A stretch of DNA of 64,000 bases, taken from NCBI RefSeq assembly GCF_000006765.1, contig NC_002516.2. The stretch is one strand, 5' to 3'. How positions within the stretch are numbered: position 1 is the first letter of the stretch; each line of letters begins with the position of its first letter. A model generated the notes under the pieces. That model was not told where the DNA came from. It saw only the letters and a program-made list of their open reading frames with translations, and searched no databases. The translations under genes and the position numbers were made by a program. Below are positions 1 through 64,000 of the stretch, in pieces. This stretch comes from Pseudomonas aeruginosa PAO1. Lineage in GTDB: Bacteria > Pseudomonadota > Gammaproteobacteria > Pseudomonadales > Pseudomonadaceae.

Positions 1-356
<356 letters not shown>

Positions 357-416
357 CGAATCTAGATGCTGATCATCGATTGAGCAAGATTGTTTTCAAA
401 TGGTTGTTTGAGTTTG

Positions 417-429
417 TAACTTATTGATT
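417..429. promoter_or_regulatory. IHF site
   Basis: TAACTTATTGATT matches YAANNNNTTGATW exactly and lies in an AT-rich tract. Confidence 0.55.
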
Positions 430-450
430 TTAAATAATTAAAAATAAATA

Positions 451-486
451 TCACCAAAATGGTGAGGGTTCTCACCATTTTGACGC
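451..486. promoter_or_regulatory. Paired NtrC-like enhancer sites
   Basis: TCACCAAAATGGTGA (451-465) and the weaker TCACCATTTTGACGC (472-486), 21 bp apart; resembles GCACCA-N3-TGGTGC. Confidence 0.4.
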
Positions 487-870
487 GCTTGACAAGAATT
501 CAAAAAGGTCGAGATTTCCCATGCAAAATCAGCCGCTTGAAAGCCGTGTTCGAACGGTTGTGGGGAGATGAAAAAAGTTCGCCTGCACTCCTTTGGTTCC
601 TGACCGGGGCGACAGGCTCGCGCATTTCCCCCGGTGACACGCCGGACTGCCCGTCGGCGTGTCACCGACGTTGTCGATGAAGTGTTTCAGATCAGTCGGT
701 TACCTCCAGTAGACCGGCCTGCCCAGTGACGTCGCGGGGTTTTCGGCACGCTTATTGACTGCCGCCCGCCACGGCATTGTCCGGACCGGAGGTGCAGTAC
801 TGGTGGTGCGGTACTCCGGCCATCGCATTAGCCCGATGAGCGAATAACTAAAAGAATTCTGGAGAGGCCC

Positions 871-2361
871 ATGCAACAGAGCAGATCGGAAGTGACCGAG
901 CGCGACGGCTTGGTCGAGCTGTCCGCCGGCAGCGACGTACTCGACAGCCCCCGCTACAACCACGACATCGCCCCGACCCGGGTGGAACAGCGTACCTGGA
1001 ACAGGTGGCACATCACCGCGCTGTGGATCGGCATGTCCATCTGCGTGCCCACCTACACCCTCGGCGGCGTCCTCACCGCCTACTTCGGCCTCAGCGTCGG
1101 CGAAGCGCTGCTGGCGATCCTGCTGGCCAACCTGGTGGTGCTGATCCCGCTGACCCTCAATGCCTTCGCCGGCACCCGCTACGGCATTCCCTTCCCGGTG
1201 CTGCTGCGCGCTTCGTTCGGCATCATCGGCTCCAACGTGCCATGCCTGATCCGCGCCGTGGTCGCGTGCGGCTGGTTCGGCATCCAGACGCTGTTCGGCG
1301 GGCTGGCGATCCATCTCTTCCTCGGTTCGATCTTTCCCGCCTGGAAAGCCCTCGGCGGCACCGGCGAGGTGATCGGTTTCCTCCTGTTCTGGGGGCTGAA
1401 CCTGTGGGTGGTGCTGCGCGGCGCGGAGTCGATCAAATGGCTGGAGACACTCTCGGCACCGCTGCTGGTGCTGGTCGGCCTCGGCCTGCTGGTGTGGGCG
1501 CTGCCGCACATATCGGTCAGCGAACTGCTGGCGCAGCCGCCGAAGCGCCCGGAAGGCGCCAGCGTCACCGGCTACTTCATGGCCGGGCTGACGGCGATGG
1601 TCGGCTTCTGGGCCACGCTGTCGCTGAACATCCCCGACTTCAGCCGCTATGCGCGTAGCCAGAAGGACCAGATACTCGGGCAGATCTTCGGCCTGCCGCT
1701 GACCATGTTCCTGTTCGCCGCCCTCGGCGTGGTGATGACCGCCGCCTCGGCTTCGCTGGTGGGCGAGACGGTTTCCGACCCGGTCAGCCTGATCGGGCAC
1801 ATCCCCAGCCCCGGCTGGGTGGCGGTGGCGATGGCGTTGATCATCGTCGCCACCCTCTCGACCAACACCGCGGCGAACATCGTCTCGCCGACCAACGACT
1901 TCCAGAACATCGCACCGAAACTCATCGGCCGCACCCGCGCCGTCTGGCTCACCGGTTTCATCGGCCTGGCGCTGATGGCCCACGAGTTGCTGAAGAAGCT
2001 CGGCTGGATCGTTTCCGACCTCAGCCTGGAAAGCGTCTACTCCAACTGGCTGCTCGGCTACTCCAGCCTGCTCGGGCCGATCGCGGGGATCATGGTGGTG
2101 GACTACTTCCTGGTGCGCAGGCAACGCCTCGATCTCGCCGGACTCTACCGCGACGACGTCTACCCGGCCTGGAACTGGCCCGGCTTCGCCGCCTTCGCGG
2201 TGCCGGTGGCGCTGACCGTCATGGCCCTCGGCAACCGCCAGTTCCACTGGTTCTACGACTACGGCTGGTTCACCGGCTCGCTGCTCGGCGGCGCGCTCTA
2301 CTACGGCCTCTGCGGCCGCCGTGCGCGGAGCCCGGCGGCATTGGCCAAACCGCTGCCCTGA
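871..2361 (+). CDS. pydP: NCS1-family nucleobase:cation symporter (pyrimidine/dihydropyrimidine uptake)
   Basis: 496 aa multi-TM protein with NCS1 motifs (WIGMSICVPTY, YGIPFPVLLRASFG, NIPDFSRY); sits between dht and the amidohydrolase. Confidence 0.88.
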   Translation: MQQSRSEVTERDGLVELSAGSDVLDSPRYNHDIAPTRVEQRTWNRWHITALWIGMSICVPTYTLGGVLTAYFGLSVGEALLAILLANLVVLIPLTLNAFAGTRYGIPFPVLLRASFGIIGSNVPCLIRAVVACGWFGIQTLFGGLAIHLFLGSIFPAWKALGGTGEVIGFLLFWGLNLWVVLRGAESIKWLETLSAPLLVLVGLGLLVWALPHISVSELLAQPPKRPEGASVTGYFMAGLTAMVGFWATLSLNIPDFSRYARSQKDQILGQIFGLPLTMFLFAALGVVMTAASASLVGETVSDPVSLIGHIPSPGWVAVAMALIIVATLSTNTAANIVSPTNDFQNIAPKLIGRTRAVWLTGFIGLALMAHELLKKLGWIVSDLSLESVYSNWLLGYSSLLGPIAGIMVVDYFLVRRQRLDLAGLYRDDVYPAWNWPGFAAFAVPVALTVMALGNRQFHWFYDYGWFTGSLLGGALYYGLCGRRARSPAALAKPLP

Positions 2362-2419
2362 TGGGCATACAGGCGGCCGGCGAGCCGCCGACACCTACTC
2401 CAAGCCTGAGGAGACGACA

Positions 2420-3703
2420 ATGAGCACTGCCCGGAACGTCCTGCAATCCACCCAGCGACACATCGATGGCCAGCGCCTCTGGCAATCGCTGATGGATCTC
2501 GCCCGCCTCGGCGCCACCGCCAAGGGTGGGGTCTGCCGCCTGGCCCTGAGCGATCTCGACCGCCAGGCCCGCGATCTCTTCGTGCAATGGTGCGAAGCGG
2601 CCGGCTGCACGGTCAGCGTCGATCGGGTCGGCAACATCTTCGCCCGTCGTCCCGGGCGTAACCCGGACTTGCCCCCGGTGATGACCGGTAGCCACATCGA
2701 CACCCAGCCCACCGGTGGCAAGTTCGACGGCTGCTTCGGGGTGATGGCCGGCCTCGAGGTGATCCGCACCCTCAACGACCTCGGGGTGGAAACCGAGGCG
2801 CCGCTGGAGGTGGTGGTGTGGACCAACGAGGAAGGCTCGCGCTTCGCGCCCTGCATGATGGGCTCGGGCGTATTCGCCGGGAAGTTCACCCTGGAGGAGA
2901 CCCTGGCCAAGCGCGATGCCGACGGTGTCAGCGTAGGCGAGGCGCTGGACGCCATCGGCTACGCGGGAGCGCGCGATTGTCTCGGACATCCGGTGGGCGC
3001 CTATTTCGAGGCGCACATCGAACAGGGGCCGATCCTCGAGGACGAGGAGAAGACCATCGGCGTGGTGCTCGGCGCGCTCGGGCAGAAATGGTTCGACCTG
3101 TCCCTGCGCGGCGTCGAGGCACACGCCGGGCCAACGCCGATGCACCTGCGCAAGGATGCCCTGGTCGGTGCCGCGGCGGTGGTCGAGGCGGTCAATCGCG
3201 CGGCCCTCGGCCATCAGCCGCATGCTTGCGGCACGGTCGGCTGCCTGCACGCCTATCCCGGTTCGCGCAACGTGATACCCGGCGAAGTGAAGATGACCCT
3301 GGACTTCCGCCATCTGCAACCGGAGCGCCTGGACTCGATGATCGCCGAGGTCCGCCAGGTGATCGCCGCTACCTGCGAGAAGCATGGCTTGCAATACGAG
3401 CTGGTGCCGACCGCCGATTTCCCGCCGCTGTACTTCGACCAGGGATGCGTCGGCGCGGTGCGCGAGGCGGCGCAGGCGCTGGGCATGCCGCAGATGGACA
3501 TCGTCAGCGGCGCCGGCCACGACGCGATCTTCCTCGCCGAACTCGGTCCGGCGGGGATGATCTTCGTGCCCTGCGAGAACGGCATCAGCCACAACGAGAT
3601 CGAGAACGCCAGCCCCGACGACCTGGCCGCCGGCTGCGCGGTGCTGTTGCGGGCCATGCTCAAGGCCTCCGAGGCGATCGCCGGCGGCCGCCTGGCGGCC
3701 TGA
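2420..3703 (+). CDS. hyuC: N-carbamoyl-beta-alanine amidohydrolase (beta-ureidopropionase, M20 family)
   Basis: GSHIDTQPTGGKFDG, WTNEEG, EAHIEQG and SGAGHDA motifs; ATG at 2420 after RBS GAGGAG. Confidence 0.9.
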   Translation: MSTARNVLQSTQRHIDGQRLWQSLMDLARLGATAKGGVCRLALSDLDRQARDLFVQWCEAAGCTVSVDRVGNIFARRPGRNPDLPPVMTGSHIDTQPTGGKFDGCFGVMAGLEVIRTLNDLGVETEAPLEVVVWTNEEGSRFAPCMMGSGVFAGKFTLEETLAKRDADGVSVGEALDAIGYAGARDCLGHPVGAYFEAHIEQGPILEDEEKTIGVVLGALGQKWFDLSLRGVEAHAGPTPMHLRKDALVGAAAVVEAVNRAALGHQPHACGTVGCLHAYPGSRNVIPGEVKMTLDFRHLQPERLDSMIAEVRQVIAATCEKHGLQYELVPTADFPPLYFDQGCVGAVREAAQALGMPQMDIVSGAGHDAIFLAELGPAGMIFVPCENGISHNEIENASPDDLAAGCAVLLRAMLKASEAIAGGRLAA

Positions 3704-3753
3704 GTGGCGCTTCCATCGAGGCGCCGGCATCGACCGCCTTCTACACGGGGTCG

Positions 3754-3828
3754 GTAGGGCGAATGACGCCAGGGGCGTTATCCGCCGATGCTCGGCTGGC
3801 CGGCGGATAACCGCGTTGCGGTTATGCG
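3754..3828. repeat. REP doublet left of the IS; the second REP is interrupted by the IS
   Basis: GTAGGGCGAATGACGCC..GGCGTTATCCGCC (3754-3786) and GGCGGATAACCGCGTTGCGGTTATGCG (3802-3828); the missing CCCTAC resumes at 5201. Confidence 0.9.
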
Positions 3829-3879
3829 TATATGGACTCCTCCCGGTTTGCCAGTGTTTGTCTTGATTTCAAACCTGTG

Positions 3880-4025
3880 TACGACTGCATCCGTATATCC
3901 GGCTTCATGGAGTGGTGTTGCAACTCCCGAGCCCTGATGAAATGCGCGCCTGCATACCTGATCGCCCTAACGGCTTTGCTTCACTGCAGCAGGGAGCCCA
4001 CGTATAAACCAGGTTTCATGCAGGC
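3880..4025 (-). ncRNA. Bridge/seek RNA of the IS1111-group element (approximate core; the full non-coding region is 3845-4103)
   Basis: Two stem-internal loop-stem modules. Their loops carry segments matching the REP target (4001-4007, 3962-3969) and the circle junction (3937-3944, 3893-3898). Confidence 0.75.
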
Positions 4026-4103
4026 CGGTTCGACCGGTTCGTCATCATTGTCATTCACTGAGCAATCGTGGTGGATGTTTCAACTACGGTGTGGCAGGAA
4101 CGC

Positions 4104-5120
4104 TCAACCGGGCCGGTAGCATGTCTCCCGGCTGAGTAAAGCCCAAAGGATCCGGGCATTCTTGTTGGCCAGGGCAACGGCGACGACATTGGCAGGACGC
4201 CGTTGCAGCAGACCTTGCAGCCAGCGGCTGCGGGCATCGGTCTTGTTGGCGCAACAGCGCACGACTGCACGGGCGCCATGGATGAGCAAGGTCCGCAAGT
4301 AGGTATCGCCGCGCTTGCTGATGTTGCCCAAGCGCTGCTGCCCGCCCGTGGAGTGCTGCCGTGGCACCAGGCCCAGCCAGGCCGCAAACTGGCGGCCCGT
4401 GCGGAATTGCCGTGCATCACCGGCGGATGCCGCCACCGCGCTGGCGCTGATCGGGCCGATGCCTTCCACCGCCAGCAGGCGCTGGATGCGGGCATCGCCA
4501 CGTACGTGAGCCTGAATCTGTCGCTCCAGTCGAGCGATGCGCGCCTCCAGCGTCTGCAATTCATCTTTCAATTCACGCAACAGCTCGCCCATCGGGGCCG
4601 GCAAGGGCGCCGGCTCGGTAGCCATGACCGTTTCGAGCAAGGCCATCGTCGCCGCTCGCCCACGTCGAGTCGCGATCAGCCCGAACTCACCCAGCAAGCC
4701 ACGCACCTCATTGCACAACGCCGTGCGGGCCCGCACTAGACGACTGCGCACCCGATGCATCGACTGCACGGCCTGCTGCTCTGCGCTCTTCACCGGGACA
4801 TAGCGCATGCTCGGACGACTGGCGGCTTCGCAGATCGCCTCGGCGTCGTGTGCATCGTGCTTGTCACCCTTGACGTAGGGTTTTACGAACTGCGGTGCGA
4901 TCAGGCGTACCGTGTGGCCCAGCTCCCGCAACTCGCGCGCCCAGTAGTGCGCACTGCCGCAGGCCTCCATCGCCACCAGGCACGGCGGCAGTTGGCGAAA
5001 GAAATCCCGCACCTGTGCCCGCTTGAGTTGGCGACGACATACCACATGCTCGTGACGATCAACGCCGTGCACCTGGAATACTTGTTTTGCCAGATCCAGA
5101 CCAATGCGACTAAGGTTCAT
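4104..5120 (-). CDS. IS110-family DEDD transposase/recombinase, 338 aa
   Basis: IGLDLAK, VAMEAC and KHDAHDA (DEDD RuvC-like domain); C-terminal GLVPRQHSTGG serine motif; ATG at 5120 after GGAG. Confidence 0.95.
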   Translation of the reverse strand: MNLSRIGLDLAKQVFQVHGVDRHEHVVCRRQLKRAQVRDFFRQLPPCLVAMEACGSAHYWARELRELGHTVRLIAPQFVKPYVKGDKHDAHDAEAICEAASRPSMRYVPVKSAEQQAVQSMHRVRSRLVRARTALCNEVRGLLGEFGLIATRRGRAATMALLETVMATEPAPLPAPMGELLRELKDELQTLEARIARLERQIQAHVRGDARIQRLLAVEGIGPISASAVAASAGDARQFRTGRQFAAWLGLVPRQHSTGGQQRLGNISKRGDTYLRTLLIHGARAVVRCCANKTDARSRWLQGLLQRRPANVVAVALANKNARILWALLSRETCYRPG

Positions 5121-5200
5121 GCTGACTCCCCCTCCGGGACTTGTGGCTGCACCATTAGTCTGGCGCTTGACGCCGTAGGAGGGAGGAGTCCATTTCATTG

Positions 5201-5347
5201 CCCTACGTGGTGCTGCGCGGGGTACGGTAGGGCGAATAACGCCAGGGGCGTTATCCGCCGATGCTCGGCTGGCCGGCGGATAACCGCGTTGCGGTTATGC
5301 GCCCTACGTCGCGGTGTTGCGCGGGGTACGGTGGGGCGTTGTCCGCC
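5201..5347. repeat. REP cluster right of the IS: remainder of the interrupted REP, an intact doublet and a degenerate copy
   Basis: REPs at 5227-5259 and 5275-5307, near-identical to 3754-3828. Confidence 0.9.
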
Positions 5348-5375
5348 GATGCGTCGCTGGGGCGGGGCGCGGGGC

Positions 5376-6599
5376 TCAGATCACCTTGCCGTCGCGCAGC
5401 CTTTCCAGCGCGGCCGCGTCCAGGCCGAGGAGCGTCTCGAGGACCTCGTCGGTGTGCTGGCCGAGGGTGGGCGGCGGGTTGCGGTATTCCACCGGCGTCT
5501 CGGACAGGCGGATCGGGCTGGCTACCTGCGGCACCGTCCCGGCCAGCGGGTGCGGTAGCTCCACGCGCAGGCCGCGGGCCTGCACCTGCGGGTCGGCGAA
5601 CACCTGCGCCAGGTCGTTGATCGGCCCGCAGGGCACGCCGGCGCGCTCCAGGGAAAGAATCCACTCGGCGGTGGTGTGCAGCACGGTGGCCTGGCGGATC
5701 AGCGGGATCAGCACCTCGCGGTTGGCCACCCGCGCCTTGTTGGTGGCGAAGCGCGGGTCGTCGGCCCATTCCGGGTGGTCTGCCAGCTCGGCGAACTTGC
5801 GGAACTGGCTGTCGTTGCCGACCGTGAGGATCATGTCGCCGTCGGCGGTGGGGAAGTCCTGGTACGGCACGATGTTCGGGTGTGCGTTGCCCAGGCGCCG
5901 CGGCGGCACGCCGGTGGTCAGGTAGTTGAGGGTCTGGTTGGCCAGGCAGGCGACCTGCACGTCGAGCAGGGCCATGTCGATGTGCTGGCCGATGCCGCTG
6001 ACGTCGCGGTGGGCGAGGGCGGCGAGCACCGCGGTGGAGGAGTACAGCCCGGTGAGGATATCGGTCAGCGCCACGCCGACCTTCACCGGACCGGCGCCTT
6101 CCTCGTTGTCGGCGCGCCCGGTGAGGCTCATCAGGCCGCCCAGGCCCTGGATCATGAAGTCATAGCCGGCGCGCTTGGCATAGGGGCCGGACTGGCCGAA
6201 GCCGGTGATCGAACAGTAGATCAGCTTCGGGTTGACCTGCTTCAGCGATTCATAGTCGAGGCCATAGGCCTTGAGCCCGCCGACCTTGAAGTTCTCCAGC
6301 AGGATGTCGGCCTTGGCCGCCAGTTCGCGAACGATGCGCTGGCCTTCCGGCTGGGTGAAGTCCACCGTCACCGACTTCTTGTTGCGGTTGGCCGACAGGT
6401 AGTAGGCCGCCTCGCTGGTGTCGTTGCCTTCGGCATCCTTGAGGAACGGCGGGCCCCAGGCGCGGGTGTCGTCGCCGCTGCCGGGGCGCTCGATCTTGAT
6501 CACCTCGGCGCCGAGGTCGGCGAGGATCTGCCCGGCCCAGGGGCCGGCCAGGACACGGGACAGGTCGAGTACGCGGATATGGGAAAGGGCGCCGGGCAT
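5376..6599 (-). CDS. CaiB/BaiF family III CoA-transferase (likely succinyl-CoA:glutarate)
   Basis: VLDLSRVLAGP, GAEVIKIE, NRNKKS and GYDFMIQG motifs; co-directional with and downstream of gcdH. Confidence 0.9.
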   Translation of the reverse strand: MPGALSHIRVLDLSRVLAGPWAGQILADLGAEVIKIERPGSGDDTRAWGPPFLKDAEGNDTSEAAYYLSANRNKKSVTVDFTQPEGQRIVRELAAKADILLENFKVGGLKAYGLDYESLKQVNPKLIYCSITGFGQSGPYAKRAGYDFMIQGLGGLMSLTGRADNEEGAGPVKVGVALTDILTGLYSSTAVLAALAHRDVSGIGQHIDMALLDVQVACLANQTLNYLTTGVPPRRLGNAHPNIVPYQDFPTADGDMILTVGNDSQFRKFAELADHPEWADDPRFATNKARVANREVLIPLIRQATVLHTTAEWILSLERAGVPCGPINDLAQVFADPQVQARGLRVELPHPLAGTVPQVASPIRLSETPVEYRNPPPTLGQHTDEVLETLLGLDAAALERLRDGKVI

Positions 6600-6718
6600 G
6601 ACGGTTCTCGCTGCTGGGGGCTGGAAACGGAAATGGCCGGGAAGACGGGTTCCTTGCCCGTCTCCCCGGCGGCCGGCGCGCTACCGTGAAAAAGCGCGCC
6701 GGGGTGTTGCTCGGTGGC

Positions 6719-7900
6719 TCAGAAGAATGCCTGGATGCCGGTCTGCGCGCGGCCGAGGATCAGCGCGTGGACATCGTGGGTGCCCTCGTAGGTGTTCACC
6801 ACTTCCAGGTTGACCAGGTGGCGGGCGATGCCGAATTCGTCGGAGATGCCGTTGCCGCCCAGCATGTCGCGGGCCAGGCGGGCGATGTCGAGGGCCTTGC
6901 CGCAGCTGTTGCGCTTCATGATCGAGGTGATTTCCACCGCCGCGGTGCCTTCGTCCTTCATCCGCCCCAGGCGCAGGCAGCCTTGCAGGGCCAGGGTGAT
7001 CTCGGTCTGCATGTCGGCCAGCTTCTTCTGGATCAGTTGGTTGGCGGCCAGCGGGCGGCCGAACTGCTGGCGGTCGAGCACGTACTGGCGGGCGGTGTGC
7101 CAGCAGAATTCGGCGGCGCCCAGGGCGCCCCAGGAGATCCCGTAGCGCGCCGAGTTCAGGCAGGTGAACGGACCGCGCAGGCCGCGCACTTCGGGGAAGG
7201 CGTTCTCTTCCGGAACGAACACGTTGTCCATCACGATCTCGCCGGTGATCGAGGCACGCAGGCCGACCTTGCCATGGATCGCCGGGGCGCTCAGGCCTTC
7301 CCAGCCCTTCTCGAGGACGAAGCCGCGGATCTGCCCTTCGTCATCCTTGGCCCAGACCACGAAGACGTCGGCGATCGGGCTGTTGGTGATCCACATCTTG
7401 CTGCCGCTCAGGCGATAGCCGCCGTCGACCTTCTTCGCCCGGGTGACCATCGAGCCCGGGTCGGAACCGTGGTTCGGCTCGGTCAGGCCGAAGCAGCCGA
7501 TGTATTCGCCGCTGGCCAGCTTGGGCAGGTACTTCTGCCGGGTGGCTTCGTTGCCGAATTCATGGATCGGCACCATCACCAGCGAGGACTGCACGCTCAT
7601 CATCGAGCGATAGCCGGAGTCGACGCGCTCGACTTCGCGAGCGATCAGGCCATAGCAGACGTAGTTGAGGCCGCTGCCGCCGTAGGCTTCGGGAATGGTC
7701 GCGCCGAGCAGGCCGGTCTCGCCCATCTCGCGGAAGATCTTCGGGTCGGTCTGTTCGTGGCGGAAGGCTTCGAGCACGCGCGGGGCCAGCTTGTCCTGGG
7801 CGAACTGCTGGGCGCTGTCGCGAACCATGCGCTCTTCTTCGGTGAGCTGCTGGTCCAGCAGCAGGGGATCTTCCCAGTTGAAGCTAGCTTTGGTGGCCAT
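6719..7900 (-). CDS. gcdH: Glutaryl-CoA dehydrogenase
   Basis: [24 protein letters not shown] and [10 protein letters not shown] motifs. Confidence 0.95.
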
Positions 7901-8013
7901 GCGTACATCCTCGTCAAGCGGTAGCGGAGGCTGGCGTGGGCCAGCCGGAATGGAAGCATCCTAAGAGCCTAGCGAATGGGGCGGCAAACGAGGAATTCGC
8001 ACGCACTTGTGCT

Positions 8014-8034
8014 ATTTTCTCACTCCGAGAAAAT
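8014..8034. promoter_or_regulatory. Inverted repeat in the gcdH-gcdR divergent promoter (candidate GcdR site)
   Basis: ATTTTCTC-N5-GAGAAAAT. Confidence 0.35.
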
Positions 8035-8120
8035 GAGTCTCGTATTTCATGCCCTTGAAGAGGCGCGAGGAATCGTGACCTGGGCGTCATAGATGCGAAA
8101 CCGGCACTCCGGAGTCCTCC

Positions 8121-9029
8121 ATGCGACGCAAGATCCCTTCCACCGCCGCGCTGGTCAGCTTCGAATCCGCCGCGCGCCACGAGAGCTTCACCAAGGCGGC
8201 GGAGGAGTTGTCCCTGACCCAGAGCGCGATCTGCCGGCAGATCGCCACGCTCGAGGAGTTCCTCGGTGTCGAGCTGTTCCGTCGCTCGCGGCGCGGGGTC
8301 AAGCTCACCGAGGCCGGGCTGTCCTATAGCCGGCGGGTGGCGGTACGCCTCGACGCGGTGGAGCGCGACACCCTGGCGGTGATGGGGCACCAGGGCGGCG
8401 GCGCGATCGAACTGGCGGTGGTGCCGACCTTCGGCACCCAATGGCTGTTGCCGCGGCTCAAGCGTTTCCAGCGGCTGCACCCGGAGGTCACGATCAACCT
8501 GACCAACCGCACCCGCCCGTTCCTCTTCGCCGACACCGAGTTCGACGCCGCGCTGTACTTCGGCGACGCCGACTGGTCGGGTACCGTCTCGCATTTCCTG
8601 ATGCGCGAGAATCCGGTGCCGGTGTGCAGCCCGGAGCTGCTGGGCGGGCGTCGAACGCTGAGCGCCGAGCAGGTCGCCGGGCTGCCGCTGATGCAGCAGA
8701 GCACCCGGCCCTACGCTTGGCGCCAGTGGTTTCACTCCCAGGGACTGAACGTCGCCCACGACATGAGCGGGCCGCGCTACGAGCTGTTCTCCATGCTTGC
8801 CCAGGCGGCCATGCACGGCATGGGCGTGGCCCTCATACCGCCCTTCCTGATCCAGGACGAGCTGGCCGACGGAAGGCTTATCGTGCCCATGCAACATGCC
8901 TATTTGAGCGAGAATGCGTATTACCTGATCATTCCCGAGCGCAGGGTCGAATCGGCGATGCTCAATGCCTTCCGCGACTGGCTGGTGGAAGAGGCCAGGC
9001 AGTACCGCGAGGCCAACGGGCTGGGCTGA
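8121..9029 (+). CDS. gcdR: LysR (GcvA-like) regulator of gcdH
   Basis: FESAARHESFTKAAEELSLTQSAICRQI helix-turn-helix; divergent from gcdH. Confidence 0.9.
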   Translation: MRRKIPSTAALVSFESAARHESFTKAAEELSLTQSAICRQIATLEEFLGVELFRRSRRGVKLTEAGLSYSRRVAVRLDAVERDTLAVMGHQGGGAIELAVVPTFGTQWLLPRLKRFQRLHPEVTINLTNRTRPFLFADTEFDAALYFGDADWSGTVSHFLMRENPVPVCSPELLGGRRTLSAEQVAGLPLMQQSTRPYAWRQWFHSQGLNVAHDMSGPRYELFSMLAQAAMHGMGVALIPPFLIQDELADGRLIVPMQHAYLSENAYYLIIPERRVESAMLNAFRDWLVEEARQYREANGLG

Positions 9030-9181
9030 ACGCGCAGGAACATCGGGTGGCGCAGGCAGGACGCGCCGCCCCCGGGACCGGGCCGATCCGCCGGGTCCCG
9101 CGGAGCCGCGGCGGCGATACCGCCGGGCATCCTCCACGACGGCCAGGATGGCGGCCGTGGGGCACCACACCAGGAGTTCAC

Positions 9182-9586
9182 ATGAATTTCCACACCCGCA
9201 AGTGGGTCAAGCCAGAAGATCTCAACCCCAACGGCACCCTGTTCGGCGGCAGCCTGCTGCGCTGGATCGACGAAGAAGCGGCGATCTACGCGATCATCCA
9301 GCTGGGCAACCAGCGCGTGGTCACCAAGTACATTTCCGAGATCAACTTCGTCAGCTCGGCGCGCCAGGGCGACATCATCGAGCTGGGCATCACCGCCACC
9401 GACTTCGGTCGTACCTCGCTGACCATGACCTGCCACGTGCGCAACAAGATCACCCGCAAGAGCATCCTCACCATCGACAAGATGGTCTTCGTCAACCTCG
9501 GCCCGGACGGCCTGCCGGCGCCCCACGGCAAGACCGAGATCACCTACATCAAGGACCAGTTCAAGGAAGACGAAGTCCTGCCCTGA
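9182..9586 (+). CDS. Hotdog-fold acyl-CoA thioesterase
   Basis: KPEDLNPNGTLFGGSLLRWIDE motif; ATG at 9182 after AGGAG. Confidence 0.88.
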   Translation: MNFHTRKWVKPEDLNPNGTLFGGSLLRWIDEEAAIYAIIQLGNQRVVTKYISEINFVSSARQGDIIELGITATDFGRTSLTMTCHVRNKITRKSILTIDKMVFVNLGPDGLPAPHGKTEITYIKDQFKEDEVLP

Positions 9587-9628
9587 TCGGCGCGACGAGC
9601 GGCCGGCACCCGTGCCGGCCGCCGTGTT

Positions 9629-11251
9629 TCAGAACAGCCGGGTGAGCAGCCAGTAGAGCGAGGCCGAGAGCAGGATCGCCGCCGGCAGCGTCAGCACCCA
9701 GGCCATCAGCAGGTTGCGGATGGTCTTCCACTGTAGTCCCGAACCGTTCGCCGCCATGGTCCCGGCCACCCCGGAAGACAGTACATGGGTGGTGGATACC
9801 GGCAAGCCATACAGGTCCGCCGCGCCAATGGTCAGCATCGCCACGGTTTCCGCCGAGGCGCCCTGGGCGTAGGTCAGGTGGGTCTTGCCGATCTTCTCGC
9901 CGACCGTCACCACGATGCGTTTCCAGCCGACCATGGTGCCCAGGCCGAGGGCGATGGCCACGGCGATCTTCACCCATAGCGGGATGAACTTGGTGGCGTC
10001 GTCGATCTTCTGCTTGAACGCCTGCAATTTGCCGCGGGTGTCGGCGTCGAAGCGGCCGACGCCGTCCTTGTCCATCAGGCGGATCGCCTCGGAGGTCAGG
10101 TACATGTCGTTGCGCACGTTGCCCATGGCTTCCGCCGGTACCCGCGAGAACGCGCCATAGCCTTTCACTTCCTGGCCGATCGAGCCGGTCAGGGCGGCCA
10201 GCGCCGGGATCAGCTCAGGCGATGCCTGCTTGCTGCGCACGTAGTCGGAGAGTACCTGGCGCGGATCGGCCGGCGCCGGTTGCGGCGCGCTCTTCACCAG
10301 CGCTTGCTGGGTGACATCGGCGACGGCGGCGAACTGCACCGCCTGGTCCGCCGGCATGGTGCGGTTCAGGGCGTAGGCCATCGGCAGGGTGCCGACCAGG
10401 ATCAGCATGATCAGGCCCATGCCTTTCTGTCCGTCGTTGGAGCCGTGGGCGAAGGACACCCCGGTACAGGTCAGGATCAGCAGGCCGCGTATCCACCAGG
10501 GCGGCGGCGCCTTGCCCTTCGGCGCCTTGTACAGCGCGCGGTTCTTCACCAGCAGGCGCAGCGCCAGGAGCAACAGGGCGGCGCAGGCGAAGCCGATCAG
10601 CGGCGAGAGCAGCAGGGAGTAGCCGACCTTGGTCGCCTGGCCCCAGTCCACCCCGCTGGTGCCGTCGCGCCCATGCATCAGCGCGTTGGCCACGCCGACG
10701 CCGATGATCGAGCCGATCAGGGTGTGCGAGGACGACGCCGGCAGGCCCAGCCACCAGGTCCCGAGGTTCCACAGGATGGCGGCGATCAGCAGGGCGAAGA
10801 CCATGGCGAAGCCGGCCGAGGAACCGACCTGCAGGATCAGTTCCACCGGCAGCAGGGCGATGATGCCGAAGGCCACCGCGCCGCTGGAGAGCAATACGCC
10901 GAGAAAGTTGAAGCAACCCGACCAGACCACCGCGAAGTGCGGCGGCAGCGAGTGGCTGTAGATCACCGTGGCCACCGCGTTGGCGGTGTCGTGGAAGCCG
11001 TTGACGAACTCGAAGCCGAGGGCGATCAGCAGGGCCACGCCGAGCAGCAGGAAGGGCGTCCAGGTGGTGATCGTGGAACCGACGTCATCGACGTCCTGCA
11101 TCAGGCTGTAGGCGCTGAACAGCAGTCCGGTGGCGAGCACGGCGAAGAATACGAGGGCGGTGAGGCGGCCGGGACGCTGCTCGAGATGGGGCTTGCGCGC
11201 GTTGCCGGCGGCACTGGCGACGGCGTCGGCGGGAAGGACATCGGAGGTCAT
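9629..11251 (-). CDS. pitA: PiT-family inorganic phosphate transporter
   Basis: GFHDTANAVAT, AHGSNDGQK and PVSTTH signatures. Confidence 0.9.
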   Translation of the reverse strand: MTSDVLPADAVASAAGNARKPHLEQRPGRLTALVFFAVLATGLLFSAYSLMQDVDDVGSTITTWTPFLLLGVALLIALGFEFVNGFHDTANAVATVIYSHSLPPHFAVVWSGCFNFLGVLLSSGAVAFGIIALLPVELILQVGSSAGFAMVFALLIAAILWNLGTWWLGLPASSSHTLIGSIIGVGVANALMHGRDGTSGVDWGQATKVGYSLLLSPLIGFACAALLLLALRLLVKNRALYKAPKGKAPPPWWIRGLLILTCTGVSFAHGSNDGQKGMGLIMLILVGTLPMAYALNRTMPADQAVQFAAVADVTQQALVKSAPQPAPADPRQVLSDYVRSKQASPELIPALAALTGSIGQEVKGYGAFSRVPAEAMGNVRNDMYLTSEAIRLMDKDGVGRFDADTRGKLQAFKQKIDDATKFIPLWVKIAVAIALGLGTMVGWKRIVVTVGEKIGKTHLTYAQGASAETVAMLTIGAADLYGLPVSTTHVLSSGVAGTMAANGSGLQWKTIRNLLMAWVLTLPAAILLSASLYWLLTRLF

Positions 11252-11630
11252 GGTGCGGGTCCGCGCTGGGGATGACCGGCACATGATGGGCAGGCGATTG
11301 TGACAAGTTATGTCTTGCGCATACCGGCTTCGTCTGGCGAAGAAAGGACAAGGGCCGCGGGAGGCCGCCGGAAGCCGGATGGGGTCGGGCGCCAGGCGGC
11401 CTGCCCGCTGCGGCCGCGAAGATTAATGAATTCCTGTGGCGAGTGCCATCATTTCGTCGCTAAAAAGTTGGCATGTTGAGGGATTTGCCGATCCGGACAC
11501 GCGCGGGGAAGGCGAGAGCCACTGGACTAGACTGAGAAGTGCGCGGCGGGGCCGGTCGGTTGCCGGCCCGGTGCGCGGGACGAGCGCCTTCGTCCCGGGG
11601 TGGCCCGGCCGGGCGGTCGGGGAGGTCGAT

Positions 11631-12962
11631 ATGCGGATGCCGTGCCGGCTCGCGCTGGCGCTGTTGCTGTGCTTCGCCGGCCCGGCCTGTCTCGCGGCCT
11701 CCGGACCGGTTCGGGTGCTCTCGGTGGATGGTGCGATCGGCCCGGCCAGCGCCGATTACCTGGTGCGCGGCATCGAGCGTGCCGCCGAGGACGGCGCGCA
11801 ACTGGTGGTGCTGGAACTGGACACGCCCGGCGGCCTGGACGCATCGATGCGGCGCATCGTCAAGGCGATCCTCGCCAGCCAGGTGCCGGTCGCCGGTTTC
11901 GTCGCGCCCAGCGGGGCGCGGGCGGCGAGCGCCGGCACCTACATCCTGTATGCCTGCCATATCGCGGCGATGGCGCCGGGCACCAACCTCGGCGCTGCCA
12001 CCCCGGTGCGCCTGGGGACGCCGGACAAGCCCGCAGAGAAGCCCCCGGCGCGGGACGCCGACCCCATGGCGCGCAAGCAGGTCAACGACGCCGCCGCCTA
12101 TATCCGTGGCCTCGCGCAACTGCGCGGGCGCAACGCCGAGTGGGCCGAGCGCGCGGTGCGCGAGGCGGTCAGCCTGGCGGCGCACGAGGCGGCGGCGCAG
12201 AAGGTGATCGACCTGCAGGCCCGCGACCTGCCCGACCTGCTGCGCCAGCTCGACAGCCGCAGCCTGCGCGTCGGCGAGCGCGCGCTGACCCTGGCTACCG
12301 CCGGCGCCACGGTCGAGCGCCAGGCACCGGACTGGCGCGCGCGGTTGCTGGCGGTGCTCACCGATCCCAGCGTGGCGCTGATCCTGATGATGATCGGCAT
12401 CTACGGGCTGATCTTCGAACTGGCCAATCCCGGCATGGCGCTGCCCGGCGTACTCGGCGGCATCTGCCTGCTGCTCGGCCTGTACGCCCTGCAGATGCTG
12501 CCGGTCAACTACGCCGGGCTGGCGCTGATCGCGCTGGGCCTGGCGTTCATGGTGGGCGAGGCGTTCGTCGCCAGCTTCGGCGTGCTCGGCATCGGCGGAA
12601 TCGTCTCGTTCGTGGTCGGCGCGCTGATCCTGATCGATACCGAGGTGCCCGGCTACGGCATTCCGCCCGGCCTGGTGGTGGCCCTGGCGTTGCTCAGCGC
12701 CGCGCTGATCGTCGGTCTGCTGGGCATGGCCCTGCGTACTCGCCGGCAAGCGGTGGTAAGTGGCACCGCCGGATTGGTCGGCAGCCTGGCGACGGTGGCG
12801 GCGGTGGATTCCGAACAACCCTGCGCAGGCTGGGTGCTGCTCCAGGGCGAGCGCTGGCGGGTGCTCGCCGCGCGGCCGCTGGCGGTGGGCCAGCCGGTCT
12901 GGGTGCTGGCGCGCAAAGGCCTGCTCCTGGAAGTCGCGCTGGCCGATGAAGGAGGTGGATGA
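11631..12962 (+). CDS. nfeD: NfeD-family membrane-bound serine protease
   Basis: Signal peptide; LDTPGG and AASAG ClpP-like motifs; TM segment; C-terminal OB-fold (GERWR); RBS GGAGG. Confidence 0.9.
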
Positions 12963-13753
12963 TGGGTATTTCCTATGGTTTGGCGATGTTGCTGGTGTTC
13001 CTCGCGCTGCTGCTGTTCAGCGCGCTGCGCATCCTCCGCGAGTACGAGCGTGGCGTGGTGTTCCAGCTCGGGCGGTTCTGGAAGGTCAAGGGGCCGGGGC
13101 TGGTGTTGGTGATCCCGGCGATCCAGCAGATGGTGCGCATCGACCTGCGCACCATCGTCCTCGACGTGCCGCCGCAGGATGTGATTTCCCGCGACAACGT
13201 TTCGGTGAAGGTCAACGCGGTGGTGTACTTCCGTGTGCTCGATCCGCAGAAGGCGATCATCCAGGTGGAGAACTACCTGGCCGCCACCAGCCAATTGGCG
13301 CAGACCACCCTGCGCGCGGTGCTGGGCAAGCACGAACTGGACGAAATGCTCGCCGAGCGCGAGCGCCTGAACCTGGATATCCAGCAGGTGCTCGATGCGC
13401 AGACCGACGCCTGGGGCATCAAGGTGGCGAATGTGGAAATCAAGCACGTCGATCTCAACGAATCGATGGTCCGCGCCATCGCCCGGCAGGCCGAGGCGGA
13501 GCGTGAGCGCAGGGCCAAGGTGATCCATGCCGAGGGCGAGCTGCAAGCCTCGGAGAAACTCATGCAGGCGGCGCAGATGCTCGGCCGGCAGAGTGGCGCC
13601 ATGCAGTTGCGCTACATGCAGACCCTCGGCGCGATCGCCGGCGACAAGAGTTCGACCATCGTCTTCCCGATGCCGATCGAACTCTTCGGCGGCAAGTACG
13701 CAGGTGCCGCGCCGCGGAACGAAAAGGCCGCCGGAGAGGATGAGGAGAGGTGA
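12959..13753 (+). CDS. Stomatin-like SPFH/band-7 protein
   Basis: [20 protein letters not shown] and [10 protein letters not shown]; start overlaps the nfeD stop. Confidence 0.92.
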
Positions 13754-13860
13754 ACGCGCGCGGTTTGTGATGGAAATATCATCGAGCCGCGACACGGGGA
13801 CATGCGTGCCCGGGGTCGGGATGGCTATGCTGTGGCGATCCACTCCCGGGACGCTCCTTC

Positions 13861-14592
13861 ATGCTGCGATGCGCACTCCTGCTGCTGACATTGCTCCTCC
13901 CTTGCGCGCTGCCTGCCGCCAACCTGCGCCTGGTCGGCGACTCCTGGCCGCCTTTCGTCGATTCGCGCCTGCCTGGCAACGGCCTGGCGGTGGAACTGGT
14001 GACCACCGCGCTCAAGCGCGCCGGCTTCGACTCGAGTTTCCAGCAGGTACCCTGGTCGCGTGCCCTGTACGGCGTGCGCAGCGGCGACTACGACATCGCC
14101 CTGAGCGCCTGGTACGAGCCCGCCCGCAGCCTCTACGGGCAGTTTTCCCGCGCCTACCTGAGCAACCGCATTCGCCTGCTGCAACGCAAGGGGCGGGGTA
14201 TCGAGTTTTCCCGCCTGAGCGACCTGCGTCCCTACCGCATCGCGGTCGTGCGCGACTATGCCTACGCGCCCGAATTCGACCGTGACAGCCGTCTGCAGAA
14301 GGTCAACGTGACCAGCTTCGCCAACGCCGCGCGGATGCTCGAGGCGGGGCGGGTCGACCTGGCGGTGGAGGACGAGCTGGCGCTGGGGGTCGCCTTCAAG
14401 GGCGAACTGGCCGATTTGCGCGACAAGCTGGAGGTACTGCCCACCCCGCTTGGCGAGAACGGCCTGCACCTGCTGGTGAGCCTGAGGAATCCCCGGCATG
14501 ACGAGATCGTCGAAGGCTTCGACCTGGCCATCCGCGGAATGCGCGACGACGGCAGCTACCAGCGCCTGCTGGAGCGCTACGGCGCGCGCTAG
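13861..14592 (+). CDS. Orphan periplasmic solute-binding protein (family 3-like)
   Basis: Signal peptide; WPPF, VPWSRA and GRVDL features. Confidence 0.75.
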   Translation: MLRCALLLLTLLLPCALPAANLRLVGDSWPPFVDSRLPGNGLAVELVTTALKRAGFDSSFQQVPWSRALYGVRSGDYDIALSAWYEPARSLYGQFSRAYLSNRIRLLQRKGRGIEFSRLSDLRPYRIAVVRDYAYAPEFDRDSRLQKVNVTSFANAARMLEAGRVDLAVEDELALGVAFKGELADLRDKLEVLPTPLGENGLHLLVSLRNPRHDEIVEGFDLAIRGMRDDGSYQRLLERYGAR

Positions 14593-16790
14593 GGCTGGCC
14601 TGGCAGCGGCTGCGCGCCGGCCAGTTCCTTCTTCAGCAAGTGCGCGGCCAGGGTGCGCAGCGGGGCGAGCTGGCGGCAGATGTGCGCCAGTTGGGTCTGT
14701 ACCAGGCGATGGCTGTCGTCCATGTCCTCGGGCATCTGCTCCAGTTCCTTGGCCAGCGCTTCCTCCTCTTCGCTGTAGATGGCGACCGGGCGTTTCTGTT
14801 CCAGGCTCGCGGCGATTTCCTCGAGGCTGGCGGAGAGCCGCTCGGCGGCGCGCTCCAGGAGGCCGTCGCTGGCGTCCTCGGGCAGGCTTTCGCGGTGCGC
14901 GCCGAGACCGGATAGATAGCTGAGCAGGGTGTGCGAGAGGACCAGGAAGCGGAAGCCGATCTCGGCGTCCTTCCTGAAGTGGCCGGGTTCCAGGAGCATG
15001 TTCGACAGGGTGGTCGAGAGCGCCGCGTCGGCGTTGTGCGCGTTGCGCCGGGCGGTGCGGTAGTCGAGGTCGTCGCGCTTGCCGGTGGCGTACTGCTGCA
15101 TGATCTGCCGCAGGTAACGGCTGTTGCAGGCGAGGGTGTTGGCGAGCATGCGGTTGAGCCGGCGGCCCTGCCAGTCGGGCAGCACCAGGAACACCGCGAG
15201 GCCGGCGATCAGGCTGCCTAGCAAGGTATCGAACAGGCGGGGCAGGATCAGCCCGTAGCCATCGCCGACCTGGTTGAAGCAGAACAGCACCAGCAGGGTG
15301 ATCGCCGCCGTCGCCAGGGTATAGCGACTGCTGCGGGTGGCGAAGAAGGCGACCCCGGCGGCGACCGCGAACAGCGACTGCACCAGCGGGCTGGGGAACA
15401 GGTCGATCAGCGCCCAGCCGCCCACCAGGCCGACCACCGTACCGAGGATCCGCTGCACCAGGCGCAGGCGGGTCGCGCCATAGTTGGGCTGGCAGACGAA
15501 CACCGTGGTGAGCAGTATCCAGTAGCCCTGGGTCGGATGGATCCAGTGCAGCACGCCGTAGCCGGCGGTCAGCGCCAGGGCCATGCGCAGGCCGTGGCGG
15601 AACAGCAGCGAGGTCGGGGTGAGCTGCTGGCGCAGGCGCTCGAAGGCATCCTTCAGGCTGCGCGGCGAGCGGTCGAGCAGGGCGCTGTCCTGTTCGTCGG
15701 CGATGGCGTCCGGGTTGCTCGCCCCGGCCAGCTTGCGGTCCAGCGTGGTGAGGTTGGCGGCCAGGGCGCCGAGCGAGCGCAGCAGGCCCTTCCAGGCCGG
15801 GTTGCTCTGCTGGCGCAGGTGTTCGAGCGAGGCCTGGAGGTCTTCCAGGGCCAGCTCGCGGTCGGCGTAGTCGAACGGCTGGCGCAGGCGGATAGCCCGC
15901 GCCAGGGCCTGGCAGGCCTTGCCCTGCTGGTTGAGCAGGCGCTGGCAGCGGAACAGCACGTCGCTGTGGAAGAACGCCTCGGCCAGCCGGTTGTACGGGT
16001 AGTGCGAGGAACTGGCGCGCTCGTGGACGTCCTGGGCGATGAAATAGAGCTTCAGGTAGCGGCTCACCTTGGGGCCCGGCCGGCCATGGCCGAGACGGTT
16101 GAGAATGGTCTCCTTGGCCTGGTTCAGCGCCACCACCACCTTGCCGTTCTGCCGTGCCAGGGCGAGGCGCTGGCCCTCCACGTCGAGCTGGCGCAACGGT
16201 TCGAACAGGCTCGACTTGATCCTCAGGTATTCGCCCAGCTCGAAATACAGGCGGGAAAGACTCTGCTGCACCGGCTGGTTGGAGAACAGCGCGTTCCACA
16301 GTACCGAGAGCAGCCCGTACCAGGCCGCCCCGGCCACCAGCAGCAGCGGTTCGTGCCAGACATCGGCGACCTCGCCGCCGCGCTGGTCCACGCCGATCAT
16401 GGTGTAGATCGAGAGGATCAGGGTCGCCGAGGCGATCGCCGCATAGCGCTCGCCGAGGGCGCCGAGGAGGATCATGCCGAACGCCGACAGCGCCATCCCG
16501 GAAACGAACAGCCAGGGATAGGGGAACAGCAACTCGACGGCGAAGGCGGCGACGCTGAAGCACAGCAGGGTCACCAGCAGCGCTTGCAGGCGGCCGAGCC
16601 AGTTGTCGTCGGTCTCCGCCAGGGCGCTGGCGATGATCCCGAGGAACAGCGGGATCAGCAGCTCGATGCGGTCCTGCCACCAGCACAGCAGCAGGGCGCC
16701 GGCCAGGGCGATGAACACCCGCAGGCTGTAGGCGAACTTGTCGAGGGCCCAGAGGCGGCGGAGCGTGTGTGTCAACGAAGAGGGCGGCAT
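14589..16790 (-). CDS. YccS/YhfK (FUSC-like) membrane transporter
   Basis: 733 aa with two TM bundles; FRHGLRM, GYWILLTTVFVCQPNYGAT and RILGT motifs. Confidence 0.88.
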   Translation of the reverse strand: MPPSSLTHTLRRLWALDKFAYSLRVFIALAGALLLCWWQDRIELLIPLFLGIIASALAETDDNWLGRLQALLVTLLCFSVAAFAVELLFPYPWLFVSGMALSAFGMILLGALGERYAAIASATLILSIYTMIGVDQRGGEVADVWHEPLLLVAGAAWYGLLSVLWNALFSNQPVQQSLSRLYFELGEYLRIKSSLFEPLRQLDVEGQRLALARQNGKVVVALNQAKETILNRLGHGRPGPKVSRYLKLYFIAQDVHERASSSHYPYNRLAEAFFHSDVLFRCQRLLNQQGKACQALARAIRLRQPFDYADRELALEDLQASLEHLRQQSNPAWKGLLRSLGALAANLTTLDRKLAGASNPDAIADEQDSALLDRSPRSLKDAFERLRQQLTPTSLLFRHGLRMALALTAGYGVLHWIHPTQGYWILLTTVFVCQPNYGATRLRLVQRILGTVVGLVGGWALIDLFPSPLVQSLFAVAAGVAFFATRSSRYTLATAAITLLVLFCFNQVGDGYGLILPRLFDTLLGSLIAGLAVFLVLPDWQGRRLNRMLANTLACNSRYLRQIMQQYATGKRDDLDYRTARRNAHNADAALSTTLSNMLLEPGHFRKDAEIGFRFLVLSHTLLSYLSGLGAHRESLPEDASDGLLERAAERLSASLEEIAASLEQKRPVAIYSEEEEALAKELEQMPEDMDDSHRLVQTQLAHICRQLAPLRTLAAHLLKKELAGAQPLPGQP

Positions 16791-17050
16791 GGGGCGGAGT
16801 GCTATCCGATGGTCCGTGGTTCAGCCTATGTGGCCTGTCCGGCTAATTCAATCGGCCGATTTCGCGCGACTGGAAGTCCGCTGCCCGCCGCAGTCGCAGG
16901 AAACGCTGCCGTGGGCAACTCGGTCGAGCCGGGCATCTGGCGGATGCAGGCTTCGTGCCTGCGAACGCTAAGACGTCGTCGCCGCGCCGGACGTTACCCG
17001 GCGGCGATATCGCGCGCCGGAGCGGGCCCGGCGAGCGAAGCGGCGGCGCG

Positions 17051-18427
17051 CTACAGCAGGCGGACCTTGAACGAGCGCCCCTTGATCTTGCCTTCGCTCA
17101 GGCGCTTGAGGGCCTGGTGGGCGAGGCCGCGCTCGATGGCGACGAAGGCCTGGAAGTCGAAGATGGCGATCTTGCCCACCGCGCTGCCGGGCAGCCCGGC
17201 GTCGCCGGTGAGGGCACCGAGCAGGTCGCCGGGGCGCACCTTGTCCTTGCGTCCGCCGGCGATGCACAGGGTGCTCATCGGCGGCAGCAATGGCTCCGGG
17301 CTGGCCTTCAACTGGCCGAGGGCGTACCAGGCCAGCGGCTGCTTCTGCAGGTCCTCGATGGCCTGCGCGCGGCTGGCCTCGGCCGGCGCCACCAGCGACA
17401 GGGCCAGGCCTTTCTCGCCGGCGCGACCGCTGCGTCCGATGCGATGGATGTGGACCTCCGGGTCACGCGCCAGCTCGACGTTGATCACCGTTTCCAGGGC
17501 GGCGATGTCCAGCCCGCGGGCGGCCACGTCGGTGGCCACCAGTACGTTGCAACTGCGGTTGGCGAACACCGTCAGGACCTGGTCGCGCTCGCGCTGCTCC
17601 AGGTCGCCGTGCAGGGCCAGGGCGGAAATCCGCTGCGCCTTCAGTGCGTCGGCCAGCTCCTGGCACTGCTGGCGGGTCTGGCAGAAGGCCACGCAGGACT
17701 GTGGCCGGAAATGCTGGAGCAGGCGTACCACGGCGTCCATGCGCTGTTTCGGATCGATCTCGAAGAAGCGCTGCTCGATCTGGCTGTCGGCGTGCAGCGA
17801 CTCGACCCTCACCTGTCGCGGATCGCGCATGAAGGTCTTCGCCAGCTTCTCGATGCCGTCCGGGTAGGTGGCGGAGAACAGCAGGGTCTGCCGGCGCTCG
17901 GGGAGCTGGCCGATGATCTCGGCGATGCTGTCGTAGAAGCCCATGTCGAGCATCCGGTCGGCTTCGTCGAGGACCAGGGTATTGAGCCCGTCGAGGACCA
18001 GGGTGCCCTTGCGCAGGTGCTCCTGGATGCGCCCCGGGGTGCCGACCACCACGTGCGCGCCGTGCTCCAGCGAAGCCACCTGCGGGCCGTAGGGGACGCC
18101 GCCGCAGAGGGTCAGGACCTTGATGTTGTCGGCGGCGCGGGCCAGCCGGCGGATCTCCTTGGCGACCTGGTCGGCCAGTTCGCGGGTCGGGCACAGCACC
18201 AGCGCCTGGCAGCCGAAGTAGCGCGGGTTCAGCGGGCTGAGCAGGGCGAGGCCGAAGGCCGCGGTCTTGCCGCTGCCGGTCTTGGCCTGGGCGATCAGGT
18301 CGTGGCCCTGGAGGATCAGCGGCAGGCTCTGCGCCTGGATCGGCGTCATCTCCCGGTAACCGAGGGAGTCGAGATTGGCCAGGAGGTCCGCGGAAAGCGG
18401 CAGCGAGGAGAAAGCGGTGGAGGTCAC
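17051..18427 (-). CDS. dbpA: DEAD-box 23S rRNA helicase DbpA
   Basis: AKTGSGKT, PTRELA, DEAD and HRIGRSGR motifs; C-terminal DbpA RNA-binding domain (GRKDKVRPGD). Confidence 0.95.
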   Translation of the reverse strand: MTSTAFSSLPLSADLLANLDSLGYREMTPIQAQSLPLILQGHDLIAQAKTGSGKTAAFGLALLSPLNPRYFGCQALVLCPTRELADQVAKEIRRLARAADNIKVLTLCGGVPYGPQVASLEHGAHVVVGTPGRIQEHLRKGTLVLDGLNTLVLDEADRMLDMGFYDSIAEIIGQLPERRQTLLFSATYPDGIEKLAKTFMRDPRQVRVESLHADSQIEQRFFEIDPKQRMDAVVRLLQHFRPQSCVAFCQTRQQCQELADALKAQRISALALHGDLEQRERDQVLTVFANRSCNVLVATDVAARGLDIAALETVINVELARDPEVHIHRIGRSGRAGEKGLALSLVAPAEASRAQAIEDLQKQPLAWYALGQLKASPEPLLPPMSTLCIAGGRKDKVRPGDLLGALTGDAGLPGSAVGKIAIFDFQAFVAIERGLAHQALKRLSEGKIKGRSFKVRLL

Positions 18428-18570
18428 GGGGCAGGGCTCGGCAGGCGATACGAGCGGCTAGTCTAGCAGCCTGCGGCGGCTTGCCGCGTGCGATCGCCGC
18501 CGGAGCAGCAGCGACAGGCAATGTATCTTTGGCCAGTACCGTTCGTCCGAAAAACGAAAAAAGCGCGTTT

Positions 18571-18586
18571 CTGTATTTTTATACAG
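18571..18586. promoter_or_regulatory. LexA (SOS) box
   Basis: CTGT-ATTTTTAT-ACAG, an exact CTGT-N8-ACAG with an AT-rich core. Confidence 0.55.
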
Positions 18587-18587
18587 G

Positions 18588-18617
18588 TTCGCTTTCCTCA
18601 GTTTTTTGTCGTAGAGT
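18588..18617 (+). promoter_or_regulatory. Possible sigma70 promoter of the cold-shock gene, implying a ~150-nt 5' UTR
   Basis: TTCGCT-N18-TAGAGT; long leaders are typical of csp genes. Confidence 0.3.
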
Positions 18618-18774
18618 GCTGACACTGTGTTTGCATGGGTCGCCGTCGATCGTGACCTGATGCGGTCGGAAATTCCAGCCCGTCCTGCTCGACTCCTTGT
18701 AACTCCTTGCAACTCAGTTACCGGCTACGATTTCGTGGCTAAATCAATACCCATAGTTCCAAGGAGAACTTGCA

Positions 18775-18984
18775 ATGTCCCGTCAGAACGGCACCGTTAA
18801 GTGGTTCAACGAAACCAAAGGCTACGGCTTCATTACCCCGGAAAGCGGCCCGGACGTTTTCGTTCACTTCCGTGCCATCGAAGGTAACGGCTTCAAGACC
18901 CTGGCCGAAGGCCAGAAGGTCAGCTTCGAAGTCGTACAAGGCCAGAAAGGCATGCAGGCCGAGCGCGTTCAGGTGATCAACTAA
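18775..18984 (+). CDS. capB: Cold-shock protein (CspA family)
   Basis: [15 protein letters not shown] (RNP1) and VFVHF (RNP2); RBS AAGGAG. Confidence 0.93.
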
Positions 18985-19007
18985 GATCCCTGGGCCCCAG
19001 CCCGAAG

Positions 19008-19036
19008 AACCCGGATGGAAGCATCCGGGTTTTTTA
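19008..19036 (+). terminator. Rho-independent terminator of the cold-shock gene
   Basis: AACCCGGATG-gaag-CATCCGGGTT followed by a T run. Confidence 0.9.
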
Positions 19037-19134
19037 TTGCCCGGAGAAAACCGTCACACTGTCTTCGCCTGCCGTTCACCCTGTCTTGACGAGTTCCCGC
19101 CCAGAGTGGCCCGGTCCCGTTCGGAGTCGTTTCG

Positions 19135-19659
19135 ATGAAGCCTGTGCAATCCCGTCGTCTGGCCTTCGCCGCGCTGTTGTCGCTGTCGTTCTCTTCCGCG
19201 TCCTGCCATGCCGCCACCGAGCACTGGGGCTGGATCGAGCAGTCCTGGCTGATGCCCGAGCGCATGCAGGCCAAGGCCAAGCTGGATACCGGCGCGCTGA
19301 CCTCGTCGCTGGACGCGAGGAATATCCATCGCTACAAGAAGGACGGCGAGCGCTGGGTGCGCTTCGATGTCGTGCTGCCCACCGCCGACAGCAAGGCGCC
19401 GGTCAGCGTGACCTTCGAGCGCAAGGTGCTGCGGCTGATCAAGGTACGCGGCGCCGGCGGCAGCGACAGCCGTCCGGTGGTGGCGATGGACATCTGCCTG
19501 GGCGCCAAGCTGCTGCGCGAGCAGTTCTCCCTGCGCGACCGCGGCAACATGAACTATCCGGTGCTGCTCGGTCGCCGCACGCTCGAACACCTCGGCGCGG
19601 TCGACGTGTCCCGAACCTTTACCCGCAAACCTACCTGCAGCGCGCTCGCCGCTCAGTAG
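19135..19659 (+). CDS. Secreted retropepsin-like peptidase (RimK-associated 'ATP-dependent Zn protease' family)
   Basis: Signal peptide; AKLDTGALTSSL, RPVV and YPVLLGR motifs. Confidence 0.8.
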   Translation: MKPVQSRRLAFAALLSLSFSSASCHAATEHWGWIEQSWLMPERMQAKAKLDTGALTSSLDARNIHRYKKDGERWVRFDVVLPTADSKAPVSVTFERKVLRLIKVRGAGGSDSRPVVAMDICLGAKLLREQFSLRDRGNMNYPVLLGRRTLEHLGAVDVSRTFTRKPTCSALAAQ

Positions 19660-20027
19660 AAGAACCAGCGCAGCAGTCCAGCGCCCAGCGCCACCCAGAA
19701 CAGCACGATCAGCGCAGCCATCCACAGGTTGCGCGGGTGCGTCTCGACCTCGCGAGCCCGCGCGCGGCACTCGGCGAGCAGCGTGGGTGGGGTGAGGCGG
19801 ATCGCCAGCCAGATCCCCAGCGGCACCAGCAACAGGTCGTCGAGGTAGCCGAGCAGCGGTATGAAGTCCGGGATCAGGTCGATCGGACTCAGCGCATAGG
19901 CCACCACCAGCAGAGCCACCAGTCGGGCCAGCCAGGGCATGTGCGGATGGCGGCTGCACAGCCAGAGGGCGATGACCTCGGTCTTCAGCTCGCGAGCCCA
20001 GCGCTTGAGCGTAGCGATCCAGGCCAT
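19653..20027 (-). CDS. YkvA/DUF1232 small membrane protein
   Basis: YALSPIDLIPDFIPLLGYLDD signature. Confidence 0.88.
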   Translation of the reverse strand: MAWIATLKRWARELKTEVIALWLCSRHPHMPWLARLVALLVVAYALSPIDLIPDFIPLLGYLDDLLLVPLGIWLAIRLTPPTLLAECRARAREVETHPRNLWMAALIVLFWVALGAGLLRWFFY

Positions 20028-20028
20028 C

Positions 20029-21462
20029 CTAGAGGTCCGGGTCCTTTTCCGGATCGACCCGGCGCGGGCTGGTGCGACCGTCCTCGCTGCCGAGCTGGAA
20101 GAAGATCGCCGCGGCCAGCATCGACATCAGGCCGACGCTGACATAGGTGGCGTGGAAGGCGCCGAGTACGGTGTCCTGCCCCGTATCCAGGTCGGTCTGG
20201 AAACCGCCCAGCAACGCCGCCGCGCAAGCCACGCCGAGGCTGATCGACAACTGCACGACCACCGACATCAGGCTGTTGCCGCTGCTGGCGTTGCTGTCCT
20301 GCAGGTCGATCAGGGTGAGGGTGTTCATCGCCGTGAATTGCAGGGAGTTCACCGCGCCGAGCAGGCTCAGGTGCAGCAGCAGCCAGACGTAGGGGGTGTC
20401 CTGGTCGACCAGGCCGAAGCCGGCGATCAGGCAGCCGAGGATCAGGGTGTTGCCGACCAGCAGCTTGCGATAGCCGAAGAAGTCCAGCAGTGGCTTGGCC
20501 ATCGGCTTGGCGACCATCGCGAACAGCGCCAGCGGGATCATGGTCATGCCCGCGGTGGAAGGCGGGTAGCCCAGTCCCACCTGCAGCAGCAGCGGGGTGA
20601 GGAAGGGCAGGGCGCCGCTGCCCAGGCGGGCGAACAGGTTGCCGAGGATGCCGACGGCGAAGGTCCGCGCCTTGAACAGGCTCGGCGGGAACAGCGGCTT
20701 GTCGATGCGTAGCGCGCGCAGCCAGTAGGCGGTGAGCAGGACCAGTCCGCCGATCAGCAGCAGGACCACGCGCAGGTGCGACAGGTGCAGCTCGCCGAGC
20801 CCTTCCAGGGCGATGGAGATCAGCACCATGGAGCCGCCGAAGAGCAGGAAGCCGATGCTGTCGAAACGGCTCGGCACCGGGCTGCGCAGGTCCGGCATCA
20901 GCTTCATCGCCACCAGGCAGCCGAGCAGGCCGACCGGCAGGTTGATCAGGAAGATCCAGTGCCAGGAGGCGTACTCCACCAGCCAGCCGCCCAGCGTCGG
21001 TCCCGCCAGCGGGCCGAGCAGGCCGGGAATGGTGACGAAGCTGAGCACCCGCACCAGGTCCTGGCGCGGGTAGACGCGCAGGATCACCAGCCGTCCCACC
21101 GGCATCATCAGCGCGCCGCCGACGCCCTGTACGATGCGCGCGCCGACCAGCAGTTCGAGGCTCGGCGACAGCGCGCAAAGCAACGAGCCGAGGCTGAACA
21201 GCAATACCGCGCCGAGGAATACCCGGCGTGTGCCGAAACGGTCGGCGATCCACCCCGAGGCCGGTATCAGCAGGGCCACCGTGAGCAGGTAGGCGATCAC
21301 CACCGCCTGCATGCGCAGCGGGTTTTCGTTCAGCGAACTGGCCATGCTCGGTAGTGCGGTGTTGAGGATGGTGCCGTCGAGGGCTTGCATGAAGAAGGCG
21401 ACGGCGACCAGCCAGGGCAGTTGGCGGGCGATGCGGGGGGTGAGCTGGAACGGCTCGCTCAT
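20029..21462 (-). CDS. MFS DHA2 (14-TM) efflux transporter, HsrA/MdtD-like
   Basis: FMQALDGTILNTALP, GWIADRFGTRR and motif C (GPLAGPTLGG). Confidence 0.9.
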   Translation of the reverse strand: MSEPFQLTPRIARQLPWLVAVAFFMQALDGTILNTALPSMASSLNENPLRMQAVVIAYLLTVALLIPASGWIADRFGTRRVFLGAVLLFSLGSLLCALSPSLELLVGARIVQGVGGALMMPVGRLVILRVYPRQDLVRVLSFVTIPGLLGPLAGPTLGGWLVEYASWHWIFLINLPVGLLGCLVAMKLMPDLRSPVPSRFDSIGFLLFGGSMVLISIALEGLGELHLSHLRVVLLLIGGLVLLTAYWLRALRIDKPLFPPSLFKARTFAVGILGNLFARLGSGALPFLTPLLLQVGLGYPPSTAGMTMIPLALFAMVAKPMAKPLLDFFGYRKLLVGNTLILGCLIAGFGLVDQDTPYVWLLLHLSLLGAVNSLQFTAMNTLTLIDLQDSNASSGNSLMSVVVQLSISLGVACAAALLGGFQTDLDTGQDTVLGAFHATYVSVGLMSMLAAAIFFQLGSEDGRTSPRRVDPEKDPDL

Positions 21463-21836
21463 GGATGGGCTCCCTCGGGCGGACAGGGCCCAAGCATAGA
21501 GAAGTTCTCGCCGCGATGGGACGGCCGACGACCGGATCGGGGCGAACAGCGGGCATTGCGGCGGAAGTCGCGGGCCAGAGCGGTCGCCTTTCATTGTCCT
21601 GGGTCAAGCCGAAGCGCTGGCGCTCGCCGGCTGCTGTGCTAGTACTCAAGAGTCACCCCGTCAGTGGCTGCGGATGCGACGCCGGCGCTTCGTCATCGCA
21701 CGGACATGTCCCGCGTTGCATGCTCGACGGCGCGTGCTTCACCGCCTTGTCGCGATGTTCTCCACGCAGCGCTCGGCGACCCCGGTCGCCGCTGCCGTCG
21801 CCGAAGCCCACCTTCCGTGGAAACAGGAGTCCTCCC

Positions 21837-24635
21837 ATGGCCCAGGAACTTTGCGCTATCTGCCACGAACGTCCCGCCGTCGCCCGCGTCAGCCTGGTAC
21901 AGAACGGCCAGCGCCGCGAACTCGCTCTCTGCGAACTGCATTACCGCCAGTTGATGCGCCAGCAGCGCATGCGCTCGCCGCTGGAGTCGCTGTTCGGCGG
22001 CGGCAGCCCGTTCGACGAGATCTTCTCCGGCTTCGGCGAGCAGAGCCCGGTCACCCCGGTGCGCGCCCGCGAGCCGGAGGCGGTGGACATCGCCGAATAC
22101 TTCAGCAAGCAGACCACCGAGTACCTGCAACGCGCCGCGCAGGTCGCCGCCGAATTCGGCAAGCGCGAAGTGGACACCGAGCACCTGCTCTACGCCCTGG
22201 CCGACGCCGACGTGGTGCAGGCGGTGCTCAAGCAGTTCGGCCTGTCGCCGGCCGACCTCAAGCAGTACATCGAGGCCAACGCCGTGCGCGGCGCCAGCAA
22301 GGGCGAGGCGAGCGAGGACATGACCATCTCGCCGCGGGTGAAGAGCGCCTTGCAGCATGCCTTCGCCCTGTCCCGCGAACTCGGCCACAGCTATGTCGGC
22401 CCCGAGCACCTGTTGCTCGGCCTGGCGGCGGTGCCGGACAGCTTCGCCGGGACGCTCCTGAAGAAGTACGGCCTGACCGAGCAGGCGCTACGGCAGAAAG
22501 CGGTCAAGGTGGTCGGCAAGGGCGCCGAGGACGGCCGCGTGGACGGCCCGAGCAACACTCCGCAACTGGACAAGTTCAGCCGCGACCTGACCCGGCTGGC
22601 CCGCGAAGGCAAGCTCGATCCGGTGATCGGCCGCTCGAAGGAAGTCGAGACCACCATCGAGGTTCTCGCCCGGCGCAAGAAGAACAACCCGGTGCTGATC
22701 GGCGAGCCCGGCGTCGGCAAGACCGCCATCGTCGAAGGCCTGGCCCAGCGCATGGTCCAGGGCGAGGTGCCGGAGGTGCTGCGCGACAAGCGCCTGGTCG
22801 AACTGAACATCAACGCCATGGTCGCCGGCGCCAAGTACCGCGGCGAGTTCGAGGAACGCCTCAAGCAGGTGATGGACGAACTGCAGGCGGCGCAGAGCGA
22901 GATCATCCTGTTCATCGACGAGGTGCACACCATCGTCGGTGCCGGCCAGGGCGGCGGCGAAGGCGGGCTGGACGTGGCCAACGTGCTGAAGCCGGCGATG
23001 GCGCGTGGCGAGATGAACCTGATCGGCGCCACCACCCTCAACGAGTACCAGAAGTACATCGAGAAGGACGCCGCGCTGGAGCGGCGCTTCCAGCCGGTGT
23101 TCGTCCCCGAGCCGACGGTGGAGCAGACCATCTCCATCCTCCGTGGCCTGCGCGACAAGCTCGAAGGCCACCACAAGGTGACCATCCGCGACGAGGCCTT
23201 CGTCGCCGCCGCCGAGCTGTCCGACCGCTACATCGGCAACCGTTTCCTGCCGGACAAGGCCATCGACCTGATCGACCAGGCCGCCGCCCGCGTGCGCATC
23301 GCCAGCACCTCGCGGCCGGCCGAGATCCAGGAACTGGAGGCCGAGCTGGCGCAGCTCAAGCGCGAGCAGGACTACGCCGCCAGCCGCAAGTGGTACGACG
23401 AGGCGAAGGTCTTCGAGAAACGCATCCAGGAACGCAAGGAACACCTCGAGCAGATCACCGAGCGCTGGCAGCAGACCCAGGGGTCGAAGACCGAGGAGGT
23501 GCGGGTCGAGGACATCGCCGAGATCATCTCCAAGCTCACCGGCATCCCGGTCACCGAACTGACCGCCGAGGAGCGCGAGAAGCTCCTGCAGATGGAAGAG
23601 CGCCTGCACCAGCGGGTGATCGGCCAGCAGGAAGCGATCACCGCGGTCAGCGACGCCGTGCGCCTGGCCCGCGCCGGGCTGCGCCAGGGCAGCCGGCCGA
23701 TCGCCACCTTCCTGTTCCTCGGCCCGACCGGGGTGGGCAAGACCGAGCTGGCCAAGGCCTTGGCCGAGGTGGTGTTCGGCGACGAAGACGCGATGATCCG
23801 CATCGACATGAGCGAATACATGGAGCGCCACGCGGTGTCCCGGCTGATCGGTGCGCCGCCGGGCTACGTCGGCTACGACGAGGGCGGCCAGCTCACCGAG
23901 CGGGTGCGCCGGCGGCCGTACAGCGTGATCCTGCTCGACGAGATCGAGAAGGCCCACGCCGACGTCAACAACATCCTCCTGCAGGTGTTCGACGACGGCC
24001 GCCTGACCGACGGCAAGGGGCGCGTGGTGGACTTCACCAACACCATCATCATCGCCACCAGCAACCTCGGCTCCGAGCTGATCATGAAGAACGCCCAGGC
24101 CGGCGAGTTCGCCCAGCCGCCGGAGAAGCTCAAGCGCGAACTGATGACTACCCTGCGCGGGCATTTCCGCCCGGAATTCCTCAACCGCCTCGACGAGGTG
24201 ATCGTCTTCGAATCGTTGAGCAAGGCGCAGATCGAGGACATCGTGCGCCTGCAACTGGAGCGGGTGAAGCGCGCCGCGCACGCCCAGGACATCTACCTGC
24301 ACATCGACGACAGCCTGGTCGGCCACCTCGCCGAAGAGGCCTACCAGCCGGAGTTCGGCGCCCGCGAACTGAAGCGGCAGATCCGCCAGCAACTGGAGAC
24401 GCGCCTGGCCACGGCGATGCTCAAGGGCGAGGTGAAGGAGGGCGAGACGGTCACCTTCTTCTACGACGCCAAGGACGGCGTCGGCTACCGCAAGGGCGCC
24501 GCGCCGAATCCGGCGGCACGCAAGAAGTCCGGTGCCGGCGAGACGCCCAGGGGCCGCGCGACGGCGGCGAGGAAGCCGGCGGCGAAGAAAGGCGCCGCCG
24601 CCAAGGGCAAGGCCGACAAGCCGAAGGCCAAGTGA
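21837..24635 (+). CDS. clpG: Stand-alone AAA+ disaggregase ClpG, 932 aa
   Basis: N-terminal CAIC...CELH metal-binding extension; Clp N-domain; two AAA domains ([16 protein letters not shown]); Lys/Ala-rich tail; RBS AGGAG before ATG at 21837. Confidence 0.85.
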
Positions 24636-24736
24636 CCCGACCAAGGTTGGGGAACAAGGCACCGGCCGGCCGGTCGAAATCTCACCCCGGCCTGCGAATG
24701 CGGCCGGGGCGTTCGATATCTCATGAGGAATTGCCG

Positions 24737-25315
24737 ATGCGCGTCACCACTCACGCTACCCTGGCCGCGGCCCTGCTGCTCAGCGCCGCCTCCGCGTTCG
24801 CCTTCAATCTCGGGGATGCCGCCAAGGCGGTCGCCGGGGCGTCCCAGGGCGACTCCGCCCAGGTAGCCACCACCCCGCAGACCAGCGGTCTGCTCGGCGC
24901 ACTCACCGGCCAGCTCGGGGTCAGCCAGGAGCAGGCGGTCGGCGGTACCGGCGCCCTGCTCGGCCTGGCCAAGAACCAGTTGGCCGGCAACGATTATTCG
25001 CAACTGGTTAAGACCATCCCCGGCCTCGACAAGCTGGCCGGCAACAACGCCCTGGCCGGTCTCGGCGGGCTCGGCAACGTGCTCGGCAAGAGCGGCGGCG
25101 ACAGCAAGGGCCTCGGTTCGCTGCTCGGCAATGCGGACAGCATGGGCGACGTGAACAAGGCCTTCGGCACCCTGGGCATGGATAGCGGGATGACCGAGAA
25201 GTTCGCCCAGGTGCTGGTCGACTACTTCGGCAAGCAGGGCGCCAACAGCGAGCTGCTGGGCAGCCTGAGCAATCTCTGGGGAGTGAGCAAGGCGGGCGGC
25301 TCGTCGCTGCTCTGA
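24737..25315 (+). CDS. Secreted Gly-rich protein (DUF2780-like)
   Basis: Signal peptide MRVTTHATLAAALLLSAASAFA; QAVGGTGALL motif; RBS GAGG. Confidence 0.75.
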   Translation: MRVTTHATLAAALLLSAASAFAFNLGDAAKAVAGASQGDSAQVATTPQTSGLLGALTGQLGVSQEQAVGGTGALLGLAKNQLAGNDYSQLVKTIPGLDKLAGNNALAGLGGLGNVLGKSGGDSKGLGSLLGNADSMGDVNKAFGTLGMDSGMTEKFAQVLVDYFGKQGANSELLGSLSNLWGVSKAGGSSLL

Positions 25316-25332
25316 TCTGCCGCCAGCGGATC

Positions 25333-25603
25333 GGCGGATAACCGCGCTGCGGTTATTCGCCCTACGAAGTGGGTGCGGCGCCCGGATATTCGTTGCCCGC
25401 ACCGGTAGGGCGAATAACGCCCCCGGCGTTATCCGCCGCCGCGCCATGGAAACGGCGGATAACCGCGTTGCGGTTATTCGCCCTACGAGGTGGGTGCGAC
25501 CCCCGGGTATTCGTTGCCTGCACCGGTAGGGCGAATAACGCCCCCGGCGTTATCCGCCCGCCGTGGAAACGGCGGATAACCGCGTTGCGGTTATTCGCCC
25601 TAC
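25333..25603. repeat. REP/BIME array of five REPs in alternating orientation
   Basis: REPs at 25333-25365, 25405-25437, 25454-25486, 25526-25558 and 25571-25603; doublet period about 117-121 bp; lies between convergent genes. Confidence 0.93.
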
Positions 25604-25629
25604 GAGATGGGTGTGCTTCGGCCGGTACT

Positions 25630-26517
25630 TCAGCGCAGTTGCCGCAAGCGGGCGATGCGTTCGTCCTTTTCTTCCCACATGCGCGAGACCCATTCCTGCA
25701 CGTACTGGCGGAACACCGGGTCGTTCTCGTAGTCGCCCTGCCACAGGGCGGGATCGATCGGGCGGGTCTGGATGTCGACGATCACCTTCGGCACCCGTCC
25801 GCAGAGCAGGTCCCAGAATCCCGGCACCTTGTCGCTCGGGTAGACCACGGTGACGTCGAGCAGGGCGTCCAGTTGCTCGCCCAGCGCGGCGAGGACGAAG
25901 GCCACCCCGCCGGCCTTGGGCTTGAGCAGGTGGCGATAGGGCGACTGTTGCCGGGCCTTCTTCTGCTCACTGAAACGCGTGCCTTCCAGGTAGTTCACCA
26001 CGGTCACCGGGATGCGCTTGAACTTCTCGCAGGCGGCCTTGGTGATCTCCAGGTCCTTGCCCTTGAGTTCCGGGTGCTTCTCCAGGAAGGCCTTGGAATA
26101 GCGCTTCATGAACGGATACTCCAGCGCCCACCAGGCCAGGCCGAGGAAGGGCACCCAGATCAGCTCCTTCTTGAGGAAGAACTTGAAGTACGGGGTGCGC
26201 CGGTTGAACACCTGGATCAACGCGGGGATGTCGACCCAGGACTGGTGGTTGCTCACCACCAGGTACGAGGTGTCCTGGCGCAGGTCGCTGGCGCCGCGCA
26301 CGTCCCAGACCGTCGGCGTGCAGGTGGCGAAGATCCACTTGTCGATCTCCGCCCAGGTCTCGGCGATCCACATCACGCCCCTGGAGCAGAGGTCTTTCAG
26401 GCGCTGGCCGGGGAGCACCAGCTTGAGCAGTGCGATCAGCATCATCGGGCCGATCAGGATCAGCGTGTTGAGAAGCAGCAGAAGGCTGCTGGTCAGGCCG
26501 GTCAACAGTTCCCGCAT
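25630..26517 (-). CDS. YihG-like lysophospholipid acyltransferase
   Basis: NHQSWVD (HX4D), FFLKKEL and NYLEGTRF motifs. Confidence 0.9.
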   Translation of the reverse strand: MRELLTGLTSSLLLLLNTLILIGPMMLIALLKLVLPGQRLKDLCSRGVMWIAETWAEIDKWIFATCTPTVWDVRGASDLRQDTSYLVVSNHQSWVDIPALIQVFNRRTPYFKFFLKKELIWVPFLGLAWWALEYPFMKRYSKAFLEKHPELKGKDLEITKAACEKFKRIPVTVVNYLEGTRFSEQKKARQQSPYRHLLKPKAGGVAFVLAALGEQLDALLDVTVVYPSDKVPGFWDLLCGRVPKVIVDIQTRPIDPALWQGDYENDPVFRQYVQEWVSRMWEEKDERIARLRQLR

Positions 26518-26659
26518 GGTTGGTTTCCCTGTCCTGGGTGTGGGTCGACGCGGCCCATCATACGCATCCGCGCCGCGCCGCCCAAGCCGCCGGCGTGGCG
26601 AACGAAACCGCGCCGTGCTAGTCCTATGTGGACCTCGTATCACTTCAGGAGATGCCCGC

Positions 26660-27169
26660 GTGAAGCGTGCCCTTGCCTTGCTCTCGCTGTTCGCCCTGCC
26701 GGTCCTCGCCGCCGAACCCAACCTCTACGGCCGCTACGAATGGGTCTCCCTGCCGGAGCTGGACCGCACCCTGCAGGCGAAGATGGACACCGGCGCCTAC
26801 ACCTCCTCGCTGTCGGCCAAGGACATCGAGTTGTTCCAGCGCGACGGCGAGGAGTGGGTGCGCTTCCGGCTGGCCACCAAGGAGGCCGACGGCTCGGTGT
26901 TCGAGCACAAGCTGGCGCGCATCGGCAAGATCAAGAACCGCGCCGACAACCGCAGCGGCGAGGACGAGGATGAGGACCGCCTGAGCGAACGCCCGGTGAT
27001 CGACCTGCAGGTCTGCCTGGGCGGAGCGATGAAGACCATCGAGGTCAACCTCACCGACCGCAGCGCCTTCAACTATCCGTTCCTGATGGGCACCAAGGGC
27101 TTGCGCAAATTCCACGTCGCGGTCGATCCCTCCGAGCGCTTCGTCGCCGACAAGCCCACCTGCAAGTAA
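26660..27169 (+). CDS. Secreted retropepsin-like peptidase (second paralog)
   Basis: GTG start after AGGAGA; signal peptide; AKMDTGAYTSSL and FNYPFLMG motifs. Confidence 0.78.
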   Translation: MKRALALLSLFALPVLAAEPNLYGRYEWVSLPELDRTLQAKMDTGAYTSSLSAKDIELFQRDGEEWVRFRLATKEADGSVFEHKLARIGKIKNRADNRSGEDEDEDRLSERPVIDLQVCLGGAMKTIEVNLTDRSAFNYPFLMGTKGLRKFHVAVDPSERFVADKPTCK

Positions 27170-27253
27170 GCGTCCTACGCCACCGGCGGCGCGATTGACG
27201 CGCGCGCCGGCTTGCGGCACCGTTCCGGCATTCCCGTCAGCCGCCGTCACGCC

Positions 27254-27943
27254 ATGCCGCATATCCTGATCGTCGAAGATGAAGCCGCGATTGCCGACAC
27301 CCTGCTCTACGCCCTGCAGGCCGAAGGCTTCGCCACCACCTGGGTGACCCTCGCCGGCGAGGCGCTGGCGTTACAGGAGCGCCAGCCGGCGGATCTGCTG
27401 ATCCTCGACGTCGGTCTGCCGGACATCAGCGGTTTCGAGGCCTGCAAGCGCCTGCGGCGGTTCTCCGAGGTGCCGGTGATCTTCCTCACCGCGCGCGATG
27501 CCGAGATCGACCGCGTGGTCGGCCTGGAGATCGGCGCCGACGACTACGTGGTCAAGCCGTTCAGCCCGCGCGAGGTGGCGGCTCGGGTCAAGGCCATCCT
27601 CAAGCGCATGGCGCCGCGCCCGGCGGCGCTGGAAGAGGCCGCGCCGAGCGGGCCGTTCCAGGTCGACGAGGAGCGCGTGCGGATCCACTACCGCGACACC
27701 CCGCTCAACCTCACCCGCCACGAGTTCCGCCTGCTGCAGACGCTGCTCGGGCAGCCCGAGCGGGTATTCAGCCGCGAGCAGTTGCTCGACGCCCTCGGCG
27801 TCGCCAGCGAGGCCGGCTACGAGCGCAACATCGACAGCCACATCAAGAGCCTGCGCGCCAAGCTGCGCCAGGTGAACGAACGCGGCGAAGCGATCCAGAC
27901 CCATCGCGGCCTGGGCTACAGCTACAGCCCGGACCACGCCTGA
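27254..27943 (+). CDS. creB: OmpR-family response regulator CreB
   Basis: ILIVEDE, LDVGLPD and GADDYVVKPF motifs; precedes creC. Confidence 0.9.
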   Translation: MPHILIVEDEAAIADTLLYALQAEGFATTWVTLAGEALALQERQPADLLILDVGLPDISGFEACKRLRRFSEVPVIFLTARDAEIDRVVGLEIGADDYVVKPFSPREVAARVKAILKRMAPRPAALEEAAPSGPFQVDEERVRIHYRDTPLNLTRHEFRLLQTLLGQPERVFSREQLLDALGVASEAGYERNIDSHIKSLRAKLRQVNERGEAIQTHRGLGYSYSPDHA

Positions 27944-29367
27944 TGCCGCTCGGCGTTCGGATCTTCCTGGTCTACTTCCTGTTCGTCGGTCTCACCGGCT
28001 ACTTCGTGCTGAGCACGGTGATGGACGAAGTGCGCCCCGGCGTGCGCCAGTCCACCGAGGAAACCCTGGTGGACACCGCCAACCTGCTCGCCGAGATCCT
28101 CCGCCAGGACGTGAAGAACGGCACCCTGGCACAGAGCGACCTGCCGGAGATGCTCGAGGACTACGGCAAGCGGGTGCCGCAGGCGGATATCTGGGGCTTG
28201 CGCAAGGAGGCGGTGAACCACCGCATCTACGTCACCGACGCCAGCGGCAAGGTGCTGCTGGACTCCGCCGGGGTGGCCGTCGGCCAGGACTATTCGCGCT
28301 GGAACGACGTCTACCTGACTCTCCGGGGCCAGTACGGCGCGCGCTCCAGCCGCGAAGACCCGGACGACCCGGATTCCTCGGTGATGTACGTGGCGGCGCC
28401 GATCAAGGATGGCGGGAAGATCATCGGGGTGGTTTCGGTGGCCAAGCCGAACAGCAGCCTGCAACCCTACATCGACCGCTCGCAGCGGCGCCTGGCCTGG
28501 CTCGGTGCCGGGCTGATCGCCCTCGGGCTGCTGGTCGGCGGCCTGCTCTCCTGGTGGCTCAGCGGCGCGCTGCGGCGCCTCACCCAGTACGCCCAGGCGG
28601 TCAGCGAGGGGCGCCGCGCCGAGCTGCCGCGCTATCGCGGCGGCGAGATGGCGCAACTGGCCGACGCGGTGGAACGCATGCGCACGCAACTGGAAGGCAA
28701 GGACTACGTCGAGCGCTACGTGCATACCCTGACCCACGAACTGAAGAGCCCATTGGCGGCGATCCGTGGCGCCGCCGAGTTGCTCGACGGCGAGATGCCG
28801 GCCGAGCAGCGGGCGCGCTTCGTCGGCAACATCGCCGGCGAGAGCGAGCGCCTGCAACAACTGATCGAGCGCCTGCTGAGCCTGGCCCAGGTGGAGCAGC
28901 GGCAAGGCCTGGAGGAGGTCGGCAAGGTCGACTTGCGGGAGATCGCCGCGTCCCTGCTGGAAGGCCAGGCGGCGCGTATCCAGCGCCAGCGATTGCGGGT
29001 GGAGAACCGCCTGGAAGGTCCCTGCGAGGTTCGCGGCGAGCAGTTCCTGCTGCGCCAGGCGCTGGCCAACCTGCTCGACAACGCCCTCGACTTCACCCCG
29101 CCCGGCGGCATCCTTCGCCTGCTCGCCGAGGCCGACGGCGAGGGTATCGCCTTGCGCCTGTTCAACCAGGGGCCGGCGATTCCCGACTACGCCCTGGCGC
29201 GCCTCACCGAACGCTTCTACTCGCTGCCGCGCCCGGCCAGCGGGCGCAAGAGCACCGGGCTGGGACTGAACTTCGTCGCCGAGGTGGCGCAACTGCATGG
29301 CGGCCGGTTGCAGGTCGGCAACCGCGACGACGGCGTCGAGGCGCTGCTCTGGCTGCCGCGCGGCTGA
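27943..29367 (+). CDS. creC: Sensor histidine kinase CreC (BlrB)
   Basis: VRPGVRQSTEETLVDTAN N-terminus; H-box LTHELKSP; N and G boxes. Confidence 0.92.
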   Translation: MPLGVRIFLVYFLFVGLTGYFVLSTVMDEVRPGVRQSTEETLVDTANLLAEILRQDVKNGTLAQSDLPEMLEDYGKRVPQADIWGLRKEAVNHRIYVTDASGKVLLDSAGVAVGQDYSRWNDVYLTLRGQYGARSSREDPDDPDSSVMYVAAPIKDGGKIIGVVSVAKPNSSLQPYIDRSQRRLAWLGAGLIALGLLVGGLLSWWLSGALRRLTQYAQAVSEGRRAELPRYRGGEMAQLADAVERMRTQLEGKDYVERYVHTLTHELKSPLAAIRGAAELLDGEMPAEQRARFVGNIAGESERLQQLIERLLSLAQVEQRQGLEEVGKVDLREIAASLLEGQAARIQRQRLRVENRLEGPCEVRGEQFLLRQALANLLDNALDFTPPGGILRLLAEADGEGIALRLFNQGPAIPDYALARLTERFYSLPRPASGRKSTGLGLNFVAEVAQLHGGRLQVGNRDDGVEALLWLPRG

Positions 29368-29372
29368 GGCGT

Positions 29373-29400
29373 CTCCACGGAAACTCCATCGACTCTCCAC
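29373..29400 (+). promoter_or_regulatory. cre-tag-like direct repeats upstream of creD
   Basis: CTCCAC / CTCCAT / CTCCAC at 29373, 29384 and 29395 (11-bp period); analogous to TTCAC-N6-TTCAC. Confidence 0.55.
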
Positions 29401-29468
29401 ACGGCGACCCGAAGCCCGCCATCGCGGCGCCGCAGACTTTCCGCCATCACCCCGACGGAGAGTCCCCC

Positions 29469-30827
29469 ATGAACCGCACGCTGGCCTACAAGCTCGGCGC
29501 CATCGCCCTACTCATCCTGCTATTGCTGATTCCCCTGTTGATGATCGACGGCCTGATCCGCGATCGCCAGGAGGTTCGTGACGGCGTGCTGCAGGATATC
29601 GCCCGCAGCTCCAGCTACAGCCAGCGCCTCACCGGCCCGCTGCTGGTGGTGCCGTACCGCAGGACGGTGCGCGAGTGGGTCACCGAGGAGAAGACCGAGA
29701 AGCGCGTGTTGCAGGAGCGCGAGCAGCGCGGCGAGCTGTACTTCCTGCCCGACCGCTTCGCCCTCGACGGGCAGATGCGCACCGAGCTGCGCTACCGTGG
29801 CATCTACCAGGCGCGCCTGTACCACGTCGACAACAAGGTTGCCGGCTACTTCCAGGTGCCTGCGCACTATGGCATCGAAGAAGACCTGGAGGACTACCAG
29901 TTCGAAACGCCGTTCCTGGCGATGGGCATCAGCGACATCCGCGGCATCGAGAATGCCCTGCGCCTGTCCCTCAACGGTGCCAGCGTCGACTTCGAGCCGG
30001 GTAGCCGGGTCGGCCTGCTCGGCAGCGGTGTGCACGCACCGCTGCAAGGCGTCGACGGGCGCCAGGCGCAGCGCCTGGAGTACGCCTTCGACCTGTCGTT
30101 GCTCGGCAGCGAGCGGCTGGACATCGTGCCGGTGGGCCGCGACAGCCAGGTCATCCTGAAGGCCGACTGGCCGCACCCGAGCTTCGGCGGCGAGTTCCTG
30201 CCCAGCGAGCGGGAGATCACCGCCCAGGGCTTCACCGCGCGCTGGCAGACCAGCTTCTTCGCCACCAACATGGAAGAGGCGCTGCGCAGTTGCGTGGAGG
30301 AGCAGCGTTGCGACGGCTTCCAGGCGCGCGCCTTCGGCGTCGGCCTGGTCGATCCGGTGGACCAGTACCTGAAGGCCGACCGCGCGATCAAGTACGCGCT
30401 GCTGTTCATCACCCTGACCTTCGCCGGCTTCTTCCTCTTCGAGGTGCTCAAGCGCCTGGCGGTACACCCGGTCCAGTACGCGCTGGTCGGCCTGGCGCTG
30501 GCGTTCTTCTACCTGCTGCTGCTGTCGCTGGCCGAGCACGTCGGCTTCGAGCTGGCCTACCTGGTCTCCGCCGGAGCCTGTGTCGGCCTGATCGGCTTCT
30601 ACCTGTGCTTCGTCCTGCGCAGCGTGGCCCGAGGGCTGGGCTTCAGCGTCGGCCTGGCAGGGCTGTACGGCCTGCTCTACGGCTTGCTGAGCGCGGAGGA
30701 CTACGCCTTGCTGATGGGCTCGCTGCTGCTGTTCGCGGTGCTTGCCGCGGTGATGGTGCTGACCCGCCGCCTGGACTGGTACGGGGTCGGCCGCAAGGAC
30801 TTCCCGGCGGTACCCGCCAGGGCCTGA
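29469..30827 (+). CDS. creD: Inner-membrane protein CreD
   Basis: WPHPSFGGEFLP, KYALLFI and HPVQYALVG motifs. Confidence 0.92.
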   Translation: MNRTLAYKLGAIALLILLLLIPLLMIDGLIRDRQEVRDGVLQDIARSSSYSQRLTGPLLVVPYRRTVREWVTEEKTEKRVLQEREQRGELYFLPDRFALDGQMRTELRYRGIYQARLYHVDNKVAGYFQVPAHYGIEEDLEDYQFETPFLAMGISDIRGIENALRLSLNGASVDFEPGSRVGLLGSGVHAPLQGVDGRQAQRLEYAFDLSLLGSERLDIVPVGRDSQVILKADWPHPSFGGEFLPSEREITAQGFTARWQTSFFATNMEEALRSCVEEQRCDGFQARAFGVGLVDPVDQYLKADRAIKYALLFITLTFAGFFLFEVLKRLAVHPVQYALVGLALAFFYLLLLSLAEHVGFELAYLVSAGACVGLIGFYLCFVLRSVARGLGFSVGLAGLYGLLYGLLSAEDYALLMGSLLLFAVLAAVMVLTRRLDWYGVGRKDFPAVPARA

Positions 30828-30876
30828 CGACGAAGGCGGCGGCGCCGGCCGCCGCCGATTTCCAAGGAGGAAAAGC

Positions 30877-31179
30877 ATGCGCCTGTTCTTCGAGTTCACC
30901 CTCTGTGCCGCCCTCGGCCTGCTGGTCAGCGGCGTGATCCTGATTTTTCTGCTGTTCTTCGGCAAGTTCGGCCTGATCGAGTACTGGATCGCCAGCGGCA
31001 AGCCCCTGGCCCACGCCATGCTGGTGCTGATGCCGGACGGATTCTGGGAAGGCCTCAGCGGCATCGAGGGCGCCGCCGGCAATCCGCACGTGCGCTCCTT
31101 CCTGGAGCTTTGCATGGGGCTCGGACAGAGCGCGCTGTTGCTGGGCCTGCTGCTGTTCCGCCTGGTGTGCTGGAAATGA
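30877..31179 (+). CDS. Small hypothetical membrane protein
   Basis: 100 aa hydrophobic ORF; RBS AAGGAGG. Confidence 0.7.
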   Translation: MRLFFEFTLCAALGLLVSGVILIFLLFFGKFGLIEYWIASGKPLAHAMLVLMPDGFWEGLSGIEGAAGNPHVRSFLELCMGLGQSALLLGLLLFRLVCWK

Positions 31180-31323
31180 ACGGCTATGTCGGCCTGCGCG
31201 ACGACCGTCGCGACGGCGAGCGCCTGGCGGCGCGGATCGGCCTGCTGTTCCCCGGCCCCTCGGCGGCCTGGCTGCAACGCGCCGAGCGCCTGCGGCGGCA
31301 GCAGGCGTCGGCGGGCCTCGGGG

Positions 31324-31944
31324 TCAGGCGCGGGTGGCCTGCATCGACGGGCGCTGGCTGACTTCGGCGAACCAGGCGGCGAGTCGCGGGTAGCGGCCGC
31401 GCCAGTCCCACTCCGGCTGGCGCAGGTCGAGATAGCCCAGGGCGCAGGCGACGCCGATGGCGGCGATGTCGAAGCGCGCCTGCAGTTCGGCGATGCAGTC
31501 GCCCTCCAGCCACGCCAGGGACCGCCCGATCTTTTCCCGCTGTGCTTCGAGCCAGGTGTCCCAGCGCTTCTCCTCGGGGCGGACGAAGGTTTCGTAGCGG
31601 GACAGCACCGCGGCGTCGAGGACGGCGTCCGCCAGCGAGGCGATGGTCAGGCGTCGCCAGCGGGCGCTGCCTTCGCGGGGGATCAGCGGTTCGCCGACGT
31701 GCTGCTGGTCGAAGTAGTCGCAGATCACCCGGCTGTCGTGCAGCACCTGGCCGTCCGGCAGGCGCAGGGCGGGAATCTTGCCGGCCGGGTTGCTGGCGTT
31801 GAGCTGCCGGATGGGCGCGACCGGCGTCGGCGTGACTTCCTCGAGCGCCACGCGCTCGCGTTGGCCGGTTTCGTGGAGCAGGACCAGGACCTTGCGCACG
31901 AAGGGCGAGGCGGCGGCGTAGAACAGCGTATGGGTAGCGCTCAT
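31324..31944 (-). CDS. Glutathione S-transferase (YibF-like)
   Basis: ASPFVRKV, NPAGKIPAL and DSRVICDY motifs. Confidence 0.9.
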   Translation of the reverse strand: MSATHTLFYAAASPFVRKVLVLLHETGQRERVALEEVTPTPVAPIRQLNASNPAGKIPALRLPDGQVLHDSRVICDYFDQQHVGEPLIPREGSARWRRLTIASLADAVLDAAVLSRYETFVRPEEKRWDTWLEAQREKIGRSLAWLEGDCIAELQARFDIAAIGVACALGYLDLRQPEWDWRGRYPRLAAWFAEVSQRPSMQATRA

Positions 31945-31962
31945 GCGGGCTCCTTGGAAGGA

Positions 31963-32913
31963 TCAGTCGCGGACGACGCGCAGACGATCGGCGGCAGGCT
32001 CGGCGCTCCAGGTTTCTCCGGGGCGACCGCCGAGCAGGGCGTTGCCGGGCGCCGGCCGGTCGCTGGGCAGGACGCGGAATGTCGCCTGCTCACTGTCGAA
32101 ACGCAAGAGCGCCCCGCTGGCGGCGTCGTGCAGCCAGACACGGTCCATGGCGTCGACCCGCAGGCTGTCCGGGCGGGCCTGGCTGTCCGGCAGCGGCCAG
32201 CTCTGCCACGAGGCATCGCTGGGATCGTAGCGGTACAGCCGGGCGCCACCGCTGTCGCTGGCCCAGAGCCTGCCGATGGAGTCGGCGCCGATCCCGCGCA
32301 AGGCCTTCGTGCCTTCAGGCGCGGGCAACCGCTCGGCGCTGCCGTCGAGCGGATCGACATGCACCAGCGCGTCGTCCTGCGCGTACCAGACCTCGCCGTC
32401 CGGGGTGACGCAGATGCCGTTCGCCGCCTTGCCCTGGGGCGAGGGCCAGACCTCCACCAGGCGCCTGGCTGGGTCGAGGCGACCGTGGAAGCCGCGGCTG
32501 CCGGTGAACCAGAGGCGCCCGTCGTCGTCGAATACCGCGGACTCGAGCCCGGCCGGCGCGGCCTTGGCCGGTAGCGGGAAACGTTCGCTGCCCAGGCGCT
32601 CGCCGCCGATGCGAAGGATGGCGTTGAGGCCGCTGTCGAGCACCCAGGCGTTGCCGCTCTCGTCGCTGACGATGGCTCGCGGCCGCGCGCCTTCGCCGAG
32701 CGGCACCTGCACGCTCTCGCCACTGGTCGGGTCGAGGCGCCCCAGCGAATGCCCGCCGTCCGCGCCGTACCAGACCGCACCCTGTGCACTGGGCGCGACC
32801 GCGTAGGGCGCGGAGCCCTTGTCCAGCGGGTAGTACTGTTCGCCGGCCAGGGCGGCGCCGGTCGACGACAGGGCCAGGAACAGGCCCAGCAGCGGGTAGG
32901 GCAGGTGACGCAT
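31963..32913 (-). CDS. Exported Vgb-lyase-like beta-propeller protein
   Basis: Signal peptide; repeated blades of the PY/PR..DG.VW type. Confidence 0.7.
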   Translation of the reverse strand: MRHLPYPLLGLFLALSSTGAALAGEQYYPLDKGSAPYAVAPSAQGAVWYGADGGHSLGRLDPTSGESVQVPLGEGARPRAIVSDESGNAWVLDSGLNAILRIGGERLGSERFPLPAKAAPAGLESAVFDDDGRLWFTGSRGFHGRLDPARRLVEVWPSPQGKAANGICVTPDGEVWYAQDDALVHVDPLDGSAERLPAPEGTKALRGIGADSIGRLWASDSGGARLYRYDPSDASWQSWPLPDSQARPDSLRVDAMDRVWLHDAASGALLRFDSEQATFRVLPSDRPAPGNALLGGRPGETWSAEPAADRLRVVRD

Positions 32914-32998
32914 ACGGTTCTCCCGGAACGACGAGCGGAACGTGGAAAGGCTCTGTCTTGCTATTCTGGCAGCGCATTGAGCATAGGAGGAACTGCGA

Positions 32999-33856
32999 AT
33001 GGCCACAGTGGAAATACTCGGGGCGGAATGCCGCGCGGGGGGCGCGGTGAACGACGATGCGCTGGGCTGCACGGCGCAGGCCGCCTGGGTGATCGACGGT
33101 GCCACCAGCATCGGTCGCAGCGTGCTGGGCGTGGAAAGCGACGCGCGCTGGCTGGCCCAGGCGGTGGACCGGCACCTGCGGTTGCTGCTGGAAGTCGAGC
33201 CCGAGCAATCCAGCGAGACCCTGCTGCGGCGCCTGCTCAACGATATCCAGGGCGACTTCCGCGCCCAGAGCGGCCGCGACTGGCACGACCTCGAAGACAT
33301 GCCGGCGGCCTGCCTGAGCCTGCTGCGGATTCGCGGCGGAGAAATCGAACTGCTCAACATCGGCGACAGCCGGATCCTCGTCGAAGGCGCCGACGGCCAG
33401 GTACGCAGCTTCGGCGATTCGGCCCTACACGAACTGGATCGGCAATCCCTGGCGCATTTCTGCCGGATGCGCGAGGAACATCCGCAGTGGGATCACGCCG
33501 AACTGTTCAAGGCCAGCCGCCCGCGCGTGCGGCAGAACCGCCTGCTGATGAACAAGCCCGAGGGCTACTGGGCGCTGGACATCAGCGACCGCTGGCTCGG
33601 CCAGGTGCAGCGCGAGACCTTGCCGCTCGCCGCGTTGCGTTCCTTCGTGCTGATGACCGACGGCTTCGACCGGCTGGTCGAGCCTTTCCGCCGCTATACC
33701 GACGAACAGTTGCTGCGGCGCCTCGAGGACGTCGGAGTGAGCGCCATGCTCGACGAGTTGCGCGAGATCGAACAGGGCGACGACCAGGCCCTGGCTTTCC
33801 CGCGTTTCAAGATCCACGACGACGCCAGCGCGCTGTGGGGTCGGATCGCGGGGTGA
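32999..33856 (+). CDS. PP2C-like phosphatase-fold protein
   Basis: NDDA, WVIDGAT, NIGDSR, LMTDG and HDDASA motifs. Confidence 0.72.
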   Translation: MATVEILGAECRAGGAVNDDALGCTAQAAWVIDGATSIGRSVLGVESDARWLAQAVDRHLRLLLEVEPEQSSETLLRRLLNDIQGDFRAQSGRDWHDLEDMPAACLSLLRIRGGEIELLNIGDSRILVEGADGQVRSFGDSALHELDRQSLAHFCRMREEHPQWDHAELFKASRPRVRQNRLLMNKPEGYWALDISDRWLGQVQRETLPLAALRSFVLMTDGFDRLVEPFRRYTDEQLLRRLEDVGVSAMLDELREIEQGDDQALAFPRFKIHDDASALWGRIAG

Positions 33857-33972
33857 ACGATGATCTCCGGCGCCCGGAATGCAGGTCCTCCCCATTGCGC
33901 CGGCTGCCGATATCCCGGCCCTCTCCCTCAGGCGGGAGGAGGGCATCCGGTGCCCGGAAGGTACGTTCTGCG

Positions 33973-34005
33973 GTAGGGCGAATAACCGCGAAGCGGTTAT
34001 CCGCC
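33973..34005. repeat. Single REP between convergent genes
   Basis: GTAGGGCGAATAACCGCGAAGCGGTTATCCGCC. Confidence 0.88.
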
Positions 34006-34028
34006 GTTACGCACCTGTGACGCGTCGC

Positions 34029-36437
34029 TCACCACTTGTAGCTGACGCTGCCCACCACGCTGCGCTGGTCGCCGTAGTAGCAGTAGTAGCCGTCGCAGGA
34101 CGCCAGGTAGTCCTTGTTGAACAGATTGTTGGCATTGACCGCCACGCTGACGCCTTTCAGGCTGCCGTTCAATTGGCCCAGGTCGTAGCGCACGGCGGCG
34201 TCGTACAGGGTGTACGAGCCGGCGTAGCCGTCGTAGGTGTTGGCCTGGTCGCCGTAGGTCGAGCCTACGTAGCGGGCGCCGGCACCCACGCTGAAACCGT
34301 TCAGCGTACCCTCGTGCCAGGTGTAGTCGGCCCATAGCGAGGCCTGGTTGCGCGGCGCCTGTTGCAGGCGGTTGCCTGCGTACTGGCCTTTTTTCACTTC
34401 GGTGTCGGCGTAGCTATAGGCGCCGATCATCTTCAGGTTGTCGGTGACGTTGCTGGTGGCTTCCAGTTCTATCCCGGAGACCTTCACTTCGCCCGTCTGC
34501 GAAGTGACCGGCGTGCCGCCTATGTTCTGCGACACGCTGACGTTCTCCTGGCGCAGGTCATAGACCGCGGCGGTGAACAGCGAGTCGGAGCCTACCGGCT
34601 GGTACTTCACGCCGATTTCCCATTGCTTGCCTTCGGTCGGCTTCAGCGAACTGGTGCTGTTCATATCGGCGCCAGTGGTGGGCTGGAACGACTCCGCATA
34701 GGAGATATAGGGCGCCACGCCATTGTCGAAGATGTAGCTGAGCGCCGCGTTGCCGCTGAACTTCTTGTCGCGGCTGGTATTGGTGGCGTCGCCCTTGTTG
34801 TAGAAGGTGGCGCCTGTGTGCACCCAGTCCTCGCGACCGCCGAGGGTCAGGCGCCAGTTGTCGAGGGCGATCTGGTCCTGGACGTAGAGGCCGGTCTGGT
34901 AGGTCTTCTGCTTGTAGTCGTAGTACGCGTCGGAACGCGGCGGCTTGGGAATCGGCTGGCCGTAGATCGGGTTGTTGATGTTGGTCGGCGGTACATTGAA
35001 GCCGAAGATCGAGGTGTATTCGTTGGTGGTCCGGTTGTGGTCCAGGCCCAGCAGCAGGGTGTGGCGCAGCGCGCCGGTGTCGAAGTCGGCCTGGAAGTTG
35101 TTGTCCACCACGAACTGGCTGACGTCTTCGTCCACTGATGTGCTGGTGCGCTGCAGGGTACCGTCGTCGCTGGCGGCAGCGTAATAGCTGGCTGGGGTCA
35201 GCGCCTGGAACGACAGGTCGTTGCGCAGGTAGCGCAGGTTCTGGCGGAACTGCCAGACATCGTTGATCCGCCGCTCGAAGGCGTAGCCCAGCCAGTAGTA
35301 GGTGCGGTCGTAGTATTCCCAGTCCGGATCGCCGAGGTTCTTGTGATGGGAAACCTTGCCGAACGGCGCGTCGTACTTGGTTCCGCGTAGCGGCAGGAAC
35401 TGGCTGGTGATGCCGGTATCGTCGCGGTTGAACTGGCCGAGGAAGGTCAGCCTGGTGTCGTCGTCGATGTTCCAGGTCAGGCTCGGGGCGATGTTGTAGC
35501 GCTTGTCGTCGATATGGTCGACCTGGGTGTTGCTGTCGCGCACCACGCCGGAGACGCGATAGAGAAAGCGTCCCTCGTCGTCGAGCGGGCCGGTGCTGTC
35601 GAAGCTGACCTGCTTGTGGTTGTAGTTGCCGACCTCGGCCTTCACCTCGTGACTGGCGACGTTCTGCGGACGCAGGCTGACCATGTCGAGCATGCCGCCC
35701 GGCGGGGTCTGGCCGTAGACCGAGGAGGCCGGGCCGCGCAACAGGGCGACACGCTCCAGGTTCCAGGTTTCCAGCTTCGGGTTGTTGTAGACGCCGACCG
35801 CCATCGGCAGGCCGTCGAGGAACTGGGTCGGCTTGAAGCCGCGCACCTTCAACCAGTCGGAACGGGAGTCGCTGCCGAAACTGCTGGCGACGACGCCGGG
35901 CATGTAGCGCACCGCGTCGTCGAGGTTGTGCACGGCGCGGTCGGTCATCTGCTGGCGGGTCGCCACCGAGATCGAACGCGGGGTCTCGAGGATCGGCGTA
36001 TCGGTCTTGGTGCCGGTCATGCTGCGCTTGGCCACGTAGCCGCTGGTCGGCCCCAGTGGGTCTTCCTCGGCGCCGCTGACCGTCATCGCCTGCAGCGACA
36101 GGGTGTCTTCCGGCACCTTGCGCAGGCTGTAGGTGCCGCCGGCATTTTCCACCAGTTCCAGGCCGCTGCCCTTGAGCGCTTCGCGCAATGCGCCGGGCGC
36201 GTCGAAGCGACCTTGCACGGCGTGGGCGCTGCGTCCTTCGGCGAGCGCCGGATCCAGGGTGAGGACCAGGCCGGCCTGGGCCGCGATGCGGTTCAGGGTG
36301 CCTGCCAGCGGCCCGGCGGCGATGCGGTAGTCGCGCACGCTGGCCTGTTCGGCCGGGGCGGCGTGGAGAAACGGTGCGGGAACGGCGAGGGCGATGGCTA
36401 GGGCGAGCAGGCCGGGACGGAACGTCGGGCGAGGCAT
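34029..36437 (-). CDS. fiuA: TonB-dependent ferrichrome receptor with N-terminal signalling domain
   Basis: Signal peptide; STN domain; TKTDTPILETPRSISV plug; C-terminal aromatic residue (YKW); preceded by an anti-sigma and ECF sigma pair. Confidence 0.88.
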   Translation of the reverse strand: MPRPTFRPGLLALAIALAVPAPFLHAAPAEQASVRDYRIAAGPLAGTLNRIAAQAGLVLTLDPALAEGRSAHAVQGRFDAPGALREALKGSGLELVENAGGTYSLRKVPEDTLSLQAMTVSGAEEDPLGPTSGYVAKRSMTGTKTDTPILETPRSISVATRQQMTDRAVHNLDDAVRYMPGVVASSFGSDSRSDWLKVRGFKPTQFLDGLPMAVGVYNNPKLETWNLERVALLRGPASSVYGQTPPGGMLDMVSLRPQNVASHEVKAEVGNYNHKQVSFDSTGPLDDEGRFLYRVSGVVRDSNTQVDHIDDKRYNIAPSLTWNIDDDTRLTFLGQFNRDDTGITSQFLPLRGTKYDAPFGKVSHHKNLGDPDWEYYDRTYYWLGYAFERRINDVWQFRQNLRYLRNDLSFQALTPASYYAAASDDGTLQRTSTSVDEDVSQFVVDNNFQADFDTGALRHTLLLGLDHNRTTNEYTSIFGFNVPPTNINNPIYGQPIPKPPRSDAYYDYKQKTYQTGLYVQDQIALDNWRLTLGGREDWVHTGATFYNKGDATNTSRDKKFSGNAALSYIFDNGVAPYISYAESFQPTTGADMNSTSSLKPTEGKQWEIGVKYQPVGSDSLFTAAVYDLRQENVSVSQNIGGTPVTSQTGEVKVSGIELEATSNVTDNLKMIGAYSYADTEVKKGQYAGNRLQQAPRNQASLWADYTWHEGTLNGFSVGAGARYVGSTYGDQANTYDGYAGSYTLYDAAVRYDLGQLNGSLKGVSVAVNANNLFNKDYLASCDGYYCYYGDQRSVVGSVSYKW

Positions 36438-36540
36438 GTGCGGGGCTCCTGGATGGAAACGAGTCTCAATGCCTCCTTGCCGGACGAGTCGGAAAAAGTG
36501 ATAGGGCCGGCGGGAAAAATTTTTCGCCGGCCCGTTCGGT

Positions 36541-37512
36541 TCAGCGTGGCACCACTTCGAACCACCAGGCGTTGTGCCTCACGCTGCGCACCGGCAGGCT
36601 CGGCTCCAAAGCCTGAAGGGCGAGGCGGGTGTCCTTCAGCGGGAAACTGCCGGTGACGCGCAGGTCGGCGATGCTCGGGTCGACCTGCAGCAGCGCCGGC
36701 GAATAGCGCCCCAGTTCCGCCACCAGGTCGGCCAGCCGGGCGTTCTCCACCACCAGCATGCCTTGTGCCCAGGCGCCGGCCAGGGCCGGGGCCGCTTCGC
36801 TGGCCTGCAGGCCTTGCGGCAGGATCAGCACCTGCTGGCCTTCCTTGATCACACGCTCTTCGCTGAGCGTTTCCGCGCGCGCGGCCACCGCCGACTGCAA
36901 CACGGTGAGGCGCGTGCCGGGTTCCTCGCGGCGCACCAGGAAGCGCGTGCCGAGGGCGCGCATGTCGCCATCGGCGCTGCTGACCACGAAGGGGCGCGGG
37001 TCGCCATGGGCGGTTTCCACCAGGATCTCGCCGGCCAGTAGCACGACCTGGCGGCGTTCGCCGTCGAAGCGGACGTCGATGGCGCTGCGGCTGTTCAGGC
37101 GCACATGAGTGGCATCCGGGAGGGTCAGCTCGCGCTGCTCGCCGGTGGCGCTGTAGGCATCGGCCAGCAGGTAGCGGACCGGGACGTAGCGGTTGGCCAC
37201 GCCGAGCCCGACGCCTAGCGCCAGCACTAGCCCCAGGGCGCTGCCGCCGAGCCGGCGCAGGCGGCGCTTGAAGCGTGCGTTGCCGGACAGCAGGGCGTTG
37301 CGTGCCGGCCCGTTGGCGGCTCTCGCCAGGTGCCGGTCGAGGCCGCCGAGCTGTTCCCAGGCGCGTTCGTGTTCGGGATGCGCCGCGTACCAGCGGTGGA
37401 AGGCGCGGTGATCGTCGGGATGGGCTTCGCCGGAGTCGAGCAGCAATTGCCAGGCGATGGCTTCGTCGAGCACCCGCGCGCGTACCGGCGAATGACGATC
37501 GTCGGCGCTCAC
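36541..37512 (-). CDS. fiuR: FecR-family anti-sigma factor
   Basis: EAIAWQLLL, LNSRSAIDV and ALGTRFLVR motifs; GTG start overlaps the fiuI stop. Confidence 0.88.
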   Translation of the reverse strand: MSADDRHSPVRARVLDEAIAWQLLLDSGEAHPDDHRAFHRWYAAHPEHERAWEQLGGLDRHLARAANGPARNALLSGNARFKRRLRRLGGSALGLVLALGVGLGVANRYVPVRYLLADAYSATGEQRELTLPDATHVRLNSRSAIDVRFDGERRQVVLLAGEILVETAHGDPRPFVVSSADGDMRALGTRFLVRREEPGTRLTVLQSAVAARAETLSEERVIKEGQQVLILPQGLQASEAAPALAGAWAQGMLVVENARLADLVAELGRYSPALLQVDPSIADLRVTGSFPLKDTRLALQALEPSLPVRSVRHNAWWFEVVPR

Positions 37513-38027
37513 CGGGGCTCTCCGTAGAGGGCGATGTAGCACTGGCGCAGACCCTGGGCCAGGTATTGGCGCACGCGCGGCACCGAGACTCCGAGACGCT
37601 CGGCGATCTCCGCGTGGGGCATGCCGTCCAGGCGGCTATAGAGAAACGCGCTACGCGCCTTCAGCGACAGCGTGCCAAGCAGGCGATCGATCTCGCGGAG
37701 GTCCTCGAGAATCAGGTACTGCTCTTCGGCCGAAGGCTGCTCCGCTTCCGGAACCAGCGCCAGTTCGGCGAGATAGGCCTGTTCAAGGGCGGCGCGGCGG
37801 AAGTGGTCGATCATCAGACCGCGCGCCACCTTCGCCAGGAACGCGCGCGGTTCGCGCAGGCCGGGCAGCTCCGGGCGGCCGAGGAGGCGAACGAAGGTGT
37901 CCTGGCTGAGGTCTTCGGCGCGCTGGCGGCAGCCGAGGTTGCGGTTCAGCCAGGCAAGCAGCCAGCCGCGGTGGTCCCGGTACAGGCTACCCACGAATTC
38001 GCTGTTGCTGACGTCACCCGCTGACAC
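37509..38027 (-). CDS. fiuI: FecI-like ECF sigma factor
   Basis: LYRDHRGWL, AEDLSQDTF and HAEIAERLGVS motifs; GTG start. Confidence 0.88.
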   Translation of the reverse strand: MSAGDVSNSEFVGSLYRDHRGWLLAWLNRNLGCRQRAEDLSQDTFVRLLGRPELPGLREPRAFLAKVARGLMIDHFRRAALEQAYLAELALVPEAEQPSAEEQYLILEDLREIDRLLGTLSLKARSAFLYSRLDGMPHAEIAERLGVSVPRVRQYLAQGLRQCYIALYGEPR

Positions 38028-38063
38028 GACCGCTCCCCATCCCGAAACGGGATTGAATGGAAA

Positions 38064-38082
38064 AACGAGAATTATTCGCAAA
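38064..38082. promoter_or_regulatory. Fur box upstream of fiuI
   Basis: AACGAGAATTATTCGCAAA resembles the AATGATAATNATTATCATT consensus; context is an iron-starvation ECF operon. Confidence 0.7.
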
Positions 38083-38195
38083 TGATCGCAAAGTGCGACT
38101 ATCCCTGCAATTGGCGTCCGTCGGGAAGCCACTTGAGTCGTCCCGCTGGTTTGCCGGAGGATCGGTGTTCCCATAACAAGAACAGGAGTCTCGCC

Positions 38196-38945
38196 GTGGC
38201 CGAACCTTTGCTGATCATCGGTTCCTATCTGTCCCCCTATGTGCGCAAGGTGCTGGTGCTGCTGGAACTGAAAGGCATCGCCTACCGCATCGACCCCATC
38301 GTGCCGTTCTTCGGCGACGAGGCCTTCGAGCGCCTCAGTCCGTTGCGCCAGATACCGGTGCTGGTGGACGGTGACTTCGTCCTCAACGATTCCAGCGTGA
38401 TCTGCCAGTACCTGGAGGAGCGCTACCCGCAGCCGAGCCTGTATCCCGTCGACATCGGCCAGCGCGCCCAGGCCCGCTGGCTGGAGGAGTACGCCGATTC
38501 GCGGCTGGGCCAGGTGATCATCTGGCAGTTGTTCCACCAGTTGGTGATCAACCGCGGCATCTGGCAGCGCGAACCCGACCAGGCGATCCTGCAACGCACC
38601 TACGACGAAGACCTGCCGTCGATCTGCAATTACCTGGAAGGGCGGATCCCGCCGAGCGGCTGGCTGTGCGGCGAGCTGTCCATCGCCGATGTCGCCGTCG
38701 CCTGCCTGTTCCGCAATGCCCAGTTGGCGCGCTACCAGGTCGACGGCGAGCGCTGGCCGCGCCTGGCGCGCCTGTTGGCTGACGCTTTCGCCCTGCCGGC
38801 CTTCCAGCATCTGGCGCGTTTCGAGAAGGCCACCGCGCAGACCCCGGTCGCCGAACAGCGCCAGGCGCTGCGCGAGGCCGGCGCGCCGCTCAGCGCGACC
38901 AGCCACGCCCGCGAGCGGCCGGTGCGCGGTCCGATGAGCCGCTGA
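38196..38945 (+). CDS. Glutathione S-transferase
   Basis: SPYVRKV, PLRQIPVL and DSSVICQYLE motifs; GTG start after AGGAG. Confidence 0.88.
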   Translation: MAEPLLIIGSYLSPYVRKVLVLLELKGIAYRIDPIVPFFGDEAFERLSPLRQIPVLVDGDFVLNDSSVICQYLEERYPQPSLYPVDIGQRAQARWLEEYADSRLGQVIIWQLFHQLVINRGIWQREPDQAILQRTYDEDLPSICNYLEGRIPPSGWLCGELSIADVAVACLFRNAQLARYQVDGERWPRLARLLADAFALPAFQHLARFEKATAQTPVAEQRQALREAGAPLSATSHARERPVRGPMSR

Positions 38946-39084
38946 GAGGGAGTGCGGGCGGCGCCCAGGGCGCCGTCCTGATGAAGCGCCATTCAGCGCC
39001 TCGATAAGACCTTCGCGGCGCTGGTGGATCCAGCGTTCGGGCATATTTTATATAGACCAGTCTATATAAAACGGAGGCCGCACC

Positions 39085-39489
39085 GTGATGAACGTCCCCG
39101 AAGGGTTCCAGCCGCTGTTCCGCAGCAGTCCGTTGCTCGACCTGCTCGGTCCTTTCTTCTGCCGGCAGGACGCCCAGCGCCAGTTGGTGGTGGCGCTGCG
39201 CATCGACGAAAAGCACTGCAACCACGGTGGCACCGCCCACGGCGGCCTGCTCTCGACCCTGGCCGACGTTGGCCTCGGCTACGCCATGGCGTTCTCCCGC
39301 GAACCGCCGCAGCCGATGGTCACCGTCGGCCTGCGCCTGGACTTCTGCGGGGTCGCGCGGGTCGGCGACTGGCTGGAGGTGCATACCCGGGTCGACAAGC
39401 TCGGCCAGCGCATGGCCTTCGCCTCGGCCCGGCTGCACAGCGGCGAGCGCCTGGTGGCCAGCGCCAGCGGCGTGTTTCATCTGCCCTGA
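39085..39489 (+). CDS. PaaI-family thioesterase
   Basis: HCNHGGTAHGGLLSTLAD motif. Confidence 0.85.
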   Translation: MMNVPEGFQPLFRSSPLLDLLGPFFCRQDAQRQLVVALRIDEKHCNHGGTAHGGLLSTLADVGLGYAMAFSREPPQPMVTVGLRLDFCGVARVGDWLEVHTRVDKLGQRMAFASARLHSGERLVASASGVFHLP

Positions 39490-39538
39490 GGCTCGGGCAT
39501 GCTTGCCCGGTCGTCTGCCGTGAGTTGGGGAGTCAGGT

Positions 39539-40108
39539 TTGCCGAAGAAGTCCAATGCCGCCGAACGGATCGTCCATGCCACCGCCTCGCTGCTGGCCAG
39601 CCGCGGGTATTTCGGCACCGGGCTGAGCGACATCATCGCTCGCGCCGAGGCGCCGAAAGGCTCGCTCTATCACTATTTCCCCGAGGGCAAGCCGCAGATC
39701 GCCAGCGCCGCGATCGGCTTCGTCGCCGACGAGGTGGCGTCCTTCCTCGACCGCGCCGGGACCCAGGCCCCCCATGCGCGCAACGTCCTCCGCCAGTTCA
39801 CCGCGACCCTGCGTGGCTGGCTGGAGCATTCGCGTTTCGAAGAGGCCTGCCCGGTGCTCTCCACCAGCCTGAGCATCGACGCCGAGCTGGCCCCGGTGCA
39901 CGCTGAATGCCGCCGGGCGCTCCGCGCCTGGCACGCCAGCATCGAGCGTGCGTTGCGCGCCGACGGACTGGCGGAAAAGCTCGCCGCCTCGCGTGCCTGG
40001 CTGATCCTCGCGGCGCTGGAGGGGGCGGTCGCGGTGGCCCGCGTCGAGCGGTCGTTCCAGGCGCTGGATGCGATCGAGGAAGAATTGCAGGCGCTACTGC
40101 CGGCCTAG
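39539..40108 (+). CDS. TetR-family regulator
   Basis: GYFGTGLSDIIARAEAPKGSLYHYFP helix-turn-helix; start codon uncertain. Confidence 0.85.
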   Translation: MPKKSNAAERIVHATASLLASRGYFGTGLSDIIARAEAPKGSLYHYFPEGKPQIASAAIGFVADEVASFLDRAGTQAPHARNVLRQFTATLRGWLEHSRFEEACPVLSTSLSIDAELAPVHAECRRALRAWHASIERALRADGLAEKLAASRAWLILAALEGAVAVARVERSFQALDAIEEELQALLPA

Positions 40109-40141
40109 GCGGGTGTCGCGCCCAGGCCGGCCAGGTATCCG

Positions 40142-41869
40142 TCAGTGCTGCACGCTGTCCACCGCGATCGCTTCGCCGGAAACTTCGCGGTAGGCCGTGC
40201 GGCGCTTGGCCAGGGCGTAGTGGATCAGGCCGGCCAGGCCGGCGCCGAAGAACCAGGAGAACGGCGATAGCTCGGCGAATGCCGGCAACAATGCCAGCAG
40301 GGTGGAGATGATCGCCGCCGGGACGAACGCGGCGATGGCCCGCGGGTTCACCCCTCGCGCGTAGTGATAGGCGCCGGCGCGGCTTTCGGTGTACAGCTCC
40401 GGCAGGTTCACCCGGCCTTTCCGCACCAGGTAGTAGTCGACCATGATGATCCCGTACAGCGGGCCGAGCAGCGCGCCGAGGCCGCCGAGGAAGTAGAGGA
40501 TCACCCCGGGGCTGTTGTACAGGTGCCAGGGCAGGATCAGCACCGCGATGGTCGCGCTGATCAGCCCGGCGCGGCGGAAGTTCAGCAGGTTCGGCGCCAG
40601 GTTGGTGAGTACGTAGGCCGGGGCGACGAAGTTGGCCATGATGTTCACCGCCACGGTGACGATCAGCAGCGCCAGGCTGGCCAGCACCAGGAAGAGGGTG
40701 TCGGGGATCGCGGCGACGATGTCGGTGGGGCTCTGGATGAGCTGGCCGTCGATCCTGAACTGGGCGCCGGCGAGGACCACCGCGAACAGGCCGAACAGCA
40801 GGATGTTCACCGGCAGCCCCCAGAAGTTGCCGACGCTGATGGTGCGGCGGTCCGGGCAGCCGCGGGCGAAGTCGCAGAAGTTCAGGATCATGGTGCCGTA
40901 CAGGGTCACCCAGAACGCCGCACCGCCGAAGATCTTCAACCACATCTGCGAACCGCTCATGGGTTCGCCGCTGGACCAGGCGATGGAGGCGCCGGCGCGC
41001 AGGTACATCCAGGCGGCGAGGGCGGCGACGGTGAGCAGGATCACCGGTCCGGCGAAGGATTCGTAGCGACGCACCATCTCCATGCCGTAGGCGAAGATCA
41101 GCAGTTGCACGCACCAGATGGCGACGAAGGTCGCCCAGCCCAGGCTCGACAGGCCGAGGATGGCGTCCTGGTCGTAGGCTGCGAGCCCCGGCCAGATCGC
41201 CGTCAGCAGCACGCGCAGGACGATGGAGGCGAGATAGGTCTGGATGCCGAACCAGGCGATGGCGATCACCGCGCGGATCAGCGCGGGGAGTTGCGCGCCG
41301 TGGATGCCGAAGGCGATGCGGCACATCACCGGGTAGGGCAGCCCGGTCTTCTGGCCCATGTAGCCGGACAGGTTCATCAGCCCGTAGACCATCAGCGCGC
41401 CCAGGGCCAGCGCGGCGAGGATCTGCGCGCCGCTCATGCCGAGGGCGAAGAGGCCGATGGCGAAGGAGTAGTTGGCGATATTGTGCACGTCGTTGGTCCA
41501 CAGCGCGAACAGGCTGTAGCGTCCCCAGCGGCGCCCTTCGGCCTTGGTCGGGGCGAGATCGGCGCTGTACAGGCGCGGGCTCAGCGGCGGCAGTTCGGGG
41601 CCGGCGTGATGGCTGGCGCGGGGCAGGCAATCGAGGCTGGCGGGAGTGCCCAGGTCCAGGCGCGCCGCCGAGAACTCCGCTGCGCGCAGCCCGGCGCGTG
41701 GCAGGCAGTCGAGACTGGCCGGAGTGCCCAGGTCGAGCAGCGAGGCGGAGAACTCCGCGCTCCGCTGACCGGCGCGCGGCAGGCTGTCGAGGCTTTCCAG
41801 GGTGCCGAGGTCGAGCAGCGAGGGAGAAAACTCGCGGGGCGAGGCGGGCGGCTTCGGGGTGCTGGACAT
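40142..41869 (-). CDS. NCS1-family permease with a repeated N-terminal extension
   Basis: WTNDVHNIANY, GLPYPVMCRIAFG and LNFCDFAR motifs; 575 aa. Confidence 0.88.
   Translation of the reverse strand: MSSTPKPPASPREFSPSLLDLGTLESLDSLPRAGQRSAEFSASLLDLGTPASLDCLPRAGLRAAEFSAARLDLGTPASLDCLPRASHHAGPELPPLSPRLYSADLAPTKAEGRRWGRYSLFALWTNDVHNIANYSFAIGLFALGMSGAQILAALALGALMVYGLMNLSGYMGQKTGLPYPVMCRIAFGIHGAQLPALIRAVIAIAWFGIQTYLASIVLRVLLTAIWPGLAAYDQDAILGLSSLGWATFVAIWCVQLLIFAYGMEMVRRYESFAGPVILLTVAALAAWMYLRAGASIAWSSGEPMSGSQMWLKIFGGAAFWVTLYGTMILNFCDFARGCPDRRTISVGNFWGLPVNILLFGLFAVVLAGAQFRIDGQLIQSPTDIVAAIPDTLFLVLASLALLIVTVAVNIMANFVAPAYVLTNLAPNLLNFRRAGLISATIAVLILPWHLYNSPGVILYFLGGLGALLGPLYGIIMVDYYLVRKGRVNLPELYTESRAGAYHYARGVNPRAIAAFVPAAIISTLLALLPAFAELSPFSWFFGAGLAGLIHYALAKRRTAYREVSGEAIAVDSVQH
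41615..41833 (-). repeat. In-frame 78-bp tandem repeat, about 2.8 copies (26 aa)
   Basis: EFSPSLLDLGTLESLDSLPRAGQRSA / EFSASLLDLGTPASLDCLPRAGLRAA / EFSAARLDLGTPASLDCLPRA; copies start at 41833, 41755 and 41677. Confidence 0.92.
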
Positions 41870-41927
41870 GGCGGTCTCCTCCGGCAGTCGGAAGAACTCG
41901 GCGCGAGGTCGGGTTCGTCTGTTGTTT

Positions 41928-41937
41928 TTGTATACAA
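41928..41937. promoter_or_regulatory. GntR/FadR-type operator palindrome
   Basis: TTGTATACAA, just downstream of the predicted sigma54 start site. Confidence 0.5.
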
Positions 41938-41952
41938 GAATTTCGAAGATTT

Positions 41953-41969
41953 AAGCCAGTTATGTGCCA
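41953..41969 (-). promoter_or_regulatory. sigma54 (-24/-12) promoter of the NCS1 permease
   Basis: Minus strand TGGCAC-ATAAC-TGGCTT with exact GG-N10-GC spacing. Confidence 0.7.
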
Positions 41970-42153
41970 ACCGATCCTCGACCGAATTTTCCGCGCTCTG
42001 CGGAAACCGGCCTTTCGGCGGCAAGCCCCTGAAACCGCTTGGGAAAAAGCTGTCGCTTCGATCAGGTAAGAATTTCGAACCGATTCATAGGCTTATGCGG
42101 ACGGACGAGGGAGAGGGAAAAAAAGCGGGACGCCAGGAGGTCGCATTGGGAAA

Positions 42154-42173
42154 ATTGTGCACAATAATTGTGC
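42154..42173. promoter_or_regulatory. NtrC-type upstream activator site
   Basis: Perfect GCACAAT-A-ATTGTGC (GCAC-N7-GTGC, 42159-42173) overlapping palindrome ATTGTGCACAAT (42154-42165); about 190 bp upstream of the sigma54 promoter. Confidence 0.6.
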
Positions 42174-42216
42174 CCAGTGTTACCGCTGCGCCCGTCGACG
42201 GTGCGCGGCGCGAAGC

Positions 42217-43143
42217 TCAGCCCGTCCGGGAAATATCCAGGCCCTTCAACTGCCCGATCATCCACGCATGGGCGTCACGCCCGACATGCTGGACGTGGCT
42301 GTAGAGCCGCAGCACGTAGGGCGGAATGTCGAACGGAGCGGGATACAGGGCGAGGCCGGCGGCTTCCGCCAGGGCCCGTGCGGCATGTCGCGGAGCGGTG
42401 AGCAGGAAATCGGTGGAGCCTGCCAGGAACAGCGCCGCCAGCACCGTCGGCAGTTGCACCGCCACTTCGCGACGCAGGCCGGAGCGGGCCAGCAGCCGGT
42501 CGATCACCCCGCTGTCCTCGTTCCACGGCGTCACCACCGCATGCCGTTCGGCCAGGTAGCCCTCCAGCGTCGGCGCCCCGGCGAGGCGTGGGTGGTCGCG
42601 CCGCGCTACCACCACGTAGCGGTCGGCGAACCAGTCATGGGCCTGGATGCCTTCGGGCAGGCGCTCGTGTTCCTCGTCGTAGCCGAGGGCGAAATCGATC
42701 CGCCCGCTGGCCAGGGCCTCCACCGACAGCTTGCGTTCCGCATTGACCAGGCGCAGGCGCACTCCGGGCGCGCTGTGCTGCAGGCGGTTCATCAGCGGCG
42801 GAAGCAGGGCGAAAGCGGTGTAGTCGGTGGCGGCGAAGACGAAGGTGCGCTGGCTCTGTCCCGGTACGAACGGCCGCCACTCTTCCAGCCCCTCGCCGAG
42901 GGCGCGCAGGGCGGCGGCCACCGCAGCGGCCAGGTGCTCGGCACGCTGGGTCGGCTGCATGCGATTGCCCTGGCGCAGGAACAGTTCGTCGTCCAGCCCC
43001 TGGCGCAGGCGCCCCAGCGCATGGCTGAAGGCCGAGGCGCTGATCGCCAGTTCGCTGGCTGCGGTGCCGACGTTGCGGTGGCGATACAGGGCGTCGAAGA
43101 CAAGCAGGAGGTTGAGATCGAGACGGCGCAGCAGGGGATGCAT
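42217..43143 (-). CDS. LysR-family regulator
   Basis: LDLNLLLVFDAL...SASAFSHALGRLR helix-turn-helix. Confidence 0.9.
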   Translation of the reverse strand: MHPLLRRLDLNLLLVFDALYRHRNVGTAASELAISASAFSHALGRLRQGLDDELFLRQGNRMQPTQRAEHLAAAVAAALRALGEGLEEWRPFVPGQSQRTFVFAATDYTAFALLPPLMNRLQHSAPGVRLRLVNAERKLSVEALASGRIDFALGYDEEHERLPEGIQAHDWFADRYVVVARRDHPRLAGAPTLEGYLAERHAVVTPWNEDSGVIDRLLARSGLRREVAVQLPTVLAALFLAGSTDFLLTAPRHAARALAEAAGLALYPAPFDIPPYVLRLYSHVQHVGRDAHAWMIGQLKGLDISRTG

Positions 43144-43168
43144 GTTGTTCAGTTGCCGATGATAAGAA

Positions 43169-43181
43169 TGCACTTCATGCA
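43169..43181. promoter_or_regulatory. LysR T-N11-A box between the LysR gene and the GNAT gene
   Basis: TGCA-CTTCA-TGCA. Confidence 0.45.
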
Positions 43182-43230
43182 TCTTAGCAGGCGCACTAGG
43201 ATGGCCGGATCCCCCACCGGAAGGTTGCCC

Positions 43231-43707
43231 ATGACTCTCGAAATCCGTCCCGCCGTACCGGCCGACGCCGAACAGATCCTTGCCTTCATCATCGAACTGG
43301 CCGACTACGAGCGCGCCCGCCATGAGGTGGTCACCGATGTCGAAGGCATCCGCCGCAGCCTGTTCGCCGAAGGCTCGCCGACCCGCGCGCTGATGTGCCT
43401 GAGCGAAGGCCGGCCGATCGGCTATGCGGTGTATTTCTACAGCTACTCGACCTGGCTGGGGCGCAACGGCATCTACCTCGAAGACCTCTACGTCACCCCT
43501 GAGTACCGTGGCGTCGGCGCCGGTCGCCGGCTGCTCCGCGAGCTGGCCCGCGAGGCCGTGGCCAACGACTGCGGACGCCTGGAGTGGAGCGTGCTGGACT
43601 GGAACCAGCCGGCCATCGACTTCTACCGCTCCATCGGCGCGCTGCCGCAGGACGAGTGGGTGCGCTATCGCCTGGATGGCGAGGCGTTGCGCAAGATGGC
43701 GGAATAG
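43231..43707 (+). CDS. GNAT N-acetyltransferase (SSAT/diamine acetyltransferase-like)
   Basis: IIELADYE, YSTWLG..IYLEDLYV..RGVGAG and WSVLDWN motifs. Confidence 0.88.
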   Translation: MTLEIRPAVPADAEQILAFIIELADYERARHEVVTDVEGIRRSLFAEGSPTRALMCLSEGRPIGYAVYFYSYSTWLGRNGIYLEDLYVTPEYRGVGAGRRLLRELAREAVANDCGRLEWSVLDWNQPAIDFYRSIGALPQDEWVRYRLDGEALRKMAE

Positions 43708-43747
43708 CTGGCGGCAAGCCGACGTTGATGCCGGGGGAGTGTGGGGG

Positions 43748-43778
43748 GTAGGGCGAATAGCGCCTGGCGATATCTGCC
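43748..43778. repeat. Degenerate REP
   Basis: GTAGGGCGAATAGCGCCTGGCGATATCTGCC. Confidence 0.7.
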
Positions 43779-43784
43779 AGTTTC

Positions 43785-44735
43785 TCACCGAGGACGCCTG
43801 GCGCCTGCCGAGTCATCGCCACCGGTATCCATGCCGCTCTCCCGTAGCGCTGTAGCGTTGTCCCGCAGGAACGCCCACAGGCGTTCCGCTACCGGGCCCT
43901 GCGCGCGATCGCGCCGGCGCGCCGCCACCACCTCTTCGCTGCGTCCTGGCAGATGCGGCCCGGCCAGTGCGAGCAGGCGGCCGTCGGCCAGTTCCTCGTC
44001 TATCAGGAAGTCCGGCAGGTGCCCCCAGCCGAGGCCCTGGAGGATCACCTCTTTCTTCGTTCGCTGGTCCGGCACGCTGCACTGTCGCGCGCCGGCGAGC
44101 ATGAAATAGTCCGTCGGCGGAGAATGGCGGGCGCTGTCGCGCATCACGCACTGGGCGAAGGGGCGCAGTTGTTCCGGGCGCACCGGTCGCGGCGGAGGAT
44201 CGCCGAGCAGGCCCGGCGCGATGACCGGGACCAGCCCGACCCTGCACAGGTCGAGCCATTCCAGGCGTGGGTCGGACTTGTCCACGCGATGCAGGATCAG
44301 GTCGGCCTCGCCGTCCAGCAGGCGCTCCAGCGGGCCGCTGACGGTTTCGAACAGCAATTGCAGGCGGGTCTGCGGCTGGCTGCCGAAGAACCCTGCGAGC
44401 AGCGCCAGGGCCGGGCGCGGCGGGCAGAGGTCGCCCAGTACCACGCGCAGCTCGCTTTCCTCGCCCTGGGCCAGGTGCGCGGCGTGGCCACGCAGCCCTT
44501 CCAGTTCGTAGAGCAGGGCCTGGGCACGCTGGTGGAAGGAGCGACCGGCGGCGGTCAGGCCGACCCGGTAGCCGCCCCGTTCCAGCAGCGCCAGGCCGAG
44601 CTGGCGCTCCAGCCGGGCAACGGCGGCGAACACCGCCGGATGGGAGCGGTGCAGGCGCTGTGCGGCGGCCTGGAAGCCGCCGGCGTCGACCACCGCGTCG
44701 AAGCATTGGAGGTCGTGGAGGGTGAAGTCGTGCAT
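43785..44735 (-). CDS. LysR-family regulator
   Basis: FDAVVDAGGFQAAAQRLHRSHPAVF helix-turn-helix. Confidence 0.88.
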   Translation of the reverse strand: MHDFTLHDLQCFDAVVDAGGFQAAAQRLHRSHPAVFAAVARLERQLGLALLERGGYRVGLTAAGRSFHQRAQALLYELEGLRGHAAHLAQGEESELRVVLGDLCPPRPALALLAGFFGSQPQTRLQLLFETVSGPLERLLDGEADLILHRVDKSDPRLEWLDLCRVGLVPVIAPGLLGDPPPRPVRPEQLRPFAQCVMRDSARHSPPTDYFMLAGARQCSVPDQRTKKEVILQGLGWGHLPDFLIDEELADGRLLALAGPHLPGRSEEVVAARRRDRAQGPVAERLWAFLRDNATALRESGMDTGGDDSAGARRPR

Positions 44736-44838
44736 GTCAGCTTCCCTGACAGAGTCGCTCCATTCTTTGTAGTTTTTCCCAGGGGCCGTCGCAACTAGCC
44801 TGGCGTGCATGGCAATCACCCTGACCCCGGAGGCTCCC

Positions 44839-45636
44839 ATGGGCAACCTGTCTTTTCTCGCTACCAGCGACGGCGCCAGCCTCGCCTATCGCCTGGACGG
44901 TGCGGCGGAGAAACCGCTGCTGGCGCTCTCCAACTCCATCGGCACCACCCTGCACATGTGGGATGCGCAACTCCCGGCACTGACCCGGCACTTCCGCGTC
45001 CTGCGCTACGACGCCCGCGGCCATGGCGCCTCCAGCGTGCCGCCGGGGCCCTACACCCTGGCCCGGCTGGGCGAGGACGTACTGGAGCTGCTCGACGCGC
45101 TGGAGGTACGGCGCGCGCATTTCCTCGGCCTGTCCCTGGGCGGGATCGTCGGCCAGTGGCTGGCGCTGCATGCGCCGCAGCGGATCGAGCGGCTGGTGCT
45201 GGCCAACACCTCGGCCTGGCTCGGCCCGGCGGCGCAGTGGGACGAGCGCATCGCCGCGGTGCTGCAGGCCGAGGACATGAGCGAGACCGCCGCGGGCTTC
45301 CTCGGCAACTGGTTTCCGCCGGCGCTGCTGGAGCGCGCCGAGCCCGTCGTCGAGCGCTTCCGGGCGATGCTCATGGCCACCAACCGGCACGGCCTGGCCG
45401 GCTCCTTCGCGGCGGTGCGCGATACCGACCTGCGCGCGCAACTGGCGCGGATCGAGCGGCCGACCCTGGTGATCGCAGGGGCGTACGACACGGTCACCGC
45501 CGCCAGCCACGGCGAGCTGATCGCCGCGTCGATTGCCGGGGCCAGGCTGGTTACGCTGCCGGCGGTGCATCTGTCGAACGTCGAGTTCCCGCAGGCGTTC
45601 GAAGGCGCGGTGCTGAGCTTTCTCGGCGCAGCCTGA
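44839..45636 (+). CDS. Alpha/beta hydrolase (3-oxoadipate enol-lactonase-like)
   Basis: LSNSIGT, YDARGHG, GLSLGG nucleophile elbow and HLSNVE motifs. Confidence 0.85.
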   Translation: MGNLSFLATSDGASLAYRLDGAAEKPLLALSNSIGTTLHMWDAQLPALTRHFRVLRYDARGHGASSVPPGPYTLARLGEDVLELLDALEVRRAHFLGLSLGGIVGQWLALHAPQRIERLVLANTSAWLGPAAQWDERIAAVLQAEDMSETAAGFLGNWFPPALLERAEPVVERFRAMLMATNRHGLAGSFAAVRDTDLRAQLARIERPTLVIAGAYDTVTAASHGELIAASIAGARLVTLPAVHLSNVEFPQAFEGAVLSFLGAA

Positions 45637-45678
45637 TTACGCTATCGTCGCGCCTTTTCCCTCGGCGCAGGAGCCGAC

Positions 45679-46122
45679 ATGAACGAGCCGGGCAGTTTCA
45701 TCTGGACGTGGTACGGGCAGGATGAGCATCGATGGGTCCTGCTCAGCGCAGAGGCGTTCCTGGCGCTCGATTTCCTGGCCCTTGACGGTGCCATGCAGAG
45801 AGAGACCATCGGCAGTTGCCCGGGCTGCTCTACCTGGTCGGAGAAGGTCGTGCCGTTGCACGAGTGGCTCGAAGGCTGTCCGGGTCACCAGGCCGGGAGT
45901 TTTCGCGATGCCTTGAGGCGTGTCTGGGCGCTGTGCAACGAGCTGCCCGAGGAAGCGCTGGGCTGCTTCGACTTCGACATCTATGCCCACCCCGGATGGC
46001 AGGCGGTACGTCGAGAGGCCCGGGAGGCGCTGCGGCAGAACGGTTGGGACAGCATCCGTAGCCACGCCGAGGAGCTGCGCGACGACTGTTGGGAGCGTGT
46101 GCATGGCTACCCGAAGAAATGA
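45679..46122 (+). CDS. Hypothetical Trp/Cys-rich protein, 147 aa
   Basis: RBS AGGAG; fills the gap before a terminator; no family recognised. Confidence 0.65.
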   Translation: MNEPGSFIWTWYGQDEHRWVLLSAEAFLALDFLALDGAMQRETIGSCPGCSTWSEKVVPLHEWLEGCPGHQAGSFRDALRRVWALCNELPEEALGCFDFDIYAHPGWQAVRREAREALRQNGWDSIRSHAEELRDDCWERVHGYPKK

Positions 46123-46148
46123 AAAAGCCGCCCCTCGGGGCGGCTTTT
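46123..46148. terminator. Bidirectional Rho-independent terminator
   Basis: AAAAGCCGCCCC-TC-GGGGCGGCTTTT between convergent genes. Confidence 0.9.
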
Positions 46149-46169
46149 CGTTGCGCTGCGGCGAACGGC

Positions 46170-48347
46170 CTACAGCCCGTTCTTCGCCTTGAACTCACGG
46201 CGGCGGCGATGCAGGACCGGCTCGGTATAGCCGTTCGGCTGCCGGGTGCCTTCCACCACCAGCTCCAGGGCGGCCTGGAACGCGACGTTGTCGTCGAAGT
46301 TCGGCGCCATCGGCCGGTAGGACGGGTCGCTGGCGTTCTGCCGGTCGACCACCACGGCCATGCGCTTGAGGCTCTCGACCACCTGCTCCTGGCTGATCAC
46401 GCCGTGACGCAGCCAGTTGGCCAGCAGTTGGCTGGAGATGCGCAGGGTGGCGCGGTCTTCCATCAGACCGACGTCGTTGATGTCCGGCACCTTGGAGCAG
46501 CCGACGCCCTGGTCGATCCAGCGGACGACATAGCCGAGGATGCCCTGGGCGTTGTTGTCCACCTCGTTCTTGATCTCTTCCGCGGTCCAGTTGGTGTTCG
46601 GCGCCAGCGGAATGGTCAGGATGTCGTCCACCGAGGCCGGGGTGCGCTTGGCCAGCTCGGCCTGGCGGGCGAACACGTCGACCTTGTGGTAATGCAGGGC
46701 GTGCAGGGTCGCGGCGGTCGGCGACGGGACCCAGGCGGTGTTGGCGCCGGCCAGCGGATGGCCGATCTTCTGCTCGAGCATGGCGGCCATCAGGTCGGGC
46801 ATGGCCCACATGCCCTTGCCGATCTGCGCCTTGCCTTGCAGGCCGGTGGCCAGGCCGACGTCGACGTTGTTGTTCTCGTAGGCGCCGATCCACTTCTCCG
46901 ACTTCATGGCGCCCTTGCGCACCACGGCGCCGGCTTCCATGGAGGTGTGGATCTCGTCGCCGGTGCGGTCGAGGAAGCCGGTGTTGATGAACACCACGCG
47001 ATCCTTGGCCGCCTTGATGCAGGCCTTCAGGTTCACGGTGGTGCGGCGCTCCTCGTCCATGATGCCGACCTTCAGGGTGTTGCGCGGCAGGCCGAGGACG
47101 TCCTCGACGCGGCCGAACAGCTCGTTGGTGAAGGCGGCTTCTTCCGGACCGTGCATCTTCGGCTTGACGATATACACGCTGCCGGTGCGGCTGTTCTTGC
47201 GGCTGGTGTTGCCGTTCAGGTCATGAATGGCGATCAGGCTGGTGAACAGACCGTCCTGGATGCCTTCCGGCACTTCGTTGCCGTCCTTGTCGAGGATCGC
47301 ATCGTTGGTCATCAGGTGGCCGACGTTGCGCACGAACAGCAGCGAGCGGCCGTGCAGGGTCAGTTCGGAACCGTCGGCCCTGGTGTAGACGCGGTCCGGG
47401 TTCATGGTGCGGGTGAAGGTGCTGCCGCCCTTGCTGACTTCCTCGGCCAGGTCGCCTTTCATCAGGCCCAGCCAGTTGCGGTAGATCACTACCTTGTCGT
47501 CGGCGTCGACCGCGGCGACCGAGTCCTCGCAGTCCATGATGGTGGTGAGGGCGGCTTCCATCAGCACGTCCTTCACGCCTGCGGCATCGGTCTGGCCGAC
47601 CGGGCTGCTCGGGTCGATCTGGATTTCGAAGTGCAGGCCGTTGTGCTTGAGCAGTACCGCTTGCGGCTTGGCGGCGTCGCCCTGGAAGGCAAGGAACTGG
47701 CCAGCATTCTTCAGGCCGGTTTCGCTGCCGTTCTTCAGCGCGACGACCAGCGCGCCGTTCTTCACGCTGTAGGAAGTGGCGTCGACATGGGAGCCGGACT
47801 CCAGCGGCGCGGCCTCGTCGAGGAAGGCGCGAGCGAAGGCGATGACCTTGTCGCCGCGAACCTTGTTGTAGCCCTTGCCTTTCTCGGCGCCGCCTTCTTC
47901 GCTGATCACGTCGGTGCCGTAGAGTGCGTCGTACAGCGAGCCCCAGCGGGCGTTGGAGGCGTTGAGGGCGAAGCGCGCATTCATCACCGGCACCACCAGC
48001 TGCGGGCCGGCCATGCGGGCGATCTCGTCGTCGACGTTCTGGGTGCCGGCCTGGAAGTCTTCCGCCTCGGGCAGCAGGTAGCCGATTTCCTCGAGGAAGG
48101 CCTTGTAGGCAACTGCGTCGTGGGCCTGGCCGGCGCGAGCCTGGTGCCAGCCGTCGATCTTGGCCTGGAGTTCGTCGCGCTTGGCGAGCAGGGCTTTATT
48201 CTTCGGCGCCAGGTCGTTGATCACGGCCTCCGCACCGGTCCAGAACGTGTCGGCAGAGACGCCGGTTCCGGGGATGGCTTCGTTGTTCACGAAGTCGAAC
48301 AGGACTTTGGCGACCTGCAGGCCACCGACTTGAACGCGTTCAGTCAT
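46170..48347 (-). CDS. glcB: Malate synthase G
   Basis: [32 protein letters not shown] and [13 protein letters not shown] motifs. Confidence 0.96.
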
Positions 48348-48397
48348 TGTTTGCCTCACTCTGCTCTAGACCAGCTCTGGACCCGGGCCGCACGGCC

Positions 48398-48425
48398 TTG
48401 TAGTCCGAGCCGCGGCATACTACAT
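48398..48425. promoter_or_regulatory. RccR (HexR-family) operator of glcB
   Basis: 28-bp TTGTAGT-N14-ACTACAT; glcB is an established RccR target in pseudomonads. Confidence 0.7.
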
Positions 48426-48653
48426 GATGCCGCGGGAAAAATCAGTGGTTACGCGTCGCGTTACGACTGGATGACGCTTCACGGTCACGTTGGCCAGGCT
48501 CAATGTTCGCAAAAAAACTGTACTTTGTTCCAGATAAATCTAAAAACAGTACACGATTTATCACGAGCCCAACTGCGGCGCGGCGTCGCAGGATGTTTCA
48601 CTGCGCTGCGAGCGCCTTGCCTATACTCCCGGAATCGCCCCAGGAGCCTCGCC

Positions 48654-49097
48654 ATGCCCGTCCATGCCGCATCCCTCGCCGATCTCGCCGACCTGGTTCC
48701 GCTGTTTTCCGCCTACCTCGACTTCTACGAAGTGCCGGCGCCGGAAGAGCAGGTTCGCGCATTCCTCGCCGAGCGCCTGCGCCAGGGCGATTCGACCCTG
48801 TTCCTGGCCAGGGATGCCGAGGCGCGGGCGCTGGGCTTCGTCCAACTCTATCCGCTGTTCGCCTCCCTGGCGCTACGACCTTCGTGGCTGCTCAGCGATC
48901 TCTACGTCCGCCCGGAGGCGCGTCGCCGGGGTGTCGGCGAGGCCCTGATGAACCAGGCCCGGGGTTTCGCCGAAAGCATGGGCGCCTGCGGCCTGCAACT
49001 GGAGACGGCGAAGACCAACCACGCCGGGCAGTCGCTCTACGAGCGCCTCGGCTATGTCCGTGACGAACAGTTCTACACTTACTGGCTGCAGCTCTGA
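48654..49097 (+). CDS. GNAT acetyltransferase
   Basis: LSDLYVRPEARRRGVGEAL and AGQSLYERLGY motifs; RBS AGGAG. Confidence 0.88.
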   Translation: MPVHAASLADLADLVPLFSAYLDFYEVPAPEEQVRAFLAERLRQGDSTLFLARDAEARALGFVQLYPLFASLALRPSWLLSDLYVRPEARRRGVGEALMNQARGFAESMGACGLQLETAKTNHAGQSLYERLGYVRDEQFYTYWLQL

Positions 49098-49128
49098 ACT
49101 CCCATTCGTCCCAGCAGGAGGCAAGCTC

Positions 49129-49644
49129 ATGGATCACCTGGTCCTGACCGTGATCGCCACCGACCATCCCGGCCTGGTCGAGCGCATCGCCCAATGCATC
49201 GCCTCCCACGGCGGCAACTGGCTGGAAAGCCGCATGTCGCGGATGGCCGGGCAGTTCGCCGGGATACTGCGGGTGGCCGTGCCGGCGGAAGGCTACGACG
49301 AACTGGTGGAAGGGCTACAGGGCCTGTCCAGCCACGGTATCCGCGTGCTCCTGGCGGAAAGCGGGATCGAGCCGGTATGCAACTGGAAGCCTATCCACCT
49401 CGACCTGGTGGGCAACGACCGCCCCGGTATCGTGCGTGACATCACCCGGCTGCTGGCCGAGCACGGGGTGAACCTGGAGAGCCTGTCCACCGAAGTGCGC
49501 CCGGCGCCGATGAGCAGCGAACCGCTGTTCCATGCCGATGCGCTGCTGGCGGTGCCGCTGACCCTGTCGCTGGACACCCTGCGCGAGCGACTGGAAGACC
49601 TGGCCGACGACCTGATGGTGGAGTTGGTGCTGGACGCGTCCTGA
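49129..49644 (+). CDS. Double-ACT-domain protein (GcvR-like)
   Basis: Two ACT repeats (DHPGLV, DRPGIV); RBS AGGAGG. Confidence 0.85.
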   Translation: MDHLVLTVIATDHPGLVERIAQCIASHGGNWLESRMSRMAGQFAGILRVAVPAEGYDELVEGLQGLSSHGIRVLLAESGIEPVCNWKPIHLDLVGNDRPGIVRDITRLLAEHGVNLESLSTEVRPAPMSSEPLFHADALLAVPLTLSLDTLRERLEDLADDLMVELVLDAS

Positions 49645-49672
49645 AGTTGTTCAGGAAAGCCGGGGACGGGCC

Positions 49673-50331
49673 TGTGGAAAAGCCTTGGGTGAAACCCTGA
49701 AGCCCAGGCGCCGCGAGGCTTGGAGGTCGTAGCGCGTTTTTTGACCAGCTACGTTGCGGTTATTCCCAAACCAGGTGGACCAGCCTGTGGGTATTCTGTG
49801 TGGATAACCTTGCAGGCCTTTATCCATGGGCGATACAAGGGTTTGCTCGTTTTCTGAGCAGCCTCTCTTGCGCTTTTTCTTGTGGATTAACCTTCGCCGC
49901 AGTCATTGCCCCTGTGCACAAATAACGTGGAGCAGTCTGTGGGTAAGCCGGGGAAGAATCCATGCAGGCCTTTATCCATCGGCACTCCAAGTATCCGTAC
50001 GTTTTTTGATCGATGGCTCTTCCGGTTCATCCACAGTTGCTCACAAAAGCCTTGGGCAGCTTTGTGGATAAGCCTTGTGTATATCGCTGTAACCCTTGGT
50101 GAGCATGGCATACAGCGGTATGCTCAAAGACTGAACAGGCGCTTTGCAGGGCCTCTTCCGACCAGTTATCCACGCGCCTGCGGGGAGGAGAAGGCAGGTC
50201 TATGCACAAAGTACGTGCATGAACCTGTGGAAAAGCCTGGGGTGGATCGCTGAGCGTCAGTATTGACAGGGGCTAGGAAGGAGTGCGCGTTTTTTCGCCA
50301 GGCTTGCGGAGTTCCGCAAGCCTGGGGATAA
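49673..50331. promoter_or_regulatory. DnaA-box cluster with interleaved Fis sites (DARS/datA/DBC-like)
   Basis: Perfect TTWTNCACA boxes at 49673, 49799, 50063 and 50226. One-mismatch boxes at 49760, 49881, 49913, 49938, 50027, 50076, 50166, 50200 and 50323. Two-mismatch boxes at 49786, 49820, 49972 and 50037. Confidence 0.85.
50298..50325 (-). terminator. Terminator hairpin of rarD
   Basis: CCAGGCTTGCGGA-GT-TCCGCAAGCCTGG, a 13-bp stem just after the rarD stop; no U-tract follows on the rarD (minus) strand. Confidence 0.6.
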
Positions 50332-50333
50332 CG

Positions 50334-51230
50334 TCAGCCCGGTTGCGGCAGGCGGCGCAGGCTGCGCCAGGCGTCGAAGCTGTAGACGGCCAGGGCGAGC
50401 CAGATGAAAGCGAAGGCGGTCAGGCGGCTGGAGTCCAGGTGCTCGCCGAACAGCAGGATCGCCTGTAGCAGGACCAGCGTCGGTGCCAGGTATTGCAGGA
50501 AGCCCAGAGTGGCGTAGGGCAGGTGCCTTGCCGCAGCGTTGAAGCAGACCAGCGGAACCAGCGTCACCGGGCCCGCGGCGACCACCCACAGGGCTTCCGG
50601 GGTGCTCCAGAAAGCCGTTTCGCTGGTCGGCCCGTCGGCGAAAAACAGCAACCAGACCAGCGCCAGCGGCAGCAGCAGCCAGGTTTCCACCACCAGTCCG
50701 GGCAGCGCGGCGACCGGCGCCTTTTTGCGGATCAGGCCGTAGAAGCCGAAGGTCAGGGCCAGCACCAGCGACACCCAGGGCAGGCTGCCGAGTTGCCAGA
50801 CCTGCTGCGCCACGCCCAGCGAAGCCAGGGCCACCGCCAGCCATTGCAGGGGACGCAGGCGTTCCTTGAGCAGCAACATGCCGAGCATCACGTTGATCAG
50901 CGGATTGATGTAGTAGCCCAGGCTGGCTTCCAGCATGTGGCCGTTGTTCACCGCCCAGACATAGGTCATCCAGTTGCTGGCGATCAGCAGTCCGCTGGCG
51001 GCCAGCACGACGAAGCGCTGCGGATTCTGGCGCAGCTCGCGCCACCAGCCCGGGTGTTTCCAGAACAGCAGCAGGACGGCGCCGAACAGGGCCGACCAGA
51101 CCGCGCGCTGGACGATGATTTCCACCGCGGGAATGCGTTCGAGCAGTTTGAAGTAGAGCGGGAACAGCCCCCAGATCACATAAGCCGTCAGGCCGAGGAC
51201 ATAGCCCCGACGGAGGTTGGCGGTCGCCAT
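50334..51230 (-). CDS. rarD: EamA-family transporter RarD
   Basis: AYVIWGLFPLYF, ASLGYYINPL and LGFLQYLAP motifs. Confidence 0.92.
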   Translation of the reverse strand: MATANLRRGYVLGLTAYVIWGLFPLYFKLLERIPAVEIIVQRAVWSALFGAVLLLFWKHPGWWRELRQNPQRFVVLAASGLLIASNWMTYVWAVNNGHMLEASLGYYINPLINVMLGMLLLKERLRPLQWLAVALASLGVAQQVWQLGSLPWVSLVLALTFGFYGLIRKKAPVAALPGLVVETWLLLPLALVWLLFFADGPTSETAFWSTPEALWVVAAGPVTLVPLVCFNAAARHLPYATLGFLQYLAPTLVLLQAILLFGEHLDSSRLTAFAFIWLALAVYSFDAWRSLRRLPQPG

Positions 51231-51431
51231 GGAGAATCCTTGAAACGTCAGGCAGGTAAGAATGGCCGTGCACGGCATGCACGCGCGGATGACCTGTGAA
51301 TTCTAGTAGGGGGTGACGGGGTTGTCTGCGCACAGTTCCCGCGGAAAAGCACCGGCACACTTGCCGTTCCCTCGCCTGCCCCGAGGCGGGACGGATAGCG
51401 CCGCGCGCCATTCGCCCTGTCCGCAGGAGGC

Positions 51432-52406
51432 TCAGAACAGCCGCAGCGGTTCCTCGTCCAGCGCCGCCAGTTGTTCGCGCAGCACCAGCACCTGCTCGCC
51501 CCAGTAACGTTCGCTGCCGAACCAGGGGAAGCTCGGCGGGAACGCCGGGTCGTCCCAGCGCCGCGCGAGCCAGGCGCTGTAGTGCATCAGGCGGAGGCTG
51601 CGCAGGCCTTCGAGCAGCGGTAGCTGGCGCGGGTCGAAGTCGTGGAACTCGTTGTAGCCGTCGACCAGTTCGGCAATCTGCGCCAGGCGTTCGTGGCGCT
51701 CGCCGGCGAGCATCATCCACAGGTCCTGGAGGGCCGGGCCCATGCGGCAGTCGTCGAGATCGACCATGTGGTAGACATCGTCGCGGCACAGCAGGTTGCC
51801 TGGATGGCAGTCGCCGTGCAGGCGGATCGGCTGGTAGGGCACCTCGGCGAACAGGGCGTCGAGGCGTTTCAGCAGGTCGCGGGCGACCGACTCGTAGGCC
51901 GGCAGCAGGCTCCTGGGGATGAAATTGCCTTCCAGCAGGGTGGCCAGCGAGGCGTGGCCGAAGTTATCCACAGCGAGCGCCTCGCGGTGCTCGAACGGCC
52001 GCGTGGCGCCGACCGCGTGCAGGCGGCCGAGCAACTGGCCGAGGCGGTAGAGCTGGTCGAGATTGCCCGGCTCGGGCGCGCGCCCGCCGCGCCGGGGGAA
52101 CAGGGCGAAGCGGAAGCCGGAGAATGCGAACAGGCTTTCGCCGTCGCGCGACAGCGGCGCCACCACCGGCACCTCGCATTCCGCCAGCTCGGCGGAGAAG
52201 GCGTGCTCCTCGCGGATCGCCGCGTCGCTCCAGCGGTCCGGTCGGTAGAACTTGGCGATCAGCGGCTCGCCGTCCTCGATGCCGACCTGGTACACGCGGT
52301 TTTCGTAGCTGTTGAGCGCCAGCACCCGTGCGTCGCTGAGATAGCCGAGGCTTTCCACGGCATCCAGGACGAGGTCGGGGGTCAGTTGGTCGAAGGGATG
52401 GGACAT
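51432..52406 (-). CDS. srkA: Ser/Thr kinase SrkA (RdoA/YihE)
   Basis: LNSYENRVYQ, KFYRPDRWS, LHGDCHPGN and DLDDC motifs. Confidence 0.93.
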   Translation of the reverse strand: MSHPFDQLTPDLVLDAVESLGYLSDARVLALNSYENRVYQVGIEDGEPLIAKFYRPDRWSDAAIREEHAFSAELAECEVPVVAPLSRDGESLFAFSGFRFALFPRRGGRAPEPGNLDQLYRLGQLLGRLHAVGATRPFEHREALAVDNFGHASLATLLEGNFIPRSLLPAYESVARDLLKRLDALFAEVPYQPIRLHGDCHPGNLLCRDDVYHMVDLDDCRMGPALQDLWMMLAGERHERLAQIAELVDGYNEFHDFDPRQLPLLEGLRSLRLMHYSAWLARRWDDPAFPPSFPWFGSERYWGEQVLVLREQLAALDEEPLRLF

Positions 52407-52467
52407 GACGGGGCATCCAAGGCTCGAAAGACCCCTAGTGTACGCAAGCCGGCGCGGGCCGGCAGGT

Positions 52468-53226
52468 TCACAGCGGCGTGCCGAGCAGGACCTGGGCCGG
52501 ATCGAAGGAGGCGATCACCTTCTGACCCTTCTTCAGCCCCAGGCTGGCCAGGCGTTCGCCGGACAACAGCGCGCAGAGGGTAAGACCGCTGCCCAGGGCG
52601 ATGCGCACCTCGCTGGGACCGGCCTTGGCCGCGAGGATTTCCTCCAGGGTGCCGTGCAACTGGTTCGGCTGGTCCTCGCGCGGTTCCAGCCCGACGTCCA
52701 GCCAGCCGGCCTTGATCAGCGCCAGTACCGGGCGGCCGCGACCGAGTTCGAGTTGCTCGGTGCTGGCGCGGGTGATCAGCGCCTCGATGCGTTGCTGGCC
52801 TGGCAGCTCGATGGCGATGCGGTCGTGGAAGCCTTCGCCATGGATCGACAGGACCCGCCCGTGCAATTGGTTGCGTGCGCTGGTGCGGAGCATCAGGCGG
52901 CCGATCAGGTTGAGGTCCTCGGCGTCTTCCGCGGCCTGCAACACCTGCGCTTGCAAGGCTTCCAGGCGCCGGTAGAGAGCCAGCAGGCGTTCGCCCTCGG
53001 CGGTCAGCCGGGCGCCGCCGCCGCCCTTGCCGCCGACGCTACGCTCGACCAGCGGACGCTCGGCCAGGTTGTTCAGTTCGTCGATGGCGTCCCAGGCGCC
53101 CTTGTAGCTGATGCCCACGGCCTTCGCCGCACGGGTGATGGAGCCCAGTTCGGCGATCTGCGCGAGCAGGGCGATGCGTTGCGGGCGACGGGTGACGTGC
53201 TGGGCGAGAGTGGAGAGTGCGGACAT
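52468..53226 (-). CDS. modE: Molybdate-responsive regulator ModE
   Basis: GSITRAAKAVGISYKGAWDAI helix-turn-helix; TSARNQL and two TOBE domains. Confidence 0.92.
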   Translation of the reverse strand: MSALSTLAQHVTRRPQRIALLAQIAELGSITRAAKAVGISYKGAWDAIDELNNLAERPLVERSVGGKGGGGARLTAEGERLLALYRRLEALQAQVLQAAEDAEDLNLIGRLMLRTSARNQLHGRVLSIHGEGFHDRIAIELPGQQRIEALITRASTEQLELGRGRPVLALIKAGWLDVGLEPREDQPNQLHGTLEEILAAKAGPSEVRIALGSGLTLCALLSGERLASLGLKKGQKVIASFDPAQVLLGTPL

Positions 53227-53233
53227 GGAGGCT

Positions 53234-53259
53234 TCGCTATGAGCGGACGTATACGGCGA
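53234..53259. promoter_or_regulatory. Degenerate ModE box upstream of modE
   Basis: TCGCTATGAG-CGGACG-TATACGGCGA versus TCGNTATATA-N6-TATATANCGA. Confidence 0.4.
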
Positions 53260-53293
53260 AGGCTCCAACAGCCATGGGCAAAACGCAAGGGCG

Positions 53294-53614
53294 TCACTCG
53301 GCGGCCTGGTAGAGACCGTAGCCGGCGGCGGCGCCGGCCAGGTCCCAGGCGAGGTCCTTCCAGCTCCAGCCGCTGCCGGCGGAACGGCTGTCGTAGAACT
53401 CCTTGCCGACGCCGAAGGCGAGCGAGAAGCTCAGGCCGAAGCGTGCCTGGCGAGCGCCGCGCAGGCCGCGGTCGTGAGCCATCTGCATGCCCGCCGCGGC
53501 AAGGGCCGCGGAACTGGCGAAATGCAGGGCTTTGTCTTCGCCCAGCCAGTCGTCTTCGGCGAAATGGCTGCAACCGCCGAGCAACAGGCAGGCCGCGACC
53601 AGCAGTGCGCGCAT
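53294..53614 (-). CDS. YfiM-like lipoprotein
   Basis: Lipobox LLGGC; DKALHF and GWSWKDLAWD motifs. Confidence 0.85.
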   Translation of the reverse strand: MRALLVAACLLLGGCSHFAEDDWLGEDKALHFASSAALAAAGMQMAHDRGLRGARQARFGLSFSLAFGVGKEFYDSRSAGSGWSWKDLAWDLAGAAAGYGLYQAAE

Positions 53615-53655
53615 GGATCCTCTCCCGTATCGGTTGCGCGGCAGTTTAGCCCAGC

Positions 53656-54381
53656 TCAGCCGGGCTTCGGCGTGCGCGCCAGGCAGTAGACGTCGACCCG
53701 CGCGGCGCCCGCCCGGCGCAACAGGCGGGAAAGGCGCTCGGCGGTGGCCCCGGTGGTGAGCACGTCGTCCACCAGTGCCAGGTGCAGCCCGCGAACATCG
53801 CTGGCGGGCGCCAGGGCGAAGGCGTGGCGCAGGTTGCGCCGCCGCACCGTCGCGTCCAGTCCCTGCTGGGCCGGAGTATCCAGCACTCGCCGCAGGCTGT
53901 GCGGATCGCAGCGCAGGTCCAGCTCGCCAGCCAGTCGCTCGGCGAGCTGTTGCGCCTGGTTGAAGCCGCGACGACGTTCGCGCCGTGGCGCCAGCGGGAC
54001 CGGCAGCAGGCGTGCCGGGCGCGGCAGGCCTTCGGCGTAGCGTTGCCGCAGGTGTTCCGCCAGCAACTCGCCGAGCAGCCGCCCCAGCGGCCAGGCCGCC
54101 TGGTGCTTGAAGCGGTTGATCAGGCTGTCGAGCGGAAAGGCGTAGCGCCAGGGCGCGATCGCCTGTTCATAGGCCGGCGGGCGGCGCAGGCACTCGCCGC
54201 ACACCTGGCCGTCCAGCGGCAGGGGCAGGGCGCAGCGCCGGCACTGCTGGCGCGACCAGGGCAGGTCGGCGGCACAGGCGCGGCACAGTGGGCGGGGCGG
54301 CTGGTCGCTGCGGGCGGCGCAGAGCAGGCAGGCCGGCGGCGGCAAAAGCCAGCGAGTGAGAGGACGAAGCGGGAACGACAT
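53656..54381 (-). CDS. comF: ComF-family phosphoribosyltransferase-like protein
   Basis: N-terminal CxxC pairs; RGFNQA and LVDDVLTTGAT motifs. Confidence 0.92.
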   Translation of the reverse strand: MSFPLRPLTRWLLPPPACLLCAARSDQPPRPLCRACAADLPWSRQQCRRCALPLPLDGQVCGECLRRPPAYEQAIAPWRYAFPLDSLINRFKHQAAWPLGRLLGELLAEHLRQRYAEGLPRPARLLPVPLAPRRERRRGFNQAQQLAERLAGELDLRCDPHSLRRVLDTPAQQGLDATVRRRNLRHAFALAPASDVRGLHLALVDDVLTTGATAERLSRLLRRAGAARVDVYCLARTPKPG

Positions 54382-54519
54382 GGCGGGACTTCCTGGCGGA
54401 TGTCGCACCATGCAACCGCAGGCGCGCGCCGCCGACCAGCCGTTGCCAGCGGGTTCGGAACTCGCCTGTGGATAACCGAAACCTTCCTTCGCTCCTTGCG
54501 GAAACGGCCGACGCGTGGA

Positions 54520-54813
54520 TCAGTGGATGAGCCAGCTCATGACGATCAGGCCGAGCACCGTCCAGATCACCCCGCCGACTATCGAGCGGCGCATGAAGGC
54601 GCGTATACCGCTGTAGAGCAGCAACAGGCCGAGCACCAGGAAGACGAAGCTGAACAGCGATGCGTCCATGCCGATGGCCCTGGCCAGGCCGTGGAGGAAG
54701 TCGTCCATGGCGTCCCAGATGCCGCCCAGCAGGCCGGAGAGCAGGTCCACCACGAAGCGGATCGCCCTGCCCAGCATCTCGCCCAGTCCGTCGAAAAAGC
54801 CTTCTGTACCCAT
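54520..54813 (-). CDS. Small hypothetical membrane protein
   Basis: 97 aa hydrophobic ORF; RBS-like AGGA upstream. Confidence 0.7.
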   Translation of the reverse strand: MGTEGFFDGLGEMLGRAIRFVVDLLSGLLGGIWDAMDDFLHGLARAIGMDASLFSFVFLVLGLLLLYSGIRAFMRRSIVGGVIWTVLGLIVMSWLIH

Positions 54814-54866
54814 GAGTGTCCTGTCCTGAGTGTTCCCAGCGTTGGATCAGAGATTAGCCGCCGGGT

Positions 54867-55793
54867 TCAGCGCCGGCTGCTGCTTTGCTGCGGAGCGAGG
54901 AACGACTGGCGGAAGTATTCGCGGAACGCGCGCATCCCGGCGCTCGCTTCGGTGTCGCGGCGCCAGGCCAGGCCGACGCTCATCGACGGCACCGGGTCGA
55001 CCAGCGATAGCGTCTCGATGCGTTTGCCTTCCAGCGACCAGGGCCGGTACACCAGGTCGGAGAGGATGGCCACGCCGGAGCCGTTGGCGACCATGCTGCG
55101 CACCGCTTCCACCGAACTGGTATGGAGGATCACCTGTGGCCGGTGGCCGCTCTGTTGCCAGTAGCGCAGCGCGCTCTGCCCGGCCTCGTCGACGGTGAGC
55201 ATGATGTAGGGCTCGCCGGCCACGTCGGCAAGGCCCAGGTCGGCCTTCTCGCCCAGCGGATGGCGGCTGGGCAGCCACAACCGGCGCTCGGAGTTGAACA
55301 GGGTTTCGGCGGCGATCCCGGGCTCGGTGAGATTGCCGGTGAGCAGCACGGCGATGTCGTAGCGACCGTCGAGGAGGCCGCGCTCGATGCTGGCGCGCTC
55401 GTCCTCGAACAGTTGCAGCTCCAGTTCCGGGTACCACTGCGCCAGGCGTTGCAGGTGGTGGGGGAGGAAATAGCCCATCACGGTATAGCTGGCGGCGACC
55501 TTCAGGGTGCCTTCGACCCGGGTGTCCGGTTGCGGGCTGTTGAGCGCGTCGTCGACGCTGCGCTGGATCGAATAGGCGTGGTTGAGGAAGTGCCGGCCGC
55601 TGTCGGTCAGGTTCATGCCCTGGGCCGTGCGGGTGAACAGGGCGACGCCGAGCATGCCCTCCAGTTCCTGGATCGCGCTGGTCACCGCCGACTGCGAGAT
55701 GTTCAGGTGGATGGCGGCCTGGGATATCTGGCCGAACTCGGCGGTGGCGATGAAGTAGCGAACCTGGCGGAGGGTCAGGGCCATGGGGAGCAT
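54867..55793 (-). CDS. LysR-family regulator of the adjacent operon (alternative start 55784)
   Basis: LRQVRYFIATAEFGQISQAAIHLNISQSAVT helix-turn-helix. Confidence 0.9.
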   Translation of the reverse strand: MLPMALTLRQVRYFIATAEFGQISQAAIHLNISQSAVTSAIQELEGMLGVALFTRTAQGMNLTDSGRHFLNHAYSIQRSVDDALNSPQPDTRVEGTLKVAASYTVMGYFLPHHLQRLAQWYPELELQLFEDERASIERGLLDGRYDIAVLLTGNLTEPGIAAETLFNSERRLWLPSRHPLGEKADLGLADVAGEPYIMLTVDEAGQSALRYWQQSGHRPQVILHTSSVEAVRSMVANGSGVAILSDLVYRPWSLEGKRIETLSLVDPVPSMSVGLAWRRDTEASAGMRAFREYFRQSFLAPQQSSSRR

Positions 55794-55805
55794 CCGGAGG
55801 AGGTA

Positions 55806-55818
55806 TCTGTTTTTCAGA
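55806..55818. promoter_or_regulatory. LysR T-N11-A box
   Basis: TCTG-TTTTT-CAGA in the divergent promoter. Confidence 0.55.
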
Positions 55819-55910
55819 AACCAGTCTATCGAATAATAAATCTACCCAATACCTTTTCCGGCTTTTACCGTGGCTCCATCCAACAACAAGACAGATGAGG
55901 CCTGCGGGCA

Positions 55911-56669
55911 ATGACTGAAGTCGACCTCAATTCCGACATGGGCGAAGGCTTCGGCCCATGGACCATCGGCGATGGCGTGGACGCGGCGATCATGCCGCTG
56001 ATCAGCAGCGCCAACATCGCCACCGGTTTCCATGCCGGCGACCCGAGCAGCATGCGCCGCACCGTGGAGATGGCCGCCGAGCATGGCGTGGCCATCGGCG
56101 CCCATCCGGGCTTCCGCGACCTGGTCGGCTTCGGGCGTCGGCACATCGCCGCGCCGGCCATCGAGCTGGTCAACGACATGCTCTACCAGCTTGGCGCACT
56201 GCGCGAATTCGCCCGGCTGCAGGGCCTGTCGCTGCAACACGTCAAGCCCCACGGCGCGCTCTACATGCACCTGGCGCGGGACGAGGTCGCCGCGCGCCTG
56301 TTCGTCGAGACCCTGCAACGCCTGGAACCGGAACTGCTGCTCTATTGCATGCCCGGTTCGGCCACCTGGCGCATCGGCCGGGAACTGGGCCAGCCGCTGG
56401 TGCGCGAGTTCTACGCCGACCGCGACTACGACCGCAGCGGCTCCATCGTCTTCACCCGGCGGGTCGCCGCCCTCGATCCGCAGCAGGTCGCCGACAAGGT
56501 CCTGCGCGCCTGCCGCGAGGGCAAGGTGCGCACCGTCGAGGGCGAGGACCTCGACATCGCCTTCGACTCGGTGTGCATCCACAGCGATACCCCCGGTGCC
56601 CTGGAGCTGGTCGCCAGCACCCGTGCGCGCCTGGAGGGCGCCGGCATCCGCATCAAGGCGCCGCGTTGA
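55911..56669 (+). CDS. LamB/YcsF (PxpA-like) protein
   Basis: [35 protein letters not shown] and VCIHSD motifs. Confidence 0.92.
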
Positions 56670-56745
56670 GCGCCGCTCGCCTCGGCGAGCCTCGCGACAA
56701 GCTTTTCTGCCATTTCCTACAACGTTCGAATAATGAGGATTCGTC

Positions 56746-56994
56746 ATGGCCGAACATAACGTGCAGTCCCCCTTGCCCGGCACCTTCTATCGCAAGGCCA
56801 GCCCCGACGCGCCGCCCTACGCGGAGGTCGGGCAGGCGGTCGAGGCCGGCAGCGTGATCGGGCTGATCGAGGTGATGAAGCAGTTTTCCGAAGTGCAGGC
56901 CGGGCAGGCCGGCATACTCCAGGCGTTCCACGTGGAAGATGGCGAGGCCATCGAGCCGGGCCAGGTGCTGGCGGTGATCGCCAGCGCTACCTGA
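56746..56994 (+). CDS. Stand-alone biotin carboxyl carrier protein (biotinyl domain only)
   Basis: SPLPGTFY and IEVMKQF (biotinylated Lys in an MKQ motif); 82 aa. Confidence 0.88.
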   Translation: MAEHNVQSPLPGTFYRKASPDAPPYAEVGQAVEAGSVIGLIEVMKQFSEVQAGQAGILQAFHVEDGEAIEPGQVLAVIASAT

Positions 56995-57004
56995 GGAGGA
57001 TGCC

Positions 57005-58381
57005 ATGCACAAGCGACTGAACAAGCTGCTGGTGGCCAATCGCGGCGAGATCGCCGTGCGCATCATCCGCGCCGCGCAGGCACTGGGCATTCCCACGGTA
57101 GCGGTGTGCAGCGAGGCGGATCGCGATTCGCTGGCCGCGCGGCTGGCCGATGAGGTACGCCTGATCGGCCCTGCGCGGGCCGACCGGAGCTACCTGGATA
57201 TCGAGGCGATTCTCATGGCGGCGCGGGAAACCGGTGCCGACTCGATCCATCCCGGCTACGGTTTCCTCTCCGAGAACCCCGCCTTCGCCGAAGCGGTGCA
57301 GGCGGCCGGCCTGGTCTTCGTCGGTCCGGAGGCGCAGACCATCCGCCGCATGGGCGACAAGGCCGAGGCGCGGCGTACCGCGATGGCCGCCGGGGTGCCG
57401 GTGGTGCCGGGCTCGCCCGGCGAGCTGGGCGACCTCGACGCGGCGCTGGCTTGCGCCGAAGAGGTCGGCTATCCGCTGCTGGTCAAGGCCTCCGCCGGCG
57501 GCGGCGGGCGTGGCATCCGTATCGCCCACGACGCCGACGAACTGCGTCGGGAATTCCCCATCGCCCAGCGCGAGGCGCAGGCCGCCTTCGGTTCGCCGGC
57601 GGTGTACCTGGAGCGCTTCATCCGCCAGGCACGGCACATCGAAGTGCAGATCCTCGGCGATGGCGAGCGCGCGGTGCATCTGTTCGAACGCGAATGCTCG
57701 CTGCAGCGGCGGCGCCAGAAGGTCTTCGAGGAGGCACCTTCGGCGGCGCTGGACGGCGCGCAGCGCCAGGCCCTCTGCGAGAGCGCGGTGCGCCTGGCGC
57801 AGAGTCTCGGCTATCGTGGCGCGGGCACCCTGGAATACCTGTTCGACGCGCACAGCGGCGAGTTCTTCTTCATCGAGATGAACACCCGTATCCAGGTCGA
57901 GCATCCGGTCAGCGAGATGGTCACCGGCATCGACCTGGTCCAGGCCATGCTGCGCATCGCCGCCGGCGAGGCGCTGCCCTGGCGCCAGGAGGACATTCGC
58001 CTGAACGGCGCGGCGCTGGAGATGCGGATCAACGCCGAAGATCCGGCGCGCAATTTCTTCCCCAGCCCCGGCACCGTGGAGCGCCTGGAATGGCCGCAGG
58101 GCGAGGGCGTGCGAGTGGACAGCCACCTGTATCCCGGCTACCGGGTGCCGCCGTACTACGATTCGTTGCTGGCCAAGCTGATCGTCCATGGTCGCGACCG
58201 CGACGAAGCGTTCGCCCGCGCGCGCCAGGCGCTGGAGCGCACCGTGCTGGCCGGCATGGCCACTACCCTGCCGCTGCACCGCTGGCTGCTCGCCGATGCG
58301 CGGGTACAGGCCGCGCAGTTCGATACCGCTACCCTGGAAACCTGGCTCGCCGAGCGGACCGCCGCCGCGCAGGAGGTTTGA
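57005..58381 (+). CDS. Biotin carboxylase
   Basis: LLVANRGEIA, GGGGRG, EMNTRIQVEH and YDSLLAK motifs. Confidence 0.93.
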   Translation: MHKRLNKLLVANRGEIAVRIIRAAQALGIPTVAVCSEADRDSLAARLADEVRLIGPARADRSYLDIEAILMAARETGADSIHPGYGFLSENPAFAEAVQAAGLVFVGPEAQTIRRMGDKAEARRTAMAAGVPVVPGSPGELGDLDAALACAEEVGYPLLVKASAGGGGRGIRIAHDADELRREFPIAQREAQAAFGSPAVYLERFIRQARHIEVQILGDGERAVHLFERECSLQRRRQKVFEEAPSAALDGAQRQALCESAVRLAQSLGYRGAGTLEYLFDAHSGEFFFIEMNTRIQVEHPVSEMVTGIDLVQAMLRIAAGEALPWRQEDIRLNGAALEMRINAEDPARNFFPSPGTVERLEWPQGEGVRVDSHLYPGYRVPPYYDSLLAKLIVHGRDRDEAFARARQALERTVLAGMATTLPLHRWLLADARVQAAQFDTATLETWLAERTAAAQEV

Positions 58382-58382
58382 G

Positions 58383-59261
58383 ATGCACGCCAACATCCGC
58401 TACAGCTTCGGCGGCGACGAGCACCTGTTCGCCGAGGTCGCCGAAGCCATGTCGCTGGAAGCCTTCTTTCGCGGCATGGCGATCACCCGCGCGATCGAGG
58501 CCCTGCAATTGCCCGGGGTGCTCGACGTGTGCCTGGCCAACGCCTCGTTCCAGGTCCGCTTCGACCCCGACCGGCTGGCCCCGCAGGCGCTGCTGGAGAC
58601 CGTGCGCGGCCTGGAAGCCGAGGCGGTCGCCGCGCGCAGCATCGAGACGCGTATCGTCGAAGTGCCGGTGTTGTACAACGATCCCTGGACCCACGAGACC
58701 CTGATGCGCTTCCGCGACCGTCACCAGGACCCGGACTCCACCGACCTCGAGTACGCCGCGCGGATCAACGGCTACGCCGACGTGCAGGCGTTCATCCAGG
58801 CGCACAGCGGCACGCCGTGGTTCGTCTCGATGGTCGGTTTCGTCGCCGGCCTGCCGTTCATGTACCAGATGGTCGAGCGCGAACGGCAGTTGCAGGTGCC
58901 CAAGTACCTGCGTCCGCGCATCGACACGCCGAAGCTGACCCTCGGCCACGGCGGTTGCTTCGGCTGCATCTATTCGGTGCGCGGTGCCGGCGGCTATCAG
59001 ATGTTCGGCGTGACTCCGGCGCCGATCTTCGATCCCCGCCAGGGCCTGCCCTATCTCGAGGAATCTATGGTGTTCTTCCGCGCTGGCGACATCGTCCAGT
59101 TCCGCCCCATCGAGCGGACCGAGTACGAGCACATGGCGGCCGAAGTCGAATCGGGCACATTCGACCTGCGCATCCGTCCGGTGAGTTTCGATCTCGACGC
59201 GTTCCTCGCCGATCCGCGAGGCTGCACGCAACATCTGCAGGAGGTACTGCATGTCGATTAA
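58383..59261 (+). CDS. PxpB/KipI-like subunit (urea-carboxylase CT, AHS1 domain)
   Basis: VEVPVLY, MVGFVAGLPF and YSVRGAGGYQMFG motifs. Confidence 0.88.
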   Translation: MHANIRYSFGGDEHLFAEVAEAMSLEAFFRGMAITRAIEALQLPGVLDVCLANASFQVRFDPDRLAPQALLETVRGLEAEAVAARSIETRIVEVPVLYNDPWTHETLMRFRDRHQDPDSTDLEYAARINGYADVQAFIQAHSGTPWFVSMVGFVAGLPFMYQMVERERQLQVPKYLRPRIDTPKLTLGHGGCFGCIYSVRGAGGYQMFGVTPAPIFDPRQGLPYLEESMVFFRAGDIVQFRPIERTEYEHMAAEVESGTFDLRIRPVSFDLDAFLADPRGCTQHLQEVLHVD

Positions 59262-60228
59262 GGTGCTCAAGCCCGGCCTCGCCACCTCGGTGCAGGACGC
59301 CGGCCGCGAAGGCCACTATCACCTGGGCATCCCGCCGTCCGGCGCGCTCGACCAGTATGCCCTGCGCGCTGCCAACTTGCTGGTGGGCAACGCACCGACC
59401 GCCGCCGTGTTGGAGTGCGCGCTGCTGGGGCCGCAGCTGGAGTTCCAGCGCGACGCCCTGGTGGCCGTGTGCGGGGCGCGCATGACGCCTCGCCTGGAGG
59501 GCGCGGAGATGCCGCTGGATACTTCCTTCCGGGTTCGCGCCGGCCAGGTCCTGGGGTTCGATTTCATTCGTGCCGGCGCCCGTGGCTATCTCGCCATCGA
59601 CGGCGGCATCGCGGTACCCGAGGTGCTGGGCAGTCGTTCGACCTACGGTCTGGGGGCGATCGGTGGCTTGCAGGGACGACGGCTGGCGGAGGGCGACCTG
59701 CTGCCTCTGGGGCCTGCCTCGCCCTCTGCCGTGGAGGGCTTGGCGCTGCCGCGTTCGCTGCAGGTGGAGGTCGGCGGCGAGGTGAGCTTGCGGGTGGTTC
59801 CCGGACTCTACGTCCATCGCCTGACCCCCGACGCGGTCGAGCGTTTCTTCGCCGAGACCTGGACCGTCGGTTCGGAGGCGGACCGCACCGGCTACCGCTT
59901 CAAGGGCGGCACGGCGCTCCGGTTCGAGCCGCGCGAACAGCCATTCGGCGCAGGCTCGGACCCGTCCAACATCGTCGACGCCTGCTATCCCATCGGCTCG
60001 ATCCAGGTACCGGGCGGGCTCGAACCCATCGTCCTACATCGTGATGCGGTGTCCGGTGGGGGATATGCCACGCTGGGCACGGTGATCAGCCCCGACCTGA
60101 ACCGGCTGGCGCAGATGCAACCGAACCAGAAGGGGCGTTTCGTCGCCGTCAGCCTGGAGGAAGGTCTCGAGGCGCGTCGCCGTTACAACTGGCAAGTGCA
60201 ACGACTCCAGCACTTCTTCCTGCGCTGA
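59251..60228 (+). CDS. PxpC/KipA-like subunit (urea-carboxylase CT, AHS2 domain)
   Basis: TSVQDAGR..GIPPSGALD, EADRTGYR, GSIQVP and D..SGGGY motifs. Confidence 0.88.
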   Translation: MSIKVLKPGLATSVQDAGREGHYHLGIPPSGALDQYALRAANLLVGNAPTAAVLECALLGPQLEFQRDALVAVCGARMTPRLEGAEMPLDTSFRVRAGQVLGFDFIRAGARGYLAIDGGIAVPEVLGSRSTYGLGAIGGLQGRRLAEGDLLPLGPASPSAVEGLALPRSLQVEVGGEVSLRVVPGLYVHRLTPDAVERFFAETWTVGSEADRTGYRFKGGTALRFEPREQPFGAGSDPSNIVDACYPIGSIQVPGGLEPIVLHRDAVSGGGYATLGTVISPDLNRLAQMQPNQKGRFVAVSLEEGLEARRRYNWQVQRLQHFFLR

Positions 60229-60240
60229 GTCGTCGATACC

Positions 60241-60267
60241 GGGCCGCTTCGGTCTGCGAAGCGGCCC
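60241..60267. terminator. Hairpin between convergent operons
   Basis: GGGCCGCTTCG-GTCTG-CGAAGCGGCCC. Confidence 0.7.
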
Positions 60268-60274
60268 CGGGCGG

Positions 60275-61276
60275 TCACTTGTAGTAGACCTCTATCGCGG
60301 CGGTGGCGTTGAAGGGGCCTGGCGTTGGAGTGCCCGTCATCCACCTCACCTGGGCGAGGAAGTTTCTTATGACCACCAATTGGTTCTGGCTATTGGGCAC
60401 CAGTACGAACTCCTTGCCGATATCGATGATGCTGCGGTCTTCCTGCTTGAGAAGTCGGATTCCCACGGACTTGTTGTTGTTATCCAAAAGAGTGTCCGAA
60501 CCCCACAGGGAGGTGCTGCCGGAGGGGAGGAACATCGCGTTCAGGCCATAGGCGCTGCTGCAGTTCTTATTGGCGGTGACGCTGAACGGAAGTTCCTTGA
60601 GGATCTGGTCCCGGCTGGCGAAATAGGCCTGCAGGCTTTGGAAGTCGACGGTTTTCGGAGAAAGGCTGATTGTGGACGCGCAGGCGACGTAGCGAAGGTT
60701 ATTCAAGCCGTGGAGGGTCATGCGGAAGTTGTACCCCCCTATGTTATTGATAGCGCTCTCGCCATCGAACTGGAAAATCGGGTAGGCGTTTACCCCTGTG
60801 ATAGGACCTTCCTTACCGGTACTGGGACCTGCCCGCTTGGAGAGAAAGAAGTTGAAGTTGACGGTCATCTTCTTCGCCCTGCCTTCGCAACCTCGTCCCG
60901 TCCAGCAACCATCGAAGTGCATGCCGATCTCCTTTCGGCACTTGTCGAGTGTCGAGCAGCGCAGGTCTTCGCCGTTCAGGTTGATGCCCACCTCCAGGTC
61001 CGAACCCAGCGCGCCCTGACCGGTTGGACTCAGGTAGAAATAGACCTGCTCTGGCCCCCAGTCGCGATCCTGGAAGCAAGTGATCGATATGGAATAGTTC
61101 GGAGACCGCCAGAGTACGGTGTCCTTGGGGAGGACCGATGGAACAGCGATGCTCGTATCGATGTAGACATAATCTTCGGTTTGCTTGTTGTCCGATTTCC
61201 AGCACATCAAGGCGAAGCTTTTCTGCGACAGGACGAGCAGCATTGCGACAAGCATGTAGCGGATGAAGGCATTCAT
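60275..61276 (-). CDS. Two-domain fimbrial adhesin (chaperone-usher tip type), paralog 2
   Basis: Signal peptide; Cys-rich lectin domain; pilin domain ending ATAAIEVYYK with a penultimate Tyr. Confidence 0.82.
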   Translation of the reverse strand: MNAFIRYMLVAMLLVLSQKSFALMCWKSDNKQTEDYVYIDTSIAVPSVLPKDTVLWRSPNYSISITCFQDRDWGPEQVYFYLSPTGQGALGSDLEVGINLNGEDLRCSTLDKCRKEIGMHFDGCWTGRGCEGRAKKMTVNFNFFLSKRAGPSTGKEGPITGVNAYPIFQFDGESAINNIGGYNFRMTLHGLNNLRYVACASTISLSPKTVDFQSLQAYFASRDQILKELPFSVTANKNCSSAYGLNAMFLPSGSTSLWGSDTLLDNNNKSVGIRLLKQEDRSIIDIGKEFVLVPNSQNQLVVIRNFLAQVRWMTGTPTPGPFNATAAIEVYYK

Positions 61277-61353
61277 GGGGTTCTTCTGCAGGTTGTTAAT
61301 CGATTCTTGTTTTTGCAGAGCATGCCGCGCCTGTTGCAGGTGCGGCCTAGCGG

Positions 61354-62361
61354 TCACTTGTAATAGACCTCTATCGCGGCGGTGGCGTTGAACGGGCCTA
61401 AAATGGGTCTGCTCGTCATCCACCTCAGTTGGGCGAGAAAGTTCTTCGTCACCGTCGTCTGGGTTGGGGTGTAGGGAATGAACTCGAACTCCTTACCGAT
61501 ACTGATGACGCTGCGATCCTCATTGAGGAGCCTGATGCCCACTGTTGGATTGTCCTTGGCCAGCAACGTATCCGTGCTCGACAGGGTGGTATTGCTGGCG
61601 GGAATGAACATAGCGTTCAGGCCATAGGCGCTGTTGCAGCTCTTATTGGCGGTGATGCTGAAGGGAAGTTCTTTGATGACCAGATTCTGTGCGGCAAATT
61701 GCGATTGCAGTATCTGGAAGTTGAGGGTCTTTGGAGAAATGCTTAGCGTGGAGGTGCAGGCGACGTAGCGGAGGTTGTTCATGCCAAGGGCATACATACG
61801 TAGGTTCCGGCCCCCCAGGTTGTTGATGCCTCCCACTCCATCGAACTGGAACAGTGCGTAGGAGTTTACGCCCGTGATGGGACCTTCCTTGCCGGGAGTG
61901 GGGGCGGCGAGTTTGGAGAGGAAGATCTGGAAACGGACCTGCTTGGTCTGAGCCATGCCTTCGCATCCCCCCCGTCCTCCTGTCCAGCAACCATCGAAAT
62001 GCATGCCTATCTTCTGCCGGCAGCCGGGGAGCGAGGAACAACGAAGGTCCTCGCCGTTCAGGTTGATGCCCACCTCCAGGTCCGAGCCCAATGCGCCCTG
62101 GCCGTCCGGACTGAGATAGAAATAGACGTCCTCAGGTCCGGTGTTTTCGCGCTCCTGGTAACACCTGACGGAGAAATCGTAGGTTGGAGAGCGCCAGAGC
62201 ACGGTGTCCTTGGGCAGAGCCGAAGGCACGGCGATGCTCGTGTCGATGTTGACATAGTCGATCGTTGCCTTGTTGTCCGCTCTTTCGCAGGTCAGCGCAT
62301 AACCTTTCTGCGCCAACGCAACCAGCATTCCCACAAGTAGTGTTCGGGTAATTGCATTCAT
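61354..62361 (-). CDS. Two-domain fimbrial adhesin, paralog 1
   Basis: Same architecture; long identical stretches shared with 60275-61276. Confidence 0.82.
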   Translation of the reverse strand: MNAITRTLLVGMLVALAQKGYALTCERADNKATIDYVNIDTSIAVPSALPKDTVLWRSPTYDFSVRCYQERENTGPEDVYFYLSPDGQGALGSDLEVGINLNGEDLRCSSLPGCRQKIGMHFDGCWTGGRGGCEGMAQTKQVRFQIFLSKLAAPTPGKEGPITGVNSYALFQFDGVGGINNLGGRNLRMYALGMNNLRYVACTSTLSISPKTLNFQILQSQFAAQNLVIKELPFSITANKSCNSAYGLNAMFIPASNTTLSSTDTLLAKDNPTVGIRLLNEDRSVISIGKEFEFIPYTPTQTTVTKNFLAQLRWMTSRPILGPFNATAAIEVYYK

Positions 62362-62376
62362 GGTGTATTCCGGGCC

Positions 62377-63120
62377 TCATGGGTGTTTGGCGTTGGTCTC
62401 TACGCCTGATTTCAATGCGCCGTGATAAGGGTGGAGGTTCCCTCCGTCGCTGACGATCGCGTAACGCACTTTGTCGGGATGGCAGGCGGCGATGTCGAAC
62501 TGGTGATTGGAGAAGGGCGCCAGCATCAGGTGTTCGATGGCTTCGCCGCAGCTCCGCTCCGATGCGTCGAGGAACTCCAACTGGCTGAAGGTGATGTGGT
62601 AGGGCGAAGGATTGTGTGCCTTCGGATTGCCGCTGGTGCCGAGCGTCCACGTCACGCCCTCGATCGCCTGCTCGACGGTGGCTTCCAGGGGCGGCCGATA
62701 GAACAGCTTGAAGCGATGGCGTAGGGCGATCTGCAGGGTCTCGGGAGTACTGGGCGCGTGCGGCACGTCCAGCACGCTCAACAGCAGGTAGGTCTCGCGG
62801 TCGGTGGGCAGGCCCTGGCCCTGGTAGAGCACCTCCACCTTGGCCCGCTGGCCGGCGCCCAGGCGGAGCAGCGGCCTGGACACGGCGAAGGGCAGCGCCT
62901 GCCCCTTGCCGTCGGTACCCCAATCCAGGGAGATTTCCGCCAGGGCCGGCTCCTTGCCCTCGTTGACCAGCGTGATCGGCAGGCGCTTGCCTTTCATCAC
63001 GAAACGGTTCTGGCCGTCGAACGAGAGATCGGCATGGGCGGACATGCACAGCCAGGCGAATATCGATGCAAGAACCATCCGAAGCCGACTTCGGACCTGG
63101 AAGAGGCGCTTTCCATTCAT
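62377..63120 (-). CDS. PapD-like periplasmic pilus chaperone (start uncertain; 63078 possible)
   Basis: PFAVSRPLLRL, LPTDRETYLLL, FKLFYRP and NPSPYHITF motifs. Confidence 0.88.
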   Translation of the reverse strand: MNGKRLFQVRSRLRMVLASIFAWLCMSAHADLSFDGQNRFVMKGKRLPITLVNEGKEPALAEISLDWGTDGKGQALPFAVSRPLLRLGAGQRAKVEVLYQGQGLPTDRETYLLLSVLDVPHAPSTPETLQIALRHRFKLFYRPPLEATVEQAIEGVTWTLGTSGNPKAHNPSPYHITFSQLEFLDASERSCGEAIEHLMLAPFSNHQFDIAACHPDKVRYAIVSDGGNLHPYHGALKSGVETNAKHP

Positions 63121-63352
63121 ATTCCTGAATGTGCCCGAATGAAACCCGTATCGTGTTTTGGAAAGTGGTTGGTCGGAAGGGTCGAATATATTTTTCGTTA
63201 TACTTCCGCTGCGCTTTGAATGGCTATATTTAGGGTGGTTGGTTGCGTTCATGGTTCAAGTCTGGATAACTTGTTTTCGTTGCGCACCGCTAGGGTGGCA
63301 AGAGATTCAATGTTTCTCCATGTTAGAAACCTGCCAGGGAATATATAAATAA

Positions 63353-63381
63353 GATATTTCCTATTTCTTGTAGGAAATATC
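63353..63381. promoter_or_regulatory. Inverted repeat in the AT-rich region upstream of the chaperone
   Basis: GATATTTCCTA-N7-TAGGAAATATC. Confidence 0.45.
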
Positions 63382-63515
63382 CTAAGCATTACTTGTAGTT
63401 TTCCGAGGTAGTTGCGCCGTTTCTTCTAGGGAGCCGAATGCCACATAGAGGACGAGGCCGATTGGAGCAGTCGATGACTACTGGCTTCTACATGAATGAT
63501 CAAATATTGATCAGA

Positions 63516-63567
63516 TGTAGTCCTGTGTCCTGGGTTGGGTTGACAGCGTCATACAGCCACTTATGAT
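63516..63567 (+). promoter_or_regulatory. bioB promoter with an overlapping BirA operator
   Basis: TGTAGTCC-N14-GGTTGACA (63516-63545); TTGACA-N16-TATGAT (63540-63567). Confidence 0.7.
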
Positions 63568-63643
63568 GCCCTTGAGCCTGACCCCCGGCGTGCCGGGGCT
63601 CCCCGACAAAAGGCGCCATACAAGCGTCGAAGGAATCTTCCCC

Positions 63644-64000
63644 ATGAGTGCAACCGCTTCCGTCGCCACCCGTCACGACTGGTCCCTCGCCGAAGTCCGT
63701 GCCCTGTTCGAGCAACCGTTCAACGACCTGCTGTTCCAGGCGCAGACGGTGCATCGCGCGCACTTCGACCCGAACCGCGTGCAGGTCTCGACGCTGCTGT
63801 CGATCAAGACCGGCGCCTGCCCCGAGGACTGCAAGTACTGCCCGCAGTCCGGCCACTACAACACCGGCCTGGACAAGGAGAAGCTGATGGAGGTGCAGAA
63901 GGTCCTCGAGGCGGCGGCCGAGGCCAAGGCCATCGGTTCGACCCGCTTCTGCATGGGCGCTGCCTGGAAGCACCCGTCGGCCAAGGACATGCCCTACGTC
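63644..64000 (+). CDS. bioB: Biotin synthase, 5' part only (runs off the window)
   Basis: Manual translation: [34 protein letters not shown]...[19 protein letters not shown] (radical-SAM CxxxCxxC); RBS AAGGA. Confidence 0.96.

Follow-up and report, generated by a model that had tools for sequence, protein, structure and literature searches.

The non-coding right end of ISPa11 in Pseudomonas aeruginosa PAO1 very probably encodes a two-stem-loop guide RNA for target and donor

Introduction

We have analysed the non-coding part of an insertion sequence in a 64,000-nucleotide stretch of the P. aeruginosa PAO1 genome (contig NC_002516.2), which we call the window and whose positions are used throughout. 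We are confident that the minus strand of positions 3887–4025 encodes the guide RNA of ISPa11 (a seekRNA in the terms of Siddiquee et al., a bridge RNA in those of Durrant et al.), comprising two stem-loops of which one is for the target and the other for the donor. This guide RNA and its guide segments were described in 2024, and the locus adds no new system. Siddiquee et al. (2024; Nat Commun 15:5235; preprint 10.1101/2024.04.26.591405) found that the RNA co-purified with the ISPa11 transposase, TnpPa11. An earlier note on this DNA had stated that the class of system was known and that ISPa11 was among the elements studied, and both that paper and Durrant et al. (2024; Nature 630:984) confirm this. 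From the raw sequence, the earlier reading had arrived at a real RNA with four guides, already published, and had placed it correctly; in that sense it is a positive control. The RNA-guided recombinases of the IS110 and IS1111 elements have attracted wide interest as programmable tools for the insertion of DNA.

Results

ISPa11 and its copies in the genome

Judged by its sequence, the minus-strand element at window 5200..3829 is ISPa11, the reference element itself rather than a new member. It is complete at 1372 bp, belongs to the IS1111 group of the IS110 family, and its ends were located via the subterminal inverted repeats. The left repeat ATGGACTCCTCCC (13 bp, minus strand, 5181–5193) is preceded by a 7-bp extension CAATGAA (5200–5194), and the right repeat GGGAGGAGTCCAT (13 bp, minus strand, 3832–3844) is followed by a 3-bp extension ATA (3831–3829). 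In published IS1111 elements the subterminal inverted repeats are of 11–13 bp, and the extensions are of 7 bp at the left end and 3 bp at the right; the element in the window has the same arrangement of subterminal repeats with asymmetric extensions.

The sole gene of the element (minus strand, 4104..5120) encodes a transposase or recombinase of 338 amino acids plus the stop codon, with a DEDD RuvC-like domain (PF01548, E 2.7e-16) and a C-terminal Tnp domain (PF02371, E 1.1e-24). It is identical at 338/338 positions (100%) to the ISfinder ISPa11 protein, as given by Siddiquee et al. (2024) in their source data. Downstream of the gene, from the stop codon (4104) to the right end (3829), there is a non-coding stretch of about 275–278 nt. 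A plus-strand open reading frame of 95 codons (3832–4119) runs antisense to the RNA region; it was listed mechanically, and nothing suggests that it is a gene.

Look-up of the exact protein sequence located six copies of ISPa11 in a 6.26-Mb PAO1-type genome, the DNA of which is identical to that of the window element over the 1371 bases compared. One of these (L081) is flanked, like the window copy, by genes for a CoA-transferase and an M20 peptidase. The window copy interrupts a REP, with GTAGGG on one side and CGCATAAC on the other; read on the minus strand, GTAGGG is the part of the REP to its left (the left flank, 5201–5206), and the core C plus GCATAAC is the part to its right (the right flank, 3821–3828). 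All six copies sit in six different REPs, with flanks GTAGGG[C] and [C]G(C/A/G)ATAAC, and insertion is orientation-specific at one position of the REP, between GTAGGG and CGNATAAC. The suggestion in the earlier note that the element is aimed at P. aeruginosa REPs fits these six identical copies in six REPs at a single position. This agrees with the report that PAO1 carries six copies of ISPa11, all of them in REPs (Tobes and Pareja, 2006). The published target of ISPa11 is GTAGGGCGaATAACCGC with the insertion point GG*CG, and the GG*CG listed in Table 1 of PMC13604230 agrees with the window copy.

The window also contains eight intact ISPa11 targets TAGGGCGNATAA, compared with 0 expected by chance, which are unoccupied candidate sites of insertion. 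They are found at 25353–25602, 33974–33985, 5228–5239 and 5295–5306, five of the eight forming an array of alternating orientation at 25.35–25.60 kb. No second or orphan copy of the guide RNA was found within the window.

Folding of the RNA and covariation of its helices

The minimum-energy folds of 3830–4103 and of 3885–4043 both contain the two stem-loops, the outcome anticipated when folding of the non-coding region was put forward as a check. The z-scores of the single-sequence folding energies were only −1.1 and −1.3, which are not significant. Since these energies are unremarkable, folding alone provides no evidence, and we used covariation instead. For this purpose we collected 80 loci from contigs of one genome per species, with transposase identities of 53–80%, and located the inverted repeats and junctions in 60 loci, the window copy included. 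The RNA alignment comprised 51 distinct sequences, over which 21 chosen pairs were counted.

Standard base pairs were present in 96.2% of cases over the 51 relatives, compared with 72% in shuffled alignments and 29–38% when the pairing partners were slid. Compensatory cells numbered 239 against 61.5 in the shuffles, and double changes were seen in 16/21 pairs. RNAalifold recovers the outer 8-bp, second and inner stems of the first hairpin, together with the base and inner stem of the second.

The first hairpin is the target-binding stem-loop (minus strand, 3948..4025), which is the core of the short seekRNA and overlaps its published extent. It has an outer stem of 8 bp, a second stem, an internal loop that holds both target guides, an inner stem and an apical hairpin. 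The outer stem runs from G4025–C3948 to U4018–A3955, and includes GCAU (4021–4018) paired with AUGC (3955–3952); the second stem pairs ACCUG (4014–4010) with CAGGU (3960–3956), and the inner stem pairs GGCU (3998–3995) with AGCC (3975–3972). In these three helices 15/15 pairs vary, 14 of them with compensatory change. The coordinates of these target-loop stems are as proposed from the sequence.

The second hairpin of the long seekRNA is the donor-binding stem-loop (minus strand, 3887..3947); the published long form likewise has two hairpins with internal loops. It consists of a 2-bp base, an internal loop containing both donor guides, an inner stem from G3933–C3901 to U3930–A3904, and an apical hairpin. 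The inner stem is 100% paired, with compensatory changes in 2/4 pairs. The base pairs G3947–C3887 and C3946–G3888 are invariant in the family, and are consequently uninformative for covariation. The earlier note had drawn an outer donor stem GCAU/AUGC. This helix forms in the fold of ISPa11 and is specific to it; we rejected it as a feature of the family, because positions 3945–3942 are not conserved as pairing partners and only the 2-bp GC/GC base is kept. A short AUC/GAU helix that RNAalifold places between the two donor guides was left out, as it is probably irrelevant to the bound state.

A search of Rfam 15 gave no match to the RNA region, either at gathering thresholds with the whole window or at E <= 10 with 3700–5300. 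Sub-threshold matches to P33, a Pseudomonas sRNA, were seen at 3724–3825 and 5201–5300 (19–25 bits, against a gathering score of 45). These fall on the REP palindromes either side of the insertion sequence, and the P33 model may largely describe REP sequence.

The target guides match the flanking DNA

Four segments had been proposed as guides, and all are found on the minus strand where they had been placed: UUAUACG (4007–4001), UAGGGCGA (3969–3962), CAUUUCAU (3944–3937) and AUAUAC (3898–3893). When the sequence of 3880–4025 was shuffled, all four segments occurred together in 0/200,000 cases; the product of their marginal frequencies is 1.7e-7.

The right target guide lies in the 5′ strand of the target loop (minus strand, 4000..4008) and matches the element's own right flank. 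Its segment UUAUACG is the complement of top-strand C-G-N-A-T-A-A, made up of the core and the right flank. Among the relatives, each position of this guide forms a Watson-Crick pair with the element's own right flank in 31–40 of about 46 cases, where 12–16 would be expected, or 36 at the near-invariant first base of the right flank. The mean cognate match is 6.4/8, compared with 4.0 for non-cognate pairs. One base of the guide, A4003, faces C, A or G and never T, and so is mismatched at all six genomic sites; this is the second base to the right of the core. The base opposite A4003 appears in lower case in the published target logo as well.

The left target guide, UAGGGCG, lies in the 3′ strand of the same loop (minus strand, 3963..3969). 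It matches the element's own left flank, having the same sense as TAGGG plus the core C and G, and so pairs with the bottom strand. Each of its positions is identical to the left flank, the core and the first base of the right flank in 45–51 of about 51 elements. The chance expectation is 15–27 per position, rising to about 40 for the seventh and last, at which the flank is almost invariably G; at the core, guide and flank agree in 51/51. The two target guides overlap on C-G (3964–3963 and 4002–4001). The earlier note had extended this guide by one base; the match to the REP holds for 3969–3963, and A3962 is an invariant base with no target match. The next base, U3961, is near-invariant.

The flanks are outside the element, and agreement between guides and flanks is therefore direct evidence of targeting that shared descent does not explain. 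The relatives provide natural examples of retargeting, with about 40 distinct sites, each matched by the element's own guides. For all four guides, target and donor alike, cognate pairs matched better than non-cognate ones, and 0/5000 permutations reached the observed agreement for each guide. The covariation of loop segments with sites across relatives that the earlier note had named as a check is thus found. Its description of the system as programmable holds for the relatives, by natural retargeting, and for ISEc11 by experiment; it does not extend to ISPa11 itself, since it is ISEc11 and ISEc21 that have been retargeted experimentally by changes to the guide, and not ISPa11. A handshake-type extension, in which the right target guide would continue onto the right end or the right donor guide onto the left flank, gave no signal in the relatives compared.

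Two loci from Sphingomonadales assemblies (L010 and L058) carry nearly the same element in the same kind of site. In both, left guide and left flank agree, and right guide and right flank do not. L058 has a frameshifted transposase gene, with nine stop codons in a straight translation.

The donor guides and the ends of the element

The right donor guide, (C)AUUUCAU (minus strand, 3937..3944), is complementary to the top strand of the left end, ATGAAAT(G) (5198–5191). The segment had been given as 3944–3937. Positions 3943–3937 do follow the left end; C3944 pairs with the left end in ISPa11, and only 4/52 relatives have a C there. The guide agrees with left-end position 5 in 52/52 relatives (35.5 expected), with about 3 changes on the tree, and with position 6 in 41/52 (20.5 expected), with about 8–10 changes.

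The left donor guide (minus strand, 3892..3898) consists of AUAUAC (3898–3893) followed by the near-invariant G3892 (51/52). It reads in the sense of the right end, ATATA plus the core C (3833–3828), and so pairs with the bottom strand. The match of AUAUAC to the right-end junction, part of the original reading, recurs in the relatives: the guide agrees with the right end at position −3 in 51/52, at −2 in 52/52 and at the core in 44/50. Six variants of the right end occur (ATATAC, ATATAT, ATGTAC, ATGTAT, ATGCAT and ATACAT), and all six are mirrored in the left donor guide.

When placed on the transposase tree, the co-variation of donor guides and ends involves few independent changes (about 3 for the core), too few for a sign test. 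Because guide and end are inherited together and the changes are few, shared ancestry is not fully excluded for the donor loop. The comparison of relatives is consistent with donor guides that follow their own element's ends, on evidence that is statistically thin. Taken together, about 50 relatives with about 40 targets lend independent support, at the level of sequence, to pairing of the RNA with the donor ends in the IS1111 group, a point left open in the seekRNA paper (Siddiquee et al., 2024). Further independent cases for the guides are L042, L044, L051 and L055. The left end of L051 is ATTGGG instead of AATGGx, and is unmatched by its right donor guide; its right end has the unusual sequence ATACAT, to which the left donor guide corresponds.

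Do these data require that both stem-loops act as guides? The most sceptical position would be that the stem-loops amount to no more than structured DNA or RNA of an ordinary kind, for example a terminator or a REP-like palindrome, and that their matches to the flanks are due to chance. The weak single-sequence z-scores and the REP palindromes that surround the region would suit this explanation, but no terminator-like site was found in the RNA region, the four segments were never recovered together in shuffled sequence, the guides follow some 40 different target sites in relatives, and the RNA is published as co-purifying with the protein. We regard it as almost certainly wrong. It could also be argued that guiding is confined to the first hairpin, i.e., to the target loop of the short seekRNA, and that recognition of the ends of the element falls to the protein, which would use the subterminal inverted repeats. 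The second hairpin would then have kept its matches for another reason, such as RNA processing or protein binding, or simply by co-inheritance with the ends. We consider this unlikely, while noting that the short seekRNA of ISEc11, without the donor hairpin, supported transposition at least as well as the long one, and that according to Siddiquee et al. the long form has no established role, and the mechanics of IS1111 elements may differ from those of IS110. The small number of independent donor events and the failure of the L051 RDG to match its own left end point in the same direction. Set against this, the donor segments lie in the internal loop of the second hairpin with the same geometry as the target guides, and every variable position of the ends (left 5 and 6, right −3 and −2, and the core) is mirrored, with 41–52/52 matches. 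Moreover, all six right-end variants are matched, and donor guides are predicted for ISPa11 by Durrant et al. The reading that we adopt is that of a two-stem-loop RNA, in which the role of the donor loop is inferred.

The circle junction

A single nucleotide is common to the target GTAGGG-C-GNATAAC and to the circle junction CCATATA-C-AATGAAATGG. Relatives have either C or T here, and nearly every element has the same base at both junctions. In five loci (L023, L028, L029, L062 and L074) the left and right junction nucleotides differ (C/T in three loci, T/G in two); some 50 other elements have the same nucleotide on both sides. The guides of L029 predict C on both sides.

The circle junction of ISPa11 is predicted to form a promoter. 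Its putative −35 box, TGGCAA (minus strand, 3848..3853), lies in the right end, and the promoter would be completed only in the excised circle, where after a 17-nt spacer a −10 box TACAAT is made from the right-end TA (3830–3829), the core C and the left-end AAT (5199–5197). The shared junction nucleotide is thus the third base of the −10 box, and relatives with a T core have a perfect TATAAT. When the junctions of 56 elements were joined over a short length, the −10 box was TACAAT in 31 and TATAAT in 19, with TTGCAA or TGGCAA as the −35 box. No sigma-70-type promoter was found in the integrated copy. This fits the junction-promoter model published for the family, whereby the mRNA of the transposase and the RNA downstream of it are transcribed together in the circle, with processing of the RNA to follow.

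Catalytic residues and activity of the element

The transposase residues D9, E52, D89 and D92 align with D11, E60, D102 and D105 of IS621. At codon 258 (minus strand, 4347–4349) there is a threonine, aligned with the catalytic S241 of IS621; its counterparts are S256 in ISEc11, S258 in IS1111A and S253 in ISKpn4. At the place of the conserved Ser-Gly motif of the C-terminal Tnp domain the sequence is S257-T258-G259 (HS-T-GG), and it is the same in the reference ISPa11 protein. Thr258 is common to relatives at 77–89% identity, and slightly more distant relatives have HS-S-GG. From these alignments, either Thr258 or the adjacent Ser257 may be the nucleophile of the ISPa11 transposase.

The earlier note had called the copy intact, and it is, being identical to the other five genomic copies and possessing D9, E52, D89 and D92, with the caveat of Thr258. 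Could the RNA nonetheless be readable in an element that is no longer mobile? The threonine at a position occupied by serine in IS621, ISEc11, IS1111A and ISKpn4, together with the integrated copy's lack of any promoter-like site that we could find, would suit a dormant relic. Yet the six copies have no nucleotide differences over 1371 bp and occupy six different REPs, from which we argue that the enzyme is active in spite of Thr258. The presence of threonine in the relatives at 77–89% identity indicates that it is kept by selection, and S257 adjoins it. Furthermore, more than 1000 unique ISPa11 insertions and the formation of circles have been reported. We find it very improbable that the copy is a relic; the enzyme has evidently been active recently.

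Discussion

A proposed mechanism

The events would proceed as follows. Transcription of the guide RNA most likely occurs together with that of the transposase gene, which lies upstream of it, from a promoter that would exist only in the excised circle, with its −35 box in the right end and its −10 box TACAAT across the junction. In the target loop, the 5′ strand (4007–4001) would pair, rightward of the crossover, with the top strand of the REP, and the 3′ strand (3969–3963), leftward of it, with the bottom strand, the two guides overlapping on C-G. In the donor loop, the 5′ strand (3943–3937) would pair with the top strand of the left end of the element, and the 3′ strand (3898–3893) with the bottom strand of the right end. 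The RNA and the DEDD recombinase would then juxtapose the circle junction (...CCATATA-C-AATGAAATGG...) and the REP site (GTAGGG-C-GNATAAC), and strand exchange at the shared C would insert the element in one orientation. The chemistry of strand exchange in ISPa11 is inferred by analogy with IS621.

As read here, both loops have the same geometry, the 5′ strand reading the top strand rightward of the crossover and the 3′ strand the bottom strand leftward. The top-strand match is thus 5′ of the bottom-strand match, the order published for IS1111 elements.

It is conceivable, if on balance doubtful, that the ISPa11 clade differs from IS621 in mechanism, in respect of the nucleophile, the single shared nucleotide and the pairing of the junctions; the literature that we searched yielded no description of such details for this clade. 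Concerning the junctions, A3962-U3961 correspond to left-end positions 2–3, and a G follows the core in both 3′ guides. That of the left target guide is conserved, and becomes A when the flank does. With A3962, U3961 and the post-core G bases, the RNA could pair with the integrated junctions via G-T wobble. If so, it would pair with the integrated junctions, the empty site and the circle, in a handshake-like arrangement that would serve both excision and insertion.

Comparison with known systems

The ISPa11 seekRNA of Siddiquee et al. (2024) is the same RNA from the same element, downstream of tnp, with a long form of two hairpins and a short form over the first. The long RNA spans 39–210 nt after the stop codon (about window 4065–3894) and the short RNA covers the target loop (preprint 10.1101/2024.04.26.591405). 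The 3′ edge of the published long RNA, at about 3894–3897, coincides with the edge of the left donor guide. In the preprint's legend to Extended Data Figure 6 the short seekRNA is given as 96 nt, yet positions 86–161 make 76 nt; a length of 96 nt would result if the RNA began at 66, in which case a small conserved hairpin at window 4036–4026 would be part of it. The order of the matches is the same as ours, with the target GTAGGGCGaATAAC and insertion at GG*CG. Nothing substantive differs between that account and the present reading, except that only the two target matches were marked and the role of the second hairpin was left open.

The donor segments read here correspond to the scheme of Durrant et al. 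(2024). In that paper, LTG, RTG, LDG and RDG segments are predicted for ISPa11 (Extended Data Figure 10c), its bridge RNA is placed in the right end (Supplementary Table 5), and the guides are described as assigned by inspection. Our assignment was made independently from about 50 relatives, and the agreement with that paper is at the level of scheme and placement.

The seekRNA of ISEc11, also of the IS1111 group, has the same architecture and guide order as ISPa11 and has been found by experiment to be essential and reprogrammable (Siddiquee et al., 2024). ISEc11 differs in having a short linear site as its target and a serine at the nucleophile position, and its transposase is about 30–40% identical to that of ISPa11 in the identity matrix of that paper.

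A search by sequence for solved structures matched only IS621 and ISCro4, both of the IS110 group, and none of the IS1111 group. IS621 (Durrant et al., 2024; Hiraizumi et al., 2024; PDB 8WT6) shares with ISPa11 the DEDD RuvC-like and Tnp domains, an RNA of two loops, each of them reading both strands on either side of a short core, a promoter at the circle junction and a REP target. The proteins are distant, with E 7e-8 over the C-terminal domain. The RNA is upstream of the gene in IS621 and downstream in ISPa11, and the order of guides within the loops is reversed, the bottom-strand guide coming first in IS621 and the top-strand guide first in ISPa11. The subterminal inverted repeats are of 13 bp in ISPa11 compared with 2–3 bp in IS621. 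The core of ISPa11 is a single C or T at both junctions, then G in the target, in place of the CT dinucleotide of IS621, and S241 of IS621 has Thr258 as its counterpart in ISPa11.

Follow-up and report, generated by a model that had tools for sequence, protein, structure and literature searches.

Why does a short intergenic region of the Pseudomonas aeruginosa chromosome, away from the replication origin, carry a dense cluster of DnaA boxes? Nearly all that is understood of how non-coding chromosomal sites control the DnaA ATP/ADP cycle comes from E. coli, and to our knowledge Pseudomonas has no Dam/SeqA sequestration. A preliminary description of the 64,000-nucleotide stretch analysed here (the window) had proposed that the cluster is the Pseudomonas equivalent of the E. 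coli loci datA and DARS, acting as a DnaA sink or as a nucleotide-exchange platform. The class of the locus, a non-origin site of DnaA boxes, was upheld by conservation and by a specific three-box geometry, and the choice between sink and exchange is left undecided by sequence. The region would thereby be the strongest candidate to date, among pseudomonads, for a replication-control locus outside the origin.

The cluster occupies 689 bp (49645-50333) between two converging genes, whose ends at 49644 (+) and 50334 (-) bear out that the region is intergenic. On one side lies PA0484 (49054-49644, + strand; Pfam ACT_6/ACT_4), named "ACT domain-containing protein" in PMC9736018, and on the other rarD (PA0485; 50334-51278, - strand), encoding an EamA-family transporter whose exact protein look-up returned RarD of Pseudomonas aeruginosa. 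Because database copies of RarD have 298 aa, its true start probably lies within this open reading frame. The locus is origin-proximal: the PA0484/PA0485 pair is tabulated at 546,136 bp, that is 546 kb, in strain PAO1161 (PMC9736018), and in four complete genomes the locus lies 5-9% of the record length from the record ends, on the assumption that records begin at dnaA.

In the 64 kb, whose measured GC content of 0.666 agrees with the approximately 66% given earlier, strict TTWTNCACA boxes occur six times against 0.6 expected, and none of 100 shuffles reached six. Four of these perfect boxes (49673, 49799, 50063 and 50226, all on the - strand) are found in the intergenic region, as had been described; two more just outside it, at 51964 (+) and 54467 (-), had been missed. 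The sequence TTATCCACA, known as a high-affinity DnaA box in P. putida and described as conserved in P. aeruginosa, is matched with at most one mismatch 15 times in the window (2.9 expected), nine times within the region. Our recount also returned the same nine one-mismatch boxes as before (49760, 49881, 49913, 49938, 50027, 50076, 50166, 50200 and 50323), and about 13 boxes with at most one mismatch are therefore packed into 689 bp. The two-mismatch boxes were miscounted, being 14 instead of four, on a background of about 3 per 689 bp.

A dense cluster with boxes in both orientations might be what remains of a replication origin, cryptic or relic. However, the region contains no AT-rich unwinding element, its lowest 100-bp GC content being 0.48, and tblastn searches of the window for homologues of DnaA, DnaN and MnmG returned none, both in agreement with the preliminary description. 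The Pseudomonas dnaA gene was absent from the window and from all related loci retrieved. We therefore regard a relic origin as exceedingly improbable. The known "second origin" of P. aeruginosa (Yee and Smith 1990; Jiang 2006) was also considered and rejected, since oriCII lies upstream of gidA. According to a paper citing Jiang 2006, oriCI and oriCII are both in the oriC region near gidA, oriCII directly upstream of this gene, and a separate preprint places the two P. aeruginosa origins about 5 kb apart.

How are the boxes arranged? Repeat analysis revealed that the region is built from five related tandem units, modules of fixed geometry that had been overlooked in the preliminary description. 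Read on the + strand, each consists of box I (+), 5 bp, box II (-), 3 bp and box III (-). Boxes were scored with a maximum of 8 each, and thus 24 per triad. Module A, TTGTTCAGG-aaagc-CGGGGACGG-gcc-TGTGGAAAA (49647-49681, +; scores 5/3/7), begins 3 bp past the ACT stop codon, and its box III is of strict consensus. It is followed by module B, TTATTCCCA-aacca-GGTGGACCA-gcc-TGTGGGTAT (49760-49794, +; 7/5/6), and by module C, CTGTGCACA-aataa-CGTGGAGCA-gtc-TGTGGGTAA (49912-49946, +; 6/5/7), in which box I sits within the palindrome TGTGCACA. Module D, TTGCTCACA-aaagc-CTTGGGCAG-ctt-TGTGGATAA, spans 50037-50071 (+; 6/3/8), and module E, CTATGCACA-aagta-CGTGCATGA-acc-TGTGGAAAA (50200-50234, +), is the top triad of the window with scores of 7/6/7, or 20/24. 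Degenerate boxes are carried by modules A (boxes I and II) and D (box II). Box II is the weakest box of the window modules (3-6 out of 8), with the genus consensus CGKGSAYCA. Box I is often the palindrome TTGTGCACAA and can then be read in either direction; only the forms TTATCCA.., TTATTCCCA and TTATCCACA are clearly forward.

Two modules have a fourth box 4 bp past box III, a perfect TGTGGATAA in module B (49799-49807, 8/8) and TGTGTATAT in module D (50076-50084, 7/8). The tandem pairs 13 bp apart that had been noted earlier (49786/49799 and 50063/50076) do exist, but they reflect these accessory boxes and are not a core feature. Three one-mismatch boxes are solitary, namely TAATCCACA between modules B and C (49881-49889, -), TCATCCACA located 1 bp upstream of module D (50027-50035, +) and TTATCCACG (50166-50174, +).

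Each module is accompanied by a 15-mer that begins, in all five cases, exactly 50 bp past box III. These are GCGCGTTTTTTGACC in module A (49732-49746), GCTCGTTTTCTGAGC in module B (49845-49859), GTACGTTTTTTGATC in module C (49997-50011), GCTCAAAGACTGAAC in module D (50122-50136) and GCGCGTTTTTTCGCC in module E (50285-50299). When compared with the Fis consensus GnnYAnnnnnTRnnC, as quoted by Kasho et al. 2014 (PMC4245941), the 15-mer of module D is an exact match, that of module A is Fis-like with 5/6 consensus positions, and that of module E is degenerate with 4/6. Among 307 unique modules, 66% have at least 5/6 Fis positions at +50 (usually 5/6, once exact), and no other offset between 10 and 94 bp yields a Fis-like 15-mer in more than 10% of them. 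In the two module types of a pair the 15-mer has opposite orientations about an unchanged centre, which fits a dyad-symmetric protein site and not a transcription signal. To judge from its letters, it resembles the binding site of a nucleoid protein that bends DNA, for example Fis. The 50 bp that separate it from box III are variable and often form a GC-rich palindrome; P. aeruginosa is without this palindrome, yet the 50-bp distance is preserved. The IHF consensus WATCAANNNNTTR was absent from 49645-50333 at up to one mismatch, and an IHF-dependent architecture of the P. aeruginosa array was therefore rejected.

Is this geometry specific, or a by-product of box density? In a scan of all gap pairs of 0-12 bp in six orientation classes over 78 Pseudomonas intergenic regions, the maximum was F-5-R-3-R, with 126 matches. 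The other signals were only register shadows with gaps summing to 8 bp, which are expected because the middle box is weak. In the window, a loose triad pattern has four matches against 0.00 expected, and three triads reach at least 18/24 whereas 200 dinucleotide-preserving shuffles gave none. Furthermore, 123 triads fall inside the related intergenic regions versus 0 in their 544 kb of flanks. An alternative register, in which the perfect box would correspond to E. coli box II, was discarded because there is no forward box 5 bp upstream and the spacing scan disagrees.

The same triad is present at known DARS loci. Among the E. coli control loci it was found at DARS1 (22/24) and twice in the DARS2 region (the second at L082:3136), and not at datA, oriC-mioC, purH or nrdA; the remaining E. 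coli match was weak (18/24), upstream of polA and on the opposite strand. The core of DARS1, read from NC_000913.3, is TTATCCACT-attcc-TGTGGATAA-cca-TGTGTATTA, and that of DARS2 is TTATCCCAG-ctttc-TGTGGATAA-cat-GGTGTAAGA. Both have the 9-5-9-3-9 spacing, and in both box I faces the other way from boxes II and III, as in Pseudomonas. At DARS, it is the head-to-head boxes I and II across the 5-bp gap that drive ADP release (Sugiyama 2019). The II-3 bp-III pair, for its part, is the generic "double DnaA box" of same-orientation boxes 3 bp apart (Stringer, Fitzgerald and Wade 2024). According to that study, DnaA in E. coli generally requires such a double box with a 2-3 bp gap, the pair is found at nearly all E. 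coli DnaA sites, and the arrangement predicts DnaA binding genome-wide in this species (Stringer 2024). The II-III pair alone is thus not diagnostic, and what sets DARS apart is the opposed box across 5 bp. The Pseudomonas module exceeds the double box by this opposed box and by its fixed distal site.

The likeness to each DARS locus has its limits. DARS1 (bioD-uvrB, 101 bp) is, like the Pseudomonas array, a non-coding and non-origin element, and its II-III pair, TGTGGATAA-cca-TGTGTATTA, is resembled by the III-IV pair of module D, TGTGGATAA-gcct-TGTGTATAT. However, DARS1 has one core nucleated at a perfect box II, needs no accessory protein and lies mid-replichore beside uvrB, whereas the Pseudomonas array has 2-6 tandem cores with a perfect box III, the +50 site and other flanking genes. 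DARS2 (rppH-mutH), whose triad geometry is common to the Pseudomonas modules, has low-affinity core boxes I and II that are aided by IHF and Fis sites at defined distances (PMC4245941). It differs from the Pseudomonas array in accessory-site spacing, flanking genes and chromosomal position, and it requires an IHF site, of which none is recognisable in the P. aeruginosa array. Synteny does not extend to E. coli either, since the flanks are PA0484 and rarD and not bioD-uvrB or rppH-mutH; RppH, MutH, BioC and BioD had no match in the 64-kb window. The preliminary description had seen a link to DARS1 in the nearby bioB. BioB is indeed encoded in the window, beginning at 63662 and cut by the window end, but the argument is weak because the gene is about 13 kb from the array in P. 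aeruginosa (about 3 kb in most other pseudomonads) and the array is not flanked by bioD-uvrB.

Whether the boxes are kept in the interval between the ACT gene and rarD in other pseudomonads was examined with an ACT-protein scan of one genome per species, which gave 80 loci, nearly all of them from Pseudomonas. The element turned out to be syntenic in most of the approximately 80 Pseudomonas species sampled, usually as a single pair of modules spaced by 112-113 bp. Two perfect boxes 112-113 bp apart lie directly past the ACT gene in almost all 80 loci, and most of the loci match the full triad pattern. Aligned on box III, 187 modules have the consensus TTRYSCACA-(aaa..)-CGKGSAYCA-gsC-TGTGGATAA, in which information is lowest in the 5-bp spacer and the boxes are most conserved. 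Between species, module identity is 0.75, compared with 0.60 at third-codon positions of the adjacent gene. The number of modules varies with the lineage: the fluorescens and putida lineages have one pair, mendocina/oleovorans-like genomes have three pairs (six triads), P. aeruginosa has five modules, and a few species have one or none.

Tandem repeats with palindromic segments are also what a REP- or MITE-like repeat family would look like, and the similarity to DnaA boxes would then be coincidental. Yet no other copies occur in the window or in the 544 kb of related flanks, and the invariant positions are precisely those of the 9-mer TGTGGATAA, which matches the high-affinity box TTATCCACA. 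Searches by similarity of plasmid and phage collections found no relatives of the array, which also led us to reject an origin from a mobile element. A repeat family of this kind is thus very improbable. Taken together, we consider it highly probable, from the sequence comparisons, that this is a functional DnaA-binding element of one kind or another.

What, then, would DnaA do there? One answer is that the region is a DnaA-bound transcriptional or structural element, whether a roadblock or terminator zone, a set of DnaA-controlled small-RNA promoters or a cruciform landmark. Both strands do fold far better than shuffles (z = -4.8 and -4.3), GC-rich palindromes are followed by T-runs in many species, and the intergenic region contains a ChIP-seq peak of an unrelated TetR regulator (PMC9736018). 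However, equal fold scores on the two strands point to DNA palindromy and not to a strand-specific RNA, and RNA folding was for this reason abandoned as a discriminator between the hypotheses. Scans of the region detected no sigma-70-like promoter and no terminator-like site, and no Rfam family was found on it up to E = 1, nor window-wide at the gathering score. Moreover, P. aeruginosa has lost the hairpins but kept the 50-bp distance, and the architecture of the module is kept where the neighbouring genes are unrelated. An inverted repeat at 50292-50331, with 19-nt arms that are 89% complementary, abuts the rarD stop codon and ends in the box-like TGGGGATAA (50323-50331); it is no canonical terminator. 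A transcriptional or structural role therefore appears improbable.

The main rival to a DARS-type function is a datA-like negative element, which would titrate DnaA or promote DnaA-ATP hydrolysis after passage of the fork and so prevent re-initiation. The weak box II, the palindromic box I and the origin-proximal site all lead to this reading of a sink or inactivator. Box II, the perfect nucleation site in DARS1, is the weakest box here, which counts against DARS, although boxes I and II of DARS2 are likewise of low affinity, and the frequent palindromic box I counts against a plain equation with it. The weak boxes in the middle might have a preference for ATP-DnaA. A possible likeness of box II (GGGGATCA) to the I-sites of E. 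coli oriC was set aside. The array, like datA, is a cluster of high-affinity boxes within about 1 kb, origin-proximal and outside oriC: some 13 boxes with at most one mismatch stand in 689 bp, and its position (546 kb in PAO1161) can be set beside that of E. coli datA, about 0.47 Mb from oriC by coordinates, whereas the E. coli DARS loci are mid-replichore. On the other hand, datA needs its single IHF site, a perfect WATCAANNNNTTR, to which the P. aeruginosa array has no counterpart within one mismatch. Around that site datA is organised with boxes 7 and 2 as a head-to-tail pair and another pair converging across 3 bp, without any I-5-II-3-III triad. It also adjoins tRNA-Gly genes, whereas a tRNA scan found no tRNA genes adjoining the array. 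The triad geometry thus favours DARS and the origin-proximal position favours datA, and we judge the datA-like alternative unlikely, though clearly the most serious of those considered. The DnaA-box clusters (DBCs) of B. subtilis are similar in being intergenic, origin-proximal and able to modulate initiation; deletion of six of them leads to premature initiation, as cited in PMC13438810. They act negatively and no defined triad geometry has been reported for them.

The reading that we tentatively prefer, with a little less than even confidence, is that the locus may be a DARS-type array for the assembly and reactivation of DnaA. DnaA would nucleate on the outer boxes III and I, which are strong, and load cooperatively onto the weak box II between them. 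On the 5-bp head-to-head pair, two protomers would then have their AAA+ domains pressed against each other, as happens at the DARS cores of E. coli, and ADP would be released from the paired DnaA, which could rebind ATP. The +50 site might provide a bend or a co-factor, as Fis and IHF do at DARS2, and tandem copies of the module would multiply the capacity. The anatomy of the array, its statistical significance, its conservation and its agreement with the DARS geometry are observed; that DnaA occupies the boxes, that nucleotide is released there and which protein binds the 15-mer is what we infer. A need for such an element is suggested by the Hda homologue PA0947, which is essential in P. aeruginosa; cells depleted of it have a higher ori/ter ratio. 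If it acts as Hda does in E. coli, ADP-DnaA would be made in P. aeruginosa and would have to be recycled.

The preliminary description knew of no characterisation of the locus, and the literature that we searched likewise contained no Pseudomonas DARS, datA or box cluster at PA0484-PA0485. Although no earlier description was found, a prior mention is possible, since the original DARS paper (Fujimitsu 2009) is described as listing candidates in "various bacterial species". Within the literature searched, a DARS-like sequence outside E. coli was reported only for Vibrio cholerae. Set against DARS, with which it shares the core geometry, the locus differs in having several cores in tandem, another distribution of strong and weak boxes, a site of its own at +50 and a different genomic context. 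The locus is a precise, small and deletable target whose design rules can be tested, namely the gaps of 5 and 3 bp, the site at +50 and the number of copies. Its natural variation can be used as well: the number of modules is 0, 1, 2, 5 or 6, and in some lineages the element has moved.

Does the module exist away from the ACT gene and rarD? The triad offers a simple signature by which elements of this kind might be sought in other bacteria, and metagenomes were scanned with the Pseudomonas triad pattern, which by our own estimate holds about 44 bits, so that chance matches should be negligible. More than 117 contigs carried the pattern; among the matches listed, 85 adjoin homologues of the ACT gene and rarD, and 32 are placed elsewhere, in DNA of 37-66% GC. 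Some of these contigs could be placed by their flanking proteins: in Halopseudomonas the module has rlmF and tcdA as neighbours on either side, in the P. oryzihabitans group it precedes a SulP gene, and in the beta-proteobacterial Oxalobacteraceae it is close to prfC. In the 32 elsewhere-placed contigs all three boxes are strong, with for example CGTGGATAA as box II, and in several of these contigs an IHF consensus lies at a constant +17 or +66/67. The module thus keeps its architecture in unrelated gene contexts and would be independent of its neighbours, and the triad with a nearby nucleoid-protein site in other lineages points to a widespread, relocatable cassette.

More generally, we raise as a possibility, which we hold to be somewhat doubtful, that pseudomonads and many Dam/SeqA-less gamma- and beta-proteobacteria might recharge DnaA on a modular element composed of a DARS-geometry triad and a nucleoid-protein site at a fixed distance, amplified to 2-6 copies near the origin. 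If true, the 9-5-9-3-9 triad would be an ancient and portable "DnaA nucleotide-exchange cassette" and no enterobacterial speciality, and individual lineages would tune the timing of initiation through its copy number and position. As a separate observation, the triad pattern was carried by a single viral contig.

The triad arrangement of the Pseudomonas modules, in which box I is followed by the inverted boxes II and III with 9-5-9-3-9 spacing, was found a second time in the DARS2 region of E. coli K-12, between rppH and mutH (L082:3136-3170 in the fetched comparison locus), where it reads TTATTCACC-ttttc-TGTGGATAG-agt-TGTGAAGAA. This second triad lies 316 bp from the canonical DARS2 core and scores higher than it (21/24 versus 18/24), and it falls on a ChIP-seq peak, one of three at DARS2 in Stringer 2024. 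Accessory sites were also present in modules of other lineages. In beta-proteobacterial-type metagenome contigs (L112, L122, L157, L158, L160, L163 and L165), the IHF consensus YAANNNNTTGATW occurs with 0-1 mismatch exactly at +17 after triad box III, and a conserved GAT.AAA..CAAGGC-like 15-mer is found at +50; a third module family (comparison loci L106, L141 and L191) carries a perfect IHF site at +66/67.

Within the P. aeruginosa array of five modules A-E, module D contains an inverted repeat (50075-50127) with 24-nt arms that are 75% complementary and a 5-nt loop. It starts at the fourth box of the module and fills the position occupied in other modules by their variable 50-bp linker, and it may be able to form a cruciform. 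Two additional perfect TTATCCACA boxes lie in the window less than 4 kb from the array, so that the six perfect boxes present in the 64-kb window all fall within a 5-kb span. One of them (51964-51972, + strand) is inside an APH-family gene; the other (54467-54475, - strand) sits in the short intergenic stretch immediately 5' of a ComF-like gene (53656-54411, - strand) encoding a double zinc ribbon and a phosphoribosyltransferase. GTGGAT repeats are found close to this latter box, at 54514-54530.

The edge of the array may also be relevant to its neighbor PA0484, the ACT-domain gene (49054-49644). Growth was impaired in only 19 of the 938 mutants of a 2026 deletion collection, and the PA0484 mutant is among these 19 (PMC13680508). 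Since module A begins 3 bp past the PA0484 stop codon, this growth defect could stem from damage to the array, or from read-through into it, rather than from loss of the protein. For the unrelated TetR-family regulator PA3973, a ChIP-seq peak was reported on the terminator side of PA0484/PA0485 (fold enrichment 5.1; PAO1161 position 546,136, about 49645-50333 in the window; PMC9736018), which may indicate that the intergenic region is protein-dense or unusually easily pulled down by ChIP.

In most non-aeruginosa pseudomonads (L013, L074, L078, L079 and many metagenome loci), the ACT-rarD interval is followed, only about 3 kb further downstream, by bioB, for example at L074:7373-8383; in P. aeruginosa, about 13 kb is inserted between the two. 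This proximity is a faint echo of E. coli DARS1, which adjoins the bio operon, although DARS1 and the Pseudomonas interval lie on opposite sides of that operon.

Upstream of the array, the Pfam matches of a 1002-aa ORF (46089-49097, + strand) are confined to its last 140 residues (GNAT acetyltransferase), and GC falls to 0.44-0.46 at 48450-48600 within it; the ORF is probably a high-GC artefact that runs across a genuine intergenic region preceding a short acetyltransferase gene. Finally, a 480-bp contig filed under the flavobacterium Christiangramia aestuarii (L006, NZ_VJVW01000062.1) showed 100% protein identity to the P. aeruginosa ACT gene and is probably a contaminant of that assembly.

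Follow-up and report, generated by a model that had tools for sequence, protein, structure and literature searches.

The intergenic gap between an ACT-domain gene and rarD in Pseudomonas aeruginosa is, to judge from its organisation, probably a locus, not described before, that controls the replication initiator DnaA. The reading we prefer, at about even odds, is more specific: a conserved tandem locus of the DARS type that would be coupled to Fis and act on DnaA. Our literature searches (Pseudomonas DARS, datA, DnaA ChIP and Fis ChIP), whose coverage of the literature was incomplete, returned no report on such elements in Pseudomonas or on this gap.

Genomic setting of the gap

The window, by which we mean the whole 64-kb stretch of DNA that was analysed, has a GC content of 66.6%, and the 689-bp gap (49645-50333) one of 54%, its GC profile running between 0.50 and 0.60. 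The gap separates two convergent genes:

49129-49644, + strand: gene for an ACT-domain protein (PA0484-like), with NCBIfam ACT-domain matches; its stop codon precedes the first repeated unit, M1, by 2 nt
50334-51278, - strand: rarD (PA0485-like), encoding an EamA-family transporter (TIGR00688, 248 bits), convergent with the ACT gene

The appendix of PMC9736018 lists PA0484 as an ACT domain protein and gives the gene as convergent with PA0485; the same study places their intergenic region at position 546,136 (~546 kb) in strain PAO1161, which is origin-proximal. In a large deletion study, growth was impaired in only 19 of 938 strains lacking a hypothetical protein, and the PA0484 mutant was one of them (PMC13680508); as unit M1 begins 2 nt past the stop codon of the PA0484-like gene, a PA0484 deletion or its polar effect might touch the array described below.

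Scans for sigma-70 promoters and intrinsic terminators (49400-50600) found none, and an Rfam search in a permissive E-value mode (48500-51500) gave no match; this convergent setting, lacking promoter-like, terminator-like and Rfam matches, counts in favour of a control locus. An exact 32-mer search of our genome collection, in which P. aeruginosa did not appear and the nearest genome is P. paraeruginosa (95% amino-acid identity), also gave no match. Nor did a blastn search of the intergenic region against plasmids, and there is thus no sign that the gap has a mobile or plasmid origin.

Five tandem cassettes in constant register

A repeat search combined with a nine-species alignment resolved the gap into five 100-bp cassettes (M1-M5) and a truncated sixth. 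Each unit consists of DnaA box a (+), 5 bp, box b (-), 3 bp, box c (-), 2 bp, box d (-), a 39-bp spacer and a Fis-like 15-mer. The units start at 49647, 49760, 49912, 50037 and 50200, their c boxes start at 49673, 49786, 49938, 50063 and 50226, and in every one of the five the 15-mer begins at exactly +59 relative to box c. The features of the array are as follows, with mismatches out of 27 counted over the a-b-c core:

49647-49746, + strand: M1; box a 49647-55 TTGTTCAGG, box b 49661-69 CGGGGACGG, box c 49673-81 TGTGGAAAA, box d 49684-92, 39-bp spacer, Fis-like 15-mer 49732-46 GCGCGTTTTTTGACC
49760-49859, + strand: M2; box a 49760-68 TTATTCCCA, box b 49774-82 GGTGGACCA, box c 49786-94 TGTGGGTAT, box d 49797-805, Fis-like 15-mer 49845-59 GCTCGTTTTCTGAGC; 7/27 mismatches
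49881-49889, - strand: extra single DnaA box TGTGGATTA, 1 mismatch, in the M2-M3 linker
49912-50011, + strand: M3; box a 49912-20 CTGTGCACA, box b 49926-34 CGTGGAGCA, box c 49938-46 TGTGGGTAA, box d 49949-57, Fis-like 15-mer 49997-50011 GTACGTTTTTTGATC; 7/27 mismatches
50027-50035, + strand: extra DnaA box TCATCCACA, 1 mismatch, 1 nt before M4
50037-50136, + strand: M4; box a 50037-45 TTGCTCACA, box b 50051-59 CTTGGGCAG, box c 50063-71 TGTGGATAA (perfect), box d 50074-82, Fis-like 15-mer 50122-36 GCTCAAAGACTGAAC
50166-50174, + strand: extra DnaA box TTATCCACG, 1 mismatch, in the M4-M5 linker
50200-50299, + strand: M5; box a 50200-08 CTATGCACA, box b 50214-22 CGTGCATGA, box c 50226-34 TGTGGAAAA, box d 50237-45, Fis-like 15-mer 50285-99 GCGCGTTTTTTCGCC (1 mismatch, at +4); 6/27 mismatches, the best in the window
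50292-50331, unstranded: remnant of a sixth unit; 19-nt inverted repeat (89% complementary) with TGGGGATAA at 50323-31

The remnant can be aligned with the B3 unit found in relatives, and the end of rarD truncates it. Cassette length is constant (100 bp) and linkers vary; the two units of a pair are ~112 nt apart, as they are in relatives, and the 113 nt between M1 and M2 is the canonical pair spacing. M1 has the weakest core (10/27 mismatches), yet its box c has a single mismatch and its 15-mer is a full match to the Fis pattern at +59.

A first-pass annotation of this DNA had described the five 15-mers (the last with one mismatch) as dividing a DnaA-box cluster into repeated modules, and our analysis bears this out. 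The 15-mers stand where it had put them, at intervals of 113, 152, 125 and 163 bp that hold 3-4 DnaA boxes each (at ≤2 mismatches), and the 17-bp repeat TGCAGGCCTTTATCCAT, present at 49811 and 49963, precedes its 15-mer by exactly 34 nt both times. This repeat (49811-27, within the spacer of M2, and 49963-79 in M3) occupies an identical unit offset, +51, in the two units; together with the shared unit layout and the +59 register it shows the modules to be real duplicated cassettes delimited by the 15-mers.

The gap is rich in DnaA boxes: it contains 9 of the 15 boxes with ≤1 mismatch found in the window, 16 boxes at ≤2 mismatches compared with 1.2/kb elsewhere in the window, and at least 25 box-like sites in its 689 bp. 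Besides box c of M4, a perfect box (TGTGGATAA) lies at 49799-807, overlapping box d of M2. Box c is the strongest position of the unit (0-2 mismatches in the window, mean 0.8 genus-wide) and box b a weak one (3-5 mismatches in the window, mean 3.7 genus-wide); taken together, boxes a and b in the window have 2-5 mismatches. In units of type B the a boxes (TTGTGCACAA) are palindromic, which makes their orientation ambiguous.

Each unit has the geometry of a DARS core

We scanned E. coli DARS1, DARS2 and datA in the same way as the Pseudomonas units. The core of DARS1 reads TTATCCACT-ATTCC-TGTGGATAA-CCA-TGTGTATTA and that of DARS2 reads TTATTCACC-TTTTC-TGTGGATAG-AGT-TGTGAAGAA, so that both follow the scheme (+)I-N5-(-)II-N3-(-)III, with the 5-bp head-to-head gap described for the DARS core (PMC6868365); every Pseudomonas unit has exactly this geometry. 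When the 27-nt composite pattern a-N5-b-N3-c was run over both strands of the 64-kb window, four matches were obtained at ≤9 mismatches, namely M2-M5 with 6-8 mismatches each, and none elsewhere (0.009 expected at ≤8 mismatches); the same scan scored DARS1 at 3 mismatches and DARS2 at 5. Across 80 related loci (~670 kb) there were ~200 matches at ≤8 mismatches, all of them in the ACT-rarD gap and on the + strand, where 0.1 were expected. This geometry is no artefact of how the units were selected, as anchoring on strong (-) boxes alone brings back both other boxes, (+) at -26 and (-) at -12, together with the +59 15-mer.

M2-M5 thus have the three-box arrangement of a DARS core (boxes I and II head-to-head at 5 bp, box III after a further 3 bp). 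They lack the high-affinity nucleation site that DARS1 has in box II; instead it is box c, the counterpart of box III, that is strong.

Conservation and distribution

Comparison of the window with P. paraeruginosa revealed 2 differences in 180 positions of boxes a-d and 2 in 75 positions of the Fis-like 15-mers, where one falls on an N position and the other exchanges one Y for another, so that the pattern is kept. There were 22 differences in 195 spacer positions, 15 in 189 linker positions and 3 in 50 positions between boxes. The contrast between boxes plus 15-mers (4/255) and spacers, linkers and inter-box gaps (40/434) is strong (Fisher p=3e-5) and indicates that the boxes and the Fis-like sites are under purifying selection.

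The ACT/rarD flank pair was present at 76 of the 80 genome loci, rarD not being found at three and one fragment being too short, and cassettes are carried by 71 of these 76. Their number ranges from 0 to 6 across lineages: in the fluorescens group the gap measures ~240 bp and contains two units with a spacing of 112-113 nt, four to six units are present in the alcaligenes, PDM15 and 8AS groups and, at the threshold used, two or three in the nitroreducens group, and the resinovorans group has no cassette in its ACT-rarD gap. A metagenome scan with one core pattern yielded 53 loci, 50 of which have ACT and/or rarD beside the match where the flanks are in reach. The other three are contigs of 57-61% GC with a single cassette whose +59 site is intact, without ACT or rarD nearby (L096 1156, L098 5877 on the - strand, and L120 2086); the neighbours of these cassettes are divergent rlmF-like and tcdA-like genes, named from N-terminal sequences only. 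It is the cassette, and not the neighbouring genes, that is the conserved entity. We also noticed Pseudomonas-type ACT-gene sequence in a 480-bp scaffold of Christiangramia aestuarii (L010, 100% identity to the ACT protein of the window) and in a Gordonia sp. assembly (L051), both of which look like contaminant contigs.

The Fis-type 15-mer

The pattern GNNYR-N5-YRNNC is a loose one, with 393 matches in the window (6.1/kb). In the gap five were observed where 2.8 are expected from its own composition (P=0.14), so the loose pattern by itself is not enriched and its frequency is at the chance level. When an A/T centre is required as well, there are four matches in the gap and 0.36 expected (P=0.0008), these four being three of the sites noted earlier and one at 50204. 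Four of the five sites that end the cassettes are full matches to the 15-bp Fis pattern and the fifth has one mismatch; the fourth has A/T at only three of its five centre positions.

What is decisive for the reality of the 15-mers, despite their chance-level frequency, is their register and conservation. Among 211 distinct units from 78 Pseudomonas loci and the window, the pattern stands at +59 with at most one mismatch in 199 (132 full matches and 67 with one mismatch; 12 have more), while its occurrence at other offsets in these 211 units is at background level. In a logo built from 69 representative units (<80% identical), the left half has T-8 in 56, G-7 in 65, T-5 in 40, Y-4 in 65 and R-3 in 65 units, and the right half has Y+3 in 61, R+4 in 51, A+5 in 37, C+7 in 66 and A+8 in 50. 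Positions -6 and +6 are unconstrained, and the centre consists of four W positions that flip between A-runs and T-runs across units and species. The conservation of T-8, A+8 and G+9 makes the site, at 15-17 bp, longer than the classical 15-mer.

This logo fits the Fis signature, with its two-fold symmetry and a centre read by shape. One form in which the Fis consensus is given is GNTYAAWWWTTRANC. It is also written GnnYAnnnnnTRnnC (PMC8682772), and footprints of P. putida Fis have been obtained at sites that the E. coli Fis matrix predicts, among them TTGTTTCATTTTTGATCCAG (PMC5612765); the TTTTTGATC half of that site is present in the window site at 49997.

Spacer repeats, IHF-like sites and unwinding elements

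The spacer of M4 contains the only strong spacer repeat among the units of the window, a 24-nt inverted repeat (50075-98/50104-27). GC-rich inverted repeats likewise occur in the 39-bp spacers of many relatives, although not universally (e.g., L002 5068, L003 5069 and L033 4637, beside 50075-50127 in the window), and their pairing is kept while the sequence differs between species. We considered a conserved RNA or DNA hairpin in the spacer and rejected it, the alifold consensus being empty and only 26% of units folding with z<-2 against shuffles.

No match to the IHF consensus WATCAANNNNTTR at ≤1 mismatch was found in 49645-50333, in agreement with the first-pass annotation, which had seen no good IHF site. 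In other species the junctions between A and B units have A6 followed by TTCAAnnnnTTG in a subset only. An IHF-like site at these junctions was a candidate that we dropped: perfect matches (TATCAAnnnnTTG) are found in two relatives (L012, ~4840-4865, and L021, ~4835-4860), and the site is not conserved genus-wide and is absent from the window. In several species the 15-mer that follows A-type units is itself an A6 tract, with (T/A)TTCAAnnnnTTG 8-9 nt further on, a layout of A6 tract and IHF consensus that resembles the one of lambda H'.

The gap also has no AT-rich unwinding element, its minimum GC being 0.40 in 30-nt and 0.44 in 50-nt windows, and hence does not show the combination expected of an oriC, a DnaA-box cluster adjoining such an element. 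As such an element is absent and oriCII of P. aeruginosa lies upstream of gidA (PMC13438810; 10.1101/2025.08.05.668638), we rejected the idea that the gap is the second autonomously replicating sequence (oriC2) of this species.

Comparison with E. coli DnaA-binding loci

Of the known loci, DARS2 (mutH-rppH intergenic region) comes closest; it shares with the Pseudomonas array a three-box core in which I(+) and II(-) stand head-to-head at 5 bp and III follows II in the same direction after 3 bp, Fis-consensus sites on the box III side, further low-affinity boxes at 2-3-bp intervals, and a non-coding chromosomal location. The two differ in that DARS2 has one core and Pseudomonas five to six in tandem, in that the Fis-type site is +59 nt from box III in Pseudomonas but ~150-190 bp away in E. 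coli DARS2 (box V at +185), and in that DARS2 needs an IHF site (IBS1-2) between its core and its Fis sites where the gap has no IHF match at ≤1 mismatch. The anchor box is III in Pseudomonas and II in E. coli. Synteny differs as well, with DARS2 located by mutH, DARS1 by uvrB and the Pseudomonas array by the ACT gene and rarD, and there is no alignable homology to DARS2 beyond the boxes. In the literature that we could search, reports of DARS homologues extend no further than V. cholerae/Vibrio and Shewanella (PMC8682772, PMC6090056).

The first-pass annotation had called the array DARS2-like on the ground that it has Fis sites without an IHF match. This argument is weak, as E. coli DARS2 requires both Fis and IHF (PMC8682772) and Fis without IHF therefore does not favour DARS2; a likeness to DARS finds strong support in the DARS-core geometry of each module, so that the earlier interpretation, which is supported in part, seems right in direction, for stronger reasons than those given.

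DARS1 (bioD-uvrB) resembles a Pseudomonas unit in having, 2 bp after its I-N5-II-N3-III core, a 9-mer that is a weak likeness of a box (GTTAGAAAA) where the unit has box d, and a box III' of DARS1 is mentioned in PMC6868365; a short inverted repeat (GCAAGC...GCTTGC) follows the core in the same relative place. DARS1 is a single core with no requirement for Fis or IHF, whereas in Pseudomonas the cores are repeated and each is coupled to a Fis-type site. No Fis pattern was found at +59 in either E. coli DARS1 or DARS2.

datA, like the array, lies on the origin side of the chromosome and consists of clustered DnaA boxes outside coding sequence, and it too has a head-to-head box pair, although with a gap of 3 bp and not 5 bp. 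It has no repeated cassettes and no DARS-type trio, and it needs IHF; the gap has neither the box layout of datA nor its combination of a box cluster with an essential IHF site. The oligomerisation region of oriC (R2-Fis site-C3/C2/I3/C1-R4) is similar in that a strong box nucleates weak boxes at 2-3-bp gaps and a Fis site is embedded among them. Unlike oriC, the Pseudomonas array has no AT-rich unwinding element and is not located by dnaA or gidA, oriCI and oriCII being elsewhere.

Alternative explanations

We weighed two alternatives to the reading of the 15-mers as Fis sites. That they are functionless chance matches in a moderately AT-rich spacer would agree with the frequency of the loose pattern, both in the gap and window-wide, but their position at +59 in all five units and in nearly all units genus-wide, the few pattern-preserving substitutions relative to P. 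paraeruginosa, and the retention of the site in a different genomic context on the single-cassette contigs contradict it, and we give it almost no credence. It is also improbable that the T-tract 15-mers are parts of a terminator or 3'-UTR RNA, or targets of another dimeric protein, and that the DnaA boxes are independent of them. The location between convergent genes would suit such an origin, as would the GC-rich inverted repeats in the spacers of many related units, the 26% of units that fold with z<-2, the A-type units of the alcaligenes group, in which a hairpin is followed by TTTTCTTT, and the conserved positions beyond the classical 15-mer. Against it, the region has no terminator-like site, no Rfam match and no consensus RNA fold, and wherever an inverted repeat exists the T-tract lies ~14 nt beyond it. 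In addition, G-7/C+7 and the YR steps are retained as the A/T centre switches from one strand to the other, which points to a two-fold-symmetric protein site and not to the T-run of a terminator.

A serious rival to a DARS-type role, although in our estimate an unlikely one, is that of a negative regulator, either datA-like, with assembly of ATP-DnaA and ATP hydrolysis, or a titration sink for ~25 DnaA molecules, in which the Fis-type sites would modulate occupancy. It owes its seriousness to the anchor at box III, the weak boxes a and b, the b-c-d arrays and the origin-proximal position. A strong box with weak boxes in the same direction at 2-3-bp gaps has been described as optimal for cooperative ATP-DnaA binding (PMC8682772), and this is how box c is flanked; the density of box-like sites would suit titration, the ~546-kb position in PAO1161 is comparable to the relative position of datA, and ATP-DnaA and Fis compete at FBS2-5 of E. 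coli DARS2 (PMC8682772). On the other side, the function of datA needs an IHF site, of which the gap has none at ≤1 mismatch, and the datA head-to-head gap has the wrong length. The conservation of the (+) box a at exactly 5 bp throughout the genus also speaks against this role, as box a would be dispensable in an array that merely titrates DnaA on head-to-tail boxes.

Several of these observations count against a DARS-like role: boxes a and b are weak, the anchor is box c (III) where in E. coli it is II, the head-to-tail b-c-d array with its 2-3-bp gaps also suits ATP-DnaA oligomers (PMC8682772), and the origin-proximal position resembles that of datA more than that of DARS2. The need of E. 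coli DARS2 for IHF, its distant Fis sites and the lack of a +59 Fis pattern in DARS1 and DARS2 weigh in the same direction, as do the palindromic B-type a boxes, the resinovorans group without a cassette and the loose Fis pattern that is not enriched in the window.

A possible mode of action

If the array is nevertheless of the DARS type, DnaA would nucleate on the high-affinity box c and spread to its weak neighbours b, d and a, and the a/b pair would form a head-to-head dimer like the one by which ADP is ejected in E. coli DARS. Fis, which is plentiful when cells grow fast, would bind ~6 helical turns away, bend the DNA, and activate or gate each cassette, and P. aeruginosa would have no need of IHF. 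PAO1 cannot do without Hda (PMC13729189), which implies that a pool of ADP-DnaA exists that would need recycling. What our analysis shows is the geometry of the pattern, with its register, conservation and uniqueness, whereas occupancy of the array by DnaA and Fis is something we infer; that the effect is reactivation rather than inactivation of DnaA is speculative.

On this reading the array may, and here we put the chances at somewhat less than even, be the first locus for DnaA recycling of the DARS type to lie beyond the E. coli-Vibrio-Shewanella group, in a genus without a mutH-linked DARS2. It would consist of tandem autonomous 100-bp cassettes of core and Fis site, in which copy number (0, 1, 2 or 4-6), and not an IHF switch, would tune the capacity for reactivation and its coupling, by way of Fis, to growth rate. 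For the regeneration and restraint of ATP-DnaA beyond E. coli and its close relatives, the array offers a concrete, deletable candidate control element in Pseudomonas. A 100-bp unit with a fixed DnaA-Fis spacing would be a natural minimal substrate for biochemistry, and the variation in cassette number from lineage to lineage a natural experiment on dosage. The array also shows that head-to-head DnaA pairs with a 5-bp gap are more ancient, and spread over more lineages, than one would gather from the loci of enterobacteria.

Further observations

Outside the gap, two more DnaA boxes with ≤1 mismatch were found at 51500-52000, in the region of a yihE/srkA-like kinase gene. ChIP-seq of the TetR-like regulator PA3973 gave a weak peak (fold 5.1) at 546,136, between PA0484 and PA0485 (PMC9736018), which could reflect heavily protein-bound, easily ChIP-ed DNA. 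Lastly, our scan of the E. coli DARS2 region (L082 1152-1186) turned up a second, weaker trio with DARS geometry (7 mismatches), TTATCCCAG-N5-TGTGGATAA-N3-GGTGTAAGA, ~300 bp from the canonical core.
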